A DNA stretch of 64,000 nucleotides. Source: an uncultured delta proteobacterium (GTDB lineage: Bacteria; Desulfobacterota; Binatia; UBA9968). The notes beneath the pieces were generated by a model. It searched no databases, was not told the origin of the DNA, and saw only the letters and a list, made by a program, of their open reading frames with translations. Numbering within the stretch: the stretch's first letter is position 1; each line of letters begins with the position of its first letter. Location of the stretch: NCBI GenBank assembly GCA_963816145.1, contig CAWFJP010000004.1, forward strand, positions 128,001 to 192,000, in the 5' to 3' direction. Position numbers and translations under genes: made by a program. Of this stretch, positions 1 through 64,000 are shown piece after piece.

Positions 1-129
1 TGGGGCCTGATCCGCGCTTCCAACACCCAACCGGCGTTGGTGCTTCGATTCGAAGCGCAGTCCGCCGCTAAGCTCAAAGAATACCGCGCGCTGATCGAGA
101 ACAAACTCAAAGAGTTCGAGCTGCAGTAA
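1..129 (+). CDS. Phosphomannomutase/phosphoglucomutase, 3' fragment (runs off the window start)
   Basis: Frame 1 reads [19 protein letters not shown], the domain-IV phosphate-binding motif of PMM/PGM (AlgC type); stop TAA at 127-129. Confidence 0.9.
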
Positions 130-137
130 CACTCGCG

Positions 138-2666
138 ATGGCGGGCCAAATCGTCATCCAGGGCGCGCGCGTCCACAATCTCAAGAACATCAACCTGGAG
201 ATTCCGCGCGACCGGCTGGTCGTCATCACCGGTGTTTCCGGTTCCGGCAAGTCGTCTCTCGCCTTCGACACGCTCTACGCCGAAGGCCAGCGACGCTATC
301 TCGAATCTCTCGGCGTCGACATGCGCCAGCTGCTCAGGCAATTGGCCAAGCCCGATGTCGACCGCATCGACGGGTTGTCGCCGGCCATCGCGATTCAGCA
401 GAAAGCCGCCGCGTATAATCCGCGCTCCACCGTCGGCACACTCACGGATATTTACGATTTTCTGCGCCTCTTGTTCGCCCGCGTCGGGCAGCCGCACTGC
501 GTCAAATGCGGCTGCGAGATTCAGGCACAATCGATTGAGCAAATCAGCGATCGAGTGATGGCGCTGCCGGCAGGATCGCGACTGCTCATCTTGGCGCCGG
601 TGAAATTCTTCGAAGGCAGCGCAGGCAAGAGTTTAGGCGAGTTGGCACGCCAGGGATTTACGCGGGCCATGGTCGACGGAAGAACTTACGAACTGAGCGG
701 GGAGATTCCTGACGCGTTGCATAACACGAATCAACTCGATCTCGTCATCGATCGGCTGGTGCTGCGCGACGGGATTGAAAAACGCTTGGCCGACTCTTTG
801 GAAGTTGCCGCGCGCGCCGGACAACAAACGATAAAGATCGAGATTCTTGGCGATGGTGCCGCAGCGGCGCCGGAGCGGTTAGTATTCAGTCAAAGATTTG
901 CCTGTGTTGACTGTGGTACAGCGCTTGGTGAAATCACCCCAAGTCTGTTCTCCTTCAACAGTCCGGATGGGGCATGTGTCGGCTGCAACGGCACCGGCAT
1001 GGAGATCAAACGCGGCAAGCGCGTCGCCGATCAGACAGATGCCACGCCATGTTCAGATTGTCGCGGCACCCGGTTGCGCAAGGAAAGTCTAGCCGTGCGT
1101 ATCGCCGGCCAAAATATCGCGTCGTTGTCGTCGGCTGCCATCTCAGAGAATTTGTTATTCTTCGATCAAGTCAAGTTGGCGCCGGAGCGGCGAATTGTCG
1201 GGCAAAGAATTATCGCTGAGATCGCCAGCCGGCTGGGTTGCCTGAGCGAGCTGGGACTGGATTATCTGTGTTTGCATCGGCCGACGATGACATTGTCCGG
1301 CGGTGAGCTGCAGCGGGTGCGGCTGGCGACCCAGATCGGTTCGAGTCTGGCGGGGGTGCTTTATATTCTCGACGAGCCAAGCATTGGGCTTCATCAGAAA
1401 GATAATGATCGGTTGATCGGCTTGCTGCGCCGGTTACGCGACAACGGGAACTCGGTGATCGTTGTCGAGCATGATCGCGAGACCATTGGCGCCGCTGATT
1501 TCGTCGTCGACATGGGGCCGGGAGCTGGCGTCAACGGCGGCGAAGTGGTCGCGCATGGCACGCCTGCCGAATTACAAAAAACTCGCCGCTCGCTTACCGG
1601 AATGTATCTGGCGGGCGAGCTGGAAATCGCTCGACCGCTACGGCGGCGCGTCGGCACCGAGAGGGTTTTGCAAATTACCGGCGCACGGCGGCATAATTTA
1701 AGAAATCTCACCGTCAGGTTTCCCATCGGCGCGATGAGCTGTGTTACCGGAGTATCGGGCGCGGGCAAGAGTACTTTGGCAATGGAGGTGCTCTATAACG
1801 CTGTCAGCCAACGGTTGCAAAGAGGGCGCGGCAAGGTCGTTGATTCCCAGCAAGTCTCCGGTTGGGAAAATTTCGACAGGGTCATCGCCATCGATCAATT
1901 GCCCATCGGCCGCACGGCGCGCTCCAATCCGGCGACATTTATGGGATTGCACGATCATTTGCGCGAGTTGTTCGCGCAAGTTCCCGAAGCGCGGGTGCGC
2001 GGCTTCAAGGCCGCAAGGTTTTCCTTCAACGCCAAGGGCGGCCGCTGCGAAGCTTGTCAGGGTGACGGCGTCACCCGTGTGGAGATGCATTTCCTGCCCG
2101 AAATGTATGTCACCTGCGAATCGTGCAAAGGCCGGCGCTACAATCGCGAGACCCTGGAGATTAAGTATAGAGGGCTAAGCATCGCCGATGTCTTGGATCT
2201 GACGGTCATGCAGGCGGCGGAACTGCTGAGTACCGTGCCGCCGATTCACGAGCGGCTGCGCACGCTGCGCGAGGTCGGCCTGGGCTATTTAGCCCTTGGG
2301 CAATCCGCTGCGACGCTCTCCGGCGGCGAAGCCCAACGACTCAAGTTAGCGCGCGAATTGGCACGCCGGTCGACGGGGCGATCGCTCTATCTCCTCGACG
2401 AGCCGACCACCGGTTTGCATTTCGACGACATCAAGCAACTTCTCGAGCTGCTCAACCGTCTAATCGATTTGGGCAATACCATGATTATCGTCGAGCATAA
2501 CCTCGAAGTGATTAAGTGCGCCGATTTCGTTGTTGACCTCGGTCCGGGGGGAGGAACGGCGGGCGGAGAAATTGTCGCTATGGGCAGCCCAGAGGACATT
2601 GCGGTGGCGCCAGCTTCGGCGACGGGCCGCTATCTGCGCGGAGTGCTAGCTCCTACAGACAAATAA
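138..2666 (+). CDS. uvrA: Excinuclease ABC subunit A, shortened (insertion domain largely absent)
   Basis: [10 protein letters not shown] start, two Walker A motifs ([18 protein letters not shown]), two LSGGE signatures, CxxC zinc modules; 842 aa. Confidence 0.93.
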
Positions 2667-2706
2667 ATTCCAATAATTCGGTAACTTACTAAAGCGGCCC
2701 TGGCTA

Positions 2707-2735
2707 TTGACTCAAATCGAAGTCTTGGTTACTTT
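2707..2735 (+). promoter_or_regulatory. Putative sigma70 promoter of the Fe-S operon
   Basis: TTGACT (2707-2712), 17-nt spacer, TACTTT (2730-2735), upstream of iscS. Confidence 0.5.
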
Positions 2736-2740
2736 GATAT

Positions 2741-2757
2741 CAGACTAATTAGGTCTG
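2741..2757. promoter_or_regulatory. Putative IscR/Rrf2 operator
   Basis: Inverted repeat CAGAC-TAATTAG-GTCTG just downstream of the -10 box, resembling the GACT-N5-AGTC core of IscR-type sites; the operon encodes an Rrf2 regulator. Confidence 0.55.
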
Positions 2758-2779
2758 TAATCCCAAGAGAATCGAATCG

Positions 2780-3994
2780 ATGGCTCTGCAAACGCCCATT
2801 TATCTGGATAATCACGCTACCACACCGGTGGACCCGCGGGTATTGGAAGCGATGCTGCCATATTTTACAGAGCGTTTTGGCAATGCGGCGAGCAAAAGCC
2901 ATGCTTTTGGCTGGGAAGCAGATGCCGCGGTGGATATTGCGCGGGAGCAGGTAGCCAAACTTATCGGCGCCGCCTCACCGCGCGAGATCGTATTTACCAG
3001 CGGCGCCACCGAGTCGGACAACCTGGCGATCAAAGGCGTCGCCGAGGCTTACCGCGACAAAGGCAACCACATCATTACCTGCGTTACCGAGCACAAGGCG
3101 GTGTTGGATAGCTGCAAGGTGTTGGCGAAGCATGGGTTCGAGGTCACCTATTTGCCGGTTACACCCGATGGACTCGTCGACATGCAGCGTTTGCACGGCG
3201 CCATCACCGACAAGACGATCTTGATCTCGATCATGGCGGCGAACAACGAAATCGGCACGATCCAGCCGATCAAAGAGATCGGTCGCTTGGCCAAAGCGAA
3301 AAATATTTTATTTCATAGCGACGCGACCCAAGGCGTCGGCAAGTTTCCGATCAACGTCGAGGACATGAGCATCGATCTATTGTCGCTGACGGCGCACAAG
3401 ATGTACGGTCCCAAGGGGATTGGTGCGCTTTACGTGCGTTCGACCAAGCCTCGGGTCAAGTTGATATCGCTCATCGACGGCGGCGGCCACGAGCATGGCA
3501 TGCGTTCGGGAACCTTGAATGTTCCGGGAATTGTCGGACTCGGCAAGGCCTGTGAACTGTCGCAAAAAGAGATGAGCGCCGAGGCCGAGCGATTGATCGC
3601 CCTGCGCGAGCGCTTGAAGGACGGTATCCTCAAACAGCTCGACGATGTGCAGATCAACGGCCACGCCGTGCAACGCTTGCCCGGTAACTTGAATGTGAGT
3701 TTCGCTTATATCGAGGGTGAATCGCTTTTAATGGGGCTCAAAGATATTGCCGTGTCCACTGGCTCCGCCTGCACCTCGGCGAGTCTGGAACCTTCGTACG
3801 TCTTGAAAGCGATCGGACTTGCCGATGAGCTGGCTTACAGCGCGATCCGTTTCGGCTTGGGCCGATTTACCAGTCAAGACGAGATCGACTACACGGTTAA
3901 GCGGGTAGTCGAAGAGGTGCGGCGGCTGCGCGAGATGTCGCCGGTTTACAAAGTTAAGAAGGTGAAGCAGCAGTTGGCGAGCGCGAAGCAATAG
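2780..3994 (+). CDS. iscS: Cysteine desulfurase IscS (group I)
   Basis: [18 protein letters not shown] lysine in [10 protein letters not shown], catalytic Cys in [17 protein letters not shown]. Confidence 0.95.
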
Positions 3995-4037
3995 GGGATT
4001 GATCTCTAGCCATTGGCGTTTTGACAGGAGAAATATC

Positions 4038-4367
4038 ATGGCGATGGGCGTGAGTGTAACCGAACGGGCAGCGGCAAGAATCAAGGAGTTAGCGGCCACC
4101 GAGAACCGGCAGGGCCAGGGCCTCAGGGTAAAGGTCGTGGGTGGCGGCTGTTCGGGGCTGCAATACAAAGTCGACCTCGATGTGCCGAAGGGAACCGATA
4201 AAATTTTCGAGAAAGACGGCGCCAAGGTTTTGGTCGACATGAAAAGCCTGCTGTATTTGACCGGCACCGAGCTCGACTACAAGGACGAACTGATGCAGTC
4301 CGGTTTCGTCTTCCAGAATCCCAACGTCAAGAAGGCCTGCGGCTGTGGCGCGTCGTTTACCGTGTGA
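4038..4367 (+). CDS. iscA: A-type Fe-S carrier protein (IscA/HesB family)
   Basis: GGGCSGLQY and NPNVKKACGCGASF motifs; ATG at 4038 preceded by AGGAG. Confidence 0.93.
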   Translation: MAMGVSVTERAAARIKELAATENRQGQGLRVKVVGGGCSGLQYKVDLDVPKGTDKIFEKDGAKVLVDMKSLLYLTGTELDYKDELMQSGFVFQNPNVKKACGCGASFTV

Positions 4368-4388
4368 AAGAATTGAGGACCAACGTTT

Positions 4389-5843
<1,455 letters not shown>

Positions 5844-5872
5844 TCGGTTCGTCTGATGCTTGTGTGAATCCC

Positions 5873-7078
5873 ATGGACGTTTACTTCGATAACAATGCTA
5901 CCACGCGGGTGCTGCCGGAAGTCGCCGAGGCGATGCTGCCGTTCTACAGCCAATATTATGGCAATCCGTCGAGCATCCACCGTTTCGGCAGCGACGTCGG
6001 CCAGAAGATCGAGCAAGCTCGTATCCAAGTGGCGGCGCTGCTCGGCGCCGTCGATCCGGTGGAAGTGATTTTTACCAGCTGCGGCACCGAGGGCGATAAC
6101 GCGGCGATTCGCGGCATGCTCGAAGCGCGGCCGGACAAACGTCATATTGTCACGACCAAAGTGGAACATTCCGCGGTGCTTGGACTGTGCCAGCATCTCG
6201 AGAAAAAGGGTTATCGGGTGACCTGGTTGAGCGTCGATCAAGACGGCGGCCTCGACATGGACGAGTTATCGGCGGCGCTATCCGATGATACCGCGTTAGT
6301 GTCGATCATGTGGGCAAACAACGAGACCGGGGTGATTTTCCCGATCGAAAAGATTGGCGCGATCACCCGTGCTAAAAGCATTCCACTGCATGTCGACGCG
6401 GTACAAGCCGCTGGTCGGATTCCCATTAACGTCAGTGCCCTCCCAGTGGAGTTACTGACCATCTCCGGCCATAAGTTCCATGCGCCTAAGGGCGTGGGTG
6501 CATTGTACGTACGCCGGGGCATTACTTTCCCGCCGTTTCTGATCGGCGGCCACCAAGAGCGCAATCGCCGCGCCGGCACGGAAAATGTCGCCGGCATCAT
6601 CGGCATGGGCCTTGCCGCCGAGATCGCGTTGGGTCGCATTCCGCAGGACAGTCTACATGTAACGAAACTGCGCGATCGCTTAGAAACACTGTTGCTTGGT
6701 TCTTGTCCGGAAAGTCGAGTCAATGGTCAAAACCAAGAGCGATTGCCGAATACGTCGAATATCAGCTTCCGTTATTTAGAAGGCGAGTCGATGCTCGTTC
6801 TATTGGACCAGCAGGGTATCTGCGCCTCGACCGGGTCGGCCTGCACGGCGGGCTCTGCCGAGCCTTCTCATGTTTTGCGGGCGATGAACGTGCAGGCCGA
6901 CTGGTTGCAGGGCGCGGTGCGCTTTAGCGTGAGCCGATTCAATACTGAGACAGAAGTTAATTACGTGAACGAAAAGGTGCCGGTAATCGTCCAACGCTTA
7001 CAAGGGCTTTCGGCTCTCGGGCGATTGGGCAGTCAACACCGGCCGCAGGACGAGCGTAGCGCTACCGGGGCGCGTTAG
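5873..7078 (+). CDS. nifS: Second group I cysteine desulfurase (NifS-like)
   Basis: YFDNNATT, FTSCGTEGDN, SGHKFHAPKG, STGSACTAGSAEPSHVL; alternative GTG start at 5864. Confidence 0.88.
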   Translation: MDVYFDNNATTRVLPEVAEAMLPFYSQYYGNPSSIHRFGSDVGQKIEQARIQVAALLGAVDPVEVIFTSCGTEGDNAAIRGMLEARPDKRHIVTTKVEHSAVLGLCQHLEKKGYRVTWLSVDQDGGLDMDELSAALSDDTALVSIMWANNETGVIFPIEKIGAITRAKSIPLHVDAVQAAGRIPINVSALPVELLTISGHKFHAPKGVGALYVRRGITFPPFLIGGHQERNRRAGTENVAGIIGMGLAAEIALGRIPQDSLHVTKLRDRLETLLLGSCPESRVNGQNQERLPNTSNISFRYLEGESMLVLLDQQGICASTGSACTAGSAEPSHVLRAMNVQADWLQGAVRFSVSRFNTETEVNYVNEKVPVIVQRLQGLSALGRLGSQHRPQDERSATGAR

Positions 7079-7096
7079 CGGCGAAGGAGCTACACT

Positions 7097-7552
7097 ATGG
7101 GCCTCATGCAAATTCCGCGGCGGGTCGATTACGGGTTGCGCGCGGTGATTTATTTGTCGGGCCAAGACCCGGAGAAATGTTGCTCCATCGCCGAGATCGC
7201 CAAACAACAAGGTATGCCGCGCAAATTTTTGGAGAAGATCATTCAAGACTTGATTCGCGGCGGTCTCATCAAATCGAAACGCGGCTCTTGCGGCGGCTAT
7301 GCCCTGGCGCGGCCGGCGGAAGCGATTTCTTTCACCGATGTCATTGAAGCGATCGAAGGGCCGATCGCGGTCAATGCATGTATGGACGAGCACTTGGGTT
7401 GCGCGCAAATGCCCCGCTGCACGATGATCGGCGTTTGGAGCGAAGTGCAAAAGAAGATTAACGAAGTGCTCAGCGGGACGACGATTGCGGGCTTGAGACG
7501 TTCGCCCTGCCGGGAATCTATTGGCTCCTCTTCTCTTTCGAGTGCGGCGTAA
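7097..7552 (+). CDS. Rrf2-family transcriptional regulator with three Fe-S cysteines (IscR-like)
   Basis: DYGLRAVIYL, KSKRGSCGGYALAR wing motif, C-x6-C-x5-C (NACMDEHLGCAQMPRC). Confidence 0.88.
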   Translation: MGLMQIPRRVDYGLRAVIYLSGQDPEKCCSIAEIAKQQGMPRKFLEKIIQDLIRGGLIKSKRGSCGGYALARPAEAISFTDVIEAIEGPIAVNACMDEHLGCAQMPRCTMIGVWSEVQKKINEVLSGTTIAGLRRSPCRESIGSSSLSSAA

Positions 7553-7616
7553 TCGCGATGCGAGATTTCGCAATGCTACCTGGGTCTAGGCCGCACCTGA
7601 ACGGGAGGGGGTTTTT

Positions 7617-8075
7617 ATGGCTTACGAGACTGGACTGAGTATGGAAGAACGGGTGACTTCGCTATTTCAGCCGGATACGCTGCTGCCAGATCAATATCTC
7701 GATACGTTCCGGCGCAAGCTACACTTGGAACCGGAGAAAAAGCTGATGCTGGCGATACTGGAAGATGCCGTCGCTTGTTTCCAAAAATATCTGTTCGCTC
7801 GGGACAGCAAGGGCAAGACGCAATTTCGCGATACCGAGGATTGGGTTTTTCAAGGCACCGACTTGGGTATTTTTTCCTTCGATATTGTCTGCGAGACCCT
7901 AGGACTTGAGCCGAACTATGTACGCAGGGGCCTGGCGCATTGGAAAAAACAGCGGCTCGCGCAACAGACGCACGCCCAAGTCATTTCACTGCGGCCAGCG
8001 CGCGATAAGCCGCGCCGTGGCCCGGCACTTTCCGGCCGCTCCAAGCCAAGATTAAGCCGGGTGGTGGGCCGCTAA
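7617..8075 (+). CDS. Conserved hypothetical protein (PEKKLMLAILEDA / FSFxxVCETLGL type)
   Basis: 152-aa ORF with GGGAGGGG RBS; C-terminal helix-turn-helix-like segment. Confidence 0.75.
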   Translation: MAYETGLSMEERVTSLFQPDTLLPDQYLDTFRRKLHLEPEKKLMLAILEDAVACFQKYLFARDSKGKTQFRDTEDWVFQGTDLGIFSFDIVCETLGLEPNYVRRGLAHWKKQRLAQQTHAQVISLRPARDKPRRGPALSGRSKPRLSRVVGR

Positions 8076-8185
8076 GCGATTATTCAATTTCCCTGCGCAC
8101 TGACGGCAGTGGGATTATCCCAGTTCCATCGGTTTTGCATCAGCGCGAACTTGCAAAGCTGACCAAACGAATTCATAAATCATAT

Positions 8186-9217
8186 ATGACTAGGTTGAAG
8201 CGGCGGCGCGCGCCGGTGGGACAATTCTTTTACGACTTGCGCTATCGTATCGGTGAGTATTCGTTACGCGGTTTTATCGCCTGCTTGCCCTATGTGCCGT
8301 TCACGGTCGTCGAGCGATTTACCTACTCGGTGGCTTGGCTGACTTTCAAACTAATGGCGCAATACCGTCGACGCATGGAAGAAAACATCGCCTTGACCCT
8401 GGGCAAGGAAATCTCTAGTGAAGCGGAGCGCAAAGAGTTGGCTTGGCGCGCTTGGAAAAACTTCGCTCGCGGTGTGCTCGATACCACGGCGGTCATGCAT
8501 CATTCGAAAGAACGCATTATCGGCAGCGTTCGCCTTGTTGGCGAAGAGCACTTGCAAGAGGCGTTGGCCAAAGGCAAAGGTGTTCTTGCTTTGAGCGCCC
8601 ATCTCGGTAGCTTCACTTTGATCGGTGCGCGTTTGGCAGCGGCCGGCTATCCTTTCAGTGTGGTGGTGAAGCATCCGGCCGATGAACGGTTTGCTCGGCT
8701 CACCGATGACTACCGGGCGCAAATCGGCATCCACACGATCCCCGCCAAGCCTCGGCGCGAGGCGGTGCGCGGACTGCTCAAAGCACTGCGGGCAAATCGC
8801 ATCGTGCTGGTGATCGCCGACGAGTTCAAGTCCGGCGACGTCATGGTGGAGTTTTTCGGTATGAAACTGCCGGCACCGCGCGGTCCGGCGACTTTGGCGC
8901 TGCGCACCGGAGCGGTGACACTGCCGATGTTCGCCACACGTGAGCGCGATGATTCTGTACTGTTGACGGTGGGTGCGCCCATCGCCGTGGTGCAGCTTGA
9001 TGATCTCGAAGCCAGTGTGGAGGCGACCACGGCGGTCTACACGAGCCACCTCGAAGCGGCGATTCGTCGCTCTCCCGATCAATGGAATTGGCTGGGCTTG
9101 CCCAATCGCAATGGCAAAATGTCGCGCGCCGAAATGTCTCGTATCATAAGGGAGGCGCGAAAAGCTGCTGCCACACAGAGCGCTGATACACCAAGGAAAA
9201 CCGCCACGGGCGCTTAA
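8186..9217 (+). CDS. Lipid A late acyltransferase / lysophospholipid acyltransferase family protein
   Basis: GKGVLALSAHLGSF, VEFFG, GPATLALRTGA, IRRSPDQWNW as in the LpxL/HtrB family. Confidence 0.85.
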   Translation: MTRLKRRRAPVGQFFYDLRYRIGEYSLRGFIACLPYVPFTVVERFTYSVAWLTFKLMAQYRRRMEENIALTLGKEISSEAERKELAWRAWKNFARGVLDTTAVMHHSKERIIGSVRLVGEEHLQEALAKGKGVLALSAHLGSFTLIGARLAAAGYPFSVVVKHPADERFARLTDDYRAQIGIHTIPAKPRREAVRGLLKALRANRIVLVIADEFKSGDVMVEFFGMKLPAPRGPATLALRTGAVTLPMFATRERDDSVLLTVGAPIAVVQLDDLEASVEATTAVYTSHLEAAIRRSPDQWNWLGLPNRNGKMSRAEMSRIIREARKAAATQSADTPRKTATGA

Positions 9218-9225
9218 CCAAACGC

Positions 9226-9825
9226 TTATAGCTTCGAGTCGAATCCCGGATTGAGAATTCCCCTGTTCTCGGTGGCTTCCAAGTAGCGCATGAAGCGGTA
9301 TTTGTTCTCGATCTCGTCGAGCTGGAGTGGAGGCAGATTTTTAGGCTGCCCCGGGTCGACTTTTACGGCGATCAAGGTCAGTTCGTTGCGCTCCCAAGCG
9401 CGGTGAAACTGCCGGCGAAATTCTTCCAGGGAGTCGACCCAAAGGGCGTGCTTGTAGCCCGTCCCCTTGGCGATGATCACCGCATCGGTGCTGCGCGACG
9501 CGGTGGCGGTGCCGCCGGATGCCTCATAGATTTCATTGTCAAACAGCAAATGGATTAAATTTCCCGGGCTCTGCTGGGCGATGGTTGGCAAACCGCAGAG
9601 GTTCATCAGAAACGCCCCATCGCCATCAATGGCGATCACTTTGCGGTGCGGCAGGGCGATGGCTAAACCGGCAGCGATCGATGATACCAGACCCAGGGTG
9701 CGCGTCTTGAGATTGCCGTCGCTCGGGCGCACCGCCCACCATTCGCGCGAGCCCCAACCGGTGGACACGGCTAGCGCGTCCTGGGCATCGGTACTGATCG
9801 CTTTTAAATAGTCATAGCGTTGCAT
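9226..9825 (-). CDS. TPP-dependent sulfopyruvate/phosphonopyruvate decarboxylase beta subunit (ComE-like)
   Basis: TPP-binding motif DGDGAFLMNL...LFDNEIYEASGG; coupled to the alpha subunit. Confidence 0.82.
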   Translation of the reverse strand: MQRYDYLKAISTDAQDALAVSTGWGSREWWAVRPSDGNLKTRTLGLVSSIAAGLAIALPHRKVIAIDGDGAFLMNLCGLPTIAQQSPGNLIHLLFDNEIYEASGGTATASRSTDAVIIAKGTGYKHALWVDSLEEFRRQFHRAWERNELTLIAVKVDPGQPKNLPPLQLDEIENKYRFMRYLEATENRGILNPGFDSKL

Positions 9826-10337
9826 TATTTGACTCCGAGTACGCGTTTGGTGAGGAGCACCGCCACCGGTTTTTTCGAATCGTCGGCGAGCACCTGCGCA
9901 CCCGCCAGGGTTTCATCGATCTCGTCCGGCTTGCGCAGGACATAGCTGCGAAATCCCATCGCCTGCAAAACCGGTTCGGTTACCGATCCAAGGGTGGTAA
10001 AACCGCGGTCGCCGATATCGCCAGCGTAATAGATCAGCATCAAGATCGGGATTTGCAGTTGCAAGGAAGTCGTCGTCAGAGCATTGCAGCTATTCAGGAA
10101 GCCGGCGTTCTGCATGATGATCGCGGTCTTCTTGCCGGCTAGATAAGCGCCGGCGCAAATCCCGATGCCTTCTTCCTCGCGGCATAGCGGCACGTGCTTT
10201 AACTGCTCGTCGCGTTCGACAGCACGAATCACTTCGAGCATTTTTTCGTCCGGCAGAGTGGCGACAAAGTCGATGCCGGCATTTTTCAAGCCGTTGACAA
10301 TGGCTTGGCCTGCGGTCACTGGATCGTTGGTTGTCAT
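9825..10337 (-). CDS. Sulfopyruvate decarboxylase alpha subunit (ComD-like)
   Basis: GIDFVATLPD, LCREEEGIGICAGAYLAGKK, IMQNAGFLN motifs. Confidence 0.85.
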   Translation of the reverse strand: MTTNDPVTAGQAIVNGLKNAGIDFVATLPDEKMLEVIRAVERDEQLKHVPLCREEEGIGICAGAYLAGKKTAIIMQNAGFLNSCNALTTTSLQLQIPILMLIYYAGDIGDRGFTTLGSVTEPVLQAMGFRSYVLRKPDEIDETLAGAQVLADDSKKPVAVLLTKRVLGVK

Positions 10338-10485
10338 TGTTTTCCTATCGCGGTGATACTGGCAATAACTTAGCTTATCGATTTGACTATCGCTACTGTG
10401 AATTCCATGATGATGTCAAGCGAGTTGCCGGGTACCCGACCCTTGACAGCAGAAGGACAAAGTCTGTAGTGATGGGTTATCAACG

Positions 10486-10872
10486 ATGACGGAAAAAGAA
10501 GTCAAAGTCAGCAAACAGCATGTCTGGGTCGGCGTCGAAGACCGGCATGTCCATCTCGGACTCACCAACTACATTCAGGGGGCGTTGGGTTCGGTGCTAT
10601 CGGTGGAATTGCCGGATATCGGCGATACCATCGAAGAGGGCGAGATCTTCGCCGAGATCGAGTCCGCTGCGACCGTGCATGAGCTCGTTTCCCCGGTAAC
10701 CGGCCGAGTGATGGCGGTCAATCCGATGTTGGAAGATCACCCCACGATTATCAACGAAGATCCTTATAGCGAAGGCTGGCTCATCGAAGTGCGATTGAAA
10801 AATGAGAACGAGCTCGATTCGCTCATGGATATGGATGAGTATTATCACTTCGTGTTCAAAGATAAATCCTAG
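10486..10872 (+). CDS. Glycine cleavage H-like protein lacking the lipoyl-acceptor lysine
   Basis: KQHVWV, LVSPVTGRVMAVN, INEDPYSEGWL match the GcvH fold; IESAATV replaces the IESVKAV motif. Confidence 0.85.
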   Translation: MTEKEVKVSKQHVWVGVEDRHVHLGLTNYIQGALGSVLSVELPDIGDTIEEGEIFAEIESAATVHELVSPVTGRVMAVNPMLEDHPTIINEDPYSEGWLIEVRLKNENELDSLMDMDEYYHFVFKDKS

Positions 10873-11005
10873 GCCGGTTCTAAATTAGTTTCGCGCGCTT
10901 TCCCGAGGCCATTCTCGGCAGCGCCGCCGTTGTGGTATGACCGAAGCGTTATGGCCCGGTAATTTCCTGGGAAGTCGCAATTGTGCCGGCCATCCATTTG
11001 AGTTC

Positions 11006-11347
11006 TCACTCGGATGGCGCTTCGGCGCTTTCGGCCGGAGACGATGGGCGGCGCGATTCAGATTTGGAAAACCGATAGACGATTTCCCCAGGGCGGACCA
11101 TGTTGAGTTCTTCTCGCGCCAACTTTTCCAGATAATAATTATCGTGTCTTACCCGGGCGATTCGCTGGCGCAGCGCTTCGTTATCGCGCTGCATGCGGTA
11201 GTTTTGTTCGTCGATCCGGTTTTTCTCGCCGCGCAGACGCCAGAGGTGTAGCGCGCCGCGATCGCCGACGATGGTGGCAAGCGAGAGCAGCAGAATTAGC
11301 GAACCGAGTAGATAGAAGGGCCAGCGCGGCGACAAGTGAAACTTCAT
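11006..11347 (-). CDS. ftsB: Septum formation initiator (FtsB/DivIC family)
   Basis: N-terminal TM helix, GDRG, coiled coil, LEKLAREELNMVRPGEIVY. Confidence 0.88.
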   Translation of the reverse strand: MKFHLSPRWPFYLLGSLILLLSLATIVGDRGALHLWRLRGEKNRIDEQNYRMQRDNEALRQRIARVRHDNYYLEKLAREELNMVRPGEIVYRFSKSESRRPSSPAESAEAPSE

Positions 11348-11394
11348 CGGAGTTAATAGCAATATAGCATATTTTGTGATTTTGTCTTGTGTAA

Positions 11395-12702
<1,308 letters not shown>

Positions 12703-12706
12703 CAGG

Positions 12707-13402
12707 TTGGGCAAGGGCGCGCCCGAGTTCACCAACGCGCGCTCCCGCGCACGGGAGACTCTGTCAGATAAATCCGCCCGTGCCGCCCGCATCGCTGCCG
12801 GTTTGGCGGAACTTTACGGCGACATCGAGTGCCCGCTGATACACCGTAACAACTTTGAGTTGTTGGTTGCGGTTATCTTGTCGGCGCAGTGCACCGATAC
12901 CGCGGTCAATAAGGTGACGCCTGAATTGTTCGCGCGATATCCTGATCCAATCGCGCTGTCGCGCACGTCATTAGCGGATATCGAGTCTTGTATCCGTACC
13001 CTGGGACTGTTTCGTGCCAAAGCAAAATCGCTCAAGCGCTGTGCCGAGCAGTTGGTCCGAGATCACAATGGCGAAGTGCCATCAGCGATGGAGGATTTGA
13101 CGAAGCTCGCGGGCGTCGGCAGAAAAACTGCCAATGTGATTCGCGGTCACGCCTTCGGTGAGCCCGGTATCGCCGTCGACACCCACTGCCGGCGTTTGTC
13201 GCGCCGACTGGGCCTAACCCGGCAGCAAGATCCGGTGAAGATCGAATCCGACTTGGCACGCATCCTGCCGCCTGCCGACTGGACTAACTTCTCGCACCGG
13301 TTGATTATCCACGGTCGGCGCGTTTGTTACGCGCGCAAACCCTCGTGCAACCGTTGCACGTTGACGCGCTTGTGTCCTGCGGCGAGTTTCCAACCCAGTT
13401 GA
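12707..13402 (+). CDS. nth: Endonuclease III
   Basis: LLVAVILSAQCTD, HhH LAGVGRKTANV, AVDTH, C-x6-C-x2-C-x5-C 4Fe-4S motif; start uncertain (TTG 12707). Confidence 0.93.
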   Translation: MGKGAPEFTNARSRARETLSDKSARAARIAAGLAELYGDIECPLIHRNNFELLVAVILSAQCTDTAVNKVTPELFARYPDPIALSRTSLADIESCIRTLGLFRAKAKSLKRCAEQLVRDHNGEVPSAMEDLTKLAGVGRKTANVIRGHAFGEPGIAVDTHCRRLSRRLGLTRQQDPVKIESDLARILPPADWTNFSHRLIIHGRRVCYARKPSCNRCTLTRLCPAASFQPS

Positions 13403-13531
13403 GCCTGGCTAGCTGATAGACACCGTGGGCTACTCCTATTGGGCAATCAAACCCAGTGGTCACAAGGTATCGCGAGCGTAACATTTCAGCGCCACTCGAC
13501 GGCAGTTCCTTCGCGCCGTAAAACTGAATGA

Positions 13532-13703
13532 CCCTCGGCTTAAGGCCGAGGGGTTCTGAATTCGTCGACTAGAAGTCGACTCTTCCGTGTCGTCATTCCG
13601 GCTTAGGCCGGAATCCAGGTTTTCTTTGGCCTTGCAGCGCGCGCGAAGATGGATGCCGGCCTTCGCCGGCATGACAAACTTTCTCTTCGCCTGAAGGCGA
13701 GGG
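13532..13703. repeat. Composite palindromic element (REP/MITE-like)
   Basis: Hairpins CCCTCGGC-N5-GCCGAGGG (13532-13552), GTCGACT-AGA-AGTCGAC (13564-13580), an inverted REP-like pair GTCATTCCGGCTTAGGCCGGAATCCAG (13592-13618) / TGGATGCCGGCCTTCGCCGGCATGAC (13650-13675), and TCGCC-TGAA-GGCGA (13687-13700). Confidence 0.75.
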
Positions 13704-13903
13704 ATTTCAACCATCCCCGAGAGAGACATTAATAGCCATCGACATTCCGTCTGCCAAGCTGTCCGCAGTTTGCAGCCAATCGTGCAACGACTATCGAACC
13801 CTACGGCTCTGTTGAAATACGACATCCCCGGAATGCGAACCGTCCCATGCATCGTTGGCTTAAACGTTCATCGAATCCCAAACGGTGACAATGGAGCCGT
13901 GCT

Positions 13904-14761
13904 CTAAAACTCGAAAGCAACATCCAATTTGGCATCCGGCGATGCGAGATGGACGCAGACAACATCCTTGGCATGAAATGGGTAGGGTGTCGTCGTGGTT
14001 TCGTAAATTTCCGGCGGCAGCATCGTCAAGTTAACGCCGCCTTCCGACAGTTTTGCGCAAGCGTTGCCGTTAGCGATGTTGACAAATTCTTTCGACGCGT
14101 CGATCGCCAGCTCATCGGCAGTGCTGATGGTGTCGTCCAACATCGTCGAGGCCATCTGTAATAGCAGCTTCGGCGGCACTGACAAGAGACAGTTGAACTC
14201 GACGTTCTCGCCTGCGATCTTTTGCGCAATGACCCAACGGAACCGCCGGATTTTTTCTTTGCCGCTCTCGCAGCGCTCGATGATGATGTCTTGCTTGCCG
14301 AATCGGGTGAACATCAAGAGCATCAGGTCGGTGAATGTCGTAACGATGTCTTTGTGCACCAGGGCGCCGAAAGCGTCGCTGACTTCTGAAGAGAACTTCT
14401 CGGTTTCTTTGTTGTATTCTTTGAGTTCACGTTCGAGCGACTCAATGGTGATAAACCCCTTGAGCATCAGCGCTTCGCCCAACCTTACCCGGTGACAAAT
14501 TTCCTCGACCTGTAAGAGGTCATCGACCTGGATCTGGGTCAAATGGCCCAACTCCACCGCCAATTCGCCAAAGCGCAAAGCCTTGCGTTTCTGCTGCTCT
14601 AGGATGTCTGTGACCTGGGCCGCACTTAGCCAGCCACGTTCCAAGGCCAACGTCCCGATCGGCATCGAAATGGTTTTTTGAAACTCTAGCGCAGCGAGCA
14701 GTTGCTGCGAAGTTATTCGACCTCTCTCGAGTAGAAATTGCCCAAAAAATCTCGTGCTCAT
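13904..14761 (-). CDS. CheX-family phosphatase with N-terminal MshEN-like repeats
   Basis: Four RLGxxLxxxGxI-like repeats, then a CheX domain with ExxN motif (DASKEFVNIANGNA...MLPP); ATG overlaps the cheY stop (ATGA). Confidence 0.8.
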   Translation of the reverse strand: MSTRFFGQFLLERGRITSQQLLAALEFQKTISMPIGTLALERGWLSAAQVTDILEQQKRKALRFGELAVELGHLTQIQVDDLLQVEEICHRVRLGEALMLKGFITIESLERELKEYNKETEKFSSEVSDAFGALVHKDIVTTFTDLMLLMFTRFGKQDIIIERCESGKEKIRRFRWVIAQKIAGENVEFNCLLSVPPKLLLQMASTMLDDTISTADELAIDASKEFVNIANGNACAKLSEGGVNLTMLPPEIYETTTTPYPFHAKDVVCVHLASPDAKLDVAFEF

Positions 14762-15141
14762 AGTTCCACCCCGGCTTCTTGGCAAACGTTCTTCAGGTGC
14801 GCCAGCATGTTTTCCTTCTGCAGCGGTTTTTGCAGGAAGCTCTTGGCCCCCTTCTTGAGACAATCCTGGACGGTCGCCTCGGTGCCGATCGAGCTTACCA
14901 TCACCACACAAGCGCCGGTGTCGACATCGAGCAAGCGCTCGAGGGTGTCGACGCCGGTCACTTCAGGCATGACGACGTCGAGTAACACCAGTTGGGGCTT
15001 GATCTCCTTAAATTTCTCTACGGCCTCGGGGCCGCTGCAGGCGGTGGCGACGACTTCGAAATTGCTGCCGCGCAACTGCGCTGCGAGCATGGCGAGCATC
15101 GTTTTGGAGTCGTCTACGGCGAGAACCTTTACTTTATTCAT
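14758..15141 (-). CDS. cheY: Single-domain response regulator CheY
   Basis: VLAVDD, VLLDVVMP, VSS, FLQKP receiver motifs; inside the che cluster. Confidence 0.85.
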   Translation of the reverse strand: MNKVKVLAVDDSKTMLAMLAAQLRGSNFEVVATACSGPEAVEKFKEIKPQLVLLDVVMPEVTGVDTLERLLDVDTGACVVMVSSIGTEATVQDCLKKGAKSFLQKPLQKENMLAHLKNVCQEAGVEL

Positions 15142-15232
15142 GATGATAATCTCCTTCCTAAAATGTCCTTATCCTTCGCTTGAGTGACGTTGTTAATTTC
15201 ACGTTTATTTTTGTGCCGATAATCGCATTCGG

Positions 15233-16339
15233 TTAACGTCGGCCGCGCACTGGCATTTTCTCAATTGTCCTGCCGTTTAGGATCGCAGCGGCAATCCCGG
15301 AAAGATTGACGACCCGGTCCACCGCACCGTGCTCGATGGCCTCCTTGGGCATACCAAAGACCACGCAGGAGGCTTCGTCCTGGGCGAGGGTATAAGCACC
15401 GGCTTGTTTCATTTCTCGAAGTCCCTCAGCGCCGTCATTACCCATGCCGGTCATGATGACGCCGACGGCGTTGAGTCCGGCGCTCTGCGCCACAGAACGG
15501 AACAGGACATCAACGCTTGGACGATGGCGTGAGACTAACGGCCCGTCGGTGACTTCGACGACATACTGGGCGCCGTTGCGCCGCACCAGGGTATGGAGAT
15601 TTCCCGGCGCTATTAGCGCGCGCCCGGCGGCGATGCGGTCACCGTTAGCGGCTTCCTTGACCTCGATCCGGCAAGTTTGATTTAAGCGTTGAGCGAACGC
15701 CGCGGTGAACCCTTCGGGCATATGTTGCACCACGACGAGCCCCGGTGCATCAGTCGGCATGGACTCGAGGACCATGCGTAATGCTTCGGTGCCGCCGGTG
15801 GACGCCCCAATGGCGACGACTTTGTCGCTGGTAGTCCGCAACGGCAAGGCCGATTTATCCGCAGGTATGGCATCGGGGTTGAACCGCGGTGTCGCGGCAA
15901 TTGGGGGTCTGAGAGATCTTCGCCCCGTCGAGCGCGCTGCCGCCCGTACTGCGTCGATCAAAATGATTGCGGATTCGTGTAAAAACTCGCGCACACCAAG
16001 GCGGGGTTTAGAGACCACGTCGACGGCGCCTTCTTCGAGGGCTTGCAAACCGATGCTGGTGTCGGGACCGGTCAATGCTGAACAAATGATGACGGGAAGG
16101 GGATCTTCGCGGATGATCTTGCGGAGAAAAGTTAGACCGTCCATGCGTGGCATCTCAAGGTCGAGAATCATCACGTCGGGACGTTGATTTTTCATCTTAC
16201 CCATGGCGATGAACGGATCGCCGGCGACCACGACGTTAAAGCCCGGCTCCTGAGACAGCACCGCAGTCATCACCTCGCGCACGACGGCGGAATCGTCGAC
16301 CACCAGGATATTCAATGGGCCATGGTGAATGGTATTCAT
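15233..16339 (-). CDS. cheB: Chemotaxis methylesterase CheB (receiver plus catalytic domain)
   Basis: ILVVDDSAVVR, AIGASTGGTEAL, VVQHMP, HRPSVDVLF, MTGMGNDGA; ATG 16339 overlaps the cheR stop. Confidence 0.95.
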   Translation of the reverse strand: MNTIHHGPLNILVVDDSAVVREVMTAVLSQEPGFNVVVAGDPFIAMGKMKNQRPDVMILDLEMPRMDGLTFLRKIIREDPLPVIICSALTGPDTSIGLQALEEGAVDVVSKPRLGVREFLHESAIILIDAVRAAARSTGRRSLRPPIAATPRFNPDAIPADKSALPLRTTSDKVVAIGASTGGTEALRMVLESMPTDAPGLVVVQHMPEGFTAAFAQRLNQTCRIEVKEAANGDRIAAGRALIAPGNLHTLVRRNGAQYVVEVTDGPLVSRHRPSVDVLFRSVAQSAGLNAVGVIMTGMGNDGAEGLREMKQAGAYTLAQDEASCVVFGMPKEAIEHGAVDRVVNLSGIAAAILNGRTIEKMPVRGRR

Positions 16340-17280
16340 CCTGTTGTGAGCACTCCCCGGCTTTTCATTCCTCTCGGTCTCAGCGGAGTTTGGGGCTGGT
16401 CGGTGATCGTATAGATTGTTGGTACAATATAGCGCACTCGATCGGTAACTCCGGTCAGACTCTCGGCGTGGCCGACAAAGAGAAATCCGTTCGGTGCCAG
16501 GCGGTCGACCAAACGCTGGATCACGCGGGCACGCGACTGGGTGTCGAAGTAGATCAGTACATTGCGGCAAAAAATCAAATCGAGATTCCCCGTAACCGGA
16601 TAGTCGTCGTCGTTGAGGTTGAGCCGTTCGAAGCGCACCACCGAGCGTAGTTCCGCCCCGGCTTTCATATTGCCGCTTTGCTCGCCGCTTCCCTTGAGCA
16701 TATATTTTTTGAGGTAGCCCTGGGGAATCTCACTGGCTTTGTCGATCGGCCACATCCCGGCGGCGCCTGTGCTGAGCGCGCGGGTCGAGAGATCAGTTGC
16801 GAGGATTTCAAAGTCCCACCCTGAACCTGTTGGAAAGTGATTCCACAACATCATCGCGAGGGAAAAGGGCTCCTCGCCGCTGGAGCAAGCGGCGCTCCAG
16901 GCCCGGATATGTCGGGTGCCGCCGGCCGACCGATTGCGCTCCTTCCACGCGGGAAAGACTTCATTTTCGAGAAACTCGAATTGCTTGGGCTCGCGAAAGA
17001 AATGGGTTTCGTTTGTCGCTATGCGATCGAGCAGGACAATCAGCTCGTCACTGTGATCACTATCCAGAATATGGCGGTAATAGGCTGCAAATGAACTCAA
17101 GCCCAGTTCCCGCAAACGTCGCGTCAGCCGAGCTTCGAGCAGAGCTTTCTTTGCCGGGACGAGGTGGATCCCGGCCTCCCGATAGATCAGCTTTTGAAAC
17201 AGCACAAACTCACGATCCGAGACCGGACGAGTGGCAGGTTCGACGGTTGCTTGAGTTGGCGCTGAGGTCGGGTGATTCAT
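16336..17280 (-). CDS. cheR: Chemotaxis methyltransferase CheR
   Basis: TNETHFFRE, WSAACSSGEEP, IFCRNVLIYFD, GHAESL. Confidence 0.96.
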   Translation of the reverse strand: MNHPTSAPTQATVEPATRPVSDREFVLFQKLIYREAGIHLVPAKKALLEARLTRRLRELGLSSFAAYYRHILDSDHSDELIVLLDRIATNETHFFREPKQFEFLENEVFPAWKERNRSAGGTRHIRAWSAACSSGEEPFSLAMMLWNHFPTGSGWDFEILATDLSTRALSTGAAGMWPIDKASEIPQGYLKKYMLKGSGEQSGNMKAGAELRSVVRFERLNLNDDDYPVTGNLDLIFCRNVLIYFDTQSRARVIQRLVDRLAPNGFLFVGHAESLTGVTDRVRYIVPTIYTITDQPQTPLRPRGMKSRGVLTTG

Positions 17281-17408
17281 GGTCAAAGTGTCGCCACCCG
17301 TTGATCACGGACGCGCCCATGGTGCGCAACGGCGCCGTCACTCCAGGATGCCTTTCGATGGGTCATTCTTTTGCTACCTTTGTTGCCGTTGGCTATGCCG
17401 CACCTTCG

Positions 17409-18983
17409 TTAGAATCGTTGATAATCTCGGTCATTGTCGTGATCTGGCTGTCGACGATCATTGTCCCGTCCGGTTTTAACCGACGGTAAGTGGTGCAGAG
17501 GAAGTTTCAATGACTGCTGCGACCGGTTGTGTTGGCGCCGGGTTGCCGCGGGCTGCGCCAATTTCACTGTTCCCCCTATTTCAGTGTAGATCTGAAACGC
17601 GCTCATTAATTTCTGTAGCTCTTGGGCTCGGGAGGCGAGTTGTCCGGCTGTGCTTGTCAGCTCTTCAGCCGCGGCTGCGTTGGTTTGCGTGACTCGATCC
17701 ACCTGAGTCATCGCCTTATTCACGTGGTGCACCCCGACCCCCTGTTCGCGCGAAGCGGTGGACACTTCTTGCACCAACTCCGCGGTCTTGCGAATCGCCG
17801 GCACGAGATCGTTCAGCAATCGCCCGGACCGTTCGGCGACTTTGAGGCTAGACGCCGTTAGCGAACTGATTTCTTGAGCTGCGGCTTGACTGCGTTCGGC
17901 CAATTTCCTGACCTCGGTAGCGACTACGGAAAATCCTTTACCATGTTCACCGGCGCGGGCCGCCTCGATGGCGGCATTGAGCGCGAGCAGGTTGGTCTGG
18001 TAGGCGATCTCTTCAACGATGGTAATCTTTTCAGCGATCGTATTCATCGCGTCAACGGACTCAGAAACAGCCCTGCCGGATTCTTCGACTTGGCGCGCCC
18101 CAGCAAGCGCCATCTGTTCCATTTGCCGACTGTTGTCGACGTTTTGGCCAATCGAGGCATTCATTTGCTCCAGACTCGAAGTGGTTTCCTCGACCGAGGC
18201 AGCTTGCTCACTGGTGCCCTGCGCTAGGACCTCCGCCGAGGATGAAAGTTGATGGGAGACCAGCGCTACCGCGTCCGCCGACATGCGGACCTGGGCGATC
18301 ACGAGAGTGAGTTGATCGACAAACTGATTGAACGATCGCGCGACATCGCCGATCTCGTTGTTCGCGCTGTAATCGATACGCTTGGTCAAGTTGCCGTCAC
18401 CTTGGGCGATTTCATTAAGTCGGTCGGCGACCAGGGACAGCGGCCGGGAGATCTCCCGGCGCATCAAAAATGTCAAGACAACGAATAAGAAAACTAAACT
18501 CACTGCCTCGCGCAGAATGATGCTCCACCAGCCGCGGCCGACTAATTTTTCAAGTGACGCCGTCGAAATCCACAAGGTAACTGAACCAATAGCCTCCGTG
18601 TTATTGAAAAACACCGGGCGGGTGACGGCAAGAGTGGCTGTCAGGTTGGCTTTATCGCCACGGGTTGCGTTGATCTTTCCGGATTTGTCTTTAACCTCAA
18701 TATATTTAATTGCTGGATCATTGCCGAACGCGGCGATCGTTCCGTTGATCTTGTACTGATTAAAGGTGAACAACGCGCTGGCGATATTGTCTGCTAGAAG
18801 ATCGGCTGTGCGCACGCCTTGTTTTTTGATATCCGCCAATAGCGACCGGTGCCCTATATAGCTGGTCAGAAGCGCGGAAAGGACACCGACCGCCAGCAAG
18901 GCGAGCCCGGTGACCAGGCTGAAACGAAACGCCAGGCTACTCCTGCGCCGTTCGCTGATCCGATTGAAGTTGAAAAAATTCAT
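17409..18983 (-). CDS. Methyl-accepting chemotaxis protein (2 TM, small periplasmic domain, HAMP, C-terminal pentapeptide DYQRF)
   Basis: [40 protein letters not shown] signalling tip. Confidence 0.95.
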
Positions 18984-18995
18984 ACAATTGTCTTG

Positions 18996-19202
18996 CTACC
19001 TGACTTTGTTTGGCGCCGGTCGGGCGCTTGTTGTCCGGTCGCATGCCGACATTTTCTCTTGGTTCTTCACCATGTCGGGATTAGCTCAGTCGGCGATCTT
19101 GTCTGTCAACCGACCCGAACCGCCGCCACTCATCTGGTTTTGGACAGAGACTGCCGCCGTACCGAGCAAAACGGCAATTATAATCGGGATTGGGACTTTC
19201 AC
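18996..19202 (-). pseudogene. Probable remnant of a secreted/periplasmic sensor protein with in-frame TGA
   Basis: AAGGA RBS and GTG start: MKVPIPIIIAVLLGTAAVSVQNQMSGGGSGRLTDKIAD*ANPDMVKNQEK...; TGA at 19086-19088, frame continues to TAG at 18996. Confidence 0.4.
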
Positions 19203-19225
19203 GATCCTTCTTGCCTTTGCGGTTT

Positions 19226-20470
19226 TTACAATTCATTGGTCCAGCGCGAGGGCTTGAAACCTGTCGCGCCGTTTACATCGGCGGCCCTTGCCGATTGATG
19301 CGCGCCGAGAGATCGTTCCTGTCTTGCCCGGGCATGTTCCTGCTGAACGCCTTGGGTCGGAGCCTGGCTACTGTTTGCGATTGGCTTCGGGGTTGAGCTT
19401 GGGGTGGTTGGGTCGACTCTGAACACGCTCATGAGTTGCTGCAGGTTCTCGGCATTGGCGGCCATTTGATCCGCGGTGATCGAGAGTTCTTCGGCCCAAG
19501 CCGCGTTGCGCTGGGTTACTTTGTCAACCTGCGTCATGGCTTTGTTAACTTGGGCTACTCCCAGCGCCTGTTCTCTTGACGCCGTCGCCACCTCCTGCAC
19601 TAACTCAGCGGTCTTCCTGATCGATGGCACCAACCCGACCAAGACTTCCCCCGACCGTTCAGCGACTCTCACGCTCGAAGAGGTAAGCGAGCTGATGTCT
19701 CCGGCGGCGATTTGGCTTCTTTCCGCGAGCTTTCTAACTTCGCTGGCGACAACGGCGAAGCCCTTGCCATGCTCGCCAGCGCGCGCCGCCTCGATGGCGG
19801 CATTGAGAGCCAAAAGATTCGTCTGATAAGCAATTTCTTCGACGATGGAAATTTTCTCGGCGATGGTTTTCATGGCATTGACCGATTCGGCAACCGCTTG
19901 GCTGCTTTCGGCAATGTCTTTGGATCCCTTGAGGGCCATCTGTTCCATCTGGCGCGAGTTCTCCGCGTTCTGGGTGATCGAAGCGTTCATCTCCTCCAGG
20001 CTAGCGGTGGTTTCTTCCACCGCCGCGGCATGCTCGCTGGTCGACTGGGTCAGATTCTGCGCTGAGGCCGCGATCTCGCCTGCGGCCTTCGATAAGGTGT
20101 CGGCGGTGCTGATCACCCACTCGATGGACTCGTGGAGATTGTCCGTAAAAGTGTTGTATGCGCGGGCCACCTCGCCGAGTTCGTCGCCTCGGTCGATCGC
20201 TTTCACCCATCTGAGCAATCCCGACTGTCCGTGATTGTGATTGTTGAAACGGTTGGCAAAATTGAGCAGGGGTCGGGCAATACTATCCGCCAGATACCAA
20301 GCGACAAAACAATTTAGGATCGTGAAACCAACGCCGATCCCGAGCAGGATATTGAAACTCGCGCCCTGCGCCGCCAATGCGCCGCAGACAGCGTAGCCGA
20401 GCGCGAAAAGGGCGGATAGTAGGTAGAACTTTTTTCTGATCGTCAGCCGTCTGAGCATCAAGCGTAACAT
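19226..20470 (-). CDS. Methyl-accepting chemotaxis protein with almost no periplasmic domain
   Basis: Two closely spaced TM helices, HAMP, conserved signalling tip; ATG 20470 just after the upstream MCP stop. Confidence 0.93.
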
Positions 20471-20472
20471 CG

Positions 20473-22188
20473 TTATTGCTCCCTCTGCGAATTGACTTGC
20501 CGGTTTCGTGCGCCGTTGACTTTTGACTCGACTGTCCACCGGGGCGGCTTGAAGGATTGAGCCCCTGTCCTGGTCGTTACTTCGCTTTTCGCTGTTGATA
20601 ACAATCGCATATCGCTTTGCTCCATCGACGGCGCCGCAGCAATCGCTGATCCCGATCGTCGCTGCCCGACTGATGCCGCGTATGGGTTTCCCTGTGGCGG
20701 TCCGTTGTCTGGGGCGTTGTCGATTCGGAAGGCGCTCAATAGCTGTTGCAGACTGGCGGCTTGAGAAGCCATCTGATCGGCGGTGCCGGAGAGCTCTTCG
20801 GCGGCCGAAGCATTTCGCTGCGTGACCTGATCCATCTGGGTCATCGCCTGGTTGACTTGGGAAACGCCGGCGGCTTGTTCTCTGGAGGCGGTGGCGACTT
20901 CCTGGACCAACTCGGCGGTCTTTTTTATCGACGGGACCAGATCTGTTAGCACCGCTGCCGATCGTTCAGCGATGCGCACGCTGGATGCGGTCAAGGCGTT
21001 GATCTCCTGGGCGGCGCACTGGCTGCGTTCGGCGAGATTCCTGACCTCTGTGGCGACCACTGCGAAGCCTTTGCCGTGCTCGCCGGCGCGGGCGGCTTCG
21101 ATGGCGGCGTTGAGAGCCAGCAAATTGGTTTGATAGGCGATGTCCTCGATGACCGCGGTCTTCGCGGCGATGGTTTCCATCGCCGCGGCAGACTCACCGA
21201 CAGCCTGGCTGGACTGAGCGATTTCATGAGCGCCATTGAGGGCCATGAATTCCATTTGTCTGCTGTTGTCTGCGTTCTGGGTGATCGAAGCGTTCATCTG
21301 CTCGAGGCTGGCGCTGGTTTGTTGCACCGAGGCGGCTTGCTCGCTGGTTCCCTGCGAGAGCGATTGCGACGAGGCCGCGACTTGGGAAGAGGCCGAAGCG
21401 ATTTCATCAGCGGCGGACTTCACCGACTGCACCATCGCTCGCAGCTGGGTGACCATTACTTTGCATGCCGATTGCATTTGGCCGATCTCATCTTCGCCAT
21501 GCACGGTGACGGTTTGACTAAGATCGCCATGGGCGACGGTTTGCACCAGGGCAACTAAATTGCGGATCGGAGCGGTAACCCATTTTTGCAAGATCAGGAA
21601 CACCCCCGCGGCGGAAACCGCAAGTGATACCAGCGCCAGGACCAGAAAGAGTCCGGTCATGCGGCGCTGCGCCGCCCGTATGACCTCCGCCCTTGAAACC
21701 AGCGAGATGTACACCGTGCCTTTTTCATGAACGACCGGATGGATAAAATTGTAGTTGCCGTCAATTGCCAGCGTCAGGGTATTTTTCGGATGCCGGGTCA
21801 GGTGGGTCTGGATCGCCTTGTGCAACTTCAGTTTCTTTTCTTCGCTGGGGTCGCTGTGAACTGCTAGATTGCCTTCGCCATCGTAGACTGCGATATGGGC
21901 GAGTTCGGGATTGGCTTTCTGCAACGCCAGGATATCGCCTTTGAGAACGATGAATACGTTGGGTTGATAGCCGACTTGATTCAATAGGTCCGTGACCCGA
22001 GTTCTCAGCGGTTGGATGAGTACCGCGGAGCGGGCTTCCAGCCAATGAAGATATTCGGCGGTGAAGACCGACACGTTAATCCAGGCGCCGACACCGAGCA
22101 CGGCCATCAGGAGAAGCGCAACCGGTATTGCAATTTTTGCTCGGAGGTCGTTCTTAATCTGCTGCATAAAATTTGCGCGGCTTATCAC
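20473..22188 (-). CDS. Methyl-accepting chemotaxis protein (periplasmic sensor, HAMP)
   Basis: TM-sensor-TM-HAMP, [40 protein letters not shown]. Confidence 0.95.
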
Positions 22189-22265
22189 CTGGTTTATCCA
22201 CGTTGCTCCTAAGAGTTGATTGGCGCGGTTCCTTTCCCAACTGCCAGGCGACGTTTCGAGTTTGC

Positions 22266-22787
22266 TTACAGCGCTGCCGCCGCTCCCTGTTCCGATGCGT
22301 TGACGCCGCGTGCCGTCGGCACAAGATCGTCAGCGTTCAAGACTTTATCGATGTCGAGGACCAAGACGAACTTGTCGCCGGATTTTCCCATGCCGCGCAG
22401 AAAATCGATGCGTCTCCGGGTGCCGAAGGCCGGCGCCGGTAAAATATTGTCTTCCGACATACTAATCACTTGGCTGACGGAGTCGGCGATGACGCCCATG
22501 ACCGCGCGGCTCTCGTTGATATCGGCTTCGACGATGACGATGCATGTGCGATCGGTCACGGGGCTGGCGGTCAAACCAAACTTGAGCCCGAGATCTACGA
22601 CCGGGACGACATTGCCGCGTAAATTGATCACGCCGCGGATCGACGGCGGGGTGTGCGGCACTTTGGTCAGAGTCCCGTAGGTTATGATTTCCCTGACCTG
22701 CAAGATGCCCACGGCGTATTCCTCCCCGGCCAAATGAAATGTCAGATATTGCGTCTGGTCGAAGCTATTATTTTTGTCATGCATCAC
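22266..22787 (-). CDS. cheW: Chemotaxis coupling protein CheW
   Basis: [29 protein letters not shown]. Confidence 0.95.
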
Positions 22788-22802
22788 GGACCTCGATTAA
22801 TT

Positions 22803-24515
22803 TTACTGCAATGAATTCAGGTTCGTTGGGCCTCCGTCGCCACCGCGGTTGGCGACTAAGCTGGCGGCGCTGCCGTTGCCATGGAAGCGAATCACCTCGC
22901 GCATCAAGGCGGAGACATCGAGGATCAGAGCTACTCTGCCGTTACCCATGATCGCCGATCCGGAGACACCGGGAAGGTCTCTAAATTGGTCACCGAGAGA
23001 TTTGATCACGGTCTGGCGCGCGCCTTGGAGGGTATCCACAGCCAACCCGGCTTTGGCGCCGTCGAGGTCGACGACGACGATGTTTTCGCGATCAGGGCGG
23101 GGGCTCGAAAGTTCGAACCAGTTGCGTAAACGAACATAAGGCAGCGGCTCGCCGCGCAAATTGATGACGCCCTGGGGTCGGTCGTGGGAGCGTTCGGCGA
23201 CCGGCATTTCGATGCACTCGCTGACCGCATGCAACGGCAGCACATAAGTATCCTCACCGATGCCGACGCCGAAGCCCTCGATGATCGCTAGGGTCAACGG
23301 CAAGCGCATGGTGATAGTCGTCCCTTTGCCCCGCTCGCTGTCGATGCCCACCGAACCGCGCAGCTCTTCGATGTTGCGACGCACCACGTCCATGCCGACG
23401 CCGCGGCCGGATAAGTCCGTGACCGCGTCGGCAGTCGAAAATCCAGGTTCGAAAATCATCCGATAAAGCTCTTGGTCGGCTAGTTTGTCCGGCTCCGCGA
23501 CGTTACCGATAATTTTTGCCTGTTCAATTATTTTGCTGCAGTTGAGTCCGGCGCCATCGTCGCTCACTTGGATGACGATTTTGGCGCCCTCGTGGAAGGC
23601 CTTGAGCGAAATGGTGCCGCAGGGATCCTTGCCGTGCGCCTTGCGAGTCTCAGGCGGCTCGATGCCATGATCGAGGGCGTTGCGAATCATATGCATGAGC
23701 GGATCTTTGAGATGCTCGATGACACTGACATCGACCTCGACGTCTTCCCCCTCCAAAGTGAGCAGGGCGGATTTGCCGTGATCGTTTGCGACATCGCGGA
23801 CGGTGCGGATGTACTGACGAAACGTCGGGCCCACCGGCACCATGCGCACCTTCATGATGTGCTCCTGAAGTTCGAGGGAAAGTCGTTCGACTTGGTCCTG
23901 GGCTTCAAGCGCTTCAGTTTTTTCGTTGCTGGTCTGTTCAATTGCTTGCCGGAGCCGGCCTTGGGCGATGGCGATCTCGCCGGCGAGGTTGAGCATTCGA
24001 TCGAGTTTTTGGGTATCGACACGGATCGTTCCAGCGCGCTCCATCCAGGCCGTGGCGTCGGCTTGGCGGCGACCGAAGGGGCGGCGCGCCGAGTCGACCT
24101 CATGGGGATGGCGGGCGCCGCTGGTTTCCTCCGGCTCACCGCTCGCCAGTTGATTCAACAACGCAATATGCTGTGGTTGCAATTCGTCGCCGCCGGCGAT
24201 CGCTTCGGGCACCATTTGGCGCATTGCGTCAAGCGCATGGAGTAGCAGGGTGATGCGCTGTTGGGTCACCGGCAACGTGCGGTTGCGGAAACGCTGGAGC
24301 ATTTCTTCGAATACATGCGCGAAGCCCGCGACTTTGGGATAACCTAGACTCGCGGAGTTGCCCTTGAGCGTGTGGGCGCCGCGAAAGATCGCTTCGAGGA
24401 GTTTGTCGTCCTCCGGGTTCGCTTCCAGAGCAACGAGAGACTCCTCCATCTTGGCAAAATGCTCTTCAGACTCGGCCATGAAGGTTTGGAGGATCGCTTC
24501 GAAATCGAATTCCAT
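22803..24515 (-). CDS. cheA: Chemotaxis histidine kinase CheA (no P2 domain)
   Basis: Hpt IFRGAHTLKG, TIRVDTQKLDRMLNL, HMIRNALDHGIE, FEPGFST, SGRGVGMDVV, LPLTLAII, C-terminal CheW-like domain. Confidence 0.96.
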   Translation of the reverse strand: MEFDFEAILQTFMAESEEHFAKMEESLVALEANPEDDKLLEAIFRGAHTLKGNSASLGYPKVAGFAHVFEEMLQRFRNRTLPVTQQRITLLLHALDAMRQMVPEAIAGGDELQPQHIALLNQLASGEPEETSGARHPHEVDSARRPFGRRQADATAWMERAGTIRVDTQKLDRMLNLAGEIAIAQGRLRQAIEQTSNEKTEALEAQDQVERLSLELQEHIMKVRMVPVGPTFRQYIRTVRDVANDHGKSALLTLEGEDVEVDVSVIEHLKDPLMHMIRNALDHGIEPPETRKAHGKDPCGTISLKAFHEGAKIVIQVSDDGAGLNCSKIIEQAKIIGNVAEPDKLADQELYRMIFEPGFSTADAVTDLSGRGVGMDVVRRNIEELRGSVGIDSERGKGTTITMRLPLTLAIIEGFGVGIGEDTYVLPLHAVSECIEMPVAERSHDRPQGVINLRGEPLPYVRLRNWFELSSPRPDRENIVVVDLDGAKAGLAVDTLQGARQTVIKSLGDQFRDLPGVSGSAIMGNGRVALILDVSALMREVIRFHGNGSAASLVANRGGDGGPTNLNSLQ

Positions 24516-24522
24516 AATCGTG

Positions 24523-25038
24523 CTACAGCGCTTTGACCCAAGCCGCTCCGTCGTCGGTGTGGAAAATGAGCTTGCGGCCGCGTTGGCCGCCGACATCGTG
24601 ACCTACCAGTGGGATCGACTCGGACTCCAGCAGTTCGCGGGCCACTTCGATATTCTTCGTGCCAAGGTGGTGCTGGCGCTGGCGAAAGGCTTCGAGCACG
24701 CAGGCGCCGCCAAACATCTTGGCCAATAAATTATGTTTTTGACTACCCAAATAGGCCAGCTGATCGAGCAATTCTTTGATCGCGATATTGCCGAAGCGTG
24801 GCGACGCGATGCCTTCGCCACTGAAGCTCGGCAATAGAAAGTGGTTCATGCCGCCGATGCCGCTCAGTGGGTCCCATATACAAACGGCAACACAGGACCC
24901 GAGTATGGTGGTCACGGCATAGCTGTCGGCGGAGACGAACAGTTGGCCTGGGTGAAGATAGGCGGTCGCCCGTTCGGTCGCTGCACTGGGCGGCGACGAT
25001 GGCATGCGGTCGCTGCGAGGTGTTGTTGAGGGATGCAT
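24523..25038 (-). CDS. cheD: Chemoreceptor glutamine deamidase CheD
   Basis: YLHPGQ, TTILGSCVAV, GGMNHFLLP, AKMFGGA, DVGGQRGRK. Confidence 0.95.
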   Translation of the reverse strand: MHPSTTPRSDRMPSSPPSAATERATAYLHPGQLFVSADSYAVTTILGSCVAVCIWDPLSGIGGMNHFLLPSFSGEGIASPRFGNIAIKELLDQLAYLGSQKHNLLAKMFGGACVLEAFRQRQHHLGTKNIEVARELLESESIPLVGHDVGGQRGRKLIFHTDDGAAWVKAL

Positions 25039-25049
25039 TATGACCTTGT

Positions 25050-25421
25050 TCAGTCGCCGAGGAGGTCGCGCACTTTAGCGATCAGTTCCATGCTGTCGAT
25101 GGGCTTGACGATATAGTCGTTGCAACCACTGGCGTAGCCGGTTTCGATGCTGTCCGCTTCGTTTCTGGTCGTGACCATGACGACCGGTACCGTACTCGTA
25201 CGGTGATTTACGCGCAGCTGGCGCAGCGCTTCAAAGCCGCCCATTCGCGGCATGACGACATCCATCAGAATCAGATCAGGATTGCATTCGAGGGCACGCG
25301 CGACACCTTCGGCGCCGTCGCGCGCAACCAGCAGCTCATAGGGCTCCTTGGCGAGAATCATTTGTTCCATCTGCAAGATGGTTTCCGAATCATCGACGAG
25401 TAAGATTTTTCGCGCTGCCAT
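25050..25421 (-). CDS. Single-domain response regulator, first gene of the che operon
   Basis: KILLVDD, LILMDVVMP, MVTT, YIVKP; the longer ORF to 25790 is unlikely. Confidence 0.9.
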   Translation of the reverse strand: MAARKILLVDDSETILQMEQMILAKEPYELLVARDGAEGVARALECNPDLILMDVVMPRMGGFEALRQLRVNHRTSTVPVVMVTTRNEADSIETGYASGCNDYIVKPIDSMELIAKVRDLLGD

Positions 25422-25527
25422 TGCCTTGAAACCTTTCGCTGCATGCACAGGGTTGCCGCGGCGGCGAACCGTGCGGCGCCTTAGACCACTGCCGACGCTG
25501 GCCGAAGCCGCAATCGTGACAACTACG

Positions 25528-25543
25528 AGCAAGATGTCTGCCA
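25528..25543 (-). promoter_or_regulatory. Putative sigma54 (-24/-12) promoter of the che operon
   Basis: Minus strand TGGCAGACATCTTGCT, exact GG-N10-GC spacing, about 105 nt upstream of the first ATG. Confidence 0.65.
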
Positions 25544-25905
25544 ATGTCGAAACTATTGGAAAGAAAGGAAAACTTCGGAGTATTTCAACGAATATCGGTG
25601 CCGTTGAGGAACAACTCTGTACATGAGTGAACAGAGCGATTGGGCGATTTCCCAATACGCTCGCGATGCTGCAGTGGTTCTTCCGTCGGTGAGCAGCTCG
25701 AGGGGTGGGTCGCCGCAAGCTGGATCGCCGAAATGAATTTCCGGTGTTGGCACGCAAGCCAATCGTATCCTGCACGTCATGGTTTTCCACCGATGACTGG
25801 ATTCGGTCCCAATATGTCCAATTGCGGCCAATGCTGCGCTTTGAGTCTTTCGGTAGGATTAAGCCATCTTTTGGTTATTATTGGGTTTTAGGTCGTTCAA
25901 TGGGG

Positions 25906-25921
25906 TGGCATGTATTTAGCT
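25906..25921 (+). promoter_or_regulatory. Putative sigma54 promoter of the coiled-coil gene
   Basis: TGGCATGTATTTAGCT, GG-N10-GC, about 65 nt upstream of the ORF at 25987. Confidence 0.5.
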
Positions 25922-25986
25922 TTGCTAAGGCCGAAGACCTTTTTCAATTGAGGTAGAGCTACGCCCAGCAGTATGGCGGGCGAGGA

Positions 25987-27834
25987 GTGAGATTCGTGGC
26001 GGAAGATAAAAACGATCAGCCGTTGGGAAGCCAGACAATTGGCGCTGCCAATGGGAAAGACGTGTTATATGGTTGGCTTGTCGGTCGGGCTGCGGCCGAT
26101 CTCGGATTGGCACAAGCGATCGCCGCAAGCGAGGCGCAACGGGCGGAACAGATCAAGCGTCTCGAGGCAGCGTTGCTCGGGCAAATGCGTGAGCTGCAAA
26201 ACAGTCAAGCAACGTTTTCCGGATCGTCCGTAGACGGAGCTGAAGTCGACCGACTGAAGGATCAATTCCAGCAATTTGGCGAACGGCAAAATTTTCTCGA
26301 GGCGCAACAGCTTACCATTGGGCAGATCGAAGCCCAGTTATCAGCTAAAATTGTCGAGCTGCAAGCTCAGATCGAGCAGCCGCCAGCGGCGGCTGCCAGC
26401 GCCGAAGTTAACGCGCTGCGTGCCGAAATGGCCGGGTTCGCCGAACGTCTCGCGCAGGCCGAGGCGTGTGCAACGCGCGAACCTGCGCCAGTAGATAGTC
26501 GTCCGGTTGAGGAGCAAATTGCCGTCGTCGTGCGCGAGCAAACCGAAGAGCTGAAAACCCAACTATTCGAGCACCTCCAAAGACAAACTGCTGTCGGCTA
26601 TGAACTCAAGACTCTGGAGACTGCTTTCCAGCAAAAGCTCGATGGCTTGAAACAAGAGATCCGGGAGAAGGCCGCGCTCTTGCGCTTGCGCGATGGCGAA
26701 CTAAGTGAACTGCGGGTTCAACTTGCCCGCGTGGAGCAGCGGCTCGATCAAGTGGCGGCAACGCCGCCGCCCGAAACCAGCGCCAGCGAGCGGGAAGCGG
26801 AGCGGGCGCTGTGGCAGCGCGACTTCGACGAACGGTTAAGCGTCCGCTTGCGCGAGTTGGGCGACGAGATTCGCGTCAAGCTCCACGCAGTGACCAGCGC
26901 CAACGTCGATCAAGAACAATTTCACGGCGAGACTATGGCGTTGACGGCGCGCATCGCACAGTTGGAGCACTCCCACCAGGAAGCCAATTCTGGCGCCGCG
27001 GTGGAGGCGCGCGAAGCCTACCAAGCCACGGTGGCGTTGCGCGGCGAAATAGCGGCGTTGAAAGCCACGCTCGTAGAACAGCAAAGCACCCAGTCCAACG
27101 ACGGACTGATTCGCAGTGTGGAGGAGATGTTGTGCGGCCAAGTTCACGAACTCCACAATCAGATCGCGCAAAATCAGCGCGGCGGCCTCGAATGGGAGAA
27201 GCAAATAAAAGATTTGCGCGTCGATCTTCAATCGCTGATGCAGCGGCAAATCCAATCGGAGTCGTTGGCCCAGCAGACCCATGCGCGGGAGACTCAAGAA
27301 ACCGCGCAGATCTGCGGCGGCCTTAAGTCCGATCTGTTGGCGATCGAGGCGCAATTGAACGAACAGCGTTCGCGCGATGCGGCGCTGCAAGGCATGGAAG
27401 AGACGTTGAATCTGCGCCTGCGCGAGATACATAGTCAGTTGGCCCAGGGGATGTCGGCGCTCGACCAGCGCGACGGCGAGTTGCGCGATCTCAAGAATCA
27501 AGTACAGCACCTGGCGCAACAGGTCGGTCAAAGCGGTCAGGCGGCGTCGTTTGCGTCCCTTAGCCGGCCAGATCCGGTGGCTGCGATTCCTGCGGTGGCG
27601 CCATCAAGTGGAGTCATGTCTGGGCTGCAAGCGGCCGAGCTGCGACCAATGGCTGCCGCAGGCAGCGCGGATACCATGCCGAATTTATTACAGCCGGTTG
27701 TACCCGGCAATGGCCACGCAACGGATCAGAGTAAGATTTCGCCGATTGATTTACATGACCGTCTGTCCGCGGAGATCGAGCGCAAACGGGCCGAGCTGCG
27801 AGAAAAGAGCGGCCGCTGGAAAGTGCGGCAGTAG
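25987..27834 (+). CDS. Large coiled-coil protein of unknown function with internal repeats
   Basis: 615-aa E/Q/L/A-rich heptad ORF, no TM or signal peptide; start may be GTG 25987 or 25996. Confidence 0.85.
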   Translation: MRFVAEDKNDQPLGSQTIGAANGKDVLYGWLVGRAAADLGLAQAIAASEAQRAEQIKRLEAALLGQMRELQNSQATFSGSSVDGAEVDRLKDQFQQFGERQNFLEAQQLTIGQIEAQLSAKIVELQAQIEQPPAAAASAEVNALRAEMAGFAERLAQAEACATREPAPVDSRPVEEQIAVVVREQTEELKTQLFEHLQRQTAVGYELKTLETAFQQKLDGLKQEIREKAALLRLRDGELSELRVQLARVEQRLDQVAATPPPETSASEREAERALWQRDFDERLSVRLRELGDEIRVKLHAVTSANVDQEQFHGETMALTARIAQLEHSHQEANSGAAVEAREAYQATVALRGEIAALKATLVEQQSTQSNDGLIRSVEEMLCGQVHELHNQIAQNQRGGLEWEKQIKDLRVDLQSLMQRQIQSESLAQQTHARETQETAQICGGLKSDLLAIEAQLNEQRSRDAALQGMEETLNLRLREIHSQLAQGMSALDQRDGELRDLKNQVQHLAQQVGQSGQAASFASLSRPDPVAAIPAVAPSSGVMSGLQAAELRPMAAAGSADTMPNLLQPVVPGNGHATDQSKISPIDLHDRLSAEIERKRAELREKSGRWKVRQ

Positions 27835-27942
27835 TAAACTGGCAAGTTGCTGCGACCACCGGCTTGAGGTTCCAGCGAAACGGAAAGTCGTAGACGGCGC
27901 AGCATTGTTATTTCGTCCAACATCGCGAAAGACCTTATCGTA

Positions 27943-28659
27943 ATGGCCAACGGAAACAGGGTGCCGACCGGAATCGTCGAACTCGATGCGCTCATCGAAG
28001 GCGGCTTGCGGGCCGGTAAAACATATCTCGTCGTCGGTGAGCCGGGGACGGGCAAGACCGTTTTCGGCTTGCAGTTTCTCGTCAACGGTTTGATGGAGAA
28101 AGAACGAGGGCTTTACGTCGCCATCGACGAAAAGCCCGCCGACGTGCTCGACCAAGCCGCGTCCCTGGGCTGGGACCTGGCGCCGTTTATCGAGTCCAAA
28201 GAGTTCGTCATCCTCGATGCCTCGGCTTATTTCAGCGGTAGCAGCGATACCCAGAAAAAAATCGATGTGCAACGGGTAGTCGCTGACCTCAATGCTTATA
28301 TCACGCGCATGGGCGCCACCCGGCTGGTGATCGATCCGGTGGGACCGCTGTTATTCAACCGCGAAGCGACATCGCGGGCGCCGGATCAGGCGCGTATGCT
28401 TTTCTACGGTCTCCAGGCCAATGGCAATACGACGAATCTGCTGACCACTTATTCGGTCGAACGCAACGTCCGCGGCCTGGAAGAATATCTCGTCGCCGGT
28501 ACCATCGTACTAGAAATGGAGTTGGTCAAGAGCCGCTTCGTGCGCACGTTGACCATTGAGAAAATGCGCAGCACGGCGTTGGCGCCGGCGCAGTATTTGT
28601 TCAATATCGTTGCCGACCGTGGCATTGTCTTGCAAGGTTTGAGCGATGCCGCGGGTTGA
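27943..28659 (+). CDS. Single-domain KaiC/RAD55-like ATPase (RecA superfamily)
   Basis: RVPTGIVELDALIEGGL, Walker A GEPGTGKT, Walker B RLVID, IEKMRS. Confidence 0.9.
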   Translation: MANGNRVPTGIVELDALIEGGLRAGKTYLVVGEPGTGKTVFGLQFLVNGLMEKERGLYVAIDEKPADVLDQAASLGWDLAPFIESKEFVILDASAYFSGSSDTQKKIDVQRVVADLNAYITRMGATRLVIDPVGPLLFNREATSRAPDQARMLFYGLQANGNTTNLLTTYSVERNVRGLEEYLVAGTIVLEMELVKSRFVRTLTIEKMRSTALAPAQYLFNIVADRGIVLQGLSDAAG

Positions 28660-28715
28660 TCCGGGGTGTGCCGCGATCGAAGCGTTGGTGACGGACATCG
28701 CGCCGCAATAAATCC

Positions 28716-28970
28716 ATGAAGTCCTGCTCCGATTTCATCGCCCATGGTTTGGCCATTTCGATTGCGATCGTCTTATTGGCGCTGGCAGTGGAGGTCAAGC
28801 AAGACGCGAGAGCAAATCTGCTGGAGCTGCAGCCGCAAAAACAAGCACTCACAGCTTTACGCCAAGAGCGCAAAATACTGAAGATCAATCGGAAGGAGCG
28901 CCGCATTGAGCGGCGTGACCGGCGTAAGGAGCGGCACGAAGTCAAGCCTGTGAGCAAAGTAGCGCGTTGA
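28716..28970 (+). CDS. Small hypothetical membrane-anchored basic protein
   Basis: N-terminal hydrophobic helix then R/K-rich helix; no family recognised. Confidence 0.4.
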   Translation: MKSCSDFIAHGLAISIAIVLLALAVEVKQDARANLLELQPQKQALTALRQERKILKINRKERRIERRDRRKERHEVKPVSKVAR

Positions 28971-29036
28971 CCGGCGCTGCCGGTCGTTAACGTTTCATGC
29001 TTTATTAATGCCAACTCCAAGCGCGCTTGGCCATTT

Positions 29037-29393
29037 TTATCCACGAAATACTTCGACAGAGACCGCCGTGCCATAGGCTAGTACTTCGGTGACACCGTCG
29101 GCGATCTCAGTGGCGTCGTAGCGCACGCCGATGATCGCGTTGGCGCCGAGCTGATGGGCGTGCTCGATCATCGAACGGTGCGCATCGTCGCGCGCTGTCT
29201 CGCATAGCTCTGTGTAGATCGTGATTTTGCCGCCAAACAGCGTCTGCAGGCTGGCGCCGATATTGCCGACGAGACTGCGCGAGCGCACGATGATGCCGCG
29301 CACTACGCCGAGGTTTCGCGTGACCCGATAGCCGGGCAGATCCTGCGCGGTTGTAATGAGTTTAGCGTCGATCAAGGCAATCTTCTCAATCAA
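29037..29393 (-). CDS. YbjQ/UPF0145 family protein
   Basis: [27 protein letters not shown]. Confidence 0.92.
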
Positions 29394-29435
29394 AGAGCTG
29401 ACGGCGGTTGAGGATCGCGCTGTAAATTCTCGCGA

Positions 29436-30497
29436 CTATCTCTGCGGCAGAGGTTCATTGCCGGCGATCTTGTTGAACAGAGCGATCACATCGGCGTCGC
29501 GCGGAATGTCTTTGATCGCTTTTTCCTGGGCTTCCGGCAATAGCGGGGTGGCATCGTCGGCGGAGAGCCGTTTGAAGTCCTTCAAGAACGCAGGGTCGCG
29601 AAAAGTCTTGCGCATCGCCTCGCGCCAGTGCGCCACCGCCTCGGCGGGCGTCCCTGGCGGTAGAATATAGGGCGAGCCGACCAGGCGGAAGGTGCGGAAC
29701 ATGGTCATGATCTTGCGCTCGCGCTCACTCTTGGCGAACGATTCTAGCTCAGGCAGTTTGTTGAACAGGGGATGGGGATGGCGGTCGTCCTTGGGGATCT
29801 GAATGATCGCATGAAAGTTGAGACGTTTCTTTTCCAGTTGGTCGGCATTGCGCTGCAATATGGTATCGGGAATGTTGGCGCGGGCATCTAGTTCGCCGCG
29901 GTCCATGGCAAGATCGAGTTCCGGGCCGGAGAAACCGGTAACGAAACGGGGATCTTTCAGACCGAGTATCCAGGAAAACAGCCGCCCGTTGATATAGATA
30001 TCATGGCCGACGGTTTGCGCGCCGACACGGAGACCGGGATGAGCGCGCAATTTATCCAAACTATCGAGCCCCAGTCTTACCATCGAGCCGAAAACATATT
30101 GCGCCGTGCTGTTTGAGGCGCCGAGGTAAATCAGTTTGTCGATATCGTACTCGACGCCGGTGGAACCGAGCACGGCGTTGGCGACCAAGCCCGAACCGAC
30201 GTTCCCTAAAGTCAAGCCGTCGGGCTTGGCGTTGCGCGCAATATAGTTGCTCGCCTTACGGCCGCCGCCGCCGGGCATGAATTGGGTGACGATGATCGGC
30301 TCGCCGGGGAGGTATTTTTTGAGAAACGGTAGCGCCGCCTGGACGCGCAAGGCGCCGGTGCCGCCCGGCTCGCGGCCTTGCACTAGCAAGATGGTTTTAC
30401 CCTGGAAATAGGGCGTTGATTGGCCGAAACCCGGCGTGTTGCCGAGCAATACAAATAACGTTACCGCTGTCGTTAATGTGGTTATTGGCTTCATCAT
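29436..30497 (-). CDS. TctC/Bug-like tripartite tricarboxylate transporter substrate-binding protein
   Basis: Signal peptide, YFQGKTI, PGG, MPGGGG, AKPDGLTL, RGELDA, PPGTP. Confidence 0.85.
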   Translation of the reverse strand: MMKPITTLTTAVTLFVLLGNTPGFGQSTPYFQGKTILLVQGREPGGTGALRVQAALPFLKKYLPGEPIIVTQFMPGGGGRKASNYIARNAKPDGLTLGNVGSGLVANAVLGSTGVEYDIDKLIYLGASNSTAQYVFGSMVRLGLDSLDKLRAHPGLRVGAQTVGHDIYINGRLFSWILGLKDPRFVTGFSGPELDLAMDRGELDARANIPDTILQRNADQLEKKRLNFHAIIQIPKDDRHPHPLFNKLPELESFAKSERERKIMTMFRTFRLVGSPYILPPGTPAEAVAHWREAMRKTFRDPAFLKDFKRLSADDATPLLPEAQEKAIKDIPRDADVIALFNKIAGNEPLPQR

Positions 30498-30579
30498 CTG
30501 TCCCCTAAAAATTAGCGTCGTAGTTGTCTATCATGCAGACCGGTGAATTCAAGACGGTTTTGCCGACCACGGGCCTCAG

Positions 30580-30975
30580 CTAGCAGCAGCGCTTGGTGAA
30601 GCGTGAAATCGCCCGCCGGTCTCTCTTGGTCGGCCGCCCCGGCGCGGCGAATTCGGGCGGCCGTTCGAGTTGCAACTGCGCCGCGACCTTGTGACGTTGC
30701 TGTATGCTCGTCTCGGTCTCGTCGTAGAGCAGTTGCGCTTGCGGCGCCGAGCCGCGCAGACGCGAAACATCTTTCACGACGACGAACCATTCATAGGGAC
30801 TGCCGCGGATGCAGAGTCTGTCGCCGGCGCGGACGATGCGGCTCGGTTTGGCGCGCTCGCCGTTGACCTCGACCCTGCCGCCGCTCACTGCTTCGGCCGC
30901 CAATGAGCGGGTCTTAAAAAAGCGCGCGGCCCAAAGCCATTTGTCGATTCGAATCGGTTCCTCTTGCTGCGACAT
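30580..30975 (-). CDS. hslR: Ribosome-associated heat shock protein Hsp15 (S4 domain)
   Basis: RIDKWLWAARFFKTRSLA, GRPTKRDRR. Confidence 0.93.
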   Translation of the reverse strand: MSQQEEPIRIDKWLWAARFFKTRSLAAEAVSGGRVEVNGERAKPSRIVRAGDRLCIRGSPYEWFVVVKDVSRLRGSAPQAQLLYDETETSIQQRHKVAAQLQLERPPEFAAPGRPTKRDRRAISRFTKRCC

Positions 30976-30988
30976 GATGCGGGCTAGG

Positions 30989-31738
30989 TTAGGGCCAGGG
31001 AAACTGCGCTACCGAGGTTCCGCTGAGAAGCTTGTGGTCGGTCATATCGCATTGCAGCGGCGTCACCGAGATATAGCCTTCGTTTACCGCCATGCAGTCG
31101 GTGCCATCGTCCTTGGCGAAGCCCAAGTCGTCGCCGCCGATCCAGTAATACTTGCCGCCGCGCGGGTCGACGCGCTCGACGATGTTCTCGCTGTAATGGC
31201 GTTTGCCCATGCGGGTAAATTTCCAACCTTTGAGCTGTTCTCTCGGCAAATGGGGCACGTTGACGTTGAGCAGGGTTCCCGCCGGTATGCCCGGCTGCTG
31301 AATGCGCTCGATCAAGGTCGCGGTGAATTCTGCCGCGGCGCGAAAATCAAAATTCTCAAAGGTGACGAGAGACACGGCGATGGCAGGAATGCCTAGGAGC
31401 GTGCCCTCAATGGCCGCCGAAACCGTTCCTGAATAAATAATATCGTCGCCGAGATTCGGCCCTTTGTTGATGCCGGAGACGACCAGGTCGGGTTTTACCG
31501 GCAACAGGCCGGTAAGCGCGAGTTTGACACAATCGACTGGAGTGCCGTCGACCGCCATGCGTCGCGGGCTGAGCTCGTGGACGCGTAGCGGCCGGTGCAG
31601 TGTCAACGCGTGGCTCATGGAGCTTTGCGCCCGGTCCGGCGCTACGGTGTAAATTTCGGCGAGCCGAGCGAGGCTTTTTTCCAGAGCTGTGAGCCCATCG
31701 GATTGGATGCCGTCATCGTTGGAAAGCAGGATGATCAT
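30989..31738 (-). CDS. surE: 5'/3'-nucleotidase SurE
   Basis: ILLSNDDGI, DGTPVDCV, SGINKGPNLG, YSGTVSAAIEG, ISVTPL. Confidence 0.96.
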   Translation of the reverse strand: MIILLSNDDGIQSDGLTALEKSLARLAEIYTVAPDRAQSSMSHALTLHRPLRVHELSPRRMAVDGTPVDCVKLALTGLLPVKPDLVVSGINKGPNLGDDIIYSGTVSAAIEGTLLGIPAIAVSLVTFENFDFRAAAEFTATLIERIQQPGIPAGTLLNVNVPHLPREQLKGWKFTRMGKRHYSENIVERVDPRGGKYYWIGGDDLGFAKDDGTDCMAVNEGYISVTPLQCDMTDHKLLSGTSVAQFPWP

Positions 31739-31814
31739 ACGGCCATTGTTGCAAAGAAGCCGTAAGCGAACAAGCGCAAGGGGAAACCGCTGGCCGATTA
31801 AGGGTTCGTTAGAA

Positions 31815-33872
31815 TCACACCGCGTGCAAAAATTGCCGATGGCTTTCGATCAAATCGGCAAACTGAGTTAGCTCTTCCTTTGCCACACCCGGCGGAAATT
31901 TTGCCGCGCTGCGGCGCCAGCGCGCCAGCCACTTTTGGTCGAGCAGCGGCGGTGCTAGCGGATGCCGGGCAGCACTCTCATCTCGGTTGAACGCGATCGT
32001 GGTCTCGGTCTTCGGGCCGGTGCCGACGCCTCGGGCGACAAAGAAGCCGGCGCTGAGCAAGGCGACGCGCACGGCGGTGGATGCCGAATAAGTGTAGAGT
32101 TCGGCGGGCTTGGCCAAGCATCGGCGAAAGATTCGCGCAAAAATGTCACTGGTCCAAAGTGCCGCGTCGGTTTTGTACGAGAATGGATCATAAAAAATCA
32201 GGTCGGGGAGCGCTGCCGCTTCGATGCAGTCGCGAAAGTCTCCTTTCAGAAGTTGCCATTGCAGCTGTTCCGAGAGGTGTCGCCAGCTGCCGTGGGAGAG
32301 AATTTTGGACGGCGCGCTGTGGTGCAGGTGCGGGAAGCAGGCGGAATGTTTGGCGGCCAGGATGAGCGGATCGAGATCATGCTCGAAACTAATCAGCCGC
32401 AGAGGTCGCAGCCTCGTGTCGTGGCTCTCGGCGAAGCATCGCTCGAAGCAGTAGAGCGCTGCCATGGCATTGGTGGCGGCGCCGAGGCCGACATCCCAGA
32501 TCACCAACTCGACCGCGTTGTTGCCGGCTTCGATTAAGCGCGCGGCGAGGGCTGACTGCTCGATGTAAAGTTTGTTGGCTTCCTCGCTCGGTGCGCTCAC
32601 CGAATGCATGATTTCACCGGAGCTGATTTGGCGAATGCTGTAGAACCCCTGCACCGAGCGGTGCAGTTCGTAATCGCCCAGGCGGGACGGCTGGGTTGTT
32701 TTGTTTTTCTTGGGCGGACGAGTCGGATTTTCTTCATCGGCGCGTTTCAGTTCACCGCGCATTTGTTGGTAATAGGAGGCGAAGTCGCCGTCCAGGATTT
32801 GCATGCGCATTTCCCGCATCAGGCGATGGTAAAACGCCAGGTTGTGTATGCCTAAGAGGTGCCAGCCGAGCACCTCATCCGATTTGATCAAATGGTGCAT
32901 GTAGGCGCGCGAGTACTCTCGGCAGCATCGGCAATCGCAGCGAGCGTCTACCGGCTCTTCGACAAATTTATGCACGGTGCGGTGCAACTGTAGTCTGCCG
33001 TGGGAAGTAAAGGCGATGCCGCGTTGCGCCAGTTGCGTCGGGATTATGCAATCGAACATATCGACGCCGCGATGCACCGATTCGAGCAGATCGATGGGCG
33101 TGCCGACGCCCATCAGATAACGCGGCAGGTTGGCGGGCAGGTGCTCGGTGACCCATTCGGTGAGGTCGTAACGCTCGGCGTGGGTTTCACCGACTGCTAA
33201 GCCGCCGATGGCCAAGCCGTTGAAGGGCAGTAGGCGTAAAAACTCTGCGCTGGCTTTGCGCAAATCGTGCTGACAACCACCCTGGACGATACCGAACAGC
33301 GCCGCCGGCGCATCGCCATGAGCGCTGAGCGCGCGCACGGCCCAACGGTGCGTAAGTTCCATGGCCGCCTGGGCTTGGGCGTGAGCGGCGGTGGCAGGGA
33401 TGCATTGATCGAGCACCATCATGATATCGCTGCCGATGGTTTGCTGCATGGCGATGCTCGACTCGGGGGATAGGAGAAATGTTTTACCGTCGATGTAGCT
33501 TTTGAAGCTTGCTCCGGCTTCATTCATTTCTCTTGAATGGCGCAGCGAGAATATTTGAAATCCGCCTGAGTCGGTGAGAATCGGGCCCTCCCAGTTCATG
33601 AAACGATGAATGCCGCCAAATTTTTTGAAGACCTCGGCGCCCGGGCGCAGCAGCAAGTGATAGGTATTGGCGAGGAGCAGCCGCGCGCCGGTTTCTTTGA
33701 GGCTTTCCACCGTTTGCGCTTTGACCGTCGCTTGAGTGCCCACCGGCATGAAGATCGGCGTTTGGACCGCACCATGGAGTGTCTGAAAAGTTGCAGCGCG
33801 TGCTCGTGATCCGGGCGACTCGGCATCCAAGGTGAACGGCAATCGGTTATTACCGCGCGGTGAAATTGCCAT
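31815..33872 (-). CDS. tgt: tRNA-guanine(34) transglycosylase fused to an MnmC/MnmD-like SAM-dependent methyltransferase
   Basis: TGT: TPIFMPVGT, LANTYHL, TDSGGFQIFSL, GGLAVGE, RYLMGVG, DMFDC, CDCRCC...HN zinc site; C-terminal ~280 aa: GEIMHS, WDVGLGAATN, LISFEHD, GDF, YDPFS...LW, TYSASTAVR...AGF. Confidence 0.92.
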   Translation of the reverse strand: MAISPRGNNRLPFTLDAESPGSRARAATFQTLHGAVQTPIFMPVGTQATVKAQTVESLKETGARLLLANTYHLLLRPGAEVFKKFGGIHRFMNWEGPILTDSGGFQIFSLRHSREMNEAGASFKSYIDGKTFLLSPESSIAMQQTIGSDIMMVLDQCIPATAAHAQAQAAMELTHRWAVRALSAHGDAPAALFGIVQGGCQHDLRKASAEFLRLLPFNGLAIGGLAVGETHAERYDLTEWVTEHLPANLPRYLMGVGTPIDLLESVHRGVDMFDCIIPTQLAQRGIAFTSHGRLQLHRTVHKFVEEPVDARCDCRCCREYSRAYMHHLIKSDEVLGWHLLGIHNLAFYHRLMREMRMQILDGDFASYYQQMRGELKRADEENPTRPPKKNKTTQPSRLGDYELHRSVQGFYSIRQISSGEIMHSVSAPSEEANKLYIEQSALAARLIEAGNNAVELVIWDVGLGAATNAMAALYCFERCFAESHDTRLRPLRLISFEHDLDPLILAAKHSACFPHLHHSAPSKILSHGSWRHLSEQLQWQLLKGDFRDCIEAAALPDLIFYDPFSYKTDAALWTSDIFARIFRRCLAKPAELYTYSASTAVRVALLSAGFFVARGVGTGPKTETTIAFNRDESAARHPLAPPLLDQKWLARWRRSAAKFPPGVAKEELTQFADLIESHRQFLHAV

Positions 33873-33875
33873 GAC

Positions 33876-34001
33876 TCGGATTATCTCTCGCAAAGGCGCT
33901 AAGGCGTCAAGTTCGAAAAGGATGGATAATAAATATTTTGACTGGTTTTAATCTTCTTCTCCGGACTTAGCGTCCTTGCGCCTTTGCAAGAAAAAATCCG
34001 A
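33876..34001. repeat. About 125-bp element with ~40-bp imperfect terminal inverted repeats (MITE-like)
   Basis: TCGGATTATCTCTCGCAAAGGCGCTAAGGCGTCAAGTTCG (33876-33915) is near-complementary to CGGACTTAGCGTCCTTGCGCCTTTGCAAGAAAAAATCCGA (33962-34001), with an AT-rich core. Confidence 0.65.
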
Positions 34002-34120
34002 ATCCGATTTATGTTCGAATTCCATCGTATCACCGGTTGGCGCATTAGCGCGAGGGCGACCTTGTGTCAACCGTACCGCCTAGGGTATAAATTTTATTCA
34101 AATCTAGGAGAAGTTTTGCA

Positions 34121-35371
34121 ATGGCAAACGCGGAAATCGTTGCGATCGGTTCTGAATTACTGCTCGGTCAAATCGTCGATACCAACTCGGCGTGGATGGC
34201 GCAGCGGCTCACGGCGCTGGGCGTGAACCTCTATTTCAAATCGGTGGTGGGCGACAATCCGGCACGGATGAAAGAGGTCATCGGGCGCGCCGTGGAACGC
34301 GCTGATATCGTTATCACCAGCGGCGGCATCGGTCCGACCCAGGACGATCTGACCCGCGAGATCGTCGCCGAGGTGACCGGACGTAAATTGATCCAGGACG
34401 CCGGCATGCTCGAACAGGTCGAAGAACACTTTCGCAGGCGCGGCCGGCCCATGACGCCCAATAACTTGCGCCAGTCGTATCTGCCCGAGGGAGCGATCCC
34501 GGTGAAAAATCCCAACGGCACGGCGCCGTCATTTGTCGTTGAAGATCCACGGGCGGTGGTTTTCTCTCTACCGGGCGTGCCAGTGGAGATGAAGTGGCTT
34601 TTCGAAAACGAAGTCGAACCTTATCTCCGAAAGAAGTTCAATCTCGCCGAGGTGATTCACTACCGCGTGCTCAAGATCGTCGGCATCGGCGAAAGCGCGG
34701 TGGACGACAAGGTCGGCCATCTGATTGCCAATTCGAGCAATCCGACGGTCGGGGTGCTCGCCTTGCCCGGACAAGTCGACGTGCGCATCGCCGCCAAGGC
34801 GGGCGATCGCGCTGAAGCGATGAAGATGATTGCGCCGGTGGAAGCCGAGGTGCGCCAATTGCTCGGCAACGCGATCTTCGCCGCCGACGAAGAAACCATG
34901 GAGTTTGTCACCGGCAAATTGTTGCGCGACAAAAATCAAACCGTGGCGGCCTGCGAAGACCTGACCTGCGGCCAGTTGGCGGAGCGCTTGCAGACCGCCG
35001 GCAGTGAAAACTTCGGCGCCGGCTTTATCTGCAATAATGAAAACGCGCTGCGCTCACTGCTGAAAAACGCCCGCAGCGGCATCGATCTGGATGCCACTCT
35101 GAAAGATCCAAGCGCGCTTACCGACGAGATGGCCTGGGCGGCGCGCCAGCAGTCGGGCTGCGATTTCGGTTTGGCGCTTCACGCCATCGCCGATCCTGAC
35201 AGCAAGATTCAAAACCTCGCGCGCGGCCAAACCTACGTTTCGCTCACCGACGGCAAGAGATTTCTGCGCCGTGAAAGCACTAGCGCCGGCCGCGGCGCCT
35301 ACGACCGCTCGCGTATGACACTCAATGCCATTGATTTACTCCGGACCGCGCTGTTGGAAGGGATGAGCTGA
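34121..35371 (+). CDS. cinA: CinA-family protein (MocF-like domain plus degenerate PncC domain)
   Basis: AEIVAIGSELLLGQIVDTNS, VVGDN, SGGIGPTQDDLT, NPNGTAP, LPGVPVEM. Confidence 0.9.
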   Translation: MANAEIVAIGSELLLGQIVDTNSAWMAQRLTALGVNLYFKSVVGDNPARMKEVIGRAVERADIVITSGGIGPTQDDLTREIVAEVTGRKLIQDAGMLEQVEEHFRRRGRPMTPNNLRQSYLPEGAIPVKNPNGTAPSFVVEDPRAVVFSLPGVPVEMKWLFENEVEPYLRKKFNLAEVIHYRVLKIVGIGESAVDDKVGHLIANSSNPTVGVLALPGQVDVRIAAKAGDRAEAMKMIAPVEAEVRQLLGNAIFAADEETMEFVTGKLLRDKNQTVAACEDLTCGQLAERLQTAGSENFGAGFICNNENALRSLLKNARSGIDLDATLKDPSALTDEMAWAARQQSGCDFGLALHAIADPDSKIQNLARGQTYVSLTDGKRFLRRESTSAGRGAYDRSRMTLNAIDLLRTALLEGMS

Positions 35372-35391
35372 AAGTTGCTTTGAGTTTCGGG

Positions 35392-37197
35392 TTACGAGTG
35401 TCGAGTCATGACTTTGGGCAAGAGTCTCTGCAGTTGGCCGAGCGGTTCTTCCAAGCTGCGAATCGCTTCGGTCCAGAAATCCGCTTCCTCGATATTTCGA
35501 CCGACGGTTTGGCGCACGACATTCTCCGCGCTCTCGCCGCCGGCGCGGCGGAGAAATTCTTCATACTTCGGGAGAAATGCATTGCCTTCGGCTTTGAACA
35601 TGGCGTAGAGGCCGCGGCTGAGCAGATAGCCGAAGGTGTAGGGAAAATTATAAAAGGTAATGCCGGTGATGTAGAAGTGCAGCTTGGAAGCCCAGAAGTA
35701 GGGATCTTCCCCGCCGGGCTCGAGTACCTCGCCGATGATCCGACGCTGGGTTGCCACCATCAATTCTTTCAAACGCGACACGCTGAGCGGACCATTGGCC
35801 CGCTCTTCGTAAAAGGACTTCTCGAATTCATAGCGTACCGGGATGTCCAACAAGTAGACCGCCCCATGGCCGACTTCGATGTCGAGGATGCGCGCTTTTT
35901 CACTGTCGCCGGCCGTATGATCGTCGAGAATGCCATTCATCAAGACATTTTCGCCAAAAGTCGACGCCGTTTCGGCCAGTGTCATTGGATATCCACGTGC
36001 GTAAGGGCGGACATCGCGCATCATGGCGCCGTGGTAGGCGTGACCGGATTCGTGCGCCAGCGTGAGCATATCGCCGAGGGATTCGTTGAAGGTCATGAAG
36101 ATGCGCGATTCCTTGCTCAGCATAGAGCTGGTGCAAAAGCCGCCGGGCCGTTTGCCCATGCGCGGCTCCCAATCGACCCATTTTTTGCCGATGATTTGGT
36201 CGTTGAAGAATTTCCCAAGCGCGGGATAGGCGCGAGAGAACGATGCCGCGACCGTCGATTGGGCTTTGTCCCAGGAAAGCTTGTTCGTATCCGGCAAGTC
36301 GAGGGGCGCGCCGAGATCGAACCAGGCGACGCTTTGGCGCGCCATGGATTGGGCTTTCAATCGAAGGATGCGCCGGGGTATCTCCAGGTTCGCCAGCAAA
36401 GCTTCAAACATGGCGTCGAGTGTCTTTCGGTTGATAGCGGCCTGGAACAGAGCGATGTCGAGAAAGTGATCGACGCCGCGGTGGCGGTTGAGCGTCAGCC
36501 GAGTGCCCGCGATGGCGTTCAAGGCAGCCGCGGCGGTGTCTTCAACGGTTTGCCAGGCGGCGTTGCCGCTGTCAAAGGCGGCTTGGCGCACATGCCGGTC
36601 GGGATGATCCATCAAAGAGCGGCGCTGCGACATGGGTAGGCGCGCGTGCCGGCCCTCGGGATAGACCATGTCGAATTCAAGTTTCGCCGAGATGGTGTCG
36701 TACAGCCTGCCCCAGCCTTGGATGCCGTCAACACCCAAGTCGGTGGCGAGGATTTCTTTTTCCGAGGTCATGGCGCGGCGCGCCTCTTCGCGCAAACGTG
36801 TCAGATAGTTCTGCGCCCCTGCTAATGTTGGTCGATTACAAAATTCCGCGAATATTTCGTCATCGCTAACTTTGAAGGCGCGCAACAGCTCGATGCGCAC
36901 TTTGGCGAGCTCGGCGCGAGTGCGGGTAAGTTCGGCCTCTTCTTTCTGAAAACTCTCGTTGCGCGCGTCCGAGGCCGCCAGGCAGCCGATGTATGAGCCG
37001 ATGTGCGACATGCGGCGTAAAAGATCTTCGTTTCGTAGCAGGATGCTTTCCCACGCTGCTACCGATTCGGAATTTAGAGACGGTAAATTGGCGGCGTTTG
37101 TTTGCAGCGCAGCGACATCGGCGCGAATGGCTTCTTTGAATTGAAGCATATCGGTGCCGTTAAATTGAAGAAAATAACTCGTCAGATCCCAGGTCAT
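35392..37197 (-). CDS. pepF: M3B oligoendopeptidase F
   Basis: MTWDL start, GKRPGGFC, LAHESGHAYH (HExxH), LAETAS, FYNFPYTFGYL. Confidence 0.92.
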   Translation of the reverse strand: MTWDLTSYFLQFNGTDMLQFKEAIRADVAALQTNAANLPSLNSESVAAWESILLRNEDLLRRMSHIGSYIGCLAASDARNESFQKEEAELTRTRAELAKVRIELLRAFKVSDDEIFAEFCNRPTLAGAQNYLTRLREEARRAMTSEKEILATDLGVDGIQGWGRLYDTISAKLEFDMVYPEGRHARLPMSQRRSLMDHPDRHVRQAAFDSGNAAWQTVEDTAAAALNAIAGTRLTLNRHRGVDHFLDIALFQAAINRKTLDAMFEALLANLEIPRRILRLKAQSMARQSVAWFDLGAPLDLPDTNKLSWDKAQSTVAASFSRAYPALGKFFNDQIIGKKWVDWEPRMGKRPGGFCTSSMLSKESRIFMTFNESLGDMLTLAHESGHAYHGAMMRDVRPYARGYPMTLAETASTFGENVLMNGILDDHTAGDSEKARILDIEVGHGAVYLLDIPVRYEFEKSFYEERANGPLSVSRLKELMVATQRRIIGEVLEPGGEDPYFWASKLHFYITGITFYNFPYTFGYLLSRGLYAMFKAEGNAFLPKYEEFLRRAGGESAENVVRQTVGRNIEEADFWTEAIRSLEEPLGQLQRLLPKVMTRHS

Positions 37198-37210
37198 CGC
37201 GCCTCCGCGC

Positions 37211-37260
37211 AGTTTTGGGTTCCGAGTTGATGCGAAACCCGAAACCGATAACTCGAAACT
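37211..37260. repeat. Degenerate heptamer (AACYCGA-type) inverted repeats; related copies at 35381-35407
   Basis: AGTTTTGGGTTCCGAGTT...AAACCCGAAACCGATAACTCGAAACT on one side of pepF, GAGTTTCGGGTTACGAGTGTCGAGT on the other. Confidence 0.45.
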
Positions 37261-37272
37261 TTAGTACACCGG

Positions 37273-38250
37273 TTAAATATCTACATTCGTGCCGACGTTC
37301 TGTTCGAGGGCCTTGCGATAGACCAGTTGCGCTGTCGCGACATCTTGAATGGCGATGCCGACGGATTTGTAGAGGGTGATCTCGCCGGGGCTGCTTCGGC
37401 CGGTTTTGCCGCCGGCGAGGACTTCGCCGATCTCGCCGTAGATGTCGGCTTCGCTGATCGACTTTTCATTGAGCGCGAGCAAGATATCACCGCACTCAGC
37501 CATGATCGCTTCGCGCGAGTCGACGACGACTTTGGCGCGTTTGAGTGTTGCGCCGTCGATCTCGCGCAGATCGGGACGGTGCGAGCCGACGGCGTTGATA
37601 TGGGCGCCGGGCTTGAGCCACTCCGGTTTGACGATCGGTTCTTTGGCGGTGGTCACCGTCACCAGCAGATCGCTGTCAGACACCGCGTCTTGCGGCGAAT
37701 TCACAACTTCGATGGGCACGCCGCACGGCTTTTCCAGTTCTTGTTTGATACGCAGCGCGCTTTTGCCGGATGGACTGTAGAGCTTGATGCGGCTGAGCTG
37801 GCGCACGCGCGTAAGCGCGAGAATATGGGCGCGCGCTTGCACGCCGGCGCCGAGAATTCCCAACACCGGCGCGTCGGGATTGGCCATTGTCCTGGTCGCC
37901 AGCGCCGAGGCGCAGGCGGTTCTGATCGCCGTGATATAACCGCCGTCCATGGCGGCGATTATCTTGCCGGTCTCGGCGCTGAATAACATGACCGTGGCGA
38001 GGATCGCCGGCAAATTCTGTTTGGGATTGTCTTGAAAATAAGTAACGACTTTCATGCCGAGGGCTTTGTCCTCGCTCAAATATCCCGGCATGCTGGTGAT
38101 CCGCCCTTGGATCTGCGGCAGTGGCACGACCAAGCGCACCGGCATCACCGCCTTGCCGGTGGAGTATTGGATATGCGCCTGTTCGAGGGCGGCGATCAGT
38201 TCGTCGAGGTCGATGAGACTCTGTACCTGCGACTCGGATAAGACCAGCAT
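37273..38250 (-). CDS. Ornithine cyclodeaminase/mu-crystallin family (imine reductase/alanine dehydrogenase-like)
   Basis: SMPG, GMKVV, ITAIRTA, GILGAGVQA, HINAVGS, YKSVGIAIQD. Confidence 0.92.
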   Translation of the reverse strand: MLVLSESQVQSLIDLDELIAALEQAHIQYSTGKAVMPVRLVVPLPQIQGRITSMPGYLSEDKALGMKVVTYFQDNPKQNLPAILATVMLFSAETGKIIAAMDGGYITAIRTACASALATRTMANPDAPVLGILGAGVQARAHILALTRVRQLSRIKLYSPSGKSALRIKQELEKPCGVPIEVVNSPQDAVSDSDLLVTVTTAKEPIVKPEWLKPGAHINAVGSHRPDLREIDGATLKRAKVVVDSREAIMAECGDILLALNEKSISEADIYGEIGEVLAGGKTGRSSPGEITLYKSVGIAIQDVATAQLVYRKALEQNVGTNVDI

Positions 38251-38359
38251 GATTCAGTTTGATAGCATAAAGTGCGCCGCGATGGGTAGGGTAGTTGACG
38301 TGTTGCGCATGACTAACTTCGAGGGCCTCGAAGCGCCTAACACCGAGAAATAACTCGGC

Positions 38360-38578
38360 CTATTTGATGTCTTTATTAGCTTCTTCGAGCGCAGCCTTTT
38401 GTTTGTCCTCGCTTTGCTTGAGCGAGTCCTTGGCGCTGTCTATCTGGTTGAACGGTTGGGTGACGACTTCTTTTACCGCCTCGCGGCCTTTCTCGACGGT
38501 AGGTTTTTTCGCGTCGCAGCCGCCGATAAGGCAGAGTGTCAGCACCGCTAGCGCTATCTTACGAGTTTTAAGTTTCAT
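38360..38578 (-). CDS. Small lipoprotein
   Basis: Basic N-terminus, hydrophobic stretch, lipobox-like IGGC; overlaps the tsaC stop (ATGA). Confidence 0.7.
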   Translation of the reverse strand: MKLKTRKIALAVLTLCLIGGCDAKKPTVEKGREAVKEVVTQPFNQIDSAKDSLKQSEDKQKAALEEANKDIK

Positions 38579-39201
38579 CTTTCGATCACTCCTTTGCCGA
38601 CTGCATCTTCCAGCGCTTCTCGGCTGATCTCGCCGGCGCGAATGATTCTCAGCTTGTCTTTTTCAATTGCGGCGACGGTGGAGCCGGTTGGTGACTGTAG
38701 CTCGCCGCCATCGATATAGATAGAGATCTTTTCAGCGAAATACTTTTTCGCTTCACCGACCGTATGCGCGCCGGGTTGGCCGGACGGATTGGCACTGGTT
38801 GCCGTCAGCGGATGTTCCAGTAACCGAACCATTTCCGTGGCAATCGGCTGGCTCGACAAGCGCACACCGATGCCGCCGCAGCGATTGACCAACGGGCGCG
38901 GAATGTCGGCGCGCGCTGGCAGCACCAGGGTTAGTGGGCCGGGCCAGAAGCGCTTTATCAATAATTCCGCGAGCGGGGATATTGCTGCGACCAGGGAGTC
39001 GAGCATCGCCCGGTCGGCGACTAAGACGGGAAACGGATTGTCGGGATCGCGGCCCTTGAGTTGAAAGACTTTTTCAACGGCGGTGAAATTCAACGCATCG
39101 GCACCTAGGCCGTAGAGAGTCTCGGTGGGGAAGACGATCACCTCGCCGCGTTTGAGGGCGGTGAGAGCTGCTGTTAAATCTGCTACTTCGTTGGTTTGCA
39201 C
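38575..39201 (-). CDS. tsaC: Threonylcarbamoyl-AMP synthase (TsaC/Sua5)
   Basis: FPTETLYGLGA, LKGR, FWPGPLTLVL, TSANPSG. Confidence 0.93.
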   Translation of the reverse strand: MQTNEVADLTAALTALKRGEVIVFPTETLYGLGADALNFTAVEKVFQLKGRDPDNPFPVLVADRAMLDSLVAAISPLAELLIKRFWPGPLTLVLPARADIPRPLVNRCGGIGVRLSSQPIATEMVRLLEHPLTATSANPSGQPGAHTVGEAKKYFAEKISIYIDGGELQSPTGSTVAAIEKDKLRIIRAGEISREALEDAVGKGVIER

Positions 39202-39233
39202 TTTTCGTCTGGGTAGCGTGACCGCTTTGGAAC

Positions 39234-39260
39234 CTGGATTCCCGCTGGCGCGGGAATGAC
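39234..39260 (-). repeat. REP-like palindrome (ATTCCC-N8-GGGAAT core)
   Basis: CTGGATTCCCGCTGGCGCGGGAATGAC; same family as the pair at 13592-13675. Confidence 0.75.
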
Positions 39261-39307
39261 GGTCGTTGGAAAAATTAGCCCTCTGCTATTTAGCGCGGCC
39301 TGATAGG

Positions 39308-40589
39308 TCAATCGCGGTCGGTCGTCAACGCCCGTCGCGCGATATCTTTGCGATAGCGCATTCCCGACCAGGAGATTTCGCCGACGGCCCGATAGACTTC
39401 TTTGACCGCCTCGGCCACTGATTTGCCGCGGGCGGTGACGCCCAAGACCCGGCCGCCGGTGGTGAGCCAGCGGTTGTTATCTTTCGCAGTGCCGGCGTGA
39501 AATACGAAGCCCTGTTGCCAACCCACGAGTTTTTCCAGTCCGTGAATTTCTTTGCCCTTGTCGTAGACGCCGGGATAACCGTTGGCGGTGAGGACGACAC
39601 AGACGGCGGGGTCTTCATGCCACTCGGCCTTTACCTGATCGAGTTTGCCGTCGATGGTTGCTTCGAGCAGCGGCAACAAATCGCTTTTGAGCCGCATCAT
39701 GATCGGCTGGCATTCGGGATCGCCGAAGCGGGCGTTGAATTCGATGACCTTCGGCCCACCCTTGGTAATCATCAAGCCGGCATAAATCAGGCCGCGATAG
39801 CGGATGCTTTGCCGCTTCAGACCGTTGAGCAGCGGCAGCAGTATTTCGCGAAGAATCCGGGCATGGACCTCGGCGGTGACGATCGGGGCGGGCGAGTAGG
39901 CGCCCATGCCGCCGGTGTTGGGCCCTTGGTCGTTGTCGAAGGCCCGCTTGTGATCCTGCGACGTAGCCAGCGGCAGCAAATGTTCGCTGTCGGTCAGCGC
40001 CATGAACGAAGCCTCTTCGCCGGCGAGAAATTCTTCGATGACGACTTTGTTGCCGGCGGCGCCGAAACTTTTGCGCACGAGAATTTCATCGATGGCGGTT
40101 TCCGCTTCGGTCAGAGTGGCGCAGATCGACACGCCCTTTGCCGGCGGCGAGGCCGTCGGCTTTGACGACGTAGGGCGATTTTTGTCGCGCCAAATATTGC
40201 TTGGCCGCTGCCGCGTCGGTGAATGTCGCAAAGGCGGCGGTTGGAATTCTGTTGGCGTGAAGGATTTCCTTAGTGAAGGCTTTGCTGCCTTCGAGTTGGG
40301 CGGCGGCTTTGTTTGGCCCGAAAATTCTCAGACCGCGCGATTCAAAAAGATCGACAATGCCGAGTGTCAGCGGCAACTCCGGGCCAACGACGGTGAGGTC
40401 GATCCGTTCTCTTTCTGCGAACTCGGCGAGACGATCCAGATGCTCTGGGTTGATCGCTACGCATTCGGCTAACTCGCCGATGGCGGCACTGCCCGGTGCG
40501 CAGAATATTTTCGTCACGCGCGGGCTTTGGCTGAGCTTCCAGACCAGCGCGTGTTCGCGGCCGCCGCTGCCGATGACGAGGAGTTTCAT
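39308..40589 (-). CDS. purD: Phosphoribosylamine-glycine ligase, split by a +1 frameshift near 40134-40136
   Basis: MKLLVIGSGGREHAL...VVKADGLAAGKG continues in another frame as VSIC...QDHKR...GPNTGGMGAYSP...EFNARFGDPE. Confidence 0.93.
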
Positions 40590-40597
40590 GGGTCGAC

Positions 40598-40673
40598 GTA
40601 GTCAGAAGTCAGAATTCAGAGAAAATTGTAGTCAGAATTGGCTCGAGTCGACATACTGGCTTCTGAATTCTGG
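40598..40673. repeat. Heptamer (AGTCAGA-type) tandem and inverted repeats between purH and purD
   Basis: TAGTCAGAAGTCAGAATTCAGA...TAGTCAGAATT...TACTGGCTTCTGAATTCTGG; CAGAATTCAGA pairs with TCTGAATTCTG. Confidence 0.6.
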
Positions 40674-40680
40674 AACCTTC

Positions 40681-42256
40681 CTAATGCCGAAAATGCCTCA
40701 TGCCGGTGAAGATCATGGCGATGCCATGTTCGTTGGCGGCGGCGATGACTTCTTCATCTTTGATCGAGCCGCCGGGCTGGATGATCGATTTGGCGCCGCC
40801 TTTGGCGGCTTCGTCGAGACCGTCGCGAAATGGATAAAATGCGTCGGATGCCACCGCCGAGCCTTTGAGATCGAGTCCGTGGGTGGCGGCGCGCAGCACG
40901 GCGATCTTGGTCGAGTCGATGCGGCTCATCTGGCCGGCGCCGACGCCGAGCACCTGGTCGGGGCTCGCGAAAACTATCGTGTTCGATTTCACGTGACGGC
41001 AGACGCGCCAGGCGAAGTCGAGGGCGCGATACTCGTCGTCGGTGGGCTTTCGTTCGGTGACGACCTTGCAGGCGCGCACATCGATCTTGCCGGTGTCCCA
41101 ATCTTGGATCAGCATGCCGCCGCGCACGCGCCGCAGGTCGTAACCGCCAGTCTGCGGCTGGCTCATGTCACATTCGAGCAAGCGGATGTTCAGCAGCCGC
41201 TTCTGCGACGACAGCACGGCCTTGGCTTGCGGGGTAAAGCTCGGAGCGATGACGATTTCGAGAAAAATCTCTTTGAGCTCCAGCGCGGTCTCTTCGTCCA
41301 CCGGCCGATTGAAGGCCAAGACGCCGCCAAAGATCGAAACCGGATCGCAGGCCTTGGCTTTGCGAAACGAGTCGGCGAGGGATTTTGTCGACAGGGCGAC
41401 GCCGCAAGGGTTGTTGTGCTTGATCGCGACGGTGGCGATATCGGAGAATTCCAACACCGTGCTCAACGCCGCGTCGGCATCGAGGATGTTGTTGAAGGAG
41501 AGTTCCTTGCCTTGGAACTGTTTGGCCCGCGAGATCGATGGGCCGGCATCGCCAGTGGTGCCGTAGAAGGCCGCGCTCTGATGGGGATTCTCACCGTAGC
41601 GCATGTCCTGGAGCTTGCTCACTTGGATGTTGACCGTTTGGCCCCAGCGCTGCGGTTTCTTATCGTGGTCGAGTGAAGAAAAGTAGTTGGAAATGGCGCC
41701 ATCGTAGTGCGCGGTGTGCTGGAACGCCTTGCAGAAAAGCCGAAAGTGGGTTGCCGGTAGGAGCGCGCCGTTATTGGCCTTTAATTCGGCGAGAATCGAA
41801 TCATAGTCCGCCGGATCGACGACGACGCCGACATGCTGATGGTTTTTCGCTGCGGCGCGCACCATGCTCGGGCCGCCTATGTCGATGTTTTCAACGACTT
41901 CTTCGAAGGCCGCGCCACGAGCGACGGTGGCTTCGAAGGGATAGAGATTTACCACGACCAAATCGATGGGCTGGATGCCATGCTCTTTCATCTTGGCGAC
42001 ATGTTCGGGATTGTCGCGCAGCGCCAGGATGGCGCCATGAATTTTCGGATGCAGGGTTTTGACCCGGCCGTCCATCATTTCCGGGAAGCCGGTGAGCATC
42101 GGCAACATCCTTGACGGGGATTTTGTTATCGCGCAGCAGCGTCGCGGTGCCGCCAGTAGAGACCAATTCGACCCCCATGGCCGCGAGGGCGCGGGAAAAT
42201 TCGACAATGCCTTGTTTGTCGGAAACGCTGATAAGGGCTCTTTCAATCTTGCCCAC
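40681..42256 (-). CDS. purH: Bifunctional AICAR transformylase/IMP cyclohydrolase, split by a +1 frameshift near 42097-42098
   Basis: RALISVSDK...STGGTA...KDVA joins [17 protein letters not shown]...RYGENPHQ...IKHNNPCG...MRHFRH in another frame. Confidence 0.93.
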
Positions 42257-42270
42257 TGCCGGTAGTCCTC

Positions 42271-43404
42271 CTAGATATTTTTGTGAATGCGGGGAACTCG
42301 AGCGCTGATGGAAGTGAAAATCTCGTAAGAGATCGTGTTTGCCCAGCCGGCGATCTCGTCTGCGCCAATTTCAGCGCTGCCATGATAGCCGAGGAGAACA
42401 ACCTCGTCTCCCTGCTGGACATTTCTAATATCGGTAACATCGATGGTAGTCAAATCCATGCTCACTCTACCGGCTACCGGCGCGCGTTTACCGCGCACCA
42501 AGACTTGCGCGCGGTTGGAAAAAAGCCGGCGGTAACCGTCGGCGTAGCCCACTGGTAAAGTAGCGATCAGGCTGTTTCGTTTCGCCACGAAGGTCCGGCC
42601 ATAGCCGATGCTGGTGCCGGCGGCAACGCGCTTCAATTGGATGATGCGGGTTTGCCAACTCAGCACCGGTTTGAGATCGATCTGCTTCTTGAGCGCAGGT
42701 GCCGGATACATGCCGTAAAGAATCAGCCCCGGCCGCACCATGGCAAAATGCGCATTCGGTTCGGTGATGAGCGCCGCGCTTTTGGACATGTGGCTGGTTC
42801 GATGCATGACGCTGGCTTGTGCGAAACGCTCTAAGACATGGTGGAAACGCGTGAGCTGTTTCTGGGTATATCGTTCGTTTGGGCTCTCGGCGTCGGCAAA
42901 ATGGGAAAACACTCCTTGGAGCTTGACCGCTTTGAGCTTGGCGAGCGCCGGCAACCAAGCGTCGATTCCCCCCGCCGGAAAACCAATGCGCCCCATGCCG
43001 GTATCGACTTCGATTTCGATCGGCAGCGTCGTTTTTAGCTTTAGTAGTCGACTGGCTAAAGCCTTTAAGGTCGCGACTTCATGGACCACCGGCGTTAGCT
43101 GGTATTGCAAAAACTGCGGCAGTTGTTCGAGGTAAACACCGGCGAGCACCAGGATCGGTTGCCTGATGCGCGCCCGCCTGAGTTCGATCCCTTCTTCGAC
43201 CGTGGCGACGCCGAAAGCGTCAGCGCCGGCCGCAGCAAGAGTTTTTGCCACGGCGACGGCGCCATGGCCGTAACCGTTGGCTTTCACCATGGCCAGGATT
43301 TTCACCCGCGCACCGACCAGCGTGCGAACTTGTTTCAAGTTCCAGCGCAAGGCGCGATGATCGATGACGCAGAAGGTGGGCCGCCCTGGCGGGGTGATGG
43401 TCAT
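42271..43404 (-). CDS. alr: Alanine racemase
   Basis: [11 protein letters not shown] (PLP Lys), [37 protein letters not shown]. Confidence 0.96.
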
Positions 43405-43429
43405 GGAGGACGCGGTTTTCTCGATGGGC

Positions 43430-43774
43430 TTATTTTACTTTCGAACCGGCAAGCGCCGGTTTGTCCGGTGTCAAGACGATCACCTGGTCGCCGCTGGAGG
43501 CGGCGAGCAGCATGCCTTGGCTCTCCATGCCGCGCAGTTTGGCGGTGGCCAGGTTGGCGACGACGACAATCTGTTTGCCGACCAGTTGTTCCGGCGTATA
43601 GTGGCTTCTGATGCCGGCGCAGATTTGCCGCTGTTCGGTGCCGAGATCGATTTGCAGCACCAGCAGTTTATCGGCGTTGGGATGAGGCTCGGCGGCGGTA
43701 ATTGTCGCTACTTTCAGCTCGATCTTTTTGAAATCGTCGATGGCGATGGTGGCGGTCGGTTCCGGATTTTCCAT
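43430..43774 (-). CDS. Stand-alone tRNA-binding OB-fold protein (MetG C-terminal/Trbp111/CsaA-like)
   Basis: IDDFKKIELKVA, HPNADKLL, RQICAGI, VVANL...LRGMESQGMLLAA. Confidence 0.92.
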   Translation of the reverse strand: MENPEPTATIAIDDFKKIELKVATITAAEPHPNADKLLVLQIDLGTEQRQICAGIRSHYTPEQLVGKQIVVVANLATAKLRGMESQGMLLAASSGDQVIVLTPDKPALAGSKVK

Positions 43775-43843
43775 CAGCTGAAAATATCAGAGTCGAATCG
43801 CTAAAAAAAGTAACGAGCTTTCTTGACTTGCGATGATTCACTT

Positions 43844-43862
43844 CATAATAGTAATCATTATC
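43844..43862. promoter_or_regulatory. Fur/PerR box upstream of rubrerythrin
   Basis: CATAATAGTAATCATTATC matches 16/19 of GATAATGATAATCATTATC; TTGACT at 43823-43828; a Fur-family gene lies downstream. Confidence 0.75.
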
Positions 43863-43882
43863 AATTAACAGGAGGAAGCTTT

Positions 43883-44308
43883 ATGGCAAAAAGTTTAGCT
43901 GGCACCAAGTCTCACGAGAACCTGAAGGGCGCCTTTGCGGGTGAGTCTCAGGCCAATCGGCGTTACCTTTATTTCGCACGGGTGGCGGATATCGAAGGGT
44001 ACCCTGATGTCGGTGGTTTGTTCCGCGATACCTCGGAGGCGGAGACCGGTCACGCCTTTGGGCATCTCGACTTTCTCAAAGAAGTGGGCGATCCGTGCAC
44101 CGGCGTAGCAATCGGCACCACGGCGAAAAATCTGAAGTCGGCGGTGGAAGGCGAAACCTACGAATACACCGAAATGTATCCGGGCTTTGCCAAGACCGCG
44201 CGCGACGAGGGGTTGCCCGAATTGGCCGAATGGTTTGAAACTTTGGCCAAGGCGGAAAAGTCTCACGCCGGACGCTTCGCCAAGGGTCTCGATACTCTCG
44301 GCAGTTAG
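43883..44308 (+). CDS. Short rubrerythrin without rubredoxin domain (aerobic type)
   Basis: [44 protein letters not shown]; AGGAGG RBS. Confidence 0.93.
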
Positions 44309-44332
44309 TACCCAGCTTAGTCAATGATGACG

Positions 44333-44369
44333 GCGGCGGGTAGCGCGAAGCCATTCAACTACCCGCCGC
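44333..44369 (+). other. Intergenic GC-rich stem-loop (attenuator or mRNA stabiliser)
   Basis: GCGGCGGGTAG (44333-44343) pairs perfectly with CTACCCGCCGC (44359-44369); no strong U-tract. Confidence 0.55.
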
Positions 44370-44386
44370 TGTTGCATTTGCCACTC

Positions 44387-44964
44387 ATGAAAAAAATTGC
44401 CCTTGACGATATATTGGGATTTGCCGCCTACGAAAATGTGCGCGAGCAGTTCCGCCGGGAGATCATCGAAAAGAAAAAGCTCCGCCGGGTAGCGGTGGGC
44501 CGGAATATTTCCCTGGTATTCGAAAACCGCGACACGGTGATCTTTCAGATCCAAGAGATGTTGCGCGCCGAACGGATCACCGACCTCGATAAAATTCGCG
44601 AAGAAATTTCCGTTTACAACGAGCTGATTCCCAACCCCGGCGAACTGAGCGCGACGCTATTCATCGAGATCGAAGATCAGACCCATCTGCGCGACGAGTT
44701 GCTGAAATTTCTCGGCATCGACGAAGCCTTGATGTTTCAAAGTTGGCGAACAGCGAATTCCTGGGCGGTTCGAAGAGGGGCGAAGCAAAGAGGATAAGAT
44801 CAGCGCGGTCCAATATGTGCGGTTTGTCGTTCAGCGCGCAGGCCCGACAAGCGTTTATCGCCGGGGCGCCGGCTGAGATTATTATCGACCATGCGAACTA
44901 CCGTGCCAGCGAAGTTCTGAGCGCTGCGGTGCAAGGGTCTTTGGCGCAGGATTTGGCGGATTAG
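44387..44964 (+). CDS. DUF3501-family protein, broken by two +1 frameshifts (about 44735-44737 and 44823-44825)
   Basis: KKLRRVAVG, FENRDTVIFQIQEMLRAE, YNELIP, LSATLFIE; removing one T at each site restores FKVGEQRIPGRFEEGRSKEDKISAVQYVRLSFS...SLAQDLAD. Confidence 0.85.
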
Positions 44965-44966
44965 TG

Positions 44967-45359
44967 ATGGCGTCAACCCAAAAGCCGGCGCGGAATACCA
45001 GGCAATTGGCGATGGTTTGGCAGGCCATCAAAGACGATAAGTCTCATCCTACCGCGGATCAAGTCTATGATCGCGTACGGCGCAAGTTGCCGAACATCAG
45101 CCTCGGAACGGTATATCGTAACTTACAAAAGCTGGTTGCCTTAAAAAGACTGCAAGTCTTGATGCTCGGCCGCTCCCAACATTTTGATCCGCTGGTGCAG
45201 CGCCATCAGCATTTCATCTGCGAAGTTTGCGAACGTGTCTTCGATGTGATCGTCGAAAGCCATCGGGATATCCGGCCGGCAAAGCTTCCCGAGGAGGGCT
45301 TCACCGTGACATCGCATCACTTGGCCTTCTACGGCACCTGCAAGGGCTGCTCTTCCTAA
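44967..45359 (+). CDS. Fur-family transcriptional repressor (PerR-like)
   Basis: HPTADQVY, ISLGTVYRNL, HQHFICEVC, FYGTCKGC. Confidence 0.92.
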   Translation: MASTQKPARNTRQLAMVWQAIKDDKSHPTADQVYDRVRRKLPNISLGTVYRNLQKLVALKRLQVLMLGRSQHFDPLVQRHQHFICEVCERVFDVIVESHRDIRPAKLPEEGFTVTSHHLAFYGTCKGCSS

Positions 45360-45475
45360 GATTCGACTTTGTTGTAAACCGGCGGGTGCGGCGATAGAGT
45401 TCTCACGTCGCACCCATAATGTCTGGCGCAAGAACGTCAGCGGCGATGCCGTAGCGATGTCCATGAGGAGGAGAA

Positions 45476-46297
45476 ATGAAACGACGAAGTTTTATTGGCG
45501 CCCTCACGAGCTTTCTGCTCCTTCCTCTACGTGAAATTGTCGAAGCGGTGTGCAATCCGTCGGTGGTGCATTTCTTTCATCACGGACGCCAGCTGGTTCA
45601 GACCCGCGGCAATATCGGCAAAAGCCTGGTGCTCGGTTCTTATTTTCTCCAGTGGTATGGCCATTCGAGTTTTTTGATTCACTCCGGCAGCCAAACCAAA
45701 GTCGTCGCCGATCCCAATTTCAATGTGACGCCCGGAATTCAAGCCGACGCGGTGACTGTCAGCAACGATCACTTCACCCATAACAATACCGGCGCGGTGA
45801 CCGGCAATCCGCTGATTCTGCGCGGCATTACTTTCAAACAGACCTGGCAACCGATTCGCACCAGCGTGAAAGATATCACCATCGTCAATATTCCCAGCCA
45901 GCGTAGCGCCAATTGGGGTGCGATTGCCAACTCGATCTTCGTCTATGAGATGGGTAGCCTATGTCTCGCCCATCTGGGCAACATCGGCCACTTGCTCACC
46001 GACGAGCAGGTCAAGGTGCTGCAGCACATCGATGTCATGATGGTGCCGATCGATGCGATGACCAATCTCGGTTTTGAAGATGTCATAAAGGTGATCGACC
46101 AGGTGAAACCGCCGATCGTGATTCCGATGCATTACGATATCGCGCGCCAAGCCGAGCTGTTTGCCGCCTTCGCCAAAGAGCATTACCCGGTCAAGCGCTT
46201 AGCAGAGTCTCAGCTTACGTTAAATCGCTCCATGCTCCCGAAAGCGACCGAGGTCTACGTGCTAGCCCATCCGCGTTCCAATAGTTTCGGTGACTGA
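45476..46297 (+). CDS. Tat-signal metallo-beta-lactamase-fold protein with degenerate metal motif
   Basis: MKRRSFIG twin-arginine signal, WYGHSSF, VVADP, TVSNDHFTHN, AHLGNIGH, VIPMHY. Confidence 0.82.
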   Translation: MKRRSFIGALTSFLLLPLREIVEAVCNPSVVHFFHHGRQLVQTRGNIGKSLVLGSYFLQWYGHSSFLIHSGSQTKVVADPNFNVTPGIQADAVTVSNDHFTHNNTGAVTGNPLILRGITFKQTWQPIRTSVKDITIVNIPSQRSANWGAIANSIFVYEMGSLCLAHLGNIGHLLTDEQVKVLQHIDVMMVPIDAMTNLGFEDVIKVIDQVKPPIVIPMHYDIARQAELFAAFAKEHYPVKRLAESQLTLNRSMLPKATEVYVLAHPRSNSFGD

Positions 46298-46442
46298 TTT
46301 AGCCATTTTCTTCTCTTCAACTTTGCTGCCGCAGTTGGACTTGGCGCCCGGCGTGAGGTATCGACTGCCGATTTCGGGATCAAAAAAACTCGGTGAATCC
46401 AGGTTGATGTTTGGGCATTGTGCCTTATAATACCGGCTATTC

Positions 46443-46823
46443 GTGATAGGTGATTTTTTGAACACTAGAGACACGGCATATTTTCGCAAAATGTTGAGTG
46501 AGCGCATCGATGAGTTGCGCGCCGAAGCCGGCAAGACCGTCGGTACCATGGACGAGGAAGAAAATTTCCCCGATCCCACCGACCGGGCGTCGATGGAATC
46601 TAATCGCAATTCGATGCTGCGCATGCGCGACCGCGAGCGCAAACTCATATTCAAGATACAGGAAGCCTTGGAGCGGCTCGAAGCCGGCGCCTATGGCATC
46701 TGTGAAGAGTGCGGCGAAGAGATCGGCACCGCCCGGCTCAAAGCCCGCCCGGTGACGACGCTGTGCATTCAGTGTAAATCCGACCAGGAAGTCGAAGAGA
46801 GAAAGGCCAAGCGGGTCGTCTGA
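46443..46823 (+). CDS. dksA: RNA polymerase-binding factor DksA
   Basis: FPDPTDRASME (DxxDxA), RDRERKLI, YGICEECGEEI...RLKARP...LCIQCK. Confidence 0.94.
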   Translation: MIGDFLNTRDTAYFRKMLSERIDELRAEAGKTVGTMDEEENFPDPTDRASMESNRNSMLRMRDRERKLIFKIQEALERLEAGAYGICEECGEEIGTARLKARPVTTLCIQCKSDQEVEERKAKRVV

Positions 46824-46841
46824 CCGGCCATTTCAAACGCC

Positions 46842-47705
46842 ATGAAACTTCGCAAAGCGGTTATTCCCGTGGCTGGACTCGGCACGCGCTTCTTGCCGGC
46901 AACCAAAACTGTGCCCAAAGAGTTGCTGCCGATCGTCGATATTCCGTCGATCCAGTATGTCGTCCAGGAGGCGATGGAAGCGGGCATCGAAGAAATTATT
47001 TTCGTTACCGGACGCGGTAAAGACGGCATCGAAGATCACTTCGACGAAGCACCGGAATTGGAGCAGGTGCTCACCGAGCGCGGCAACCTTGAGATGGCCC
47101 AGACTCTCCGCAAGATCGCCGAGATGACCGAAGTGGTTTCGGTGCGGCAGAAAAAGCCCCTGGGCCTTGGTCACGCGGTGCTTTGCGCTCGCGATCTAGT
47201 CGGCGACGAGGCGTTTGCGGTGATGCTCGCCGACGACTTGATCGACGCCGAGGTGCCGGGTATCCGCCAGCTGCTCAAGATCTTCGAAGAGACTAACGAA
47301 TCCGTGGTTGCGCTGATGGAAGTGCCGCAAGCCGAGGTGCATCAATACGGCGTCATCAAGGGCCGGGAAATAAAAAAGCGGCTTTACCAGGTTGAAGGGA
47401 CAGTGGAAAAACCGCTGGCAAAGGATGCCCCGTCGCGCATGGCAATCATCGGCCGTTATGTGCTGCGCCCGGAGATCTTCAAGATATTACAAAATCTGCC
47501 GCCGGGGCGGGGCGGCGAGATACAGCTTACCGATGGCCTGGCGCAATTGGTCCGTGAACGGAAAATATTTGGCTGTGAGTTTGTCGGCGACCGTTACGAT
47601 ATCGGCGATAAATTCGGTTTTGTCCGGGCGACCGTGGCCTATGCGTTGAAAAGGCCAGACCTTAGAGATAAAGTGCTCGAGTACCTAAAAACCATCCCAA
47701 ACTAG
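46842..47705 (+). CDS. galU: UTP-glucose-1-phosphate uridylyltransferase
   Basis: KAVIPVAGLGTRFLPATK, PKELLP, RQKKPLGLGHAV, VEKP, GEIQLTD. Confidence 0.96.
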   Translation: MKLRKAVIPVAGLGTRFLPATKTVPKELLPIVDIPSIQYVVQEAMEAGIEEIIFVTGRGKDGIEDHFDEAPELEQVLTERGNLEMAQTLRKIAEMTEVVSVRQKKPLGLGHAVLCARDLVGDEAFAVMLADDLIDAEVPGIRQLLKIFEETNESVVALMEVPQAEVHQYGVIKGREIKKRLYQVEGTVEKPLAKDAPSRMAIIGRYVLRPEIFKILQNLPPGRGGEIQLTDGLAQLVRERKIFGCEFVGDRYDIGDKFGFVRATVAYALKRPDLRDKVLEYLKTIPN

Positions 47706-47782
<77 letters not shown>

Positions 47783-48267
47783 AATAATTCTCTTAGCGGC
47801 AACTTTTCGAATACTATCTACCAATATTTCTAGTGGTTATAGCGCAATCTTTGTCACGGTAGTCTAAGTTTACAGCACACAAATTAATTTGCATTGAAGT
47901 GCAGCCGCGGCTGAAAGGTGATCTACCCTTGGCCGACAGTGCGGGAATTCTATTGACCGAGTTTTCATCGTCTTTCATGGATGAGCAGGCGGCGCTCACG
48001 AAAGCCAGCGAATTGGCACCGCGGTACATTAGTTTCGACGGATCCAAGCCAGTGCAAATTTCGAAGCCGCGCTCATGATCCACGTGATGCACGCCAGAAC
48101 TTTGGTGCACCACGGATTATTCGAGTTGATAAGCTCGCCGCCCACTTACTCGCCATGTTCAAGCAGGCCTACGCGAGACTCTAGATTTGCGTCATTCGCC
48201 ATGTCAGCTTTGTCATGTAATAAGCACCGACTAGCGGGCTTCTGTTAGCTGACCGAGGGCTAAAGAC

Positions 48268-48588
48268 ATGGCAATAAAACCGACAGGAATCATCCGGCAA
48301 ATGGGGTGGCGAAGTTTTTTCCAGCTGCTCACCCATCTGCCGAGCTTTGTGAAGCTGTTTTCCCGTTTGATCAAAGATCCGCGAGTCTCCGTCAGCCCCA
48401 AGCTGCTGTTGGCCGGGATCTTGGCCTATGTGATCTTACCCGGCGACCTCTTGCCGGACTTTCTTATCGGTTTCGGACAACTGGACGACCTGGCGGTGAT
48501 CCTCGGCGGCTTAAAGCTATTTCTTAATCTGTGTCCTCGTGAAGTGGTGCAAGAGCACCTGAAGGCGATCGCTGCGCGGACTCGATAA
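48268..48588 (+). CDS. YkvA/DUF1232 family membrane protein
   Basis: KDPRV...LAYVILPGDLLPDFLIGFGQLDDL. Confidence 0.9.
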   Translation: MAIKPTGIIRQMGWRSFFQLLTHLPSFVKLFSRLIKDPRVSVSPKLLLAGILAYVILPGDLLPDFLIGFGQLDDLAVILGGLKLFLNLCPREVVQEHLKAIAARTR

Positions 48589-48601
48589 AGTTGCGGACCG
48601 C

Positions 48602-48814
48602 TTAGTGCTTGGCCGTGGCGGCTTTTTCTTCCTTGATGTTGTCGTGGATCAGGCGCGGCACGCCGCCACAGTTGAAGCAGCGGGGCGGCTCATGCTTGGT
48701 CTCGCCTTCGGGATAGCGCATGAAGCGTTTGTAGAAAGGCTTTTCGGTGCCGACAAAGTCATCGTAGTAAAAGGCCAGCTTGCCGCATTCGCTGCACTGT
48801 AGGTACTTCGCCAT
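48602..48814 (-). CDS. Small two-CxxC (zinc ribbon-like) protein
   Basis: CSEC...CFNC in 70 aa; GAGGAA RBS; typical codon usage. Confidence 0.7.
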   Translation of the reverse strand: MAKYLQCSECGKLAFYYDDFVGTEKPFYKRFMRYPEGETKHEPPRCFNCGGVPRLIHDNIKEEKAATAKH

Positions 48815-49030
48815 CTTGTTCCTCGTGAAACCTTGCCCTCGCGGTTTGCAGAAGAATACTCACGAACTCCGCTAAGGTCAATAACAGCGGCCGGCACGGG
48901 GTTGAGAATTAAGCCGATTTGATGCATGGCTTACTATGCACGGGCGGCGCCGGCATATCTTCGGCACTTGCCGCATAGGCAAATTCAACGGTTTCTTGTA
49001 TAAACTAAATACCCAGGGAGGTTCGAAATC

Positions 49031-49633
49031 ATGGCGATCAAATTGTTTAATTCCCAAACTTCGATGTTTTGCGAAAAGGTCCGGGTGGTCTTCGCGCTGA
49101 AAAAGGTGCCCTACGAAGTCATCGATGTGCGCGCCGACGAGCGCAAGTCGCTGCTCGAATACACCAATCAGCGCAAAGTGCCGACGCTCAATTACAACGG
49201 CGAATGCGTCATCGACTCGACGGTGATCTCGGCGCGGTTGGAGAAGGATCATCCGCAGAACAGCATTTATCCGGAAGGCGCCAATAACAAGGGCCTATGC
49301 TTGGCGATCGAGGACTGGTCCGATGAAGTGTTGGTCCATGCCAACCACGCGATGCGCCGGGCTGACACTCCGGAAGCGAAACAAAAGGCCGAAGCGGAGT
49401 GGGGTACCCTTTTCAATTCCCTCGACCTGATGTATGCCGGCAAGAAATTCATCTTCGACAACAAGATGACCATCGCCGATATCTCGATCTTCTCGCAATT
49501 GCATTATCTCTACACTGCGGTGAAGTATGATGTGCCGGCGCAGTACAAGAACGTTCACGCCTTTCTTGAAAACATGCGTCAAACCTTGAAACTCAAGTCC
49601 TTGGCCGATAGCTTCGATGCCCCGTCGCTCTAG
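49031..49633 (+). CDS. Glutathione S-transferase family protein
   Basis: SMFCEKVR, KVPTL, DSTVISARLE, MTIADISIF. Confidence 0.9.
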   Translation: MAIKLFNSQTSMFCEKVRVVFALKKVPYEVIDVRADERKSLLEYTNQRKVPTLNYNGECVIDSTVISARLEKDHPQNSIYPEGANNKGLCLAIEDWSDEVLVHANHAMRRADTPEAKQKAEAEWGTLFNSLDLMYAGKKFIFDNKMTIADISIFSQLHYLYTAVKYDVPAQYKNVHAFLENMRQTLKLKSLADSFDAPSL

Positions 49634-49641
49634 GATCGCCC

Positions 49642-49884
49642 GTGAAGACCGAAGTCATCGTGCCGCGCTTGGGATCGAGCGATGAGAGCGACGAGGTAAG
49701 AATCCTGCGCTGGATCAAAGCTTCCGGGTCGGCCGTCAAGAAGGGCGAAGCGCTGCTCGAAGTCGAGACCGATAAGGTCAACGTCGAGATCGAAGCTCCG
49801 GCGGATGGCACTCTCGCTGAGGTGAGTGCCAAAGAGGGGGACTTCGTCAAATTCGGCGCGGCGGTTGCCGTGATCGATCCGTAG
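49642..49884 (+). CDS. Stand-alone lipoyl/biotinyl carrier domain protein
   Basis: LLEVETDKVNVEIEAPADG with intact acceptor Lys; 80 aa. Confidence 0.9.
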   Translation: MKTEVIVPRLGSSDESDEVRILRWIKASGSAVKKGEALLEVETDKVNVEIEAPADGTLAEVSAKEGDFVKFGAAVAVIDP

Positions 49885-50085
49885 TTCGCGATAACTCAAC
49901 TGCGCGCGGTTGACGGCAGCCGCGCGCGGACAAACTTGATCCATTTCCGCTCCGGCGAAAATCGTAAATCTTTTGTTTGCCCCGCTCCTATTGGTGACTG
50001 CCGTTATTCTTCTCGACGCGAAGCCTGGTGGGTTGGCTCGCCTTGGGCCAGCGGAGGCCAGCCGCTGGAGCAGCAACGGAGTCTG

Positions 50086-51867
50086 ATGGGCGAGCGCTTC
50101 TCACAACTCTTGACGCGCACTTGCGCGGTCGGTTGTCTGCTCGGGGTGGCGGGGACGGTGTACTTGCTCGCCGGCTTGGCGGGTTTTGTTCACAGTGCGC
50201 TGCTCAATCTTGGTATCGCCGCGGTTCTTGCGGCGGCGTTGCTATTTTTTCTCGCTAACTTCTTTGCGTTGTTTACCCAGACCGGTTGGGTCGGCCGGAG
50301 CATCTGGTTCGGCATCTTGGTGATTCTGATCGGCGAAATTCTTCTCGGGGTTTTGCCGCCGACCAGCCGTGATGAGCTGACCCATCATCTGGCGATACCC
50401 AAGCTCTACGCCGATGCCGGGCGCATCGTCGAAGTGCCGGTGGCGCCCTACGCCTACTATCCGATGCTGGTCGACATGCTCTATACGCCTTGGATTTATT
50501 GGGGCTATGACTTCGTGCCCAAATGGATTCACGCGCTTTACGGCGCGCTCACGGGACTGCTTCTCTATGGGTATTTAGCGTGGCGGATGAACCCGGTTTA
50601 CGGCTTGCTCGGCGCCTTTTTCTTCCTCTCCACGCCGGTGATTTTGCGGCTCAGTCATTGGGGTTATATCGATCTCGGCATCACGTTTTACACCACGGCG
50701 GCGCTACTATTGCTCCTTCGCTGGCGGGAAGATCGCAACGCCCTCGGCGCCCTCGCGTTAGCCGGCTTGTCTTTGGGGTTCGCCGTAGCAACCAAGCCCA
50801 ATGGTTTGGTCGCGGCGCTTATAGTCACGATGTTGTTCGCCCTCGTCTTGGCCAGACCACCGCGGAAAAGTTTTTTTGCGTCGATTGGCGAAACCGCTCT
50901 ATTTGGCGTGCTCGCGTTCCTGCCGTTTTTCCCCTGGCTCGGCAAGAATTGGTGGCAAACCGGCAATCCTTTTTATCCGTTCTTCCCCGGTTGGTTCAGC
51001 GCGCAGCCGGGCGTGGGCGCGCAGGCGGCCAGCTATGCAGGCATCGGCATTTTCGCCAAGCGCGAACTCTTGTACGGCGAGGACGTCTGGCAGATTGTCA
51101 CGCTGCCGCTGCGGCTTTTCTTCTCCGGCCGGGACGACAATCCGCAGTTCTTCGACGGTGTGCTGACGCCGATTCTGATCTTGTTGCTGCCCTGGGCGTT
51201 TCGGGGAAAGTGGTCTGACGACAAGAAGTTGCTCGCCGGCTTTTCCCTGCTAACGCTTTTGTACGGGATATTCTTGGTCGATTTGCGGGTGCGCTATGTG
51301 TTGCCGATCGTCCCGCCGCTGGTCATTCTGATGGTTTACGGAGTGTTCAACATTTACACCCGGATCAAGCGACCGGCGATTTTGTTTACTGGGTTGTTGC
51401 TCTGCGCCGCGTGGCATGGCGCATTTCTGTGGAAATATGTCGCGGCGGCGGCACCCTGGCCTTATCTGGTTGGCGCGGAAAGCCGCGACGGCTATCTGAC
51501 GCGAACGCTCCCGGAGTATCCGGCGTTTCGCTACATTAACCGGGAAACACCGACGAATGCGAAAATTTATCTTCTCTTTGTCGGGCGGAGAGCGTATTAT
51601 TGTCAGAGAAACTATTTTCACGACGGCGGCGAGCTGCCGGGATTTCTTCTTGGCGCCATTCGCAACGCTAAAGGCATCGAACAGTTGGCACAGTCGCTCA
51701 GGCAAAAACAGATCACTCATCTGCTGATCCGTGAGGATCTCCTGACCGGATTTTTGAGCAACAACTTGACGGCGGAGCAAGCGCACCTGTGGAACGAATT
51801 CGTTGCCAGCCGGCTTCGGCTCAACTTTCGTGACCAGGGCCACGCAGTCTATCAACTGAATGGCTAA
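50086..51867 (+). CDS. Multi-TM GT-C fold glycosyltransferase (ArnT/PMT-like)
   Basis: Many TM helices, RDELTHHLAIPK, YIDLG, ATKPNG, TGNPFYP, RVRYVLP; coupled to a polyprenol-P GT2. Confidence 0.8.
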   Translation: MGERFSQLLTRTCAVGCLLGVAGTVYLLAGLAGFVHSALLNLGIAAVLAAALLFFLANFFALFTQTGWVGRSIWFGILVILIGEILLGVLPPTSRDELTHHLAIPKLYADAGRIVEVPVAPYAYYPMLVDMLYTPWIYWGYDFVPKWIHALYGALTGLLLYGYLAWRMNPVYGLLGAFFFLSTPVILRLSHWGYIDLGITFYTTAALLLLLRWREDRNALGALALAGLSLGFAVATKPNGLVAALIVTMLFALVLARPPRKSFFASIGETALFGVLAFLPFFPWLGKNWWQTGNPFYPFFPGWFSAQPGVGAQAASYAGIGIFAKRELLYGEDVWQIVTLPLRLFFSGRDDNPQFFDGVLTPILILLLPWAFRGKWSDDKKLLAGFSLLTLLYGIFLVDLRVRYVLPIVPPLVILMVYGVFNIYTRIKRPAILFTGLLLCAAWHGAFLWKYVAAAAPWPYLVGAESRDGYLTRTLPEYPAFRYINRETPTNAKIYLLFVGRRAYYCQRNYFHDGGELPGFLLGAIRNAKGIEQLAQSLRQKQITHLLIREDLLTGFLSNNLTAEQAHLWNEFVASRLRLNFRDQGHAVYQLNG

Positions 51868-52747
51868 CCCCGTCGAAACTTCAATCATCGTTCCCGTCTA
51901 CAACGAAGCGGAGAATCTGAAAAAATTAATTGGCCAGATTCATTCGCTCAGGATGCCCGACAGTGAAATCATCGTCGTCGACGATGGTTCCAACGACGGC
52001 AGCGCGGCGATCGCCATGGCGGCCGGCGCCAACGTCGTGCGCCATCCTTACAACATCGGCAATGGCGCGGCGGTGAAGAGCGGCATGCGCGCCGCCAAAG
52101 GCCGATTCATCGTCATGATGGACGGCGATGGCCAGCACAAACCGGAAGACATTCCCAAACTTTTGGCCGACGCGGACAGGTATCACATGGTCGTCGGCGC
52201 GCGCGCCAAAGGTTCCAAGCTGCGCATGCATCGCAACCTGGCCAACATGGTCTACAATCTGCTGGCGTCTTATGTGACGCGCTTCAAGGTCCAAGACCTG
52301 ACCTCGGGGTTTCGGGTGATTCGCCGGCGCGACGCCCTGCGCTTCATCGATCTGCTGCCCAATACCTTTTCCTACCCGACGACTTTGACGTTGGCCTGTC
52401 TGCGCTCTGGGCTGACCGTCCAGTATGTGCCGATCCAGACCCTCTACCGCGCCGGTCAGAGCAAGATCAGCTTGGTTACCGACGGCATTCGGTTCCTGCT
52501 GATCATCACCAAGATCGCGACTTTGTTTGCGCCGTTTCGGGTATTTTTACCGGTGAGTGTATTCTTCTTTCTCGGCGGGATTGGCAATTACATCTACACC
52601 TACTTGACCCAGAACCGTTTCACCAATATGTCGGTGTTCGCTTTGACCACCTCGGTGATCATTTTCATGTTGGGATTGATCTCGGAACAGATTGCGCTCT
52701 TGCGCATGGAACGCCAAGAGGCCGGTCGGCGGCATGATGACGGGTGA
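51860..52747 (+). CDS. GT2 glycosyltransferase (polyprenol-phosphate sugar synthase-like)
   Basis: IIVPVYNE, VVDDGSND, MDGDGQH, DLTSGFR, two C-terminal TM helices. Confidence 0.92.
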   Translation: MANPVETSIIVPVYNEAENLKKLIGQIHSLRMPDSEIIVVDDGSNDGSAAIAMAAGANVVRHPYNIGNGAAVKSGMRAAKGRFIVMMDGDGQHKPEDIPKLLADADRYHMVVGARAKGSKLRMHRNLANMVYNLLASYVTRFKVQDLTSGFRVIRRRDALRFIDLLPNTFSYPTTLTLACLRSGLTVQYVPIQTLYRAGQSKISLVTDGIRFLLIITKIATLFAPFRVFLPVSVFFFLGGIGNYIYTYLTQNRFTNMSVFALTTSVIIFMLGLISEQIALLRMERQEAGRRHDDG

Positions 52748-52775
52748 CCGGTGACGCGCCGGCCGCTATTTTTGG

Positions 52776-54014
52776 CTAGTTTTGATGACCGGTCGACGGT
52801 ATGAATTCGCGATAAAGTTTGTCGTACTCACCGGCAATGTGTTGCCAATCATAACGTTCCTTAACTTCGTCGTAGGCATTGGCGGCAAGGGCGGTTCGAA
52901 GCGCAGCGTTGCCCATCAGTTGCTCAATCGCCGCGGCGATCTCTTGCGGTTGGTTGGGTCGCACGAGGATGCCGCTGTGCCGGTCGCGCACGACCGCGTC
53001 GATGCCGCCGGATCGGGTCGCCAAGACGCATAGCCGGGCGGCGAATGCTTCCAAGAAAACTACGCCTTGACCTTCGCTATCGCCGGAGCGCGCCTCCATG
53101 GACGGGGCGACGAAGAGATCGGCGGCGGCATAGAAGTTCGGCAGGTCCTGATTGCGCACCATGCCCCAAAAGCGCACCTGCTTATCGATGGCCCATTCCA
53201 CCGCGGCCTTTTCCAGCGCCACTCGGCGTTCGCCGTCGCCAACGATCCAAAGCCGGGTGCGCGGCTTGAGATCGGCCGGCAATAATGCGAGCGCGCGCAG
53301 CAAATCATCAACGCCCTTTTTCTCTACGAGCCGGCCAACGAAGAGCAACAAAAATTCGTTCTCAGCCAGCAGCGGGCGCAGAGCGTTGCGGTCGCCATTG
53401 GCGAAACGGCCGATATCGACGCCCATCGGTATGACCCGGGTTGGGGATGTCGACATTGGGTCGCCGACGGCCGAGGAGGTCGCTACGGTGTTGGCCGTCC
53501 AAGCATCGCTCTTGGAGACCACCAGCCGTTTTATGAATGAATTGAGCCGGCCTTTGAACGCGAAGGCATCGGCGCCATGCGCCGTGGTCACCAGCGGGAT
53601 CGGGTGGATTGTTTTTGCCAGGATGCCAATCAAACCCTGGGGCAGAATCCAATGGGCGTGGAGTAAGTCGAATTTTTCCCGGCGGAGTAAGCGCAGTAGC
53701 GTCCACAGCATGGCTACTAGATAAAACGGAACTTGCAGCCAAAGCCACGGCGAGTGGCTGAGATTGGGCATGATGCCGGAGCCGTAGGCGAGCTTCTGCC
53801 AGCGCCGCGGAAAATATTGGAAGCGGTGCACCGTGATGGCGCCATCGATGGCGGTCGCACTCTTGCCGTCCGCCGGTGCCAGGACATGAACTTGGTCGCC
53901 TTGCGCGACCAACGATTCGGCAAAGTAACGGAGAAAAACCGCGGCCACGTCATGTTCGTCGCGTGGATAACTTGACGCAAGAAATAGCACCTTGATGGAA
54001 TCGCGCCGGCTCAT
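52776..54014 (-). CDS. GT4 glycosyltransferase
   Basis: LHAHWILPQG, IPMGVD, LFVGRLVEKKG, EGQGVVFLEA (Ex7E). Confidence 0.93.
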   Translation of the reverse strand: MSRRDSIKVLFLASSYPRDEHDVAAVFLRYFAESLVAQGDQVHVLAPADGKSATAIDGAITVHRFQYFPRRWQKLAYGSGIMPNLSHSPWLWLQVPFYLVAMLWTLLRLLRREKFDLLHAHWILPQGLIGILAKTIHPIPLVTTAHGADAFAFKGRLNSFIKRLVVSKSDAWTANTVATSSAVGDPMSTSPTRVIPMGVDIGRFANGDRNALRPLLAENEFLLLFVGRLVEKKGVDDLLRALALLPADLKPRTRLWIVGDGERRVALEKAAVEWAIDKQVRFWGMVRNQDLPNFYAAADLFVAPSMEARSGDSEGQGVVFLEAFAARLCVLATRSGGIDAVVRDRHSGILVRPNQPQEIAAAIEQLMGNAALRTALAANAYDEVKERYDWQHIAGEYDKLYREFIPSTGHQN

Positions 54015-54179
54015 GGTTGACACTGCCGTGAATTTAGCCGCGCCAGGGTTGGCCTATTGTGGGTGTTCACCAAGCTTGGGACCGCCGGTTCGAACCTGAT
54101 TAGGTCCAATCATTTATATTGATCAACTATCTTGTAGCGAGTAGAATACATTTTTAGTCCATAAAATCTACAAAACCAC

Positions 54180-55043
54180 ATGAATCTACGGACAAACCCA
54201 CAACCGGTTTGCGAGTATACGCCAGCGTCGCAATTAGCCGATCCCACTCGTCTGTGCCGTACCATGATCCATGATATCGCAGTATCGCGCGAGTTGGCTT
54301 GGCGCTTGCTGGCGCGTAACCTCAGTTCGCGGTACCGGCATACAGCGCTCGGTTACGTCTGGGCATTCTTACCGCCGATTCTTTCGACTGCGGTGTTCGT
54401 GTTTCTGCGCCAGAGCGGATACTTCACAGTCGCTCAAACACCGGTGCCCTATGCGGTGTTTCTATTTGCCGGTTTGATTCTCTGGCAAGTTTTCTGCGAC
54501 GCCATCGCCATGCCGTTGCGCATGGTGCAGCAATCTCATGCCATTCTGACGAAAGTGAATTTCCCGCGGGAGGCGCTGGTGATCGCCGGCATCGGCGAGG
54601 TCTTGTTCGGTTTCGTCATTCGCTTCGCGCTGCTGTTCATCGGTTTATGGTGGTTCAAAGTCGGCATCTCGCCATCGATGCTTTGGGTTCCTTTCGGCGT
54701 CGCCGTTCTCATCGGTTTAGGCGTCGGTCTTGGTCTGCTGCTCACGCCCATCGGTATTCTCTATCATGACGTGGGGCACGGTTTGCCGTTTGTTCTCTAC
54801 CTTTGGATGTTTCTTTCGCCGGTGCTCTATCCGGCGCCGCAGTCCTGGGCGGCTTCGTCCGCTTGGGCCTTGAACCCGGTCGGTCCGATATTGGATACCA
54901 CGCGGGCTTGGTTGCTATCGGTGCCGCCGGAACATTTGGCCGGATTTCAAGCTGCTGCAGCCCTGGCGATTTTCACGTTACTCATCGGCTGGTTGCTCTA
55001 TCGTCTGGCCCTGCCCATCTTGATCGAGCGGATGAGCGCTTAG
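54180..55043 (+). CDS. wzm: Polysaccharide ABC exporter permease
   Basis: RYRHTALGYVWAFLPP, ILTKVNFPRE, WMFLSPVLYP, LNP. Confidence 0.92.
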   Translation: MNLRTNPQPVCEYTPASQLADPTRLCRTMIHDIAVSRELAWRLLARNLSSRYRHTALGYVWAFLPPILSTAVFVFLRQSGYFTVAQTPVPYAVFLFAGLILWQVFCDAIAMPLRMVQQSHAILTKVNFPREALVIAGIGEVLFGFVIRFALLFIGLWWFKVGISPSMLWVPFGVAVLIGLGVGLGLLLTPIGILYHDVGHGLPFVLYLWMFLSPVLYPAPQSWAASSAWALNPVGPILDTTRAWLLSVPPEHLAGFQAAAALAIFTLLIGWLLYRLALPILIERMSA

Positions 55044-55045
55044 CT

Positions 55046-56323
55046 ATGAGTGAAACTCCAGTCGTCACGGTCGAGCAAGTCTCGAAAAAATACTGCCGCC
55101 GCCTGAGTCATTCCCTGTGGTACGGCATGCTCGATCTCGCCACGGAATTGACGGCGCAGAGCGGCAACCGCGACTTGCGGCTGCGCCATGCGGAGTTTCT
55201 CGCCGTCGACGATGTGTCGTTTGAGCTACGTCCCGGCGAGTGCATCGGCCTGATCGGCCACAACGGCGCGGGCAAAAGTACGCTGCTGAAAATGCTCAAC
55301 GGTCTAGTCCGGCCCGACAAAGGCAAAATCACCATGCGCGGGCGCGTGGGAGCTTTGATCGAGCTTGGCGCTGGCTTTAGTCCGATCCTAACCGGCCGGG
55401 AAAATATTTATATCAACGGCGCAGTCCTGGGATTTACCAAGAGCGAGATTGACGCCAAGTTCGACGAGATCGTCGACTTCGCCGAGCTCGACGACGCCAT
55501 CGATGCGCCGGTGCAGACGTATAGCTCCGGTATGTACGTCCGCCTCGGATTCGCCGTGGCGGCGCAGCTCAATCCGGATATCTTTTTGATAGATGAATTG
55601 CTTGCTGTCGGTGATACGGCTTTTCGGATGAAATGCTTTCAGCACCTCCTCGACATGAAAAACGCCGGCAAGTCCATATTGGTCGTCTCGCATAACATGA
55701 TCGACATCAATCGCGTCTGCGATCGGGTTGTAGTGCTGGCGGGCGGCAAGAAGATTTTTGACGGCACGGCGCCGGCCGGCATCGCCACGTATGAAAGCCT
55801 GCTGGCCAAGCGGGGCAGCTTCAGGGAAAAACGGAATTTGGCGTCGCCCGCGTGGATTGAGCGTGTCGCGCTTTTCGATGCACTGGGATTCGAGAAAGAC
55901 GAATTTGAAACCGGTGAGGATCTGGTAGCCGAAGTAACCTTGTCAGCTGCGCAGAAAGTTCGCGATGCAAGGCTGGTTGTCAGTGTTATGACTCCTTCCT
56001 TGGGTACGTTAGGATCGTTTTCCACTCCCCACAATGGTTTTGCCTTCGATATCGTTCCGCCCAGAAACGTTCTACGTTTCTCGATACGATCAATGCCTCT
56101 GCTCATCGGGAGCTATAGCCTCGGTTTGCATCTGTACGGCCCGGCAATAAAAGATTTTCTTGATTCTAAAACTGACGCCGCATGCTTCAAGATTGTCGGT
56201 CCTGCCGTTGACGCCTTTGGCTTCGGTGTCTGTCACACCGTTTGCTTTCAGCATGATTGGGAAGTCATTGCCCGAGAATCCGGCCCGCTAAGTTCCCGGC
56301 CAGTGGTGCATTCGGCGAGGTAA
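55046..56323 (+). CDS. wzt: Polysaccharide ABC exporter ATPase with C-terminal Wzt_C-type carbohydrate-binding domain
   Basis: GHNGAGKST, LTGRENI, YSSGMYVRLGF, IDELLAVGD, then ~170 aa beta-rich C-terminal extension. Confidence 0.94.
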   Translation: MSETPVVTVEQVSKKYCRRLSHSLWYGMLDLATELTAQSGNRDLRLRHAEFLAVDDVSFELRPGECIGLIGHNGAGKSTLLKMLNGLVRPDKGKITMRGRVGALIELGAGFSPILTGRENIYINGAVLGFTKSEIDAKFDEIVDFAELDDAIDAPVQTYSSGMYVRLGFAVAAQLNPDIFLIDELLAVGDTAFRMKCFQHLLDMKNAGKSILVVSHNMIDINRVCDRVVVLAGGKKIFDGTAPAGIATYESLLAKRGSFREKRNLASPAWIERVALFDALGFEKDEFETGEDLVAEVTLSAAQKVRDARLVVSVMTPSLGTLGSFSTPHNGFAFDIVPPRNVLRFSIRSMPLLIGSYSLGLHLYGPAIKDFLDSKTDAACFKIVGPAVDAFGFGVCHTVCFQHDWEVIARESGPLSSRPVVHSAR

Positions 56324-56324
56324 G

Positions 56325-58127
56325 ATGAACGCGGTCCCTTTAACACGTAGCATCGAAGCTCTACGGACAAGTTACCGGGAAGCAACGAAAGTACCTATTG
56401 CGTGCCCGCTTTGTGGCGGGACAGAGAGTAACCATTGCACGAATGTTGACCGCCACGATCTCGGTCTTAACGTTGTCACTTGTCGGCGTTGTAGCTTGGC
56501 AATGATTTCGCCTCGCCCGGAAACCCAGTGGTTTGACTACTTCTACCAACAAAATTATTGGCCCGTCTACATCAGCTCCCGCTTTGAGGATCTCGATGAA
56601 ATGTTCACGGCGGATCGATGTGCTGAACGTGCCGAACAAATCTTTCACGCCATTGATGACAATTTTCCCCAAGCCCCCCAGAACTACCTAGACGTAGGGT
56701 GCGGCCAAGGAGCTATGATTGCGGAGTTTCGCAAGCGCTACCCAACTGCGCAATGCATCGGCGTAGAGCCCTCTGCTGATGCTGCCGATTTTTGCCGTCG
56801 TCGGCATGAAGTTACGGTTGAGGCGCTGCAATGGGATTCCTTGGATTCAGACACGCTACCCGGGCCGTTCGATGTCATCACCTTAATTCACGTTCTGGAG
56901 CATGTTGTTGACCCAGTCGATGTTCTCACCAAGGCCGTTGACCGATTGTCATCCAATGGCCGGATCTATGTTGAAGTCCCTGATCTTCTCTCGGATCGCT
57001 GGTCAGGCAAGGATTTTTTTCACATTGCCCACGTGTGGTACTTTCACGAACGCGCCCTACGTAATCTTTTCTTACGTTGCGGCTTGGATGTCACAGCGGT
57101 TACTCGTGGGGCCGCCGAAGTTTGGCCCTGGGCTATTGGTTTTGTCGGGAAGGCAAATATGAAAGGGCCTCAGCCCGCTGATGCGGTCCCTACGGTCCCT
57201 ATGAATTTCATTCATCGTCTTCAGGGCCATTTGGCCAGACGTGACGTTCCAGTTGCGGGGGTAATCCCCCGGCTACAACGTCAACTGAGAAAACCGCAAA
57301 AGAAGAATCTATCGGCCATCAATGCTTCCGGAAAGAAGCCGGTGCCAGACTGGATCAAAGTTCCAGTTCACGGGCTGCTACGAAAATATACGTCAGTGCG
57401 CATGGATGAAATTTCGGCATTGGAAAAACGACTTCGGGAAACTGAAAACCTCCTGGAATTTGTCGCAGCCGATGAGACACATCGCTGGCTGTACCAAAAT
57501 CGCCTTGAGCGCATGGATGCAACGCTGACTATTTTCGATGAAAGGCGTCGTCAGTTTCACCTTGATCGCTATCGCTATGCTTGCCGACAAGTTGCCGGGA
57601 AGCGCGTTTTAGACTGCGCCACCGGCACGGGCTATGGAGTGCGCTTGCTGCGCGAACTGGGTGGCGCCGTGCAGGCCTTCGGCGTCGATATCGAACGAAA
57701 AGCGATTGACTACGCGCGTAAGAATCACCAGGTTGAGGGGACGCAGTTTCTCTGTGCGTCGGCCGATTGTTTGCCGTTGCCCGACAGCTGCTTTGATGTT
57801 GTCGTCTCCTTCGAAACCATCGAACATGTGCCGGACGATCACGCTGTAATCGCTGAATTTCATCGGGTGCTGCGACCTACAGGCCGGCTAATCGTTTCCA
57901 CGCCCAATCAATGGCCGCTCGCGGACGCTCCGTTTCATGTTAGGGAATATGACCGGCGGTCTTTCGAGGCGGTGCTCGCCCCTGGTTTTGAATGCTTGGA
58001 AATCTATAATCAGAATTCCGGATCGGAAGCACCATTCAATCGAGGTCAGCCGCGAGCGATGGTTGCAACCAGTCCCGCCAATGAACAGCTCGCGGAATGT
58101 TTTATTGCGGTCTGCCGGCGCAAATGA
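56325..58127 (+). CDS. Protein with two class I SAM methyltransferase domains
   Basis: CPLC...CRRC zinc ribbon + LDVGCGQG...HVLEHV; second domain RVLDCATGTGYG...SFETIEHV...STPN. Confidence 0.88.
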   Translation: MNAVPLTRSIEALRTSYREATKVPIACPLCGGTESNHCTNVDRHDLGLNVVTCRRCSLAMISPRPETQWFDYFYQQNYWPVYISSRFEDLDEMFTADRCAERAEQIFHAIDDNFPQAPQNYLDVGCGQGAMIAEFRKRYPTAQCIGVEPSADAADFCRRRHEVTVEALQWDSLDSDTLPGPFDVITLIHVLEHVVDPVDVLTKAVDRLSSNGRIYVEVPDLLSDRWSGKDFFHIAHVWYFHERALRNLFLRCGLDVTAVTRGAAEVWPWAIGFVGKANMKGPQPADAVPTVPMNFIHRLQGHLARRDVPVAGVIPRLQRQLRKPQKKNLSAINASGKKPVPDWIKVPVHGLLRKYTSVRMDEISALEKRLRETENLLEFVAADETHRWLYQNRLERMDATLTIFDERRRQFHLDRYRYACRQVAGKRVLDCATGTGYGVRLLRELGGAVQAFGVDIERKAIDYARKNHQVEGTQFLCASADCLPLPDSCFDVVVSFETIEHVPDDHAVIAEFHRVLRPTGRLIVSTPNQWPLADAPFHVREYDRRSFEAVLAPGFECLEIYNQNSGSEAPFNRGQPRAMVATSPANEQLAECFIAVCRRK

Positions 58128-58156
58128 GTCTATGAAAAGGGCAACATTCCAGTCGA

Positions 58157-61099
58157 CTAACCTTTCTGGATCTCGGCGTGCCTGAGGCCCCGCCCGACGC
58201 CGTAGATCGAGCCGATTCTGACCCCGGAGCCATTGGTGTTGCTGTTGTCGAGAATGTCGGTCGTCGAGAAAAACTTGTCCAGCAACAAGCGTAGCGACGT
58301 CTCGCTGAAGAAATGCAGGTGATCGGTGTTCTCGTATTCTTCCTTGCCGCAGGGCACTTCGATCAGGACCGATCCGTCCGGGCGGAGGATCTTGGCTATT
58401 TTAGCAAGGACCTGTTCCGGGTAGCGCATATGTTCGAGGGTGTGGAACGAAATCACCAGGTCGCAATGACGCTCCGGTAGTACCAGACTCTCAAACGGCT
58501 CGGTGCGGATATCGACGCCCAAATGTTTCATGCCCTCTGCCGCCATGGCGCGGTTCATCTCGCAACCAGCGACCGTCATGCCGCGCTTTCTTAAAGCGTG
58601 AAGCAGCATGCCTTCGGCGCAGCCGATTTCGAATACGGATTTATTTTTACCCGCTGTCGTCGCGACAAGGTCGAGACGCTCCAATATGCCGAGCCGAGCG
58701 TTCAAATAGACATCCGACTCTGCGCTTTGCTTCATCGTCGTGATGCCTTGGTGTATGCGGTCTTTTTCCCAGTAGCTGACGTCGCCATAAAGGCTACTCA
58801 GCACTTGGTCGTTGGGCAGCTGGACGGCATAAACATGGTTACAGTGACGACAGCGAAATAGCGGCGTTAGCTTATTCTCATACTCGAATTTCCCGGGCCC
58901 GCTGCAAATGGGGCAGTGTTTGACATGATGGCAGCGGTAGGCGCTGCTCCAAGGCAGGTAGCGGCGGAGCATCCTGAAAGTTCTTCGCGCAGCGAGAGTC
59001 TCGCTACTGAGCCGGCGATAGAAATGTCTGATGACGAAGATTGCAACCAACAAAGATGCCGCGGTGGTGTTGGCAAAACCCTTGGTTCCTGAGCGGATCA
59101 AGTTGCTTACCGACCAGGCTGCGATTAGAACAACCAGTTTGATTGGACCCAACAAGCTCCGAGGTGTTTTTGGCCAGTAGGGATCGAGTTTCTTCGCCGC
59201 GACCGGCGCTACGACCCTGCCAACGATGTCGCGCGGCCCGTTAGGCACCCGGGTGATGCTGTGTAGCTCTCGCAGTGCTTTGGTGATTTTCCCCAGCATC
59301 AAGCGAGCCTGTGCCAGCCGAAACCTGCTCCACAGATCATCCGGTTGAAATTCCAAAACCCGCAAGCACAGGCTTTCGGCTAAAAGAAAGTGCCTCCGAT
59401 CGTTGCACTGTTCGATCAACTGCCGCGCTTGGTCAAGTGCCCGGTTGCGTAGTTGGTCGTCGCCGGCTTTGTCGACTGGATGAGAATCGAGCAAAGCGAT
59501 GGCAGCGTCGAGGCAATGACTTGCGTTGGCCAGATCGCTGTTTGCGGCGCTGAGTTGCGCCGACTTTTCGATCAGCAGTTCCGGTACCACACCCACGAGC
59601 CCTCGCTCTTCCAGTTGGTGCAACATCGCTGCGGCCTCCTGTGGTCTGCCGCTTCGGCGCAGACTGTTCATGATTACGACGCGCATCGGGATTTCATGCC
59701 ACAGCGTATGGAACGGCGGATGTAGTTCCATCGCTTGCTCTGCGTGCTTTATCGCCCGGTCATAGTCTGCCGACGCTTGATAGCCATGGGCCAGTTCATA
59801 ATGCGGATAGTACCAATGCGGATCCAGTCCAATTACATCGTGCCAAGCCGAGATGGCATCCTGCCGGCGACCGCCGGCGTGGGACTCTAATGCCAAACGG
59901 ACGGTGTCTTGCCACGGCGTGCGAACGGCCAATTGCGTGCAAATTCTGAGCGCGTGGTCTTGTCTACCGACAAACAGCATACTCTTGATGAGCCAGTGCC
60001 AATTGTTTTCATTGGGCGGGCGTCGATTGGAAGCAAGTGAGGCGATCTCTTTGGCGATGTCTGCAGCCACGCCCCCGATGGGTAAATAAAAGTGCTTGGC
60101 TTTGACATTTGCCGGGTCGGTAGCGCCCTCACTATAGGTCTGCTCAATCGCCGCGCCGAGCTGGCTGATGTCCTCGACAACCCAAGCGCCGCCATCTTCG
60201 TGAAAGAGGGTTTTAAGACCGCAGGCGGCGACGACCGTTGGGACGCCGCGCAAGACCGCTTCCAAGCAGGTCTGGGAGTTGCCGCGGTTCACCAATACGC
60301 CAGTCGCGGCGAACAGCTCGTCCATAGCGACTTCGCGGCCAAGCACGATCGCGTCCGGGATAATGTTCTCGACATACTGGCGATTCGATTCAACATCTTC
60401 GTTGGGATGGAGTTTAACCACAACTCGACGTCCGATTTTCCGGCTTGCTTGGGCGATTTCCCGCAAAACGGCTTGGCGGAATTGGAGATCGTCCTTGTTG
60501 TGCAGTGACAACCGGCCGCGCAATGGCGAGGTGGTGTAAACGATCGGTTTGGTGGCCGCATCCAGACCAAGGTGCTTGAGCGTAGCGTTCGTGCCATTGC
60601 GATTTGCGCAAAACCGGTCGTTGGCTAGAAGGCCGCTGACGTGCAGCATCTCGGCGGGATATCCAAGCTTGAGGAAGCGCTGCTGTTCATCGGGCGAGGC
60701 GACGAACAGCCGATCGAAAGGGGCATCGTAGTTATTGATGTCGAATTGGTTGAGCCCAAGCTGCGCGACTTCTTCGATCGCGACAACCGGCACATTTCGT
60801 TGTTTGGCCCAATGGCATAGTAACAAGGCGAAGGGCTCGAATACCGCGCCTAAGATCAATGCCGCGACTTCGTTCGGTATGAGTTTTTCTATATCTGACC
60901 CGTCATCGAGGGTAATCGACGGAAGCCCTTCGCCTGCTATTGCAGCCGGGATACCTGGCGCGACCCGCGCCAGCGGTTCGTAAACGATGGCTTGGTATTT
61001 CCATCCCGGCATTTTGCTTATGACTTGGCACAGGTCGCGAACATGCACCGGGCTTGTCGGATAAAAGAGCAAGAACTGTGAACCGGTCGAGTCAGACAT
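58157..61099 (-). CDS. Multidomain protein: GT-B-like domain + TPR repeats + zinc-ribbon/class I SAM methyltransferase
   Basis: VVVKLHPNE and SQTCLEAVLRGVPTVV; TPR-like helices (PHYELAHGYQASADYDRAIKHAEQAMELHP); CPIC...CRHC, FEIGCAEG, FHTLEH. Confidence 0.78.
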   Translation of the reverse strand: MSDSTGSQFLLFYPTSPVHVRDLCQVISKMPGWKYQAIVYEPLARVAPGIPAAIAGEGLPSITLDDGSDIEKLIPNEVAALILGAVFEPFALLLCHWAKQRNVPVVAIEEVAQLGLNQFDINNYDAPFDRLFVASPDEQQRFLKLGYPAEMLHVSGLLANDRFCANRNGTNATLKHLGLDAATKPIVYTTSPLRGRLSLHNKDDLQFRQAVLREIAQASRKIGRRVVVKLHPNEDVESNRQYVENIIPDAIVLGREVAMDELFAATGVLVNRGNSQTCLEAVLRGVPTVVAACGLKTLFHEDGGAWVVEDISQLGAAIEQTYSEGATDPANVKAKHFYLPIGGVAADIAKEIASLASNRRPPNENNWHWLIKSMLFVGRQDHALRICTQLAVRTPWQDTVRLALESHAGGRRQDAISAWHDVIGLDPHWYYPHYELAHGYQASADYDRAIKHAEQAMELHPPFHTLWHEIPMRVVIMNSLRRSGRPQEAAAMLHQLEERGLVGVVPELLIEKSAQLSAANSDLANASHCLDAAIALLDSHPVDKAGDDQLRNRALDQARQLIEQCNDRRHFLLAESLCLRVLEFQPDDLWSRFRLAQARLMLGKITKALRELHSITRVPNGPRDIVGRVVAPVAAKKLDPYWPKTPRSLLGPIKLVVLIAAWSVSNLIRSGTKGFANTTAASLLVAIFVIRHFYRRLSSETLAARRTFRMLRRYLPWSSAYRCHHVKHCPICSGPGKFEYENKLTPLFRCRHCNHVYAVQLPNDQVLSSLYGDVSYWEKDRIHQGITTMKQSAESDVYLNARLGILERLDLVATTAGKNKSVFEIGCAEGMLLHALRKRGMTVAGCEMNRAMAAEGMKHLGVDIRTEPFESLVLPERHCDLVISFHTLEHMRYPEQVLAKIAKILRPDGSVLIEVPCGKEEYENTDHLHFFSETSLRLLLDKFFSTTDILDNSNTNGSGVRIGSIYGVGRGLRHAEIQKG

Positions 61100-61422
61100 T
61101 GCTACTATCGGGGCGTCTCCCGCCAGACTACGGTGGCGTAACTTAGGATTTCGCTGATGCTAAAGGTTATCGGCACGAGCAACAAGCGGGCCGTAATGTC
61201 GCCTGAGTAAGTAATAGCGCCAAATATTCTTAGTGGTGCCAACGATTTGCTTGTTTCCAAAGAGGTATTTCGTCGAAAACCGCCACCCAGCGGGGCGAGA
61301 GCATGGAACGTTGGACATATAAACACGATTTAAGAAGTGCAAATTTGTCCCAAATCTGCCAATATTTGTCACTAAAGCTCGTCCTCTAGTTATAAACTGT
61401 TGTAAAATTAGGTTAAGTTCTC

Positions 61423-61438
61423 TGGCTTGCCTTTTGCT
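61423..61438 (+). promoter_or_regulatory. Putative sigma54 promoter of the radical SAM-GT2 unit
   Basis: TGGCTTGCCTTTTGCT, GG-N10-GC, preceded by an AT-rich tract; about 130 nt upstream of the ATG. Confidence 0.55.
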
Positions 61439-61566
61439 CGAGTAACGGCGACCGGTAGAATTAACACTTTAATAGCCCGATTCCCATGGTTTGGAGGTCT
61501 GAAGAGTGCCAATAAACGGCACCAGATTCTTTCGAATGGACCATGATTGATAGTGGAGGAGACTAA

Positions 61567-62914
61567 ATGGCCGCTAACGAGCTAGCCTTGAATCAAAACT
61601 CGACTGTGGATCCAACCGTGGAGTTCATTAAGACCACGACGCGAAATATCACCCGGCGCGGGGTCATGTGGTTGGGGCAGACCTGCAACATTCGCTGCCA
61701 CTTCTGTTATTTTCTCGACCGTATCAATTCCACAGACCACCCTGAACATCCGTTCATGAGCTTGGAAAAGGCCAAACAGATCTGTTCGACTCTGGTCGAA
61801 GTTTACGGCAATAACGCTATCGATATTCAAGGGGGCGAACCGACACTGTTCCGTCACATCAACGAGTTGGTTCGGCACTGCCGCGATATTGGTTTGATGC
61901 CGACCCTGATTACTAACGCGATTACGCTTGGCGATTTACGCCGTTGTGTGGCGTTGAAAGAAGCCGGTATTCGAGACCTCTTGGTGAGCGTGCAAGGGCT
62001 TGATGATACCTATGACTCTATTGTCGGTGTCAAAGGCGCTGCGCTAAAGCAGCGTAGCGGTCTCGAAAATATCATCGAGGCGGGGATTCCGGTTCGCTTC
62101 AATAGCGTCTTGTCCAAACCTGTGTTGCCGCAGTTGGAGGATATCGCCAAGCTTGCGGTGAGCAGTCCAGGCACGGGCGGTTAACTTTCTGGCATTCAAC
62201 CCATTTGAAGATCAACAGATCGCCGGTAAGCGCAGCGCGACCAACGTGCCGCGCTATAGCGAAGTCGCCTCGTCCTTAAATGCGGCGATGGATATTCTTG
62301 CCGACGGGGGCGTCGAATGTAACGTCCGCTATTTTCCGATCTGCATGGTCGAACCCCGACATCGCAAGTCAATGTACAATTTCCAGCAACTGCCCTACGA
62401 CCCGCATGAATGGGATTATGCCTCGTGGTCGTGGACAGGTTTGCAGCCCCAGCGGATGAAGTGGGGCGAGTGCTCGCCGGTAACCGATCTCGCAAAAGAA
62501 ACCTATACATCGGTGCAATATACCGGAGTGGCCAAACCGATCGCCGATGTCGCACGCCGTCTCGTCACCAAGTATCCGCGCCTGCGCGCGCCTGCGCGTC
62601 AGGTGCATGTCTCGGTCAGCAAACTCATGGCAGCCAAACCAGCTCACTCGTCGGAGCTCACGTCGAAAGAAAACTTGTACCGCGACAATGCCCGGCTGAG
62701 GAGCACGCAGCACTGCCGTTACGAATACGATCGAGCTTGCAACACTTGCGATATCAAAACAATTTGCGATGGCTTTCACGGCGACTATGCCGCCTTGTTT
62801 GGCACTGGCGAAGCCCGCGGGGTTGAGCTGGGGAAACCGGTCGATAATCCGAAGTTCTTTATTGCGGAGCAGGATAAGGTTATCGAGAAAGAGGATTTTG
62901 GATGGGCTCTCTAA
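61567..62914 (+). CDS. Radical SAM protein with C-terminal Cys cluster, split by a +1 frameshift near 62167-62168
   Basis: CNIRCHFC, QGGEPTL, ITNA; removing one C gives AVSSQARAVNFLAFNPFEDQ running into the 62246-62914 ORF ending ACNTCDIKTICDG; GGAGGAG RBS. Confidence 0.85.
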
Positions 62915-64000
62915 GGAGCTACATTGAGGCCTTCGACGGACGGTTGGGGCAGCTCAATACGGTCGCGCCGAAAGTTTCGATTATCATCACAAACTATAAC
63001 TACGTCGATTACATCGTCGATTGTTTGCAGTCGGTCAGTCAGCAGAGCTATCCGGAGATCGAATGCATCGTGGTCGACGATCACTCCAGTGACGGTTCAG
63101 CCGCCCAAATTCTCCGGTTTATCGAACGCGACAGGTCATCTATTTCCTTCAAACTCGTCTGTCATGAAATGACCCGAGGTCAGTACGCGGCGTTTCGCAC
63201 CGGTACGGCTCACGTTAGCGGCGCGTTCATTGTGTTCCTGGACGCTGATGATTTGTTGCTGCCAGATTTTGTCAGCGAGCATGTGCGCGTGCATCTAAGT
63301 ATGCCACCGGTGGCATTTACCAGCTCGAACCAATACCAAATCGACTCTTTAGGACAGGTGATTGGCGGCGTTCACCCGGATCTTCTGACCCAGGACCGAT
63401 TTCGCATGATCGGAACGGTTTCATTGCATAGACCGTTTTGGGTTTGGGCGACGACAAGCTCGATGATGTTTCGGCGTGCCGTGCTGGACTATGCGCTCGT
63501 GGATGCCGATGAGGCGTTTCGCAAATGCGCCGACAATTATGTAGCCCATTTTTGCAATCTTTTGGGAGGCTCGATCCTCATTCCGACAGTTTTAGGTTGT
63601 TACCGGCGCCACCAACGCAATACCTTCAGTAACAATCCGCTGATCGGTGGGCGTCTACCGACTGGTGACATGCGTCACCATCCAACGCATCGCCTGGTGT
63701 TAGACTCGATACGAACCCGTTTGGTCGAGTGCCACAAGGAGTTCATTTCATTGCTGGGCCCGGCGGGATTTGTTCATACGGTGGCCCGAGTGACCCCGGG
63801 TTCTGAATGGTGGCGTCAACGTCGTGACTGGAGCAAAGTCGTTGGCGTTGCCGGATTAACAACTTTCGTTCCAATGGTCGGATTGAATTTCCTGCGCACA
63901 ATCAACCGTCGGCTGAGAAATCGACCGCCAGCGTATACCGTTACTGACTTAGAGGGGAGTAAGCGTGCGGCAAAAATTGCCAGCTACGCCAACTATCAGC
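62902..64000 (+). CDS. GT2 glycosyltransferase, 5' part (runs off the window end)
   Basis: ATG 62902: KVSIIITNYNY...CIVVDDHSSDGS...VFLDADD; frame open to 64000. Confidence 0.9.
   Translation, partial: MGSLRSYIEAFDGRLGQLNTVAPKVSIIITNYNYVDYIVDCLQSVSQQSYPEIECIVVDDHSSDGSAAQILRFIERDRSSISFKLVCHEMTRGQYAAFRTGTAHVSGAFIVFLDADDLLLPDFVSEHVRVHLSMPPVAFTSSNQYQIDSLGQVIGGVHPDLLTQDRFRMIGTVSLHRPFWVWATTSSMMFRRAVLDYALVDADEAFRKCADNYVAHFCNLLGGSILIPTVLGCYRRHQRNTFSNNPLIGGRLPTGDMRHHPTHRLVLDSIRTRLVECHKEFISLLGPAGFVHTVARVTPGSEWWRQRRDWSKVVGVAGLTTFVPMVGLNFLRTINRRLRNRPPAYTVTDLEGSKRAAKIASYANYQ

Follow-up and report, generated by a model that had tools for sequence, protein, structure and literature searches.

Four MshEN-type motifs fused to a CheX-family domain in the che operon of an uncultured Binatia bacterium

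Proteins that join MshEN-type motifs to CheX were catalogued by Wang et al. (2016, Nat Commun 7:12481), whose Supplementary Table 4 lists the architecture "(MshEN_N)2-CheX" with Geobacter lovleyi Glov_2742 (ACD96455) as its example, and who read it, as we do here, as an involvement of c-di-GMP in chemotaxis regulation. Glov_2742 was catalogued only: the constructs in their primer table are MshE, Dgeo_0263, Moth_1554, EKB11881 and ACB36052, and in the literature that we searched we found no assay of binding or activity for any member of the CheX-fusion family. One of these constructs, residues 261-395 of the Aeromonas veronii CheA EKB11881, also places MshEN_N within a core chemotaxis protein, but in a kinase rather than a phosphatase and as one inserted module. 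Other described systems tie c-di-GMP signalling to the CheY-P level or to motor bias. Vibrio cholerae PlzC acts through CheX, with a CheX-dependent role in motility distinct from its c-di-GMP-dependent role in biofilm formation (accessible part of PMC12799141), and in Pseudomonas aeruginosa MapZ targets CheR1, while YcgR works at the flagellar motor (accessible part of PMC12887009). In PlzC, MapZ and YcgR the link is a separate PilZ protein, whereas in the protein described here the phosphatase carries its presumed receptor in the same chain.

The window, a 64,000-nucleotide stretch of an uncultured Binatia genome (GCA_963816145.1, contig CAWFJP010000004.1, positions 128,001 to 192,000), encodes such a fusion in the following setting:

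13904 to 14761, reverse strand: the fusion gene, encoding a 285-aa MshEN-motif/CheX protein (open reading frame and translation; stop codon counted in)
14758 to 15141, reverse strand: cheY, a 127-aa single-domain receiver (Pfam Response_reg, E 1.6e-24)
15233 to 25790, reverse strand: the remaining che operon, with CheB, CheR, three MCPs, CheW, CheA, CheD and a 246-aa protein with a C-terminal receiver (Pfam scan)

The fusion protein shares with Glov_2742 its domain order, its size (about 280 aa), four evenly spaced motifs and the N-terminal signature xxKFFGQFL; its own translation begins MSTRFFGQ. The gene is the final one of the che operon and ends in TAG (13904-13906), and its ATG (14761-14759) overlaps the cheY stop codon TGA (14760-14758) as ATGA, the translational coupling to cheY that an earlier note on this DNA had described. 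The genome holds no second che operon, and the only genome-wide match to H-kinase_dim (CheA) lies in this one. An Rfam search 3′ of the fusion gene gave no match, and a promoter and terminator scan downstream of it returned a single weak terminator-like site (13547-13530). Within the protein we distinguish these elements:

14678 to 14749, reverse strand: motif 1, aa 5-28, FFGQFLLERGRITSQQLLAALEFQ; probable outer hairpin
14591 to 14662, reverse strand: motif 2, aa 34-57, with G36 and Q57; probable first half of an inner MshEN_N-like pocket
14504 to 14575, reverse strand: motif 3, aa 63-86, with R63, G65 and E86; probable second half of the inner pocket
14414 to 14485, reverse strand: motif 4, aa 93-116, last position Y116; probable outer hairpin
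13907 to 14359, reverse strand: CheX domain, aa 135-285 (structure match to 1squ_A and Pfam CheX)
14303 to 14305, reverse strand: Arg153 in CheX helix 1, conserved and lost in step with G36 and G65, the glycines of the inner pocket
14078 to 14089, reverse strand: catalytic ExxN, E225-F-V-N228 (sequence and alignment to Thermotoga CheX 1xko)

The enzymatic half is compared most directly with stand-alone CheX of Thermotoga maritima (1XKO/1SQU) and Borrelia burgdorferi (CheX-CheY complex 3HZH). Pfam CheX (PF13690) matches aa 188-257 at 33.8 bits, above its 27-bit cut-off (E 3.5e-8), the other Pfam matches at E up to 0.1 being FumaraseC_C, DUF4388 and CheC. Residues 135-285 of the AlphaFold model superpose on 1squ_A with 149 of 152 residues aligned (VIA-align, Z 20.6, rmsd 2.1); eight CheX entries score Z 18.2-20.6 over model residues 128-285, and FliY, FliM and CheC Z 10-12.4. 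Foldseek on the model retrieved 3hm4_A at E 5.8e-11, and the family profile matched PDB CheX chains at E values from 1.5e-17 (3hm4) to 7.9e-11. The whole fold of roughly 150 residues is thus alike, as is the location beside cheY within a che operon; identity, however, is 15-18%, and the fusion protein adds a 135-residue N-terminal sensor. A single ExxN active site followed by a downstream proline is the CheC/CheX consensus. Here the layout is D221-x3-E225-x2-N228-x20-P249-P250, with the ExxN aligned to ELGN...PP of 1xko and the Pro-Pro at the spacing found in Thermotoga CheX, so the CheX domain with intact ExxN that the earlier note had reported stands. The E225/N228 pair is present in 189 of 196 non-redundant family members, and E225, N228, G232 and P250 are each at least 90% conserved. 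The protein belongs to the CheX family, and its che context suggests a role as a CheY-P phosphatase.

The four 24-aa motifs, also noticed previously, are separated by spacers of 5, 5 and 6 aa, and the second helix of motif 4 extends to aa 132. Together they score 71.8 bits (E 2.8e-20, three stretches) against NCBIfam NF053729 (c-di-GMP_motif, MshE-related, 53 positions; cut-off 38 bits), so that the MshEN and CheX profile searches that had been suggested earlier both came out above cut-off. Among sub-fragments, aa 6-57 score 49.7 bits and aa 34-84 score 37.3 bits. The pattern is more than chance, since all four motifs are found again in 137 of the 150 best cluster representatives at 50% identity. 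As in the N-domain of V. cholerae MshE (MshEN, PDB 5HTL) and in Thermus PilF GSPII-B (8PDK), each of the four motifs retains Gly-3, Gly-10 and hydrophobic residues at positions 2, 17 and 21. None of the four matches the strict consensus of Wang et al. (two 24-aa motifs RLGxx(L/V/I)(L/V/I)xxG(L/V/I)(L/V/I)xxxxLxxxLxxQ with a 5-residue joiner), and motifs 2 and 4 match its relaxed form. The departures sit at positions 1, 11 and 24. The leading Arg is missing from motifs 1 (F5) and 2 (P34), as had been pointed out before, and position 11, usually hydrophobic, is R15 in motif 1 and H73 in motif 3. Motifs 3 (E86) and 4 (Y116) lack the trailing Gln, a point absent from the earlier note. Several of these residues follow the family: position 1 of motif 1 is F/Y in 88 of 90 members and Arg in none, and the last position of motif 4 is F/Y in 82 of 90; the last position of motif 3 is Gln in 83 of 90 and Glu here. 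Unlike MshE and PilF, the fusion protein has neither MshEN_C nor a T2SSE ATPase nor a T2SSE_N-type Pfam match. CheX follows the hairpins instead, two extra hairpins flank the bundle, and the predicted pocket has Pro34/Arg63 at position 1 and Gln57/Glu86 at position 24.

Our model, to which we give about an even chance, is of a CheX phosphatase with a nested four-hairpin sensor in which one c-di-GMP, held in the pocket of motifs 2 and 3, modulates CheY-P turnover. The fusion protein would be co-produced with the upstream CheY, whose phosphorylated form it most likely dephosphorylates via E225 and N228. Its N-terminal 135 residues would form a sensor of four MshEN-type helical hairpins, with hairpins 2 and 3 making an MshEN_N-like four-helix pocket for a single c-di-GMP and hairpins 1 and 4 wrapping this inner pocket and packing against the CheX domain. 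Together with the pocket glycines, Arg153 on CheX helix 1 makes up one co-conserved site, and we propose that ligand occupancy would therefore be relayed directly to the phosphatase domain, altering the rate of CheY-P turnover. In mean-field direct coupling analysis (DCA) of the 196 sequences (about 173 effective), the G36-R153 coupling ranks 8th of 39060 pairs. The G36/G65/R153 triple occurs in 160 of the 196 members, R153 is retained in 4 of the 16 members that lack both glycines, and G36, G65, Q57 and R153 are retained or lost as a set; the ExxN stays. Arg153 is the candidate outside contact, in the place that Asp108 has in MshEN_C. Covariation is also what suggests that hairpin 4 contacts the ExxN helix, and because these weak couplings put it there we lean slightly towards lower activity in the ligand-bound, docked state. 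A more specific version is possible but holds our confidence less than the model itself: motifs 2 and 3 would make one canonical c-di-GMP pocket, completed by Arg153, the aromatic-lined, diverged pair 1+4 would lean on the ExxN helix, and a single dinucleotide would glue the sensor to the enzyme and so switch CheY-P hydrolysis. If so, this would be an undescribed way in which an output domain is wired to an MshEN-type module, working here in an organism with neither flagellar genes nor a recognisable diguanylate cyclase.

A motif-like sequence does not guarantee binding, since PilF GSPII-A (accessible part of PMC12002112) and XpsE (accessible part of PMC5013675) do not bind c-di-GMP in spite of one. 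The most serious alternative, which we consider rather unlikely, is that the hairpins, in this protein or in its lineage, no longer bind nucleotide and act as a structural, dimerisation or docking module, like the degenerate MshEN-like N-domains of XpsE and Xanthomonas PilB, with the CheX domain constitutive or regulated by a partner. PilB N-domain/PilZ complexes (7lko, 7lkn, 7lkm) match the same region of the model with Z 8.9-9.1, and PilF GSPII-A is a direct precedent. The departures F5, P34, R15, H73, E86 and Y116 fit this alternative, as do a sensor that in the close clade is far more variable than the CheX half (motif 1 being its best-conserved N-terminal element) and the loss of G36, G65 or G95 in seven relatives (P0005, P0013, P0020, P0029, P0068, P0088 and P0121). 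On the other hand, the window protein retains G36, G65, Q57 and R153, which disappear jointly where the pocket decays, together with every Gly-3, Gly-10 and hydrophobic residue at 2, 17 and 21, and aa 6-57 exceed the NF053729 cut-off by themselves. Position 1 has been widened to R/K/L (Neissner et al. 2024), so the loss of Arg from motifs 1 and 2 is less serious than feared; Leu there raises affinity, K167L having a KD of 2 nM against 6 nM for the wild type (accessible part of PMC11731258). Single Q-to-E mutants retain binding, with a KD of about 450-800 nM at pH 8.5 (accessible part of PMC12207366).

The gene content of the genome bears on the same alternative. In the assembly, which is 99.47% complete, we found no active-looking diguanylate cyclase, which favours a sensor that no longer binds: its one GGDEF domain is degenerate (AGTTF), with RLAGTTF and DVSGIQ in the places of RYGG[DE]E[FL] and D[LV]DxFK in six congeneric domains. 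Yet an EAL protein with the strings EAL, DDFGTG and EGVE is still encoded, as are two PilZ proteins with both PilZ motif strings and, elsewhere in the genome, canonical MshEN_N modules, which argues that c-di-GMP is probably used here. GGDEF domains are present in 17 of 18 congeners (a count that takes in the unpublished G005), and those of the congeners that carry the fusion gene are canonical.

A second alternative concerns how the motifs pair. Wang et al. annotate two independent tandem MshEN_N modules, aligning Glov_2742 in their supplement as residues 1-60 and 61-119, and the earlier note implied the same pairs, 1+2 and 3+4, each of which would hold one c-di-GMP. The spacers, all of about 5 aa, would on sequence alone permit any adjacent pairing, the best NF053729 stretch is aa 6-57, and on the family profile PilF GSPII-B aligns best to positions 59-115 and PilB 6olj to positions 6-56. 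The models and the covariation point elsewhere, and we regard tandem modules as improbable. The full-length AlphaFold model (pLDDT 95.3, pTM 0.83) and a model of the N-terminal part by itself, of far lower confidence (pLDDT 73.3, pTM 0.44), both place an MshEN_N-like bundle on residues 32-90. In the former, the MshE-c-di-GMP structure 5htl_B (residues 7-64) superposes on model residues 32-89 with Z 11.7, rmsd 1.3, 58 aligned residues and 29% identity, a Z to be read with the caution due to helical bundles; in the latter, built from a different alignment, it maps to 32-90 with Z 11.6. All 13 matches to MshE, PilF and PilB N-domains fall within residues 28-92 of the full-length model, the MshE and PilF structures matching over only their first roughly 58 residues, and no such bundle appeared over motifs 1+2 or 3+4 in the superpositions. 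Sequence alignments agree with this register: phmmer aligns aa 35-83 to MshE 10-58, and family profile positions 33-86 align to MshE 8-61.

Covariation gives the same order. Among the top 50 DCA couplings, nine join motifs 2 and 3 and six join motifs 1 and 4, against one each for motifs 1 and 2 and for motifs 3 and 4; the top couplings include the reciprocal pairs I35-L82 and I53-F64 as well as G36-G65. The order of the blocks is unchanged in MI-APC and in six subsamples. Covariation reports intra-chain and cross-dimer contacts alike, and it is not fully independent of AlphaFold, since AlphaFold draws on the same kind of signal. G36 of motif 2 and G65 of motif 3 also disappear jointly, and from motif 1 to motif 4 position 1 is aromatic, then basic twice, then aromatic again, a pattern that fits a nested, pseudo-symmetric pairing. 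Similarity between the motif profiles, greatest for 2 and 3 and least for 1 and 2, yielded no clear history of duplication. We conclude that motifs 2 and 3 most likely form the MshEN_N-like pocket and motifs 1 and 4 an outer pair, nested rather than tandem as annotated for Glov_2742. The structure prediction suggested earlier thus recovered the expected CheX fold and MshEN_N-like bundle, the latter across motifs that had been assigned to different pairs. That the pocket takes another nucleotide, such as 3′3′-cGAMP or a different dinucleotide, is very unlikely: positions 1 and 24 are unusual, a canonical GGDEF cyclase is absent from the assembly and MshEN_N binds cGAMP weakly (KD 3.3e-4 M), but that affinity is about 600-fold below the one for c-di-GMP (both values from the accessible part of PMC5013675), and congeners with the fusion gene carry canonical GGDEF domains.

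The fusion family is large and closely associated with CheY. We found 876 clusters at 50% identity (E 1e-10 or better), and members occur in many phyla, with Trichlorobacter (Geobacter) lovleyi and strains of Lysobacteraceae among the cultured carriers. The 250 homologues retrieved from 90% clusters are mostly of 285 aa and are called CheX in their sources. The window protein itself falls in a clade of Binatia type that has E86 and a third spacer of 6 aa. Upstream open reading frames were called at 63 of 80 related loci, which were collected with the single pattern FGQ[FY]LLE[RK]G from a 10-sequence alignment and are therefore biased to that N-terminus; 55 of the 63 are receivers, and 18 show an ATGA-type overlap. 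Fusions to the receiver itself also occur, as REC-sensor-CheX in 4/4 N-extended members scanned and sensor-CheX-REC in 4/4 C-extended ones.

The output of the che system in this organism is uncertain. A flagellar output was considered and set aside, as genes for FliG (FliG_C) and FlhA (FHIPEP) were not found in this genome; type IV pilus ATPases are present. FliG is encoded in G003 and G004, the two congeners whose fusion gene is most similar to this one, and in 4 of 5 distant genomes that carry the fusion family, so the family is not tied to non-flagellated cells. The genome therefore poses two puzzles, receptors and a phosphodiesterase without a cyclase, and a che operon without flagellar genes.

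With an architecture that is widespread and has been known since 2016, the present protein does not represent a new kind of system, but it offers a good lead for experiments. Direct gating of CheY-P dephosphorylation by c-di-GMP, as the earlier note proposed, is plausible and a reasonable inference but not a new one; the description of a little-studied entry point into chemosensory signalling holds as far as assays go, the idea itself having been catalogued by Wang et al. The nested-pocket model and Arg153 supply concrete mutants and a prediction of stoichiometry. If c-di-GMP does bind and alter activity, the messenger that decides between motile and sessile life would have a direct effect on how long CheY-P lasts, with no need of a PilZ adaptor, and, given its 876 clusters and many phyla, the family would be a major, uncharacterised junction of two well-studied signalling systems.

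We characterised the fusion protein, in which MshEN-type motifs precede a CheX domain, together with the operon that encodes it:

13904-14761, minus strand: fusion gene, 285-aa ORF (ORF translation)
Residues 5-28: motif m1
Residues 34-57: motif m2, after a 5-residue spacer
Residues 63-86: motif m3, after a 5-residue spacer
Residues 93-116: motif m4, after a 6-residue spacer
Minus strand, from the operon head (Pfam scan): 246-aa protein with a C-terminal receiver, CheD, CheA, CheW, three MCPs, CheR, CheB, CheY, fusion gene

The earlier note described four tandem 24-aa motifs ahead of a CheX domain with an intact ExxN, and profile searches, the structural model and alignment agree in confirming this. 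Of the checks it proposed, the HMM searches for MshEN and CheX both score above cut-off (71.8 bits against 38 for NCBIfam NF053729, a 53-position model of the MshE-related c-di-GMP motif; 33.8 bits against 27 for Pfam CheX), and structure prediction returned a very confident full-length AlphaFold model (pLDDT 95.3, pTM 0.83). Residues 135-285 of this model superpose on eight experimental CheX structures with Z 18.2-20.6 (1squ_A, rmsd 2.1 over 149 aligned residues; Foldseek E about 1e-10 for CheX entries). E225-x2-N228 and the Pro-Pro after a further 20 residues line up with ELGN...PP in the CheX of Thermotoga. None of the four motifs fits the strict consensus of the 24-residue motif pair defined by Wang et al. 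2016 (PMC5013675), and only m2 and m4 fit the relaxed pattern of the same authors. Deviations lie at position 1 (F5, P34), position 11 (R15, H73) and position 24 (E86, Y116), while Gly-3, Gly-10 and hydrophobic residues at positions 2, 17 and 21 occur in every motif.

All spacers are about 5 residues long, and therefore sequence alone cannot tell which neighbouring motifs bundle. Phmmer aligns residues 35-83 to MshE 10-58, and family profile positions 33-86 align to MshE 8-61. On the full-length model, all 13 rows for MshE, PilF and PilB N-domains map within residues 28-92; residues 7-64 of 5htl_B superpose on residues 32-89 (Z 11.7, rmsd 1.3, 58 aligned), which places MshE Arg9 on P34 and Arg38 on R63. 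A model restricted to residues 1-135, built on a different alignment of 61 sequences, was only moderately confident (pLDDT 73.3, pTM 0.44; best in 41-80) and left this mapping unchanged. We also ran mean-field DCA on 196 sequences at an 80% identity filter (137 representatives, 20 close homologues and 39 loci; about 173 effective), ranking couplings among 39060 pairs with a separation of at least 6. Couplings between m2 and m3 are the most frequent (9 in the top 50, 14 in the top 100), followed by m1-m4 (6 and 9), m3-m4 (1 and 4), m1-m2 (1 and 2), m2-m4 (0 and 1) and m1-m3 (0 and 0). The m2-m3 set includes reciprocal pairs (I35 at m2.2 with L82 at m3.20; I53 at m2.20 with F64 at m3.2) and like-position pairs (G36-G65, 3-3; A39-A68, 6-6), as predicted for a pseudo-two-fold MshEN_N bundle. 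MI-APC and six 70% subsamples give 9-13 couplings for m2-m3 and 7-11 for m1-m4, above m1-m2 (1-5) and m3-m4 (1-8). Across the family, position 1 from m1 to m4 is aromatic (F/Y in 88/90), basic or Pro, basic, and aromatic or hydrophobic, and position 24 reads Q, Q, Q, F/Y; both series fit an inner canonical pair within an outer diverged pair. Because alignments, both models, covariation and these residue series all point to m2 with m3, we moderately favour a nested fold, 1[2·3]4, noting that the AlphaFold and DCA signals are related and that some couplings could be cross-dimer contacts.

The inner hairpin pair (window 14504-14662, residues 34-86) also gives sub-threshold Pfam matches to FumaraseC_C and DUF4388 and superposes on the class II fumarase C-terminal domain (Z about 7-7.7), a likeness that probably reflects a common small helical arrangement, not homology.

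In the same DCA of 196 sequences, the strongest couplings between the sensor (the N-terminal ~135 residues) and CheX link the inner pocket with helix 1 of CheX (G36-R153, rank 8; P34-K156, rank 16; also L83-R153 and G65-R153). G36, G65 and R153 occur together in 160/196 sequences. Where both glycines are present (170/196), R153 is kept in 160/170 and Q57 in 170/170; where both are lost (16/196), R153 is kept in 4/16, with His in 8, and Q57 in 6/16, while E225/N228 persist in 16/16, G7 in 14/16 and G95 in 13/16. Since they are kept or lost together while these other residues persist, R153 and the inner pocket look like parts of a single site, which some lineages have discarded with phosphatase and outer hairpins retained. 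The fusion protein of the window belongs to the intact class, with both glycines and R153. Weaker couplings (ranks about 50-60) from hairpin 4 (E112, G95, Y116) to I229 and N233, which adjoin the ExxN helix, are leads only at this alignment depth.

Published binding data bear on whether such a pocket would take c-di-GMP. Position 1 was extended to R/K/L by Neissner et al. 2024 (PMC11731258), where K167L has a KD of 2 nM against 6 nM for wild type. At position 24, a single Q-to-E change gives a KD of about 450-800 nM at pH 8.5, and at pH 7.5 binding is lost in the double mutant (PMC12207366, 2025 Angewandte); the inner pair of the fusion protein combines a Gln (Q57) with a Glu (E86). PilF GSPII-A (PMC12002112) and XpsE (PMC5013675) carry motif-like sequences without binding. 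Judged from its residues, c-di-GMP binding by the fusion protein is plausible, perhaps weakened.

Homologues share the start MSTRFFGQ, which places the true start codon at the ATG at 14761; the TTG further upstream, at which the longest ORF begins, was rejected on the same agreement. This ATG overlaps, as ATGA, the TGA of the 127-aa single-domain receiver just before it, bearing out the proposed translational coupling to cheY. The fusion gene is the final gene of the operon. Downstream, a 500-bp spacer filled by a dispersed repeat separates it from endonuclease III and enolase genes on the opposite strand. Within this spacer, window 13520-13720 holds short hairpin-rich segments that recur genome-wide (single 16-mers up to 42x in the source assembly, GCA_963816145.1); an Rfam search of the spacer gave no match, and its make-up resembles a dispersed repeat of the REP/MITE type. 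At the other end, the head gene (25050-25790, minus) has about 120 N-terminal residues without a Pfam match ahead of its receiver, and adjoins a divergent 615-aa ORF (25987-27831, plus; no Pfam match at E 1e-5), itself followed by a KaiC-like ATPase gene (27943-28656). Two adjacent MCP genes (19226-20539 and 20473-22188, minus) have longest ORFs that share 67 nt, and the downstream one probably starts at a later codon.

A search of 1.84 billion cluster representatives returned 2558 matches at E<=1e-3, 876 at 1e-10 and 42 at 1e-30. The whole protein is covered in 137 of the 150 best representatives, 131 of which keep E225 and N228; close relatives (66-99% identity), found in Binatia-type and similar MAGs, are source-named CheX. 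A species-genome scan seeded by one pattern, which biases the sample, returned 115 relatives and 80 loci from Binatia, Sericytochromatia, Planctomycetota, Auribacterota, Elusimicrobiota, Nitrospirota, Armatimonadota, Acidobacteriota, Gemmatimonadales, Lysobacteraceae, Oceanospirillaceae, Desulfuromonadales and others. An upstream ORF (same strand, at least 90 aa, ending no more than 150 nt upstream) could be called in 63/80 loci; it is a receiver in 55, and the other eight comprise three without a family, a histidine kinase, a CheX, a CheC, GlyQ and a desaturase. The same ATGA overlap is seen at 18/63. Among scanned representatives, REC lies in front in 4/4 with an N-terminal extension and behind in 4/4 with a ~130-aa C-extension, and one 700-aa member runs on into PAS-HisKA-HATPase. 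Upstream receivers, ATGA overlaps and REC fusions thus make a CheY-type receiver as working partner well supported by context.

The architecture is already in print. Wang et al. 2016 (PMC5013675) catalogued it, stating in the main text that MshEN is also found with CheA and the phosphatase CheX; their printed alignment includes Glov_2742 of Geobacter lovleyi, given as '(MshEN_N)2-CheX', which shares the FFGQFL start and the four motifs of the fusion protein, and their primer table contains no Glov_2742 construct. Full-text searching turned up no work on a fusion of this kind among searchable papers. In two 2026 Vibrio papers (PMC12799141, PMC12887009), the CheX described is stand-alone and controlled through PilZ proteins. 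The reading in the earlier note is partly supported, in its domain calls and the coupling to cheY, with direct gating of CheY-P dephosphorylation by c-di-GMP a plausible suggestion; the architecture itself is not new.

The source genome (7.82 Mb, 31 contigs, 99.47% complete, 6.72% contamination) has one CheA, that of the window, and one CheX, the fusion protein. Profile searches of it for FliG_C and FHIPEP gave no match; it does encode PilB (TIGR02538, 739 bits), GspE (TIGR02533, 638.6 bits) and two adjacent PilT/PilU ATPases (TIGR01420). The che output may be type IV pili, some other function, or flagella whose genes are missing from the bin. CheA occurs in 10/18 congeners and FliG in 2/18 (G003 and G004, which have the most similar fusion-gene copies, at 83% and 79% identity); FliG was not found in the remaining 16 searched, and flagellar genes in the genus seem patchy, or patchily binned. 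FliG is present in 4/5 distant genomes carrying the family, and from this distribution among carriers the family as a whole probably works in flagellar chemotaxis.

The source genome has one domain that matches Pfam GGDEF (contig C31:412147-412602; L081:1600-2463, minus, in local coordinates), on a 287-aa membrane protein. TIGR00254 finds the same domain and nothing else below E 0.06, and tblastn, together with an HMM built on six congeneric domains and run over all six-frame ORFs, recovers only this locus. It reads RLAGTTF against RYGG[DE]E[FL], and DVSGIQ against D[LV]DxFK, in the six congeneric domains. The acidic residues of the GGDEF domain have an established role in cyclase function, and because they are replaced, this sole domain should not be a cyclase. 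A 267-aa EAL protein carries EAL, DDFGTG and EGVE strings, and two PilZ proteins each carry RxxxR and DxSxxG strings, motifs that look intact. MshEN-type motifs also occur on the PilB-type ATPase (42.4 bits) and, at 32.5 bits and so below cut-off, on the GspE-type one. A 486-aa protein on contig C10 (L082:714-2171, minus) has a near-canonical single N-terminal MshEN_N (NF053729, 61.3 bits), no further NCBIfam match at E 1e-10 and a P-loop-like GAAGNGKT string in its remainder, and may be another c-di-GMP effector. By these motif readings the genome holds putative receptors and a putative phosphodiesterase without an evident cyclase. GGDEF domains, many canonical, occur in 17/18 congeners searched, and the eight with full-length or near-full-length fusion-gene copies all have at least one GGDEF match (both tallies include the unpublished G005). 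Either a cyclase gene is absent from the assembly, or the ligand of the fusion protein is in doubt for this strain.

To the published architecture our analysis adds a genome that carries it without recognisable cyclase and flagellar genes, and a nested-pocket model with Arg153 that predicts ligand stoichiometry. The fusion family is not a new kind of system, and would be a candidate for a widespread junction between c-di-GMP and chemotaxis signalling.

What the first reader, a model, noticed from the sequence alone, without database searches (positions are those of the whole stretch)
31815..33872. TGT fused to an MnmD-like N-methyltransferase: candidate pathway for N-methyl-preQ1 at the tRNA wobble position
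Seen: one uninterrupted ORF joins a complete TGT (~400 aa) through a basic linker (RPPKKNKTTQP) to a ~280-aa domain with MnmC/MnmD-type motifs (GEIMHS, DVGLGAATN, ISFE, GDF, YDPFS..LW, TYSA..AVR..L..AGF, G.GPK.E). The TGT keeps both catalytic Asp (DSGG, FDC), the zinc site, and the Cys (LDQC) and Val (GGLAVGE) that mark bacterial preQ1-inserting enzymes, but has PTQLAQRG where PTRxARNG is usual. Known: TGT inserts preQ1, which carries a free 7-aminomethyl group, at position 34; MnmD methylates the aminomethyl group of nm5(s2)U34; an N-methylated preQ1 base has been reported in phage DNA. Inference: the fused domain may methylate tRNA-preQ1 as an alternative to QueA/QueG maturation to queuosine, giving an uncharacterised wobble modification. 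The simpler alternative is a bifunctional enzyme acting on different tRNAs. No queA is adjacent in this window.
Basis: partly seen in the sequence, partly recalled or inferred. Interest (0 to 1): 0.88.

Follow-up and report, generated by a model that had tools for sequence, protein, structure and literature searches.

The report
Second TGT fused to MnmC2-like methyltransferase
This gene encodes an extra, widely conserved copy of the enzyme that swaps guanine for a queuosine precursor in tRNA, joined to a methyltransferase that normally methylates aminomethyl groups on tRNA bases, so it may make a tRNA modification nobody has yet described.

Summary
One 685-aa ORF on the minus strand (31815-33872) joins a complete TGT domain to an MnmC2-fold SAM methyltransferase (MT) through a disordered basic linker. 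It is no artefact: 120 of 120 listed homologues carry both domains, and 78 of 80 loci from named genomes hold them in one frame.

The host genome also has a canonical tgt beside queA, plus queG, queF, mnmE and mnmG. The fusion is therefore an additional enzyme, not a replacement for QueA/QueG.

- The fused TGTs form one clade. All catalytic, preQ1-pocket and zinc residues are invariant (78/78).
- Arg286 and Arg289, invariant in canonical TGTs, are lost, so the RNA target is probably different.
- The fused MT keeps the catalytic Asp, but the loop after motif IV is remodelled.
- Standalone relatives of the MT occur in genomes with only a canonical TGT, whereas the paralogous TGT was never seen without an MT relative.
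- One genome has both the fusion and a bona fide bifunctional MnmC.

Best reading (about 0.42): preQ1 is inserted at a non-canonical guanine and its aminomethyl group is then N-methylated. Main rival (about 0.27): two independent activities, a second Tgt plus an MnmC2 analogue. Nothing here was tested biochemically. My literature searches found no description of the fusion.

The parts
31815..33872 (-). Whole fusion ORF: 685 aa from the ATG at 33872, stop at 31815-31817. An in-frame TTG at 33893 is an alternative start.
   Evidence: homologues begin at the equivalent of the ATG
32718..33872 (-). TGT half, residues 1-385: a paralogue of bacterial tRNA-guanine transglycosylase.
   Evidence: Pfam PF01702 E 3.4e-142; TIGR00430 440.9 bits; Z. 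mobilis TGT E 1e-104; AF2 pLDDT mostly above 85
33570..33572 (-). Asp101, equivalent to Z. mobilis Asp102 in the DSGG motif.
   Evidence: 78/78 in the paralogue clade
33051..33053 (-). Asp274, equivalent to Z. mobilis Asp280, the nucleophile, in MFDC.
   Evidence: 78/78
33018..33041 (-). PTQLAQRG, residues 278-285. This is the clade-specific replacement of the canonical PTRxxRNG (Arg286->Gln, Arg289->Gln, Asn290->Arg).
32676..32735 (-). Basic linker, about residues 380-399 (…NPTRPPKKNKTTQPSRLG…), predicted disordered.
   Evidence: pLDDT below 50 at residues 387-392
31818..32675 (-). MnmC2-fold SAM-dependent N-methyltransferase half, residues 400-685, including a family-specific C-terminal extension (…WLARWRRS…HRQF).
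   Evidence: Pfam PF05430; profile versus Aquifex MnmC2 3vyw E 2e-26; AF2 pLDDT 95.2, pTM 0.93; top Foldseek hits are MnmC2/MnmC
32469..32495 (-). MT motif I, DVGLGAATN (residues 460-468), the SAM-binding GxGxGxN.
   Evidence: motif definition from PMC3527978
32178..32192 (-). MT motif IV, YDPFS (residues 561-565), with the catalytic-type Asp562. The loop that follows is remodelled in the fused clade.
   Evidence: role of the Asp from PMC3527978

Best explanation
The gene encodes a two-step RNA base-modification enzyme that works in addition to the normal queuosine pathway. Step 1 (inferred): the TGT half is a monophyletic paralogue with an intact base-exchange site and a preQ1-type pocket but changed anticodon-loop contacts. 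It exchanges a guanine that the canonical Tgt does not take for preQ1. The most likely target is a wobble G34 followed by something other than U35. Step 2 (inferred): the tethered MnmC2-fold domain, whose acceptor loop differs from that of standalone relatives and of bona fide MnmC2, transfers a methyl group from SAM to the 7-aminomethyl nitrogen. The product would be 7-(methylaminomethyl)-7-deazaguanosine. As a secondary amine it would probably no longer be a QueA substrate. The logic copies bifunctional MnmC, where one domain exposes an aminomethyl group and the MnmC2 domain methylates it. Shown here: the architecture, its conservation, the paralogy, the residue patterns and the co-occurrence pattern. 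Inferred: both substrates, the order of the steps and the product.
For: (1) The fusion is strongly conserved. 120/120 listed homologues carry both domains. 78/80 loci are fused, across MAGs named Binatia, 'Deltaproteobacteria', Verrucomicrobiota/Opitutaceae, Riflebacteria and Bdellovibrionota.
(2) It is an extra gene. The host genome has a canonical tgt next to queA, plus queG, queF, mnmG and mnmE. 27/30 other fusion genomes have a full or near-full second TGT, and 28/30 have queA.
(3) The fused TGTs form one clade: 101 tips, SH-like support 100, stem 0.65, with no canonical TGT inside.
(4) Asp102, Ser103, Asp156, Cys158, Gln203, Gly229/230, Leu231, Val233, Glu235, Asp280 and the four zinc ligands are 78/78 in the clade. 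Cys158, Val233 and the GGhsG motif are the published preQ1 determinants (PMC3660597 passages; PMC10164549 passages).
(5) Arg286 and Arg289 are 24/24 in canonical TGTs of the same genomes. In the paralogue they are Gln in 76/78 and 72/78, with Asn290->Arg in 78/78. Further clade-specific changes fall at positions 127-147, 282, 304 and 332. [quoted passage not shown]
(6) The dependence is one-way. In every genome examined with a paralogue-type TGT, fused or not (G443, G409, G447, G412), an MT-family gene is present. 10/10 Bdellovibrionota genomes without the MT family have a single canonical TGT.
(7) The fused MT is not simply the cell's MnmC2. G383 has the fusion and also a bifunctional MnmC above both NCBIfam cut-offs. 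Eight sampled Bdellovibrionota genomes, plus G169, carry both a fused and a standalone MT paralogue.
(8) The loop after the catalytic Asp reads DPFS[A/S/Y]KTD..LW in 120 fused MTs. In 80 standalone relatives it reads D.[Y/F]SPK.NPE[M/L]W, as in Aquifex and E. coli MnmC2.
Against: No biochemistry exists, and no N-methyl-preQ1 nucleoside in RNA was found in print.
The MT family does not need the paralogue. Standalone members sit in genomes with only a canonical TGT: 8/8 Bdellovibrionota genomes and 12/13 Verrucomicrobiae genomes. All of these have queA (23/23).
The MT keeps every catalytic MnmC2 motif and the MnmC2 fold. It is the only Methyltransf_30 domain in the host genome and in 24/30 fusion genomes, while MnmG is present in 29/30. 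It could therefore simply make mnm5(s2)U.
queF is over its cut-off in only 26/30 fusion genomes.
AF2 gives pTM 0.57 for the whole protein, so no fixed geometry links the two active sites.
There is no conserved neighbour (largest shared cluster 9/81 loci) and no riboswitch next to the gene.
The trees are FastTree only. The 'standalone' group was chosen partly by low similarity to the fused query.
Confidence: 0.42

Rival explanations
1. Two independent activities on one chain. The MT half is the organism's MnmC2/MnmD analogue, making mnm5(s2)U34 from nm5(s2)U34 supplied by MnmEG through the ammonium route. The TGT half is a second preQ1-inserting Tgt, perhaps with a shifted tRNA preference. The fusion only co-localises two anticodon-loop enzymes.
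For: The MT half has all MnmC2 motifs and the MnmC2 fold. It is the only Methyltransf_30 in the host genome, which has mnmE-mnmG and no MnmM-type enzyme (PF06962). 24/30 fusion genomes have no other Methyltransf_30 match, and 29/30 have mnmG. Standalone relatives occur without any paralogous TGT. In Bdellovibrionota, only 5 of the 41 genomes with this MT family also show a canonical MnmC(2)-like match (my count, confounded by lineage).
Against: It does not explain why the paralogous TGT was never found without the MT family. It does not explain why a redundant Tgt would keep a distinct, conserved set of RNA-contact changes across several phyla. G383 has the fusion plus a bona fide MnmC. At least 9 genomes carry a fused and a standalone MT together. 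The acceptor loop of the fused MT differs from MnmC2. The family scores 61-94 bits against the MnmC2 model, whose cut-off is 136. The apparent exclusion from bifunctional MnmC within the phylum of G156 is a lineage effect: no such MnmC was found in 121 genomes of that class.
Confidence: 0.27
2. The TGT half no longer exchanges bases. It serves as an anticodon-loop binding module that delivers the MT to its tRNAs, comparable to the inactive QTRT2 subunit of eukaryotic TGT.
For: The RNA-contact residues are changed. The linker is flexible. Structures of an accessory TGT-like subunit (QTRT2) appear among the PDB matches.
Against: The nucleophile, the general acid/base, every base-pocket residue and the zinc site are invariant in 78/78 members. 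That pattern is not expected of a mere binding module.
Confidence: 0.08
3. Reversed order. The MT half methylates the free preQ1 base, and the paralogous TGT then inserts N-methyl-preQ1.
For: This would explain why the paralogue depends on the MT family. It fits small pocket-adjacent changes, Glu157->Gln (77/78) and Thr159->Ile/Val.
Against: Characterised MnmC2 enzymes act on tRNA, not on free bases (PMC3527978 passages). Val233, Cys158 and Leu231, which fit preQ1 closely, are unchanged. Standalone MTs exist where only a canonical TGT is present.
Confidence: 0.07
4. The target is not tRNA. The paralogue exchanges a guanine in rRNA, another RNA or DNA, and the MT follows.
For: The TGT family is known to be plastic: DpdA acts on DNA, and bacterial TGT can modify mRNA in vitro (PMC5699537 passages). 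The canonical U35-side residues are lost.
Against: The half scores as bacterial Tgt, well above the equivalog cut-off, with a preQ1-type rather than a preQ0/DpdA-type motif. There is no PADLOC match. There is no defence-island or DNA-metabolism context: the neighbours are SurE, CinA, an M3 peptidase and ornithine cyclodeaminase, and no neighbour is conserved.
Confidence: 0.07

Closest known systems
Bacterial tRNA-guanine(34) transglycosylase Tgt (e.g. Z. mobilis TGT, PDB 1ozm/1enu; TIGR00430)
   Same: The fold and length are the same, at phmmer E 1e-104 to Z. mobilis TGT. The catalytic Asp102 and Asp280, the guanine/preQ1 pocket (Asp156, Gln203, Gly230, Leu231), the preQ1 determinants Cys158, Val233 and Glu235, and the zinc site are all kept.
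   Different: It is a separate monophyletic paralogue that occurs alongside the canonical tgt-queA pair. It lacks Arg286 and Arg289 and has about a dozen further clade-specific changes in the anticodon-loop-contacting inserts. It carries a C-terminal methyltransferase.
MnmC2 / MnmD, the nm5(s2)U34 -> mnm5(s2)U34 methyltransferase (Aquifex DUF752, PDB 3vyw; E. coli MnmC N-terminal domain, 2qy6/3awi)
   Same: It has the class I N-methyltransferase fold, with MnmC2 structures as top matches and a profile match to 3vyw at E 2e-26. Motif I GxGxGxN and the motif IV Asp-x-Phe with the catalytic Asp are present.
   Different: It scores below NCBI's MnmC2 cut-off, 77 versus 136. It has a roughly 50-residue C-terminal extension not covered by the match to 3vyw. 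In the fused clade the 'SPxKNPE(L/M)W' loop after the catalytic Asp is replaced by 'S[A/S/Y]KTD..LW'. It is fused to a TGT instead of the FAD oxidase MnmC1.
Bifunctional MnmC (MnmC1 oxidase + MnmC2 methyltransferase)
   Same: The design principle may be the same: one domain would produce a free aminomethyl group on an anticodon base and a fused MnmC2-type domain would methylate it. This is inference.
   Different: The partner domain is a base-exchange enzyme, not an FAD oxidoreductase, and the domain order is reversed, with the MT at the C-terminus. A bona fide MnmC coexists with the fusion in G383.
DpdM (DUF3109), the dPreQ1 methyltransferase of phages that makes mdPreQ1 in DNA
   Same: It would catalyse the same chemical change, N-methylation of the preQ1 aminomethyl group (PMC10516641 passages).
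   Different: DpdM is an unrelated metal-binding protein family acting on DNA downstream of DpdA2. Nothing of that family is present in this ORF.
DpdA / archaeal TGT (preQ0-inserting relatives)
   Same: They belong to the same TIM-barrel superfamily.
   Different: Here the pocket motif is the preQ1 type, GGLAVGE, not the bulky preQ0 type. There is no PADLOC hit. The archaeal TgtA model scores 132 against a cut-off of 350.

Membership tests
Bacterial Tgt (TIGR00430 / PF01702) | Profile score above the curated cut-off | tested here: met
   TIGR00430 440.9 bits against 306.75; PF01702 474 bits
Bacterial Tgt (TIGR00430 / PF01702) | Catalytic Asp102 and nucleophile Asp280 (Z. mobilis numbering) | tested here: met
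   Asp101 and Asp274 in the window protein; 78/78 in the clade
Bacterial Tgt (TIGR00430 / PF01702) | preQ1-type base pocket (Asp156, Cys158, Gln203, Gly230, Leu231, Val233, Glu235) and Zn site (Cys318, Cys320, Cys323, His349) | tested here: met
   All 78/78; roles from PMC3660597 and PMC10164549 passages
Bacterial Tgt (TIGR00430 / PF01702) | Conserved PTRxxRNG segment (Arg286, Arg289) found in all canonical TGTs examined | tested here: not met
   Arg286 24/24 and Arg289 24/24 in canonical copies. In the paralogue, Gln 76/78 and Gln 72/78, with Asn290->Arg 78/78
Bacterial Tgt (TIGR00430 / PF01702) | Being the genome's orthologous tgt (single copy, often beside queA) | tested here: not met
   A canonical tgt lies beside queA on contig C30. 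The fused copies form their own clade
Bacterial Tgt (TIGR00430 / PF01702) | Exchange of G34 for preQ1 in tRNA-Asp/Asn/His/Tyr | not testable with these tools
   Needs an enzyme assay
MnmC2 / MnmD (NF033855; PF05430) | Pfam Methyltransf_30 above the gathering score | tested here: met
   57.6 bits against 22
MnmC2 / MnmD (NF033855; PF05430) | NCBIfam equivalog-domain cut-off | tested here: not met
   77.2 bits against 136. Ten relatives score 61-94 bits. Bona fide MnmC in G383 and G363 scores 192 and 222
MnmC2 / MnmD (NF033855; PF05430) | Motif I GxGxGxN and motif IV DxF with the essential Asp | tested here: met
   DVGLGAATN and YDPFS; Asp460, Gly462, Gly464, Asn468 and Asp562 are invariant in 33 fused proteins; definitions from PMC3527978
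MnmC2 / MnmD (NF033855; PF05430) | Full DxFxP plus the KNPE(L/M)W acceptor loop | tested here: not met
   In 120 fused MTs, Pro is not among the three commonest residues at either position where the standalone relatives mostly have Pro, and Asn->Asp in 94/120. Aquifex and E. coli keep the loop
MnmC2 / MnmD (NF033855; PF05430) | MnmC2 three-dimensional fold | tested here: met
   AF2 pLDDT 95.2. Foldseek top hits 2qy6, 3vyw, 3ps9 and 3awi, E 4e-15 to 2e-12
MnmC2 / MnmD (NF033855; PF05430) | Methylation of nm5(s2)U34 | not testable with these tools
   Needs an assay. The fusion co-occurs with a bona fide MnmC in G383
DpdA (DNA 7-deazaguanine transglycosylase) | Match to defence-system models, preQ0-type GGhsbb motif, DNA-metabolism context | tested here: not met
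   No PADLOC hit; GGLAVGE motif; housekeeping neighbours
DpdM (DUF3109 preQ1 methyltransferase) | DUF3109 domain with CxxxCxxCC metal motif | tested here: not met
   Only PF01702 and PF05430 were found; family definition from PMC10516641

The most novel reading that the evidence does not exclude
A widespread bacterial enzyme family installs a so far undescribed RNA nucleoside, 7-(methylaminomethyl)-7-deazaguanosine. A specialised TGT paralogue inserts preQ1 at guanines outside the classical U33-G34-U35 context, for example the wobble position of non-GUN tRNAs. A fused MnmC2-derived domain then caps the amine with a methyl group, which creates a second branch of 7-deazaguanine chemistry independent of queuosine.
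Probability: 0.4. Interest if true: 0.85.

Novelty: new variant of a known kind. Interest (0 to 1): 0.72.

Why it matters
Queuosine is the only 7-deazaguanine modification known in bacterial tRNA, and TGT is thought to have a single job there. This finding is a second, conserved TGT lineage. It has at least 1874 database relatives, and at least 580 matching stretches turned up in a collection holding one genome per species. Its chemistry is intact but its RNA contacts are changed, and it is tied to an amine methyltransferase. If the coupled reading is right, it adds a new modified nucleoside, a new TGT target and a new use of the MnmC2 fold. It would also explain why many genomes carry two tgt genes. 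If the independent reading is right, it still identifies a large unannotated family of probable mnm5U methyltransferases, which databases currently name 'queuine tRNA-ribosyltransferase'. Either outcome can be tested directly by mass spectrometry in culturable relatives or in E. coli.

Tried and rejected
Approaches that led nowhere or were rejected:

- Assembly artefact: rejected.
- Conserved operon partner: none found. The largest shared neighbour cluster covers 9 of 81 loci. For standalone MTs only leuS recurs, in 3 loci.
- preQ1 or other riboswitch upstream: none in the window or in six loci.
- Defence or DNA-modification system: no PADLOC hit.
- Recent horizontal arrival detectable by composition: GC is flat at 0.54-0.60.
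- The weak second 'QueF' match in the host genome is FolE by its motifs.
- Displacement of bifunctional MnmC by the fusion in the phylum of G156: the pattern is a lineage effect. 45 genomes have matches in 565-1037-aa frames, and none of the 3 fusion genomes does. But no such match was found in 121 genomes of that class. I did not check those long frames for the oxidase domain.
- Standalone MTs as partners of an unfused paralogous TGT: mostly not. Standalone MTs as substitutes for QueA: no, since queA is present in 23/23.
- G458 has an MT next to a TGT with Arg286->Thr, but that TGT groups with canonical copies. I do not count it as support.
- Complex prediction of the TGT half against the MT half returned 'no answer' (score 0.01). 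It is evidence neither way.
- The published role of Arg286 and Arg289 could not be found in the papers I could open. What I say about U35 recognition is recalled.
- The fusion and N-methyl-preQ1 in RNA were not found in print by the searches. That library lacks most subscription journals, and supplements were not seen.
Full report
**What is there.** The ORF lies on the minus strand. It runs 31815..33893 from a TTG, or 31815..33872 from the ATG that matches where homologues begin, giving 685 aa.

- Pfam finds a complete TGT domain on residues 23-373 (E 3.4e-142) and Methyltransf_30 on residues 529-627 (E 1.6e-15).
- NCBIfam puts the first half above the Tgt equivalog cut-off (440.9 against 306.75). 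It puts the second half below the MnmC2 cut-off (77.2 against 136, residues 419-628).
- Aligned with Z. mobilis TGT (E 1e-104), the catalytic Asp102 and Asp280, Asp156, Cys158, Gln203, GGLAVGE and the zinc ligands are all in place. Canonical PTRSGRNG reads PTQLAQRG here.
- AlphaFold2 on 33 fused sequences folds both halves well (mean pLDDT 88.4). The linker is disordered (residues 387-392 below 50) and pTM is only 0.57, so the model gives no fixed orientation between the domains.
- The MT half alone gives pLDDT 95.2 and pTM 0.93. Its best structural matches are the MnmC2 domains 2qy6, 3vyw, 3ps9 and 3awi.
- A profile of the MT family matches Aquifex MnmC2 at E 2e-26 over positions 8-232. That leaves a C-terminal extension of about 50 residues that is specific to this family.

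**It is real and widespread.**

- A word-indexed search with the MT half found 1874 proteins at E<=0.001. All 120 listed carry both Pfam domains. The names attached are Binatia, 'Deltaproteobacteria' and Udaeobacter MAGs, all annotated simply as Tgt.
- A scan of one genome per species found at least 580 matching stretches. The best 80 loci come from MAGs named Binatia, 'Deltaproteobacteria', Opitutaceae and other Verrucomicrobiota, Riflebacteria, and Bdellovibrionota/Oligoflexia.
- In 78 of those 80 loci both halves are in one frame. The other two are cut by contig ends.
- In a sample of 151 genomes from the host's own phylum, only the host has the fusion, and its four classmates have no Methyltransf_30 at all. 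The distribution is therefore patchy.
- Local GC content is unremarkable.

**It is an additional enzyme.**

- The host genome has a second, canonical tgt (373 aa, PTRNGRNG) directly beside queA on another contig, plus queG, queF, mnmG and mnmE. It has no MnmM-type enzyme.
- The fused domain is the host's only Methyltransf_30.
- Among 30 other fusion genomes, 29 show a further TGT match. 27 of those are full or near-full copies. G151's copy is in pieces with stop codons, G176 has only a 34-residue piece, and G175 has none.
- queA is found in 28/30 and mnmG in 29/30. queF is over its cut-off in 26/30.

**The TGT half is a distinct lineage with intact chemistry and changed RNA contacts.**

- In a FastTree of 160 TGT sequences, the 97 fused copies plus 4 unfused ones form one clade. 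Its SH-like support is 100, its stem is 0.65 changes per site, and it contains no canonical TGT.
- Within 78 distinct members, Asp102, Ser103, Asp156, Cys158, Gln203, Gly229, Gly230, Leu231, Val233, Glu235, Asp280 and the four zinc ligands are invariant.
- Published work names Cys158 and Val233 as the determinants that set bacterial, preQ1-using TGT apart. It also names the GGhsG motif as the preQ1/queuine type, as opposed to the preQ0 type (passages of PMC3660597 and PMC10164549).
- I compared these members with 24 canonical TGTs from the same genomes, after dropping two ambiguous Riflebacteria copies. The clade differs consistently at Z. mobilis positions 49, 69, 127, 140-147, 157, 162, 174, 226, 240, 282, 286, 289, 290, 304 and 332.
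- Arg286 and Arg289 are 24/24 in canonical copies. In the clade they are Gln in 76/78 and 72/78, and Asn290 is Arg in 78/78. Other members read PTAMAQQG, PTKHAQQG or PTAHAEQG, but never Arg at position 286.
- That Arg286 and Arg289 read U35 itself is my recollection and was not verified. The inference is that this TGT still exchanges guanine for a preQ1-like base, but at a site with a different 3' neighbour.

**The MT half and its relatives.**

- An exhaustive search with the MT half found 1927 cluster representatives (246 at E<=1e-30). The best 150 include fused forms of about 660-740 aa and standalone forms of about 270-320 aa that cover the whole domain, C-terminal extension included.
- By my classification of those 150, 32 are fused and 80 standalone. 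12 start inside the last TGT helix or the linker and are probably cut fusions. 26 are fragments.
- A tree of 120 rows splits into two groups with support 100. One has 41 rows that are almost all standalone. The other has 79 rows mixing fused forms with short forms. I dropped the 33 representatives with fewer than 235 aligned residues.
- All ten relatives tested score 61-94 bits against the MnmC2 model. The whole family therefore sits outside NCBI's MnmC2 definition.
- In 120 fused MTs the loop after the catalytic Asp reads DPFS[A/S/Y]KTD[S/T/A].LW. In 80 standalone relatives it reads D[P/F/A][Y/F]SPK.NPE[M/L]W, as Aquifex and E. coli MnmC2 do.
- One caveat applies: the standalone set was chosen partly by a low score to the fused query.
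- The Aquifex paper places this motif around the methyl donor and assigns the Asp as the catalytic base (passages).

**Co-occurrence.**

- *Bdellovibrionota (121 genomes sampled).* 41 have a strong match to the family. 29 of these are in fusion-sized frames, and 23 of the 30 fetched loci were verified as fused.
- Eight genomes with only a standalone MT have a single canonical TGT (8/8). Ten genomes without the family also have a single canonical TGT (10/10).
- Four genomes have an unfused paralogue-type TGT: G443, G409, G447, and G412 at a contig end. Each also has one or more MT-family genes. In the first three these lie on other contigs.
- *Verrucomicrobiae.* 12 of 13 standalone-MT genomes have one canonical TGT. 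queA is present in all 23 of these standalone or unfused genomes.
- In the samples I examined, then, the paralogous TGT always comes with the MT family, while the MT family does not need the paralogue.
- *The fused MT is not simply the cell's MnmC2.* G383 has the fusion and also a bifunctional MnmC above both NCBIfam cut-offs (MnmC2 191.7 against 136; MnmC1 214.3 against 174.2).
- G363 has a standalone family member plus such an MnmC. G362 and G398 have the fusion plus MnmC2-like proteins at 126 and 125.5 bits.
- Eight sampled Bdellovibrionota genomes, plus G169, carry a fused and a standalone family member together.
- An apparent exclusion between the fusion and bifunctional-size MnmC in the phylum of G156 disappears within the class, where no such MnmC was found in 121 genomes.

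**Context.**

- In the window the neighbours are SurE (downstream, same strand), CinA (divergent), an M3 peptidase and an ornithine cyclodeaminase.
- No neighbour is conserved across 81 loci.
- No riboswitch and no defence-system match was found.

**Reading.**

- *Coupled model, about 0.42.* The conserved fusion, the one-way dependence, the intact preQ1-type exchange site with altered RNA contacts, the remodelled acceptor loop and the coexistence with bona fide MnmC fit best with two successive steps on one nucleotide. preQ1 is inserted at a non-canonical guanine, and the 7-aminomethyl nitrogen is then methylated. This mirrors the logic of bifunctional MnmC.
- *Independent model, about 0.27.* A second Tgt plus an MnmC2 analogue remains serious. 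The MT family clearly has a life of its own, keeps all catalytic MnmC2 features, and is the only such domain in most carriers.
- *Smaller shares* go to a non-catalytic TGT module (0.08), methylation of free preQ1 before insertion (0.07) and a non-tRNA target (0.07).

**Novelty.**

- Five literature searches and the passages read found no description of this fusion or of N-methyl-preQ1 in RNA.
- The only natural methyl-preQ1 found is in phage DNA. It is made by the unrelated DpdM (PMC10516641 passages).
- The library lacks most subscription journals, and supplements were closed.
- Databases name the fused proteins, and some standalone MTs, 'queuine tRNA-ribosyltransferase'.
- I rate this a new variant of known kinds. 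It is testable by mass spectrometry.

Noticed in passing
protein clusters of P0126, P0141, P0178: Standalone MT-family proteins of about 280-300 aa with no TGT domain are named 'queuine tRNA-ribosyltransferase' by NCBI or JGI. The name was probably carried over from the fused relatives.
   Followed up: partly
G165:C10:55922-62064; G175:C50:12236-18066; G178:C47:565-6229: The three Riflebacteria genomes each carry two full-length mnmG genes a few kb apart on one contig. Both copies score above the TIGR00136 cut-off.
   Followed up: no
L210 (G458:C91) 4953-8537: A standalone MT-family gene is followed in the same direction by a 477-aa gene that looks like a MiaB-type methylthiotransferase (by motif, not scanned). 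It lies divergent from a tgt reading PTTVARNG. That tgt groups with canonical copies, and the genome has a second tgt elsewhere.
   Followed up: partly
L127, L129, L185 (Bdellovibrionota): The standalone MT-family gene lies divergent from leuS in three loci. In L128 it lies beside an RlmF-like RNA methyltransferase (PF05971).
   Followed up: partly
window 25987-27834 (+) and 27943-28659 (+): A 615-aa ORF with no Pfam match sits directly upstream of a single-domain KaiC-like ATPase of 238 aa.
   Followed up: no
window 47707-47779 (+): One tRNA gene is the only Rfam match in the window at gathering threshold.
   Followed up: no
G171:C5:47446-48519: The canonical-type TGT of this genome lies in a 716-aa open frame, the same length as its fused copy on C7. 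I did not check whether it carries an extra domain or whether the frame is just long.
   Followed up: no
G000 as a whole: The host assembly is listed as 99.47% complete with 6.72% contamination. The second tgt and the queuosine genes lie on other contigs than the window, so a small chance remains that some belong to another organism. The same two-tgt pattern in 27-29 of 30 other genomes argues against this mattering.
   Followed up: partly
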